DNA from: Eledone cirrhosa
Lineage: Eukaryota
Assembly (NCBI GenBank): GCA_964016885.1
Contig: OZ024749.1
Coordinates: 37,014,001-37,078,000, forward strand
Length of the DNA stretch: 64,000 bases
Reading direction: 5' to 3'
Position numbers and translations under genes: made by a program. Below are positions 1 through 64,000 of this stretch, in pieces. Below the pieces are notes generated by a model, which worked only from the letters and a program-made list of their open reading frames with translations, was not told where the DNA came from and did no database searches. Each line of letters starts with the position of its first letter. Positions within the stretch are counted from its first letter, which is position 1.

Positions 1-18948: not shown

Positions 18949-18996
18949 TACACACACACACCACATATATATATATATATGTATAACGTAGTACAC

Positions 18997-19050
<54 letters not shown>

Positions 19051-19059
<9 letters not shown>

Positions 19060-19250
19060 TCTATAGAAGGAGCTTCTACAGGACTAGTACTGTTTCATTC
19101 AGATGAAATCTTCAGAAGCTTCCTGAAGATTTCATCTGAATGAAACTGTACTAGTCCTGTAGAAGCTCCTTCTATACAATAAATATATTTTACTCTACCA
19201 TGTATTGAGTACCTTACTTACTGTGGTTATCCCCGACTCAACCCGGGACC
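19051..19250. mobile_element. PLE-like fold-back, family B
   Basis: Arms ~19051-19115 / 19122-19188 plus tail to 19250; paralogues at 52784-52958 and 60497-60666. Confidence 0.8.
19117..19167 (+). ncRNA. type I hammerhead ribozyme
   Basis: AGCTTC-CTGAAGA-T TTC ATCT GAA T-GAAAC-TG TACTAGTC CT-GTA^GAAGCT; 6-bp stem I; predicted cleavage after 19161. Confidence 0.8.
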
Positions 19251-19301
19251 TACGTATATATATATATACATACATATATATATATATATAATATATATAT
19301 A

Positions 19302-19802
<501 letters not shown>

Positions 19803-19805
<3 letters not shown>

Positions 19806-19985
19806 TGTTTACCCTAGCGTCCCCTTTATTTACGTGTCCCAACGACTTTTTTTAGCCGTTGCTCGCACCAACCTTAGGTATATGGTCTTTAAAGCGATGA
19901 AATGCCTATGACGGTTGGAAGACCACTGATGAAGGACAAACTTTTTCATATGTAACCCATTTGCAACGCCGCAGCTCCATTATTA
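19803..19985 (+). repeat. family G dispersed repeat, longest copy
   Basis: Highly similar to 48896-49041; both start GTTTGTTTACCCTAGCGTCCCC directly after (AT)n. Confidence 0.8.
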
Positions 19986-20012
19986 TCATATTTACACACA
20001 CACACACACACA

Positions 20013-20089
<77 letters not shown>

Positions 20090-20091
<2 letters not shown>

Positions 20092-20205
20092 CAAAGGAAT
20101 TGTGGTAAGGAACCAGATGGACCATAACGCACCAGAGTACTCAATACTGAGTCCAGAAATAGCCGTCGAAACGGCTTGAGCTCTGCCGTCGGGGTGATAC
20201 TCTTT

Positions 20206-20210
<5 letters not shown>
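20090..20210. mobile_element. family A PLE-like terminus, truncated and inverted
   Basis: Tail segment to 20148 joined to the inverted segment GTCCAGAAATAGCCGTCGAAACGGCTTGAGCTCTGCCGTCGGGG...TTCCTAT. Confidence 0.75.
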
Positions 20211-20292
<82 letters not shown>

Positions 20293-20299
20293 TGAGAGA

Positions 20300-20560
20300 G
20301 AGACAGGAGACTGTGGTTAACTGGACATGGTCACCGACACTCAGAGTTGACTCTGCACTTAGTGTTGTTGTTATTTTATTGTAATGTCCCCTACACGGAC
20401 ATACTAGAAGAGGAAGACGGAGGTTGACATAAGTTGATGCCCAAAGGACAGACACAGTTCTCTTGGAGACGTAGGACATGGCAGCGATAATGAAGGACAA
20501 ACACCGCTGGAGAGAACTCGTCCATGGCTCTCGGGAATTTTACCCACCCTAGATAGATAG
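20300..20560 (+). mobile_element. 3' end of an RTE-like LINE with (AGAT)n tail
   Basis: Encodes a GHTRRGRRRLT...DMAAIMKDKHRWRELV-type RTE C-terminus; paralogue at ~55205-55420. Confidence 0.6.
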
Positions 20561-20923
20561 AGATATATGTATGTGTGTATTTATATATCTTATGATATAT
20601 TAGGATATCTTGTTGTCCTTTGAAGAGGTAGATATGCTCATTCTTTGTAAATTGTCATAAATTTGTTATAGTTCATCTAAAAAATTGTTCCTATAATTAT
20701 TTCTAAATAGTTAAAATAATAATCTATTTATTCATGAATTTATTTCAGTGAGATTGATAAAATTTACTTCAAATATTTCCATGTAATGTTTTATTTTTCC
20801 TATCGCGTCTCTTGCTTTGCGTTGGTTTTGAAACTTGAATTCTCAATCCGTACCTATAAATCTATATACTTACTGAATTACTTACCTATTTATTTACCTA
20901 CCTACATACCTACATATCTCCAT

Positions 20924-20988
<65 letters not shown>

Positions 20989-21978
20989 CATATATAAACA
21001 CATACAGATCTCTCTCCCTATGTGTGTGTGTGCGTCTGTGTGTATGTGTGTGTAAAAACATACATCTATATATATATATATATATATTTGTGTGTGTAAA
21101 AACATACATCTATATACATATATATATATATGTGTGTGTAAAAACATACATCTATATACATATATATATATATGCGCGTGTGTGTGTATTATTTAAACAT
21201 ATTAAACCTTCATCAGATTGCTGTAGTTTCTCTCTCTCTCTCTCTCTTTCTCTCTTTCTTTCTCTCTCTCTCTCTCTCTTTCTATTCACCAAAAAAAACA
21301 ACAGACGCACAGCCTCACATCTTATGTCTTCAGTAGAACAGACTGTATGCAAGTATAGATAGAAGACACGGGTGCACATTGAGTACGATTTATTGTGTTT
21401 AACCTGTTAACCTGCCTTTGCCTCAGTGGGGGATGATGGGTGGTGACACATTGAAGCTTGGCTTAGATATATATTATATATATATATATTTTCACTCAGT
21501 CATTGAGTTAGTCGCAGAATTCAATATGGACGTCATAGCCCGTCTCAATTGGATACAACAGTAAAATGTATGTTGGTGATGGTGGCGTGGTTCAGTATTA
21601 TGTAATAGCAGCAGAAAAGACATTGCTAAACTGAGCAATGGAACAGAGAGACGTTAAACAGTGCCAAGTCTGAGACAAAAATTGTACTATTCTCTCGACC
21701 ATCTGTTGAGATCAAAAAATTGAGATTATATCATATGTCGTCTTTGTTGCGGTTGTTTTTAGTGTTATTGTTACTGTTGTTGTTATTTTATTGTTAACGC
21801 TGTTATTGTTGTTGTTGTTGGTGCTGGTGGTGCTGTTGTTTTCGTTTCATTTCATTAGGTTACTGTGGTTCGGTACACGGCTTAGAATGCTTCTGTCTTC
21901 TTATGTCAATATATCTCTCTAATTAATCTCTCCGCCCCTCTCTCTCTTTCTCTCTCACCCCCTCTCTCCCTCTCTCTG

Positions 21979-22073
<95 letters not shown>

Positions 22074-22134
22074 GTACCTATCTATCTATTTATCTATCCA
22101 TCTACCTAAATATTTCTCACACTTCACTCCCCCC

Positions 22135-22165
<31 letters not shown>

Positions 22166-22666
22166 GATATATATGTGTGTCTATGTCTATGCGTGTATAT
22201 ATATGTATCTATGATTATATGTATGTGTCTATGTTTGTTTATCTGTATCTATTTTTGTGTATGTATGTATGTATGTATGTAATTATGTATGGTCGATAGA
22301 TAAAGTATCAACCCAATTCTTTGGTTGATTCTCCCTCTATAACTTTTTTCTTATTATCTTCCCTTCTCTGTCTTTGTCTCTGGGAGAAATTGGCTCTGAT
22401 CAGAGCTGGAGAATAATGGTTTCGCCAGGTTCAAATTCTTAAAACACACCGTATGTCATGGCAGTTTTCCCGCAACTATATCTCGAGGTAGTAGACCATA
22501 GATGTATGGATAGATGGATGGATTGATTGTCTACTAATCTAAATTGGTACTCGCCAATAACTAATTCCGTCTATGGAGGAATTTAACTAGAGAGATAGCT
22601 AATGGCCCCATAGCTATTCCGTCATCCTTTAGAGGTAACCATACAGAGAGGGATATGTTGTTACGA

Positions 22667-22885
22667 GGGTTTCTCGCCTGGGCCCAGATTTGCAACGATC
22701 TATAGGTCTAACATAGATAGCGTTGCTATGTGGGTTCCTCGCCGGGCCCAGATTTGTAGCGTTCTATATATCTAAAATGGATAGTGTTGCTATGTGGCTT
22801 ATTTGCCTGGACCCAAATTTGCAACGATCTATAGGACTAACATAGACGGTATTGCTGGGGGTTCCTCGCTTGGGTTCAGATGTGT
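22667..22885. repeat. ~63-bp degenerate tandem repeat (~3.5 copies)
   Basis: Recurrent GGGCCCAGATTTGCAACGATCTATAGG...ATAG..TTGCT. Confidence 0.75.
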
Positions 22886-22984
22886 TCCCTTCTGTTCGCT
22901 TAACATGGTAAACATATTTTTTCCTAAATCAAACAACTCAATCTATAACAGGTATGTTGATGATATATTTAACACGACCGGTAG

Positions 22985-23160
22985 ACTCAGCATGGCCGAA
23001 TGGTTAAGTTTCTCTTCATAATAGGTCTCTGAGTCAATACAACTGCGTGGCATCTTGGGCAAGTGTCATTTAACATAGCCTCAAATCAATTATGGTAAAG
23101 ATACGCTGACTGTTGAGTGAACAACTGGAACAGTGATCGTCGAAACCAACGGGGACCCAT
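22985..23160 (+). mobile_element. old tRNA/CORE-type SINE of a second family
   Basis: TGGCCGAATGGTTAAG A-box-like head followed by CTGCGTGGCATCTTGGGCAAGTGTC (CORE-like). Confidence 0.55.
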
Positions 23161-23269
23161 TCAATTCGTACATTTATATCTAAATTTATGCTGGATTCTT
23201 CTGAAGTAATTAAATTGTTTTCAAGATGTTCATTAAGTCTCCCAGTGAGTTGATGATTATCGATCAGGT

Positions 23270-23425
<156 letters not shown>

Positions 23426-23535
23426 CGAAAGTAGAGAGGAGTATATCGATTTAGTGAATCGTAGTATATATATATGTATGTGTATGTGTGTGTGCGTGCG
23501 TTCGCGAGTGTGTGTATGTATAATACAGTATATAT

Positions 23536-23594
<59 letters not shown>

Positions 23595-23649
23595 ATTATA
23601 TATATATACACATATGTATACGTTTATACAGTTATATATATATATACAG

Positions 23650-23696
<47 letters not shown>

Positions 23697-23699
23697 ATT

Positions 23700-24323
23700 A
23701 TGTCGGGTCACTCTTGAGTGCTACTGGTAACATGTAACCCAGTACAACCTGTCGCATAGTCGGACCGTCGGCGACTAAATCGGCAACCACACCAAGTTTA
23801 CATGGTGAGGAGGGTGATTTTGGACACCCTGCTGGACAAAAACAAACCTGACAAAGGGCGGAAGAACTCATAAGAGTCAACGGCCATCCAAAAGTGTGTA
23901 AATATGTATATACACATGTGCATATGTATGTATATGTATATGTGCATATACATGGGTCCATGTGTATGTATATGTGCGGAGACATAGAAATAGTCGGGCT
24001 GGACACCCGATCGCGTGGTTAAACCACTGGGAGTGAAGGACCCCTAGCATTTGTCAGGACATTCTTCTAAGAGAAGGCACCTCAGGAAACTGGGATAACT
24101 CCGATATAAAACCTGCGGCTCAGTAGTTACCGATGATGTTGATCTTTTCTTCTTTTCGGGTTATAGCTACTGTCGCTCAGAGAGTGGGATTGGCTCAGTG
24201 TACAGTCTTTCCTCACTTTAAAAAATATCTTCATGCACAGGCATTGCACGATAGAATTAATTAATAATTATTAATAATGGTATATCGTGCAATGGCATAC
24301 TCGATAATGAGGGGGCAGCCATC
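23700..24323. mobile_element. fragments of a dispersed element (probably LINE 5' UTR), repeated at 30830-31330
   Basis: 23745-23810 is related in reverse to 30825-30897; 24186-24323 is related to 30986-31329. Confidence 0.55.
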
Positions 24324-24366
24324 ATATATATATATAATGCGTGTGTGTATATATATATACACACAC

Positions 24367-24430
<64 letters not shown>

Positions 24431-24476
24431 GGATATATATATATGTGTTATATATATATACACACACGCATATTTA

Positions 24477-24532
<56 letters not shown>

Positions 24533-24540
24533 TATATATT

Positions 24541-24647
<107 letters not shown>

Positions 24648-24673
24648 ATATATAAATATATATAAATAAATAA

Positions 24674-24713
<40 letters not shown>

Positions 24714-25185
24714 CATATATATATATCGTTCGGTTACCGCGCCGCCGCCCCACATCTTAGACGATGACGCCGCGTCATGAGAACGAAGTGAGCGGCGGCG
24801 AGTCTGTGGCATCGCAGCATGCAGCATGGGTCTTGAACGGGGTCACGTGATCCCCAACCGCACCACTATAAGAGGTCTGTTTAAGGAACGTACCCTATGG
24901 CTTCTAGTGGAACGAGGTCTCTTGGTTCAAGTACGATAGGACAAAATACTTTGATTTGAATCGTACCCAGTTGTCAGGTTTTCCTCAGCATGCGATGTTA
25001 TGTTTTGGCAGCAAGTATTCTACGGTTGAATAGCAGAAATTGTTGTCTTAGAGCCATGCCACTCTGCTACAACTGTCTTTTTTTCTGCTCACAACCTGCA
25101 AGCGAAACCAATAATATATAGGTGACTGATGAAATGATGAAATTAGTTAACCTGGAGAGACATCACTCGTCTATAAACACACATT

Positions 25186-25267
<82 letters not shown>

Positions 25268-25321
25268 AAGAAAAGACACACCAACGCATATTTCCTTTTC
25301 ATTTGGTAATTGCCTACGTAT

Positions 25322-25371
<50 letters not shown>

Positions 25372-25511
25372 TGTATGTATGTATGTATGTATGTATGTAT
25401 GTATGTATGTATGTATGTATGTATGTATGTATGTATGTATGTATGTATGTATGTATGTATATATGTATAGACACATATATAAATAGACACATTTGTATAA
25501 ATATATGTATG

Positions 25512-25588
<77 letters not shown>

Positions 25589-25770
25589 CACATATATAAA
25601 TATATACATTTGTATAAATATATGTTTTATATATAAATATAAATATATATTTGGGGTTATGTTGTGCAAGTAAGTATGAGAGATAACTAAATTAAGTTTA
25701 CACACCCATCAACACCCACACGCACGCACACACCCATCAACTCCCACACACACACCCACACACCCGCATG

Positions 25771-25808
<38 letters not shown>

Positions 25809-25974
25809 TATGGCTATATGCATTTGTTCGCTTTTCTTGGTGTCACACTTTCTTACTTTATTTACTCTGGGCGAAAATGTATTTAATCTTCGGTCCATTG
25901 AGTGCTTTGTGACTGCCTCATGTAATTCTATTTCTATATGCTATATTGCCGTACAACATCGATTTATAAATATT

Positions 25975-26165
25975 CGGTGGATTGGCAGTATCGGTAGAGG
26001 GTCGGACGCCATGCTTTGACGCATTGAGTTACGACCCTTGCCATTCTGAGTTCAAATCCCGCCGAGGTTAACTTTGCCTTTCATCCTTACGGGGTCGATA
26101 AAATAAAGTACCAGTAATACACTGAGTAATTGGTGGCCTTGTGCAAAACCAAAGTAGAAACTATT
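25975..26165 (+). mobile_element. SINE
   Basis: Consensus match. Confidence 0.92.
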
Positions 26166-26231
26166 ATATATATATATATATATATATACTACATACACAC
26201 ACACACATATATATATATTATATATATATAT

Positions 26232-26863
26232 TTCGTTTCTGAATTTGTTTAGCAAGATTCTTTATCTGAAAACGTGTGTTGAAACCGATATTGTTATGCT
26301 TTGGGAGGGTCATGTTGCCAATAAGAAACACACGCACCAGTTGCTTTCACTCCAATTTATTATAAATTAAATTTATAAATTTAAGAATTTATAAATTTCC
26401 GGTTGGCTGGTTGGTTCCATAACTAGACGATTGTTCATATATTGTCAAAGTTCTTTCGTCACACATTCTTACAATTAAGGACAAAATGAAAACACACACA
26501 CAAATAGAACAACAACAACCAACAGTAACATGTAAATAAACAAATAAATAAACAAATAAAAACACACACAGGCACCCGGATGTAACACATGCGCAAACTA
26601 AGCACACAACGCACACAAACACAAGATGGCGTAGGACATAATAAAGGAGAGGCACGAAACAAAGAAAGAATCCCCAGTCACTAAAGAGGTCACAGAATGT
26701 GTGACGAAAGAACTTTGACAATATATGAACAACCGTCCGGTTATGGAACCAACCAACCGGAAATGTATAAATTCTTAAATTTATAAATTTAATTTATAAT
26801 AAATTGGAGTGAAAGCAACTGGTGCGTGTGTTTCTTATTGGCAACATGACCCCCCCAAAGCAT

Positions 26864-26870
<7 letters not shown>
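26232..26870. mobile_element. PLE-like fold-back, family D (~180-bp inverted arms)
   Basis: 26288-26469 is the reverse complement of 26694-26870 with a few mismatches; tail 26232-26287; degenerate minimal HHR GTCA-CTAAAGA-G GTCACA..TGTGAC-GAAAG AA CTT-TGAC at 26677-26719. Confidence 0.75.
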
Positions 26871-26912
<42 letters not shown>

Positions 26913-26913
26913 G

Positions 26914-26945
<32 letters not shown>

Positions 26946-26959
26946 TATATATATATATG

Positions 26960-27145
26960 CGGTATCGGTAGAGAGTCGGACGCCATGCTTTGCAGTACAG
27001 AGTTACGGCTTTTTACGTTCTGAGTTGAAATCCCGTCGAGGTTAACTTTGCCTTTCATCCTTACGTGGTCGATGAAATAAAGTACCAGTAATACACTGGG
27101 ATAATTGCTGGCCTTGTGCCAAAAGTAGGAACAATTATTATTATA
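26960..27145 (+). mobile_element. SINE
   Basis: Consensus match. Confidence 0.9.
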
Positions 27146-27160
27146 TATATATACATATAG

Positions 27161-28156
27161 GCGGCAAATTGGCAGAGCCGTTAGAACGTCGGATAGAATG
27201 GTAGAGTCGCTAGAACGTCGGATAGAATGGTAGAGTCGTTAGAACGTCAGATAGAATGGTAGAGTCGTTAGAACGTCGGATAGAATGGTAGAGTCGTTTA
27301 GAACGTCGGATAGAATGGTAGAGTCGCTAGAACGTCAGATAGAATGGCAGAGTCGTTAGAACGTCAGATAGAATGGTAGAGTCGTTAGAACGTCGGATAG
27401 AATGGTAGAGTCGTTAGAACGTCAGATAAAATGGTAGAGTCGTTAGAACGTCGGATAGAATGGTAGAGTCGTTAGAACGTCAGATAGAATGGTAGAGTCT
27501 TAGAACGTCAGATAGAATGGTAGAGTCTTAGAACGTCAGATAGAATGGTAGAGTTGTTAGAACGTCGGATAGAATGGTAGAGTCGCTAGAACGTCAGATA
27601 GAATGGTAGAGTCGTTAGAACGTCGGATAGAATGGTAGAGTCGTTAGAACGTCAGATAGAATGGTAGAGTCTTAGAACGTCAGATAGAATGGTAGAGTTG
27701 TTAGAACGTCGGCTAGAATGGTAGAGTCGTTAGAACGTCAGATAGAATGGTAGAGTCGTTAGAACGTCGGATAGAATGGTAGAGTCGTTAGAACGTCAGA
27801 TAGAATGGTAGAGTCGTTAGAACGTCGGTTAGAATGGTAGAGTCGTTAGAACGTCAGATAGAATGGTAGAGTCTTAGAACGTCAGATAGAATGGTAGAGT
27901 TGTTAGAACGTCGGATAGAATGGTAGAGTGGTTAGAACGTCAGATAGAATGGTAGAGTCGTTAGAACGTCGGATAGAATGGTAGAGTTGTTAGAACGTCG
28001 GATAGAATGGTAGAGTCGTTAGAACGTCGGATAGAATGCTTTATGGTATTCGTTCCTGCTCTCAGCTCTCTGAGTTCATAACTCACCAAGGTCAATTTTG
28101 CCTTTCATCCTTTTGAGGTCGATAAAAAACGTACCAGTCTTGTACTGGGGTCGATT
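27161..28156 (+). mobile_element. SINE whose 5' head is amplified into a 29-bp tandem array
   Basis: GGCGGCAAATT, then ~30 x GGTAGAGTCGTTAGAACGTC(G/A)GATAGAAT (27171-28038), then B-box region and GCCTTTCATCC..GGTCGATAAA domain. Confidence 0.9.
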
Positions 28157-28577
28157 CTTTCTCTATATCTCTTTTTCATTTCCTCTCTCTCACTTTCTAA
28201 CTTTCTCTGGAAGAAATCTGCTGTATTCAGTCCTGGAGATGGATGAGCTCCGCCAGGCTTAAAATGCCCTAAGAAACGTTGTATGTCAATACATCATCCC
28301 TACGACTCTATCAGGAGTTACGGGGACAATACATAAACAGATAAATACAAACATCCCATATAATGCAGTATGAAATAGTATATGATATAACTAACATATT
28401 ACCCGTAGAAAATGTCGGAGTTTAGAGTGAAAAAAAAAAAAATTAACTGACTAATTATTTGACTGCGACGTTCAATGGAAGATGTTTGAATCCTCGATTT
28501 TCCTTGGCTTTCTATGTCATGTCACTCCGACAATCACCGCGATTCATTTTACATTATTTACATTACGAAGTCAACCA

Positions 28578-28702
28578 CGGCGCTATCTGAGTTCAAATCC
28601 GGCCGTGGTTGACTTTGCCTTTCATCCTTACGGGGTCGATAAATAAGTACCAGTAATGCACTGGGTAATGCTGCCCTTCGTGCCTAAAGTAGAAACAATT
28701 AT
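28578..28702 (+). mobile_element. 5'-truncated SINE with short inverted 5' segment
   Basis: AAGTCAACCACGGC at 28568-28581 is the reverse complement of GCCGTGGTTGACTT at 28602-28615. Confidence 0.8.
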
Positions 28703-29279
28703 TTTAAATTTATGGCAATAATTTTCTTCCATATTTTCTTTTATCACTTTATGTCTGAGTATGTGTGTGTGAGTGTGTGTGTGTGAGTGAGAGGGAGAGT
28801 GAGAGAGAAGCAGGAAGGACGATATGCATGCATGTATGTATGCATGATTGCATGTATGTAAGTATGTATGTAAGTATGTATGTATGTATGTATGTATGTA
28901 TGTATGTATGTATGTATGTATGTATGTATGTATGTATGTATGTATGCATATATGTATGTATGCATGATTGCATGTATGTAATTATGTATGTAAGTATGTA
29001 TGTAAAGTATGTATGTATGTATGTATGTATGTATGTATGTATGTATGTATGTATGTATGTATGTATGTATATTTGTATGTATGCGTGCATGTATACATCT
29101 ATCTGGTCTATTAGAAGTAAAGGTAACTATCCATTCGTTATATATACCCAGTACTGGGTACATTTACCTTGTCTTTTACAGGTAGAGTTAAATTTCGTAT
29201 TTGAAAGCTACTCTCCTGTCCTTTAAAAATAAGGGTAGGGATACCTGTATAAGAGAGAGAGAGAGAGAGAGGGGGGAGG

Positions 29280-29315
<36 letters not shown>

Positions 29316-29795
29316 ATGTCATGAAACTATGCCATTAATTTGATTGGTAGCTCTAGGCGTAAATAACACCTTTGCACTAAATACCAAACAATTGAACCAC
29401 ACCACACCACACCACCATACCGCAACACCACCATGTCACACCACACCACCACATCAGCATACCGTTTCCAACATACCACCACACTGCCACATCACACCAG
29501 CACTGCCACTACATGTCCATGTCACCACACCACATCACCAACATACTACCACACTACCACATAAGCACACAACCACACAACCAGACCACCAGACCACCAG
29601 ACTACCAGACCACCGCACCACGACACCGCCAAAACCACCTCACAACCACACCACCACATCAACACATCACTACCAATAAACGACACCAACATTACACCAC
29701 ACAACCACAGCACTGCAAAGGTCACCAGACTACAACACAACCACACGACCACACAACCAGACAACCACAAGATGAAGGACAATGCAGGAAGAAGG

Positions 29796-29975
29796 AAGTT
29801 CATTGGCTGATTATGAAGGAGAAATGCTAGAGCTGTGAAATCTTGTAAATATTAATTCCAATCTTCCTATTAATAATTGCATTGTTCCTTTCCAGAGACT
29901 ATGTTGAAAACTAAACCTTATTTGATATTCCATGAGAGTATCTTGGTCAGCCTATGAACTTTTCAGCCGACCCTC

Positions 29976-29977
<2 letters not shown>
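29796..29977. mobile_element. mariner-type MITE (left TIR eroded)
   Basis: Ends TCAGCCTATGAACTTTTCAGCCGACCCTCGT; paralogue at 31497-31732. Confidence 0.75.
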
Positions 29978-30065
<88 letters not shown>

Positions 30066-30391
30066 AATCTAACCATCTATTTTGACACTAAAATCTTGTA
30101 TGTATAATGTCCAACCGAGCAATTTGTCAACGTGGATACAACACTCACACACACACACGCACACACACACACGCACACACCCACACCCACACACACACCC
30201 ACATACACACACACACCTATCCACACGCCCAGTGTCTAACAATAATGACACCTTGACAATCTTTACCCTTCTAATATTTTACGGTATTTACAGGTAAGAC
30301 AGGTGAAATATATCCTTCAGTTTGGTAAGTTGACCTCTAGGATATACTGATAATTGATTAATTGGAGATTAGTGGCATTCATCTGGAAATA

Positions 30392-30434
<43 letters not shown>

Positions 30435-31058
30435 TGCATACATACATATATACATACATGACGATGGCTGCAAACTCTGCTAATAGTATTGCAATCGCTT
30501 GTCAGATTACAGAAAATGGTGCACTTTCAGGATATGGCCAGCCACACGAACCTGTAACATATCCTGAACAAGCAATGCCTGAGCTCTTGAAGGTTTTTTT
30601 AAAGTGGGGAAAGGGCTTGCACTCGTCCAATCCCACTCTCTGAGCATCGAAAACACTACCCGAAAAGACGAACTGGTCAACATCATCGGATGCTTCCGAA
30701 GCTGTAGGTTTGTGACATTCCCAGGTAAAAAAAAAAAGGTACTATTTGAATGACCGTTGACTCTGCTGAGTTCCTACGCCCTTTGCCGAGTCTTCTATTT
30801 CATCCCGCAGATTGTACAAATATTAACCTCCTCACCAAACAAGCTTGGTGAGGTTGCCGGTTTAGTCGCCGACGACCAAACCATGAGGCAGGTTGTACAT
30901 ACATATACATACATACCTACCTACCTACCTACATACCTACCTACCTACCTACCTATCTACCTGCCTACATACATACATACATACATGATGGCAGCCCCCT
31001 CGTTATCGAGTATGGCCATTGCACGATATGCCATTATTAATAAGTATTAGCTAATTCT

Positions 31059-31245
31059 TTGGCAGTATCGGTAGAGGGTCGGACGCCATGCTTTGACGCA
31101 TAGAGTTACGGCCGGCCCTTGCCATTCTGAGTTCAAATCCCGCCGAGGTTAACTTTGCCTTTCATCCTTACGGGGTCGATAAAATAAAGTACCAGTAATG
31201 TACTGGGTATTTTCTGGCCTTGTGCCAATAGTAGAAACAATTAAT
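31059..31245 (+). mobile_element. SINE nested in another repeat
   Basis: Consensus match flanked by ATTAGCTAATTCT / ATTAATTAATTCT (imperfect target duplication). Confidence 0.9.
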
Positions 31246-31496
31246 TAATTCTATCGTGAAATGCCTGTCCGTGAAGATATGGGATTGGCTCAGTGCACAG
31301 TTTTTCCTCACTTTAAAAAATATCTTCACATACATACATACATACATATGTACACACACATATATATATGTCTATGCATCCCTGGGGATTGCTCAGCAGG
31401 CTGATCCTTAGATCAAATATCATGAACACTCGTCGTCAGTACAGGCGGAGGTTCGAATCACACGCACACCTACTAATGAGTGTGTATTTTCATGTG

Positions 31497-31732
31497 CGAG
31501 GTTTCGATGAAAAGTTCATAGGCTGTCTATGAAGATATGATGCTAGAGCTATGAAATCTTGCATGCAGTAATATCAACTCTTCTTATTAATAACTGCATT
31601 GTCTCTTTCTAGGGACTATGTTGAAAAATAAACATCATTTGGTCATTCCATGAGAGTATCTTGGTCAGCCTATGAATTGTTCAGCCTATGAACTGTTCAT
31701 TCAGCCTATGAAATTTTCAGCCGAACCTTGTA
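31497..31732. mobile_element. mariner-type MITE with ~28-bp TIRs
   Basis: CGAGGTTTCGATGAAAAGTTCATAGGCTG ... CAGCCTATGAAATTTTCAGCCGAACCTTG-TA; the inner TIR part TCAGCCTATGAA is triplicated. Confidence 0.75.
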
Positions 31733-31765
31733 TATAATACAAAAATACACACATACACACACGCT

Positions 31766-31840
<75 letters not shown>

Positions 31841-32009
31841 GCGTGCGTGCGTGTGCATAAGTGTGTGTATGTGTGTGCTGTCATAGAACAAACACAAATA
31901 AAAAAGAATAAGCTCATTTATAATAAAATTTATAATTCATTTGAACGTCTTTAAGACGAAGTGTGTTTTGTCAGATGTCATGTAATGTGATAGTGTAAAG
32001 TCCTGCCTT

Positions 32010-33725
32010 ATGGTGTGGCTATATTAGCTGGAGTTGTGGTATAGGGTGTGGTATGGGGTGTCGTGTTGGCTGTAGTGCTGGCTGTAGTATGGGATGTAGT
32101 GTTGGATATGGTACGGGGTGTGATGTGGTGTGTAGTGTTGCTGTAGTGTTGGCTATAGTGTTGGCTGTGGTATGGGGTGTGATGTGGCGTATAGTGTTGG
32201 CTGTGGTATGTAGTGTTGGCTGTAGTAGTGGATGTGGTATGGAGTGTGGTATGGGCTGCAGTGTTGGTTGTAGTGTAGTGTGTGGTGTTGGCTGTGGTAT
32301 TGGATGTAGTGTTGGATATGGTATGGGATGTGGTATCGGCTGTAGTGTTGGCTGTAGTGTTGGCTGTAGTGTTGGCTGTTGTATCAGATGTAGTGTTGGC
32401 TGTGGTATGGGGTTTGGTATGGGTTTCGTGCTGTCTGTAGTGTTGGTTGTAGTTTTGGCTGTGGTGTGTGGTCTGGCGTGTGCTGTAGCGTCGGCTTGGA
32501 TATTGTGTATGATGTGAGGTGTGGAGGTGTGTTGTAGGCTGTACATTTGGGTGGTGTGTTGGGTATGGCTTTGGTTTGAGTGTTGGTTGTGGTGTAGGAT
32601 ATAGTGTTGGCTGTGGTGTAGGATATAGTGTTGGCTGTGGTGTAGGATATAGTGTTGGTTGTGGTGTAGGATATAGTGTTGGCTGTGGTGTAGGATATAG
32701 TGTTGGCTGTGGTGTAGGATATAGTGTTGGCTGTGGTGTAGGCTGCAGTGTCGACAGTGGTGTAGGATATAGTGTTGGCTGTGGTGTTGGATATAGTGAT
32801 GATTGTGGTGTAGGATATAGTGTTGGTTGTGGTGTAGGATGCAATGTTGACTGTGGTGTTGGATATAATGATGGTTGTAGTGTAGGCTGCAGTGTTGACA
32901 GTGGTGTGGATATAGTGTTGGCTGTGGTGTAGGATATAGTGTTGGTTGGGGTGTAGGATATAGTGTTGGCTGTGGTGTAGGATGCAGTGTTGACTGTGGT
33001 GTAGGATATAGTGTTCGCTGTGGTGTAGGCTGCAGTGTTGACAGTGGTGTAGGATATAGTGTTGGCTGTGGTGTAGGCTACAGTGTTGACAGTGGTGTAG
33101 GATATAGTGTTGGCTGTGGTGTAGGCTGCAGTGTTGACAGTGGTGTAGGATATAGTGTTGGCTGTGGTGTAGGCTACAGTGTTGACTGTGGTGTAGGATA
33201 TAGTGTTCGCTGTGGTGTAGGCTACAGTGTTGACAGTGGTGTAGGATATAGTGTTGGCTGTGGTGTAGGCTACAGTGTTGACTGTGGTGTAGGATATAGT
33301 GTTCGCTGTGGTGTAGGCTACAGTGTTGACAGTGGTGTAGGATATAGTGTTGGCTGTGGTGTAGGCTACAGTGTTGACTGTGGTGTAGGATATAGTGTTC
33401 GCTGTGGTGTAGGCTACAGTGTTGACAGTGGTGTAGGATATAGTGTTGGCTGTGGTGTAGGCTACAGTGTTGACTGTGGTGTAGGATATAGTGTTCGCTG
33501 TGGTGTAGGCTACAGTGTTGACAGTGGTGTAGGATATAGTGTTGGCTGTGGTGTAGGCTACAGTGTTGACTGTGGTGTAGGATATAGTGTTCGCTGTGGT
33601 GTAGGCTACAGTGTTGACAGTGGTGTAGGATATAGTGTTGGCTGTGGTGTAGGCTGCAGTGTTGACAGTGGTGTAGGATATAGTGTTGGCTGTGGTGTAG
33701 GCTGCAGTATTGACTGTGGTGTTGA
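32010..33725. repeat. 12/24/48/96-bp hierarchical GT-rich minisatellite
   Basis: Unit GGTGTAGGATATAGTGTTGGCTGT alternating with GGTGTAGGCTACAGTGTTGAC(A/T)GT. Confidence 0.9.
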
Positions 33726-33949
33726 CGTTGTAAGCTGTGGTTTCAGGTGCTATATGGTGTGGGGGTCTAGTTTTGTCTGACGTGTAGCTACATCAGCTGG
33801 AGATGTGGTGTGGGCTATGGGTTGGTGCTGACTATGCTGATACATGGGACAGTTTAACCACGGAAGATTATTTGGATATAATCACTTTTTTGTCATTTGA
33901 TATGATATATTGCTTAATGTTGGTAGTGGAAAGTAACATAAGCTCTCTG

Positions 33950-36900
33950 ATGGCGGTGGTGTTGGTGGTGGTGATAATGGTGGTCTTGGTGGTGGTGATG
34001 TTGGTGGTGTTGGTGTTGGTGGTGATAATGGTGGTGTTGGTGGTGGTTGTGGTGACAATGGTAGTGATGTTGTTGGTGGTGATGATAATGGTGGTGTTGG
34101 TGTTGGTTGTGATGACAATGGTAGTGATGTTGGTGGTGGTGTTGGTGTTGGTTGTGATGACAATGGTAGTGATGTTGGTGGTGGTGATAATGGTGGTGTT
34201 GGTGTTGGTTGTGATGACAATGGTAGTGATGTTGTTGGTGCTGATAATGGTGGTGTTGGTGGTGGTTGTGATGACAATGGTAGTGATGTTGGTGGTGGTG
34301 ATAATGGTGGTGTTGGTGGTGGTGGTGATAATGGTGGTGTTGGTGGTGGTTGTGATGACAATAGTAGCGATGTTGGTGGTGGTGATAATGGTGGTGTTGG
34401 TGTTGGTTGTGATGACAATAGTAGTGATGTTGGTGGTGGTGATAATGGTGGTGTTGGTGGTGGTGATAATGGTGGTGTTGGTGGTGGTTGTGATGACAAT
34501 AGTAGTGATGTTGGTGGTGGTGATAATGGTGGTGTTGGTGTTGGTTGTGATGACAATGGTAGTGATGTTGGTGGTGGTGATAATGGTGGTGTTGGTGGTG
34601 GTTGTGATGACAATAGTAGCGATGTTGTTGGTGGTGATAATGGTGGTGTTGGTGGTGGTTGTGATGACAATGGTAGTGATGTTGTTGGTGGTGGTGATAA
34701 TGGTGGTGTTGGTGGTGGTTTGATGACAATGGTAGTGATGTTGGTGGTGGTGATAGTGGTGGTGTTGGTGGTGGTTGTGATGACAATGGTAGTGATGTTG
34801 GTGGTGGTGATAATGGTGGTGTTGGTGTTGGTTGTGATGACAATGGTAGTGATGTTGGTGGTGGTGATAATGGTGGTGTTGGTGGTGGTTGTGATGACAA
34901 TGGTAGTGATGTTGGTGGTGGTGGTGATAGTGGTGTTGGTGGTGGTTGTGATGACAATGGTAGTGATGCTGGTGGTGGTGATAATGGTGGTGTTGGTGGT
35001 GGTTGTGATGACAATGGTAGTGATGCTGGTGGTGGTGATAATGGTGGTGTTGGTGGTGGTTGTGATGACAATGGTAGTGATGTTGGTGGTGGTGATAATG
35101 GTGGTGTTGGTGGTGGTTGTGATGACAATGGTAGTGATGTTGGTGGTGGTGGTGATAATGGTGGTGTTGGTGTTGGTTGTGATGACAATGGTAGTGATGT
35201 TGGTGGTGGTGATAATGGTGGTGTTGGTGTTGGTTGTGATGACAATGGTAGTGATGTTGGTGGTGGTGATAATGGTGGTGTTGGTGGTGGTTGTGATGAC
35301 AATAGTAGCGATGTTGTTGGTGGTGACAATGGTGGTGTTGGTGTTGGCTGTGATGACAATGGTAGTGATGATGGTGGTGGTGGTGGTGATAATGGTGGTG
35401 TTGGTGTTGGTTGTGATGACAATAGTAGTGATGATGGTGGTGGTGGTGGTGATAATGGTGGTGTTGGTGGTGGTTGTGATGACAATGGTAGTGATGTTGG
35501 TGGTGGTGATAATGGTGGTGTTGGTGGTGGTTGTGATGACAATGGTAGTGATGTTGGTGGTGGTGGTGATAGTGGTGGTGTTGGTGGTGGTTGTGATGAC
35601 AATGGAAGTGATGTTGTTGGTGGTGATAATGGTGGTGTTGGTGGTGGTTGTGATGACAATGGTAGTGATGTTGGTGGTGGTGGTGATAATGGTGGTGTTG
35701 GTGTTGGTTGTGATGACAATGGTAGTGATGTTGGTGGTGGTGATAATGGTGGTGTTGGTGTTGGTTGTGATGACAATGGTAGTGATGTTGGTGGTGGTGA
35801 TAATGGTGGTGTTGGTGTTGGTTGTGATGACAATGGTAGTGATGTTGTTGGTGGTGATAATGGTGGTGTTGGTGGTGGTGGTGATAATGGTGGTGTTGGT
35901 GTTGGTTGTGATGACAATGGTAGTGATGTTGGTGGTGGTGATAATGGTGGTGTTGGTGTTGGTTGTGATGACAATGGTAGTGATGTTGGTTGTGATGACA
36001 ATGGTAGTGATGTTGGTGGTGGTGATAATGGTGGTGTTGGTGTTGGTTGTGATGACAATGGTAGTGATGTTGTTGGTGCTGATAATGGTGGTGTTGGTGG
36101 TGGTTGTGATGACAATGGTAGTGATGTTGGTGGTGGTGATAATGGTGGTGTTGGTGGTGGTGGTGATAATGGTGGTGTTGGTGTTGGTTGTGGTGACAAT
36201 GGTAGTGATGTTGTTGGTGGTGATGATAATGGTGGTGTTGGTGTTGGTTGTGATGACAATGGTAGTGATGTTGGTGGTGGTGATAATGGTGGTGTTGGTG
36301 TTGGTTGTGATGACAATGGTAGTGATGTTGGTGGTGGTGATAATGGTGGTGTTGGTGTTGGTTGTGATGACAATGGTAGTGATGTTGTTGGTGTTGATAA
36401 TGGTGGTGTTGGTGGTGGTTGTGATGACAATGGTAGTGATGTTGGTGGTGGTGATAATGGTGGTGTTGGTGGTGGTGGTGATAATGGTGGTGTTGGTGTT
36501 GGTTGTGATGACAATGGTAGTGATGTTGGTGGTGGTGATAATGGTGGTGTTGGTGTTGGTTGTGATGACAATGGTAGTGATGTTGGTGGTGGTGATAATG
36601 GTGGTGTTGGTGTTGGTTGTGATGACAATGGTAGTGATGTTGGTGGTGGTGATAATGGTGGTGTTGGTGGTGGTTGTGATGACAATGGTAGTGATGTTGG
36701 TGGTGGTGATAATGGTGGTGTTGGTGGTGGTGGTGATAATGGTGGTGTTGGTGGTGGTTGTGATGACAATAGTAGCGATGTTGGTGGTGGTGATAATGGT
36801 GGTGTTGGTGTTGGTTGTGATGACAATAGTAGTGATGTTGGTGGTGGTGATAATGGTGGTGTTGGTGGTGGTGATAATGGTGGTGTTGGTGGTGGTTGTG

Positions 36901-37622
36901 ATGACAATAGTAGTGATGTTGGTGGTGGTGATAATGGTGGTGTTGGTGTTGGTTGTGATGACAATGGTAGTGATGTTGGTGGTGGTGATAATGGTGGTGT
37001 TGGTGGTGGTTGTGATGACAATAGTAGCGATGTTGTTGGTGGTGATAATGGTGGTGTTGGTGGTGGTTGTGATGACAATGGTAGTGATGTTGGTGGTGGT
37101 GGTGATAATGGTGGTGTTGGTGGTGGTTGTGATGACAATGGTAGTGATGTTGGTGGTGGTGATAATGGTGGTGTTGGTGGTGGTTGTGATGACAATAGTA
37201 GTGATGTTGTTGGTGGTGATGATAATGGTGGTGTTGGTGTTGGTTGTGATGACAATAGTAGTGATGTTGTTGGTGGTGATGATAATGGTGGTGTTGGTGG
37301 TGGTTGTGATGACAATGGTAGTGATGTTGGTGGTGGTGGTGATAATGGTGGTGTTGGTGGTGGTTGTGATGACAATGGTAGTGATGTTGGTGGTGGTGAT
37401 AATGGTGGTGTTGGTGGTGGTTGTGATGACAATGGTAGTGATGTTGGTGGTGGTGATAATGGTGGTGTTGGTGGTGGTGGTGATAATGGTGGTGTTGGTG
37501 TTGGTTGTGATGACAATGGTAGTGATGTTGGTGGTGGTGATAATGGTGGTGTTGGTGGTGGTGATAATGGTGGTGTTGGTGTTGGTTGTGATGACAATGG
37601 TAGTGATGTTGGTGGTGTTAGT
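33950..37622. repeat. 3.7-kb triplet-derived minisatellite, ~57-bp unit
   Basis: Unit GTGATGACAATGGTAGTGATGTTGGTGGTGGTGATAATGGTGGTGTTGGTG(G/T)TGGTT. Confidence 0.95.
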
Positions 37623-37665
37623 GATGAAATCTTTGGTAATAGAATAATTATATTGTGTTGTTTAT

Positions 37666-37742
<77 letters not shown>

Positions 37743-37856
37743 GTTTGTATATGTATAATAAAGCCAAAACAATGCAGGTATGGACATAGAATAAAGAATA
37801 CAAATGCAAAAGATATTGTTGACAATTAGTCTTTTACCTTAGATTTATTGAAATGT

Positions 37857-37891
37857 CCTTAATTTTCGAGATAATATCTCTTCTTCGGAGG
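37857..37891 (-). ncRNA. minimal hammerhead-like motif (C at position 4)
   Basis: Minus strand CCT-CCGAAGA-A-GAGAT ATT ATCTC-GAAAA-TTA^AGG. Confidence 0.4.
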
Positions 37892-37944
37892 GAAGTAAAG
37901 CGGTTAAACCAGTGTTCTAAATAGCTTGCCAAGTCATGCTGACA

Positions 37945-38012
<68 letters not shown>

Positions 38013-38187
38013 ATACATATATATATATACATATATTAATGAGTTCAGGGCCGGATGGCTGAGATCTTGCTGTTTCGACACCAAATTGCAAACTCCAAAT
38101 TACATACATTCATACAAACATCACATACGTACATACGTACATACGTACATACGTACATACGTACATACGTACATACATACGTACACA

Positions 38188-38317
<130 letters not shown>

Positions 38318-38608
38318 AACAAATAGTAGTAAGGAAAAAGATTTTTTCTGTAGAATATGTTGAAGAGATATTTTTGGTGAAATTTCAAACCATTAATTTA
38401 TTTACAATACCGGTTTCAGCATTTAATGCATTTTCAATTGCGTATCTGCAGAATATTCTTAAGTTGTATATTTGTACAAATAGTGAAAAATAATGATGAT
38501 AACAAAAAAAAAAAAAAAAAATACAGAGAGGGGAAGAAAAGTAAATTTTCACATACGTGGCCCTTCAGAGAAGAAAGTCAAAAATGACTTTCTTCTCTGA
38601 AGAACCAC

Positions 38609-38651
<43 letters not shown>

Positions 38652-38654
<3 letters not shown>

Positions 38655-38760
38655 GAAAGTATAGAAATTATTGTGAGCGTGAAGCCAACAGTATTTCATA
38701 ATATATATAAGTGACTATAACGTCAAAATGGAAAAATAGTTAACGTAAGATGTGGGAAAA
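38652..38760 (+). repeat. (AT)n-abutting dispersed repeat, paralogue of 48232-48335
   Basis: Shared AAATGAAA..AGAAATTA.TGT.AGC...TATAAGTGACTATAAC..TTAACGTAAGATGTGGGA. Confidence 0.75.
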
Positions 38761-38873
38761 TAATTCAAACTCAATTCAAAAAAATCAAGACATTGACTTA
38801 TCCACAGAATTTTTGTGAAATCCAGGGAAAAATGAATAGAGCCTTAATTCAGAATAAAATAAAGTCTAAATAC

Positions 38874-38968
<95 letters not shown>

Positions 38969-39009
38969 GATATTAAACAAATGGAAACTATATTTATAAA
39001 ACCATATTT

Positions 39010-39073
39010 ATTTGATTATACATATTTCAGGGATACCATATTAAAAATATGGCATGCCTTTGTCAGATAAAAT
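39010..39073 (-). ncRNA. hammerhead relic (G8A), paralogue of 45651-45713, within repeat 38968-39140
   Basis: Minus strand ATTTTAT-CTGACAA-AGG C ATGCCATAT..ATATGGTAT C CCT-GAAAT-ATGT-ATA^ATCAAAT. Confidence 0.6.
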
Positions 39074-39186
39074 ACAATATATAAACAGTTTTATAAATAA
39101 TTTTGACGTACCCTATTATAAGCGACCATTATATTTGGAACAATTTTAAATAAAACTTTTGCATATATATATATATATATATATAT

Positions 39187-39465
39187 AACGAAGGAAATGT
39201 GGTAAGGAACCAGGTGGACCATAACGCACCAAAGTACTCAATACTTGGGGTAGTAGAGTGGGTAATAGGAACCAGTAAGACCCCAAAGAAAAATTATTTG
39301 GACGGCTGAGCTCAAGCCGTTTCGACGGCTAATTCTGGACTAAATGAAAATTTATCCTGGTATTTAAATAGCCGATCTTCTCAAGGGGTAATTCCATTTA
39401 TGGTCAAAGTGATTGTCAAAAGTCAGTAGTAATTCTGTGATTGCAAACGGGGTCTTACTGGTTCC

Positions 39466-39468
<3 letters not shown>
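39187..39468. mobile_element. family A PLE-like terminus, longest copy
   Basis: Same tail as the 7917 copy; inverted segment 39449-39468 is the reverse complement of 39265-39284. Confidence 0.8.
39280..39389 (-). ncRNA. type I hammerhead, U3-A8 variant, 54-nt stem II domain, interrupted at the cleavage site
   Basis: Minus strand ACCCC-TTGAGAA-GA(T)CGGCTA...TAGCCGTC-GAAAC-GGCT TGAGCTC AGCC-GTC^[16-nt insert]GGGGT. Confidence 0.75.
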
Positions 39469-39498
<30 letters not shown>

Positions 39499-39534
39499 CA
39501 AAATAAGATGCTGAGGTTACATATATCGTTTAAA

Positions 39535-39620
39535 CATAATACTTATTTCCACGGTTCTCCATGCAATCGAGATGTCCTTCCTGCATTTGCTGATGATTAT
39601 GAGAACGGTTTCCTCAGATG
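39535..39620 (-). ncRNA. hammerhead candidate with 61-nt stem II domain
   Basis: Minus strand CAT-CTGAGGA-A AC C GTTCTC...GAGAAC C GT G-GAAAT-AAGT-ATT^ATG; stem I is only 3 bp. Confidence 0.55.
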
Positions 39621-39834
39621 AAAATCGATGTATTTGATATATATATATATACACGAATTTTAATATGATAATGGGTTCTACAGAACAAGAAGTGCTTCAT
39701 TCGTATGAAATTAGCAGGAACGAAACAGTGCTAGACATGTAAGAGCTATTTCTATATTAAATTTCATTGTTCTCACTCTACTAATGTATTGAGGACCTTA
39801 TTTACTGTGGTTACTCCCACTTTCACACGGGATA

Positions 39835-39867
<33 letters not shown>

Positions 39868-39913
39868 TACATATATATACATACATATGCATATATATAT
39901 ATGTATATATATG

Positions 39914-39945
<32 letters not shown>

Positions 39946-39958
39946 TATATACATATAT

Positions 39959-40030
<72 letters not shown>

Positions 40031-40667
40031 GTGTGTCTATATATATCTTAGCACACTGCATGGAGGTATGTATGTTTTGATAATAGAGTTAAAAGTGTCG
40101 GGGGTGACATCTATTGGGAAGACAACAACAACAACTGCAACAACAACAACAACTGCAACAACAACAACAACAACAGCAACAACAACAACAACAATACGAC
40201 GAGGACAACAACAACAACAACATTAACATCGAAATGGGCAAACAAAACTACAAACTTTGCAATTTTTTCGCCCCCCTCCCCCGCATCCACCACACTTTCT
40301 TAGACTACCTCCTACTACTACCATCTTACATCCACCTCCTCCTTTCACTCTTCATCCACCTCAACCCAACCCCACCACTATAAACCTCTCCCTCCCTCCC
40401 TCCCCTCCCTCCCTCCCCTCCCGCCGTCACTCATCCTCACCCCTGACGCCCGAGCAAACACTCCATCTCACCCATTAACATATTAGCTTGTTAACCGTAC
40501 TGTTAATTACCTTCTTCAGACCTGACACCCCCCTCACCCCCACCACCACCACACCACACGACACGACACCAAACCCCAGCACCCTGCTACACCCTCCACT
40601 CCTGCTGCAACTCCTTAACACCTCCTCTCTTTCACACCATCCCTCCCTCTCCCTTTATGTGTGTGTG

Positions 40668-40712
<45 letters not shown>

Positions 40713-40728
40713 TTATATATATATATAC

Positions 40729-40789
<61 letters not shown>

Positions 40790-40819
40790 TATATACATAC
40801 ATATATACGATTATATGTC

Positions 40820-40927
<108 letters not shown>

Positions 40928-40977
40928 TACGAATATATGTCTATATATATATATATATATACACATATATATGTATA

Positions 40978-41082
<105 letters not shown>

Positions 41083-41195
41083 GTATACATATTTTCTTTT
41101 CTTAGAGCTCCTTCTGTCTCGCTCACTGAGACTCTCATGTACATCGATCGAATCACGGCTGATCCACGCTACCTAACACTCGACCCTTCATTCCT

Positions 41196-41255
<60 letters not shown>

Positions 41256-41683
41256 TGCATACATGCGTACATACTTACATAATACATACATATGCACATT
41301 CATACACAGACATACGTACATACATACGTACATACATACGTACATACATACGTACATACATACATACATGCATACACACTTCCATACATCCATACATACA
41401 TCACACATGCTTACATACATCCTCAGTCCACCTTCACCCCTCAGTCCACCTTTGCAGCTCAGCCCCCACCCCCAACTTCGTTGAAGGACCCTCTTCACAA
41501 CGTGATGAATAATCATTTAGACAAAATCATTCGACAATGTTAGCTGGCTAGGTGTGTCTGTGAATATATAGATGTGTTATATATGTGCGTATGTATGTAT
41601 GTATGTATGTATGTATGTATGTATGTATGTATGTATGTATGTATGTATGTATGTATGCATGTATGGATGGATGGATGGATGTA

Positions 41684-41740
<57 letters not shown>

Positions 41741-41774
41741 CTATCTATTGAAATATCTATCTATATAGAGGGTT

Positions 41775-42230
41775 AGTACTTTACAAGTGCGACGACGTGC
41801 TCAGGGAGACTCTAGGCGTCAAAGATGACGAGCTCACCAGTCTGTACGGTAGGACTTTCCGCCCGGGACCTATGGACAACTTCCAGACTTCCCTGGCCTG
41901 GCAGTGATACCGAGGACCTCTACCTGTTCGAGACAAGATCTACAAGCACGGACGCCCCGGCAGGGATCCTCCCAAGAGGATGTGTCCAAGATGCGAGCAG
42001 GACATTGAAACCGTCTTGCACGCAATTGTACACTGCCCGGGCGTAAGCGACCTGTGGAATTATGCAGAACAACTGCTGTCGCGTATGGGACAGATCCAGT
42101 TGACTACCGAGTCCATAGTAAGGATCAAACCGCCAGCCTCTTTCAAAAACAAAAGGGAGGCGGTTTTCCTCTGTACAGTGGATATGGTGAAAGAGGTTAT
42201 ATGGTGGACGAGATTGAGAGGACTGGGGAC
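41775..42230 (+). mobile_element. L1/Tx1-like LINE ORF2 C-terminal fragment with CCHC zinc knuckle
   Basis: CPRCEQDIETVLHAIVHCP (Cx2Cx8Hx4C, zf-RVT type) followed by PPASFKNKREAVFLC..KEVIWWTRL. Confidence 0.8.
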
Positions 42231-42479
42231 AGATGCAAAGAATCGCTGCTTTCACCCTTAACGGGATCTTCTGAAACTAAAAAAATCAATCTGTGAACGC
42301 AGAAGTAAATATTAGGAAAAACGTTACACACTATAAATATATATATATACACACTATATATACATATATATACAAACACACACATATAGCGTCATAATGT
42401 CGTAATGCAGACAGCCAGACATACAGACAGATATTATAAGGGCGCAACGTTATATCTATGTATCTATCTAAACAGACAG

Positions 42480-42680
42480 ACTAAGAATTATAAAGAGAGA
42501 TCGCTATATCGCCTAATGCGGTCCTTAGGGCATTGAACATTTTTTTGGGTCAAAACACTAGAGGACCATAAGTATTAAATGTGTAAAGTTTGAAAAATGT
42601 CAGTTGGGTGGTTCTCGAGTTTTAGGGAGTCAGACAGACAGACAAACACAGACAGACATTCTCTGTTTTAGATATATTAT
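42480..42680. mobile_element. non-autonomous Helitron/DINE-like element
   Basis: GTGTAAAGTTTGAAAAA...GGTTCTCGAGTTT then (GACA)n and a TTTTAGATATAT end; layout typical of this class. Confidence 0.45.
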
Positions 42681-42713
42681 TGAATACAGACACACACACA
42701 GACGCACACACAT

Positions 42714-42745
<32 letters not shown>

Positions 42746-43013
42746 GCATGCATGCATGTGTGTGAGTGTGTGTAAGTTTCTATATACATAATAATGAAGA
42801 GGTGCTTAGAAAACAACAACATGGGAGTATTTAAGACAATTTCTTATAAATGGTCACCATAATGTAAAAACAAAAAGACTCACACACACATAACCAAGCA
42901 AAAACATACAAATTATATATATTATTTAACAAAAGACAAACAAGACGAGAAAATAACACTAGAAATAATAACGTATATGACTATATAGCACAGAAACAAC
43001 ATCACTAATATAC

Positions 43014-43058
<45 letters not shown>

Positions 43059-43116
43059 CATGTATATGTGTATATATATGTATATGTAATTATGTATGTA
43101 TATATATATATACATA

Positions 43117-43192
<76 letters not shown>

Positions 43193-43278
43193 CATGTATA
43201 TGTGTATATATATGTATATGTAATTATGTATGTATATATATATATACATATTCATATATATATATATATATATAATTA

Positions 43279-43309
<31 letters not shown>

Positions 43310-43340
43310 GAATATGTATATATAATACATACATAATTAC

Positions 43341-43443
<103 letters not shown>

Positions 43444-43460
43444 TGTATGTACATATGTAA

Positions 43461-43491
<31 letters not shown>

Positions 43492-43579
43492 TGTATGTAC
43501 GTACGTACGTATGTATGTATGTATGTACGTACGTACGTATGTATGTATGTATGTATGTATGTATGTATGTATGTATGTA

Positions 43580-43612
<33 letters not shown>

Positions 43613-43824
43613 ATGTATGTATGTATGTATGTATGTATGTATGTATGTATGTATGTATGTATGTATGTATGTAGTAAAGGGTGCAACCAAAACACATGAC
43701 AAACAAAACAAATGAAGTGAGAAGTGTGCATTGCCGTGGCCAGCTGTGAGAAGTAAGGCGAAGGGGCGGTAACTGTGACTATACTTGTTATTAAGTTGTG
43801 TGGATCTCCTGTGGTGTGTGATTA

Positions 43825-43933
43825 TCACAGAGGGAGTGAGACATAGACTCAGACAGACAGAGAGAGGATGATAAGGGAGAGAAGAGAGGGGGGGTGAGAG
43901 AGAGAAGAGAGACAGAGAGAGAGAGTGAGAGAG

Positions 43934-43999
<66 letters not shown>

Positions 44000-44101
44000 T
44001 GAGACATAGACTCAGACAGATAGAGAGGGGAAGGAAAGGCACAGAAAAGAGAGAGACAGAGAGAGAGAGAGAGTGAGAGTGAGTGTGAGAGAGTGCGTGT
44101 C

Positions 44102-44134
<33 letters not shown>

Positions 44135-44211
44135 GAGAGAGGGTCAGAGAGCCAGAGAGTGGATGATAAGGGGCAGAAGAGAGAGAAAGAGAGAGACACA
44201 GACCGAGAGAC

Positions 44212-44299
<88 letters not shown>

Positions 44300-44359
44300 T
44301 GATACAGAGAGAAAGAGAGACAGTGAGACAGAGGGAGATAGACCGCCAGAGAGAGAGAT

Positions 44360-44414
<55 letters not shown>

Positions 44415-44425
44415 AAAAGAGAGAG
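43825..44425. repeat. (AG)n-rich field
   Basis: Direct inspection. Confidence 0.9.
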
Positions 44426-44579
44426 TACAGTGTGGGTTAATCTTTGTTATTTTGTTGTATGCACTGTAATTTTAATTTTTTTCTTGTTGCTGTTTTGTTG
44501 TTATTGTCGCCATTATTCTTGTTCTTGTTATTGCCATTGTTATAGCTGTTGTCTGTAGCATTATTATTATTATTATTTA

Positions 44580-44775
44580 GGGCGGTGGATTGGCAGTATC
44601 GGTAGAGGGTCGGACGCCATGCTTTGACGCATAGAGTTACAGCCCTTGCCGTTCTGAGTTCGAATCTCGCCGAGGTTAACTTTGCCTTTCATCCTTACGG
44701 GGTCGATAAAATAAAGTACCAGTAATGCACTGAATAATTTGCTGGCCTTGTGCCAAACGTAGAAACAATTACTAT
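44580..44775 (+). mobile_element. SINE, full length
   Basis: Consensus match, inserted after (TTA)n. Confidence 0.92.
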
Positions 44776-44779
44776 TATT

Positions 44780-44927
44780 ATTAGTAGTAGTAGTAATTGT
44801 AGTTGTTGTAGTAGTAGTAGTAGTAGTGGCGGTGGTAGTAATAGTATTAGTAGTTGTTGTAGTTGTAGTAGTAGTAGTAGTGGTGATAGTAGTAGTAGTA
44901 GTAGAGGTAGTTGTAGTAGTAGTAGTG

Positions 44928-44963
<36 letters not shown>

Positions 44964-45092
44964 GTTGTAGTAGTAGTAGTAGTGGTAGTAGTAGTTGTAG
45001 TAGCAGTAGTAGCAGTAGTTGTAGTAGTAGTAGTAGTAGTAGTGGTGGTAGTTGTAGTAGTAGTAGTAGTAGTGGTAGTGGTGGTGGTACTT

Positions 45093-45132
<40 letters not shown>

Positions 45133-45243
45133 CAGTAGTAGTAGTAACAGTAGTTGTAGTAGTAGTAGTAATGGTGGTGGTAGTTGTAGTAGTAGTAGTA
45201 ATGGTGGTGGTAGTTGTAGTAGTAGTAGTAGTAGTTGTAGTTA

Positions 45244-45289
<46 letters not shown>

Positions 45290-45365
45290 GGTAGTGGTAG
45301 TAGTAGCAGCAGCAGCAGTAGCAGTAGTTGTTATGGTGGTTGTTGTTGTATTGTTGTTGTTCTTA
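44780..45365. repeat. (GTA/GTG/GTT)n trinucleotide tract grown from the SINE tail
   Basis: Direct inspection. Confidence 0.9.
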
Positions 45366-45563
45366 TTGACCATACGTTTGTCAATTGTTGTTGTTTTTGG
45401 ATTTCGTCTATATTCTAAATCAACATTATGTCAGAAAAACGAAAAGCGAGGCTATTATCAAGAAACGCCTATTTACGAATAGACAAACACATACACACAG
45501 GGATATACACCTACACACATATACACACATAGATACAGACACCAACACTCACTCATTCACACT

Positions 45564-45609
<46 letters not shown>

Positions 45610-45650
45610 CGATATTAACAAATGGAAACTATATTTATAAAACCATATTT

Positions 45651-45713
45651 ATTTCATTATACATATTTCAAGGACACCAAGTTAAATTATGGTGTGCTTT
45701 CATCAGATAAAAT
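45651..45713 (-). ncRNA. type I hammerhead ribozyme, canonical core, within repeat 45609-45785
   Basis: Minus strand ATTTTAT-CTGATGA-AAG C ACACCA..TGGTGT C CTT-GAAAT-ATGT-ATA^ATGAAAT (7-bp stem I with one G.U). Confidence 0.75.
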
Positions 45714-59498: not shown

Positions 59499-59586
59499 GC
59501 ATATTCCAACGGTTTCGATATCGATCAGCTCGGGTTCGATCAGGCAATCGGATTCCGATCCTTTATCGACGCCTCCTCATATATGC
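59499..59586 (-). ncRNA. decayed hammerhead with 57-nt stem II domain
   Basis: Minus strand GCATAT-ATGAGGA-GGCGTCGAT...ATCGATATC-GAAAC-C GTT G-GA-ATATGC; two core lesions. Confidence 0.55.
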
Positions 59587-59655
59587 AAGTTTAGATGGGT
59601 GATCCCATTCAAATAACATACGCACACACATACACACACACATCTATCTATCTAT

Positions 59656-59740
<85 letters not shown>

Positions 59741-59743
59741 ATG

Positions 59744-59814
<71 letters not shown>

Positions 59815-59817
59815 ATG

Positions 59818-59850
<33 letters not shown>

Positions 59851-59977
59851 ATATATATATATGAAATATCTATGATCGTCGGCAAATCACTGATGAGGGA
59901 CTTATTTTAATACATGTTATCCATGTGCAACCAGCAGTATTCTTCTCCCCATTTTTTCATATATATATATATATATA

Positions 59978-60495
59978 CTAGAATTACCCGCGCCTTCTTG
60001 CGCTTCACACATTTTTTTTTTTAAAGAAAATGATGATTGATTTTAAATCAGTGATATAATTTATGGAGAAAAACTCTGCATTTCAATATTACTCAATGTA
60101 AAATATAATGCATGAAAAATTGGAAAACATTATTTTTTGTAATATATCAAATCAAAATTACATTATTAAATCTTATTCTTATTTTGTTTCTTGTAAATTA
60201 TTTTTTTCAAAATATCAATTCAAAACTTTTGTGAATAGGCATCATATCTTGTCATTTACCTATGGTTTAAATTTCATATAAATCGAAGGGAAAAAAGTTT
60301 TAGCGGGGGTTTTCAGCGGGGGTTTGTGCCCCGGGGAACCCTTTGATTAAAATGAAATATACTTATCCAAGTACCCTGGGCAATGTAGTTTCAGAATATA
60401 TATGGTTATGGGGGGGTGGGGGGGCTATCTCCAAAACCATAGGAGGAGTTCGTGCACAAACAAACAAACAAACAGACAGGAACTACAACCTTATA
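59978..60495 (-). mobile_element. non-autonomous Helitron-like element
   Basis: Minus-strand 3' end GCGC AAGAAG GCGC hairpin, 8 nt, then CTAG|T; (TTTG/TCTG)n near the 5' end. Confidence 0.6.
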
Positions 60496-60496
60496 T

Positions 60497-60546
60497 GATT
60501 CTACAGGACTAGAACTGTTTCATTCCTTAGAAATCATCAGGAATCT
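60497..60546 (-). ncRNA. type I hammerhead ribozyme (family B, within fold-back 60497-60666)
   Basis: Minus strand GATTC-CTGATGA-T TTC TAAG GAA T-GAAAC-AG TTCTAGTC CT-GTA^GAATC. Confidence 0.82.
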
Positions 60547-60668
60547 AAATTCTAAAGAATGAAACAGTTCTAGTCCTGTAGAATCTCATCTATATTAAAA
60601 CTTTTATACTCTGCAATGTATTGAGTACCTTACTTACTGTGGTTACCTCCGATTCAACCCGGAATAAC

Positions 60669-60741
<73 letters not shown>

Positions 60742-60950
60742 TGTTTCAAAGAAGGTTTTAAGGCGAATTAGGAAATTATATTTATCTTGAGTAAGTGTCA
60801 CTAAATGTAGAAAATAACTATATTTTATATATAAACATTATTTTATCATTTATCATGCCTACCCACAAATTATTAATAATATATAATAAATAAAATGGTT
60901 AATTTATATATAATAAATAATATAATATACACTATGTATTAATAAATATA

Positions 60951-61127
60951 TACTGTATTTCCCGGCGTCGAAGAAGTTACTTTTTTCCTAAAATAATTCT
61001 AAAAAATCTACCATGCTTCCTGGAGGCTGAAGGTTGCATTTTTATATTTATTATTTTTTTCTTAATTTTTGGTTGTCAAAATTAGGGTGCGTCCTCGTGG
61101 ACGTCTTCGGCGCCGGGAAATACGGTA
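60951..61127. mobile_element. Tigger/pogo-type MITE
   Basis: TA-CTGTATTTCCCGGCGTCGAAGA ... TCTTCGGCGCCGGGAAATACGG-TA: TIRs with TA target duplication. Confidence 0.85.
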
Positions 61128-61377
61128 TCTTTTATTTTATTATATTTATGTATCATTTGATATTTAATGTACTATTATATCATCTCTACCGCACCTCTCC
61201 CACCCATCACCAGTCACTGGACATTTTCAACGCAGTGGTGCCCCCTTTGGGAACTTCTGATCTATTCATTTGGATCAGCAGAGACATAAAATGTATAAAA
61301 CTACATAAATTTGGGAGAGGAACATCTCCTATGTAGATTTTGCTATTGGTATTAGGGTGTCATACTACTAACTGAGT

Positions 61378-61520
<143 letters not shown>

Positions 61521-61659
61521 ATGCATAAACGGCTTCAATAGAACGATTTGGTTAAGTGATATTGTGTTCAGCCCTGTTACCAAACCACAACATCACACTG
61601 AATAAAGTGTATAAATAACATATCTCTTCATTGATAATAGTATATATATACACGCACAC

Positions 61660-61747
<88 letters not shown>

Positions 61748-61796
61748 ATGTATATATATACTATTATCAATGAAGAGATATGTATATATATATGTG

Positions 61797-61863
<67 letters not shown>

Positions 61864-61935
61864 TTACAAACATATATACATATATATATACTACATATAT
61901 ATATGTGTGTGTGTGCGCGTGTGTATATATATGTA

Positions 61936-62023
<88 letters not shown>

Positions 62024-62451
62024 ATATTAATATATGCATATATGTATATATATATATATATATTTATGTAGGTGTGTGTGCATAATGTGTATATACATAT
62101 ACACACACATACACACACATATAGACACAGGCAGACACAGATTCTCATTGACACAATACATGGGTTGATAATGAGGGTTATCTTACAAGTGGTAAGACCA
62201 TTAGGGTTAGGGTCTCGTCAGCAACAACCACACACATATACTACACATATGCACATTTACACACATGCACACTTACACACATACACACATGCACACTTAC
62301 ACACATACACACAAACATAATCTCTCCCTTTCTCTCTATTACACACTTTCTCAATTTTATATAGAAAGGAAGGGACATACATATACATATATGCATGTAT
62401 ATATCTATACATACTTACATATGTTCTCCCCCACCATATATATATACACAT

Positions 62452-62911
<460 letters not shown>

Positions 62912-62915
62912 ATAT

Positions 62916-62966
62916 AACCCGTGTTAAGAGTGAAAGCACCGATTCTTTGCTTAAACTTTAATCTCT

Positions 62967-62997
<31 letters not shown>

Positions 62998-63027
62998 GCG
63001 TATAGACAGACAGATATGCCTCCATAG

Positions 63028-63063
<36 letters not shown>

Positions 63064-63090
63064 GTATGGAGGCATATCTGTCTGTCTATA

Positions 63091-63162
<72 letters not shown>

Positions 63163-63258
63163 AGATTAAAGTTTAAGCAAAGAATCAGTGCTTTCACTCT
63201 TAACACGGGTTCTTCTGAAACTAAAAAAGTCAATCTGTGGACGCAGAAGTAAATATTT
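62916..63258. repeat. ~295-bp palindrome centred on (AT)n with a tail shared with 42235-42312
   Basis: 62916-63035 is the reverse complement of 63056-63211 apart from microsatellite length. Confidence 0.85.
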
Positions 63259-63297
63259 CAAAAAAAGTTGGATTTTAGTCTACAATTTTATTATTAT

Positions 63298-63340
<43 letters not shown>

Positions 63341-63609
63341 ATAACCGAGGTGTCCTACACGAGTGAAAGTATAAAGAAAAAATGATGAAATCGAAAATGC
63401 AACTGGAGTCTTATTTAAAAAAAAAATATATATATATATTTATATTTACATACATGTGTTTGTGAATGCGGGTGTATGTTTGTGTTCATGTGTGTGTGTC
63501 TGTGTATATATGTGTGTGTGTGTGTATGTTTATGTGTGTTTGTGTGTTTGTGTGTGTACTCACCCCTATTAAGGTTTATCTGTATTTTATCTTCTCCTGT
63601 TGACATTAG

Positions 63610-63826
63610 CCATGGTATGTTGCGCCTCTTACGGCAAATTAACAAATCACAATACTACTTACATATATCTATGTCTCTATATCATGTAGTATATATATAC
63701 ACCGACAATAACAAACAGATATATACCCAAATCACCATGGTATGTTGCCTACTTACATATATCTATGTCTCTATATCATGTAGTATATATACATCGACAA
63801 TAACAAACAGATATATACCCAAATCC
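63610..63826. repeat. local ~90-bp tandem duplication
   Basis: TACTTACATATATCTATGTCTCTATATCATGTAG...CGACAATAACAAACAGATATATACCCAAATC occurs twice. Confidence 0.85.
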
Positions 63827-64000
63827 CTCGGACCAATATGATAAATATATGGTTCTCTGTCTTTAAAATGTTCACTTCACTGTAATGTATTTTCCGGTTC
63901 AATCTTGACACCAAGCTGGCGAAATCCGGCCTCTGGTACTACGAGAGAAATCCGCTCAGTTTGAAGAGTTCCTATTTGTAATAATATCATCTAACGTAAT

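Follow-up and report, generated by a model that had tools for sequence, protein, structure and literature searches.

Hammerhead ribozymes of Penelope-like elements (PLEs) were described by Cervera and de la Pena (2014, PMC4209133), who state that in vivo evidence for their cleavage is lacking. In their account of the Hydra clade of PLEs, Craig et al. (2021, PMC8557442) call the function of the hammerhead unclear, and cleavage scars are absent from the available text of that account. In addition, an Anolis PLE proved in vitro to dispense with hammerhead activity and gave no RNA reads ending at its site (Frangieh et al. 2024, PMC11167929), which counts against cleavage in vivo. As far as their available text goes, all three papers leave open whether PLE hammerheads cut in vivo.

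The locus described here lies in the window, a 64,000-nt stretch of the 3.0-Gb genome of Eledone cirrhosa (contig OZ024749.1, positions 37,014,001 to 37,078,000), and belongs to a repeat family, termed family A, which on its motifs rather than on a tree is a PLE with Hydra-clade features. Long copies of family A continue into an ORF of ~720 aa with RT motifs followed by C-terminal GIY-YIG-like endonuclease motifs, as read by eye. The motifs DKT, RWR, CNCPDRSIC, CNLC and CKH match what the available text of PMC8557442 gives for the Hydra clade, namely a C-terminal endonuclease after the RT, DKT, a CxCX5C linker, and CxxC and CxH around conserved E and N, except that RWR replaces RWK. The two also have in common the (TA)n targets, the inverted truncated copy, the tail on one end and the pLTR hammerhead, and family A shows the tandem or inverted pLTR structure as well. 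Searches with the family A ORF gave no match in Pfam and none in the PDB. Beside one family A insertion, two ORF fragments are found (L136:264-1442 on the plus strand and 6723-7805 on the minus strand), which are presumably two other Penelope-like ORFs.

The window copy has two truncated arms in inverted orientation, set in (TA)n, and one of them has an 80-nt tail. The long arm, an inverted 5'-truncated insertion (39187..39447), has the minus strand as its RNA sense. Its tail extension (39187..39267), absent from the short arm, runs into the ORF in tandem copies, an anatomy also found in the available text of PMC8557442 and PMC11167929. The window holds three other inverted insertions of family A: one with an intact site in both arms (7917..8140), one of an older subfamily in which the short arm reads through the site (20090..20208), and one with an intact long arm and stem III deleted from the short arm (62717..62909). 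Adjoining a family A copy, long inverted repeats of flanking DNA surround TA tracts at 62963-63210.

On the minus strand of an intact copy, the minimum-energy structure of the pLTR end is a type I hammerhead; the folding energy alone is not unusual (z 0.24). The predicted ribozyme is composed of a 5-bp stem I plus an extension, the core UUGAGAA, a long stem II, GAAA, a 6-bp stem III and GUC^, and thus has the GAAA, the NUH triplet, the stems I-III and the open stem I of the type, with 98.9% of cells paired. In the window copy it occupies 39268..39395 of the minus strand, including the extended stem I, and is split by a filler; the core lies at 39378..39384, the GAAA and stem III with its palindromic loop at 39302..39323, and the GUC triplet at 39301..39303, with the predicted cut 3' of 39301. 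The core of family A reads (U/C)UGA(G/U)AA and departs from the canonical CUGANGA. Inspected by eye among the 100 core matches listed (of 4,833), A8 is fixed and position 7 varies, with ~78 copies having U3-A8 and ~20 having C3.A8. This covariant U3-A8 core is the variant that PMC4209133 reports for PLEs, and the hammerheads in its available text share with family A the type I fold, the long stem II, the 5-bp stem I and the palindromic loop III. They differ in stem III, which has 6 bp in family A, so that the family A hammerhead may work as a monomer.

The Rfam hammerhead model gave no match at the gathering score, nor with E relaxed to 10, and no compensatory stem changes were seen among 12 near-identical copies of family A. 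By eye, the subfamilies of another repeat family, D, differ on both sides of stem I. The U3-A8 core recurs in the unrelated families B, C and F (L286, L276 and L326, respectively), and in family C a C replaces A13. Five more hammerhead-like sites in other repeat families of the window were found with a relaxed descriptor, at 19161 (+), 38408 (-), 48767 (-), 53499 (+) and 60502 (-). Both the element and the ribozyme type are of already known kinds.

Hammerhead cleavage leaves a 5'-OH end, and the 3' strand of stem I (39280..39284, minus strand) would form the first bases of the predicted 5'-OH product. The initial annotation claimed that a 16-nt insertion and an inversion breakpoint both fall exactly at the predicted cleavage site. 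The insertion does: the A/U-rich filler at 39285-39300 is missing from the copies at 7917-8062 and 62710-62857, and the gap is unable to slide either way. On the minus strand it sits between GUC (39303-39301) and GGGGU (39284-39280), that is, exactly at the predicted scissile bond, and it has no clear template in the element or its flanks (p 0.05-0.09). The breakpoint is also at the site, as the 20 nt of the plus strand at 39449-39468 repeat 39265-39284 perfectly in inverted orientation, but here “exactly” holds only within 1 nt. Because the lone C at the arm junction (39448, plus strand) also matches C17, the short arm breaks either exactly at the bond with one untemplated base added, or one base upstream. 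This short arm (39449..39468, plus strand) appears to stop at the cleavage site and to have its priming point in (TA)n, at the pLTR end.

Throughout the genome, a pattern allowing a gain of 4-30 nt anywhere over 18 bonds found 99 matches, all of which were classified by eye. Fourteen of them are non-duplicative A/T-rich fillers, and every one lies at the scissile bond (nominal p ~3e-18). All 14 resume at C17 without loss, though the pattern left that free. The other 85 gains, judged by eye, are tandem or hairpin duplications or expansions of TA or C runs, one of which has ~8 extra bases elsewhere. In a control window of 22 bonds in the tail, no filler was seen by eye among the 100 matches listed (of 169). 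The filler event is rare, with 14 filler arms versus 28,717 arms that cross the bond unchanged. Other searches gave three more fillers, for a total of 17, and the old copy L130 resumes with two mismatches; loci retrieved with an insert-bearing query were used for the pairing baseline only and kept out of the filler counts, as the insert in the query biases the search. No public contig spans the window filler, nor do the contigs exclude it, which is uninformative for a high-copy repeat; nevertheless, 17 loci spread over 7 contigs each have a different filler at this one bond, with coupled partner arms, which makes the chance of an assembly or sequencing artefact negligible.

Breakpoints are not uniformly distributed along the element either. 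By eye, 29 of ~94 distinct arms stop at the bond (among the 100 matches listed of 778, minus repeats and two ambiguous rows), whereas the three positions before it have 7, 5 and 7, and other positions 1-7. This peak has a p of 1e-15 against a uniform distribution and of 2e-7 against the three preceding positions. Non-duplicative insertions and arm ends are thus both enriched at the predicted phosphodiester, as the initial annotation expected of a cleavage footprint. Among the matches listed, 17 of 100 short arms (of 343) and 12 of 100 long arms (of 1,128) end at the bond by eye; scripted counts over the first 30 loci of the short-arm, long-arm and distinct-arm searches (6/26, 4/29 and 9/28, respectively) agree with the counts by eye. 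Arms that run off at the bond have between 0 and 8 added bases, in most cases 0-3. Short-arm ends have a second peak at the palindromic loop. Loop III is a second breakpoint hotspot, with perfect palindromes centred on the self-complementary loop in ~11 of the 100 matches listed (L097, L110, L111, L115 and L118).

Could such a peak arise on intact RNA, with the RT pausing at the three-way junction or slipping on the G run and with repair adding the filler? Gains at this spot are most often one-base slips of the C run (the majority of the 100 matches listed, of 281), and stem III begins one base past the bond, as pausing or slipping would have it. However, this explanation fails on the resumption at C17, on the coupling of the two arms, and on the U6 fusions at GUH^ in six families without a common G run, both of which are described below; we therefore regard it as very unlikely.

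Three of the 17 filler loci are single-armed and 14 are two-armed. The partner arm stops somewhere from -11 to +1 relative to the bond in 13 of these 14, and the fourteenth, L125, carries the same 5-base filler in both arms. By contrast, among the 23 baseline pairs in which one arm crosses the bond, no partner stops at or before +1 (Fisher p 1e-8, computed on 12 of the 13, prior to inclusion of the last partner). The baseline comprises the 23 pairs that were left after removal of the duplication copies contaminating a set of 55; it takes in partners within 1.5 kb, is blind to short arms ending before -7, and covers 12 of the 14 filler partners. Since the partner arm of the filler loci ends at or before the bond, both arms were probably copied from one and the same cut RNA. 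Consistent with this, two internal RT start sites are reported in vitro in the available text of PMC11167929.

The coupling also bears on an earlier suggestion that a re-ligated circular RNA served as the template. If, ahead of reverse transcription, the cut RNA had received a tail and been joined again covalently, or been made into a circle, the filler would lie inside a sealed template and the partner arm should cross the bond as well; in 13 of the 14 two-arm filler loci, the one in the window included, it does not, and a re-ligated or circular template is hence not the rule for the filler copies. Moreover, a tailed 3'-OH end is no substrate of RtcB according to the available text of PMC6789731. 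In favor of re-ligation, RtcB does circularise retrozyme RNAs (PMC7229834, available text), and the junctions are identical in both arms of L125, L238, L239/L258 and L286/L287, though a rearranged source copy, or conversion between the arms at a later time, can produce such identity too. Two loci connect the far end of the 3' product with its own start: the arm of L244 passes from the bond to ~210 bases downstream in its own element RNA, across an 8-base filler, and that of L238 to ~940 bases downstream, identically in both arms. A foreign element as the joined partner was rejected here, as the joined sequence is the element's own ORF region. Within the 3' product, these head-to-tail copies represent either circles or jumps. 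Taken together, re-ligation is an unlikely origin of the fillers, and what persists of the suggestion is that a ligation agrees with the two-arm U6 chimeras and with L238 and L244.

The fillers themselves add up to 264 nt with a composition, in the RNA sense, of A170 U61 G25 C8, including one run of 28 A. An origin as copies of the element or flank finds no support in 15 of the 17, which have no template there at p<0.05; L126 (p 0.02) and L127 (p 0.01) have a weak possible template. The initial annotation proposed that the RT reached the cleaved end, added or captured extra bases and jumped templates. A jump across the cut end fits well, but the bases rather resemble a tail of the upstream RNA fragment, given the 64% of A in the RNA sense, the identity of both arms in L125 and the few bases added at run-off ends. 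The contrast with the run-off ends is weakened in that these may be trimmed during joining. A-rich mixed tails have been found on human rRNA cleavage fragments (PMC1474067, available text). Three of the 17 fillers, that of the window among them, are U-rich instead of A-rich, which counts against an A-rich tail.

Those three are A-rich in the cDNA sense and would agree with an alternative that keeps the cleavage and the jump and has the RT add the filler to the cDNA while running off the cut end. When the RT of R2 runs off a 5' end made by a ribozyme, it does add untemplated bases (PMC3774820, available text). Over all 17 loci, however, the fillers have 64% T in the cDNA sense. The untemplated additions of RTs are usually purine-rich, which speaks against this origin of T-rich fillers, as do the identical five bases in both arms of L125 and the run-off ends without long fillers. 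Addition by the RT thus appears doubtful, though it is the strongest competitor in our estimation, and we lean towards the tail-and-jump account as a whole, in which the RT would have jumped across RNA 3' tails and thereby left them as fillers.

Additional evidence comes from the 3' end of U6 snRNA. A search for it gave 99 matches, all listed, of which 30 lie in a gene array and the other 69 were aligned by script. Thirteen of these 69 join hammerhead-bearing repeats, twice family A and 11 times one of five other families. The six families have different stems and no common G run, and family A alone is identified as a PLE. Nine of the 13 junctions are exact at GUH^ by script, and two more (L271 and L301) are exact by eye against the subfamilies of family D, which makes 11 of 13; the remaining two (L343 and L299) are one base off or mutated. 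Along the length of family A, U6 is joined nowhere except at the predicted cut, and in L239 both arms run from the bond into the U6 3' end. Five T are present in 12 of the 13 fusion loci, and the Rfam U6 model scores L268, L287 and L278 above the gathering score and L239 below it. A strict hammerhead descriptor, which parses families A, B and C, recognized 36 of 202 junction contexts, most of the others being truncated arms. The relaxed descriptor for families D, F and G, which was written after inspecting them, parses 10/35, 1/2 and 4/16 contexts, respectively, and random positions parse as such a site in 14 of 60,000 draws.

Of the 4 two-arm loci in the hammerhead families, 2 continue into U6 in both arms, versus 1 of 14 for the fillers, which suggests that U6 may have been ligated to the cut RNA before reverse transcription. 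RtcB is able to ligate U6 with its cyclic phosphate (U6>p) to 5'-OH RNA, according to the available text of PMC6789731 and a review (PMC13247085). Should U6 be fused by a template jump instead, a 5' end at that very bond is still needed. Such an end might come from a transcription start or a protein nuclease rather than from the ribozyme, since the pLTRs of PLEs contain promoters (PMC11167929, available text). The C3.A8 subfamily, about a fifth of the copies, has fillers and arm ends at the site despite its mismatched core, which fits this origin and counts against cleavage in vivo. Yet the fillers require an upstream RNA that ends precisely at C17, and the junction follows a hammerhead triplet in six unrelated families, which makes a start site or nuclease highly improbable. 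The earlier proposal of an in vivo self-cleavage footprint crossed by an RT jump is accordingly supported from four sides, the enrichment of fillers, the enrichment of arm ends, the coupling of partner arms and the U6 fusions in six families. From this indirect, genomic footprint, we consider it very probable that the family A hammerhead cleaves itself in vivo.

The U6 search brought up several other arrangements. The tandem array (G000:C19:31778863-31840359), with its 30 U6 3' ends at a spacing of ~1.8 kb, is probably a U6 gene cluster. In another short repeat, a spot close to the 3' end has ~14 U6 ends fused to it or a few bases away, the junctions varying by 1-5 bases (L263, L264, L279, L280, L283, L310, L314, L317, L322, L327, L329, L334, L336 and L341). 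In L272 and L277, U6 3' ends occur as inverted pairs, in the layout of a two-arm PLE insertion. A further repeat family, E, failed to parse as a hammerhead but has U6 attached at one identical point in two loci, L278 (G000:C3:194458583, both arms) and L298 (G000:C11:30880543), with intact copies in L019 and L215; the junction is a candidate for an unrecognised cleavage site.

Starting from the enrichment, the arm coupling and the U6 fusions, we infer the chemistry, the tailing, the jumping and the part of RtcB, and propose the following course of events. Most copies would stem from uncut or seamlessly rejoined RNA, while some template RNAs would cut themselves at GUC^, the pieces being kept together by stem I and protein. 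Two reverse transcriptions would prime on one RNA, at the tail end and at the pLTR end, and give rise to the two arms. On reaching the new 5' end, the RT would mostly run off, leaving an arm that stops at the bond. Sometimes it may jump to a nearby RNA 3' end, namely that of the upstream piece, healed and A-rich-tailed by host decay enzymes and thereby recorded as the filler; alternatively, a jump to the far end of its own piece may yield the head-to-tail copies. The 5'-OH end may also be joined to U6 snRNA, most simply via RtcB. In the window copy, one RT would have crossed a 16-nt tail by a jump, whereas the other stopped.

As a wider and more tentative proposal, for which we would claim somewhat less than an even chance, PLE hammerheads may cut within the transposition complex, with host tailing enzymes and RtcB acting on the products and one RNA templating both arms; U6 retrocopies would then be fossil tags of 5'-OH ends, family E would carry an unrecognised self-cleaving motif, and the head-to-tail copies would be integrated circular intermediates. 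If so, each insertion records the state of one molecule, and DNA sequence alone would suffice to locate active self-cleaving RNAs in any genome, by way of U6 retrocopies. Apart from this proposal, the footprint provides position-exact genomic evidence for in vivo cutting by PLE hammerheads, in the very RNAs that were copied. It is also evidence that a single RNA underlies both arms of the typical inverted insertion, adds ends made by ribozymes to the range of U6 chimeras, and suggests an inexpensive way of finding active self-cleaving RNAs with DNA only. No report of the cleavage footprint, the arm coupling or U6 fusions at ribozyme cuts was found in searches of the open-access literature.

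Compared to the systems described so far, as given in the available text of each source, family A shares some features with each and differs in others. The animal non-LTR retrozymes (PMC7229834; bioRxiv 10.64898/2026.07.22.740005), which have been proposed as PLE derivatives (bioRxiv 10.64898/2026.07.22.740005), resemble it in the type I hammerhead, the link to PLEs and a possible circular RNA; they are non-autonomous, non-coding short tandem repeats, whereas family A encodes its own RT-endonuclease. In PAc Poseidon in vitro (Frangieh et al. 2024, PMC11167929), as here, two internal RT start sites give ends with and without the tail, and the main template is uncut RNA. That system shows no RNA ends at the cut site, whereas family A has copies from putatively cut templates, with coupled arms. 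The 5' junctions of R2, which has an HDV-like ribozyme (Eickbush et al. 2013, PMC3774820), likewise record a ribozyme cut in the genome and contain untemplated bases. The cut of R2 sets the element's 5' end, whereas that of family A is internal and near the priming sites, so that the RT can return into upstream sequence. Similar to the U6/LINE-1 chimeras formed via RtcB (Moldovan et al. 2019, PMC6789731), the U6 fusions reported here join a U6 3' end with about five U to a retroelement RNA that was retrotransposed. However, the L1 partner is variably truncated, whereas the partner in the present genome is fixed at the predicted ribozyme cut and comes from several PLE-like families.
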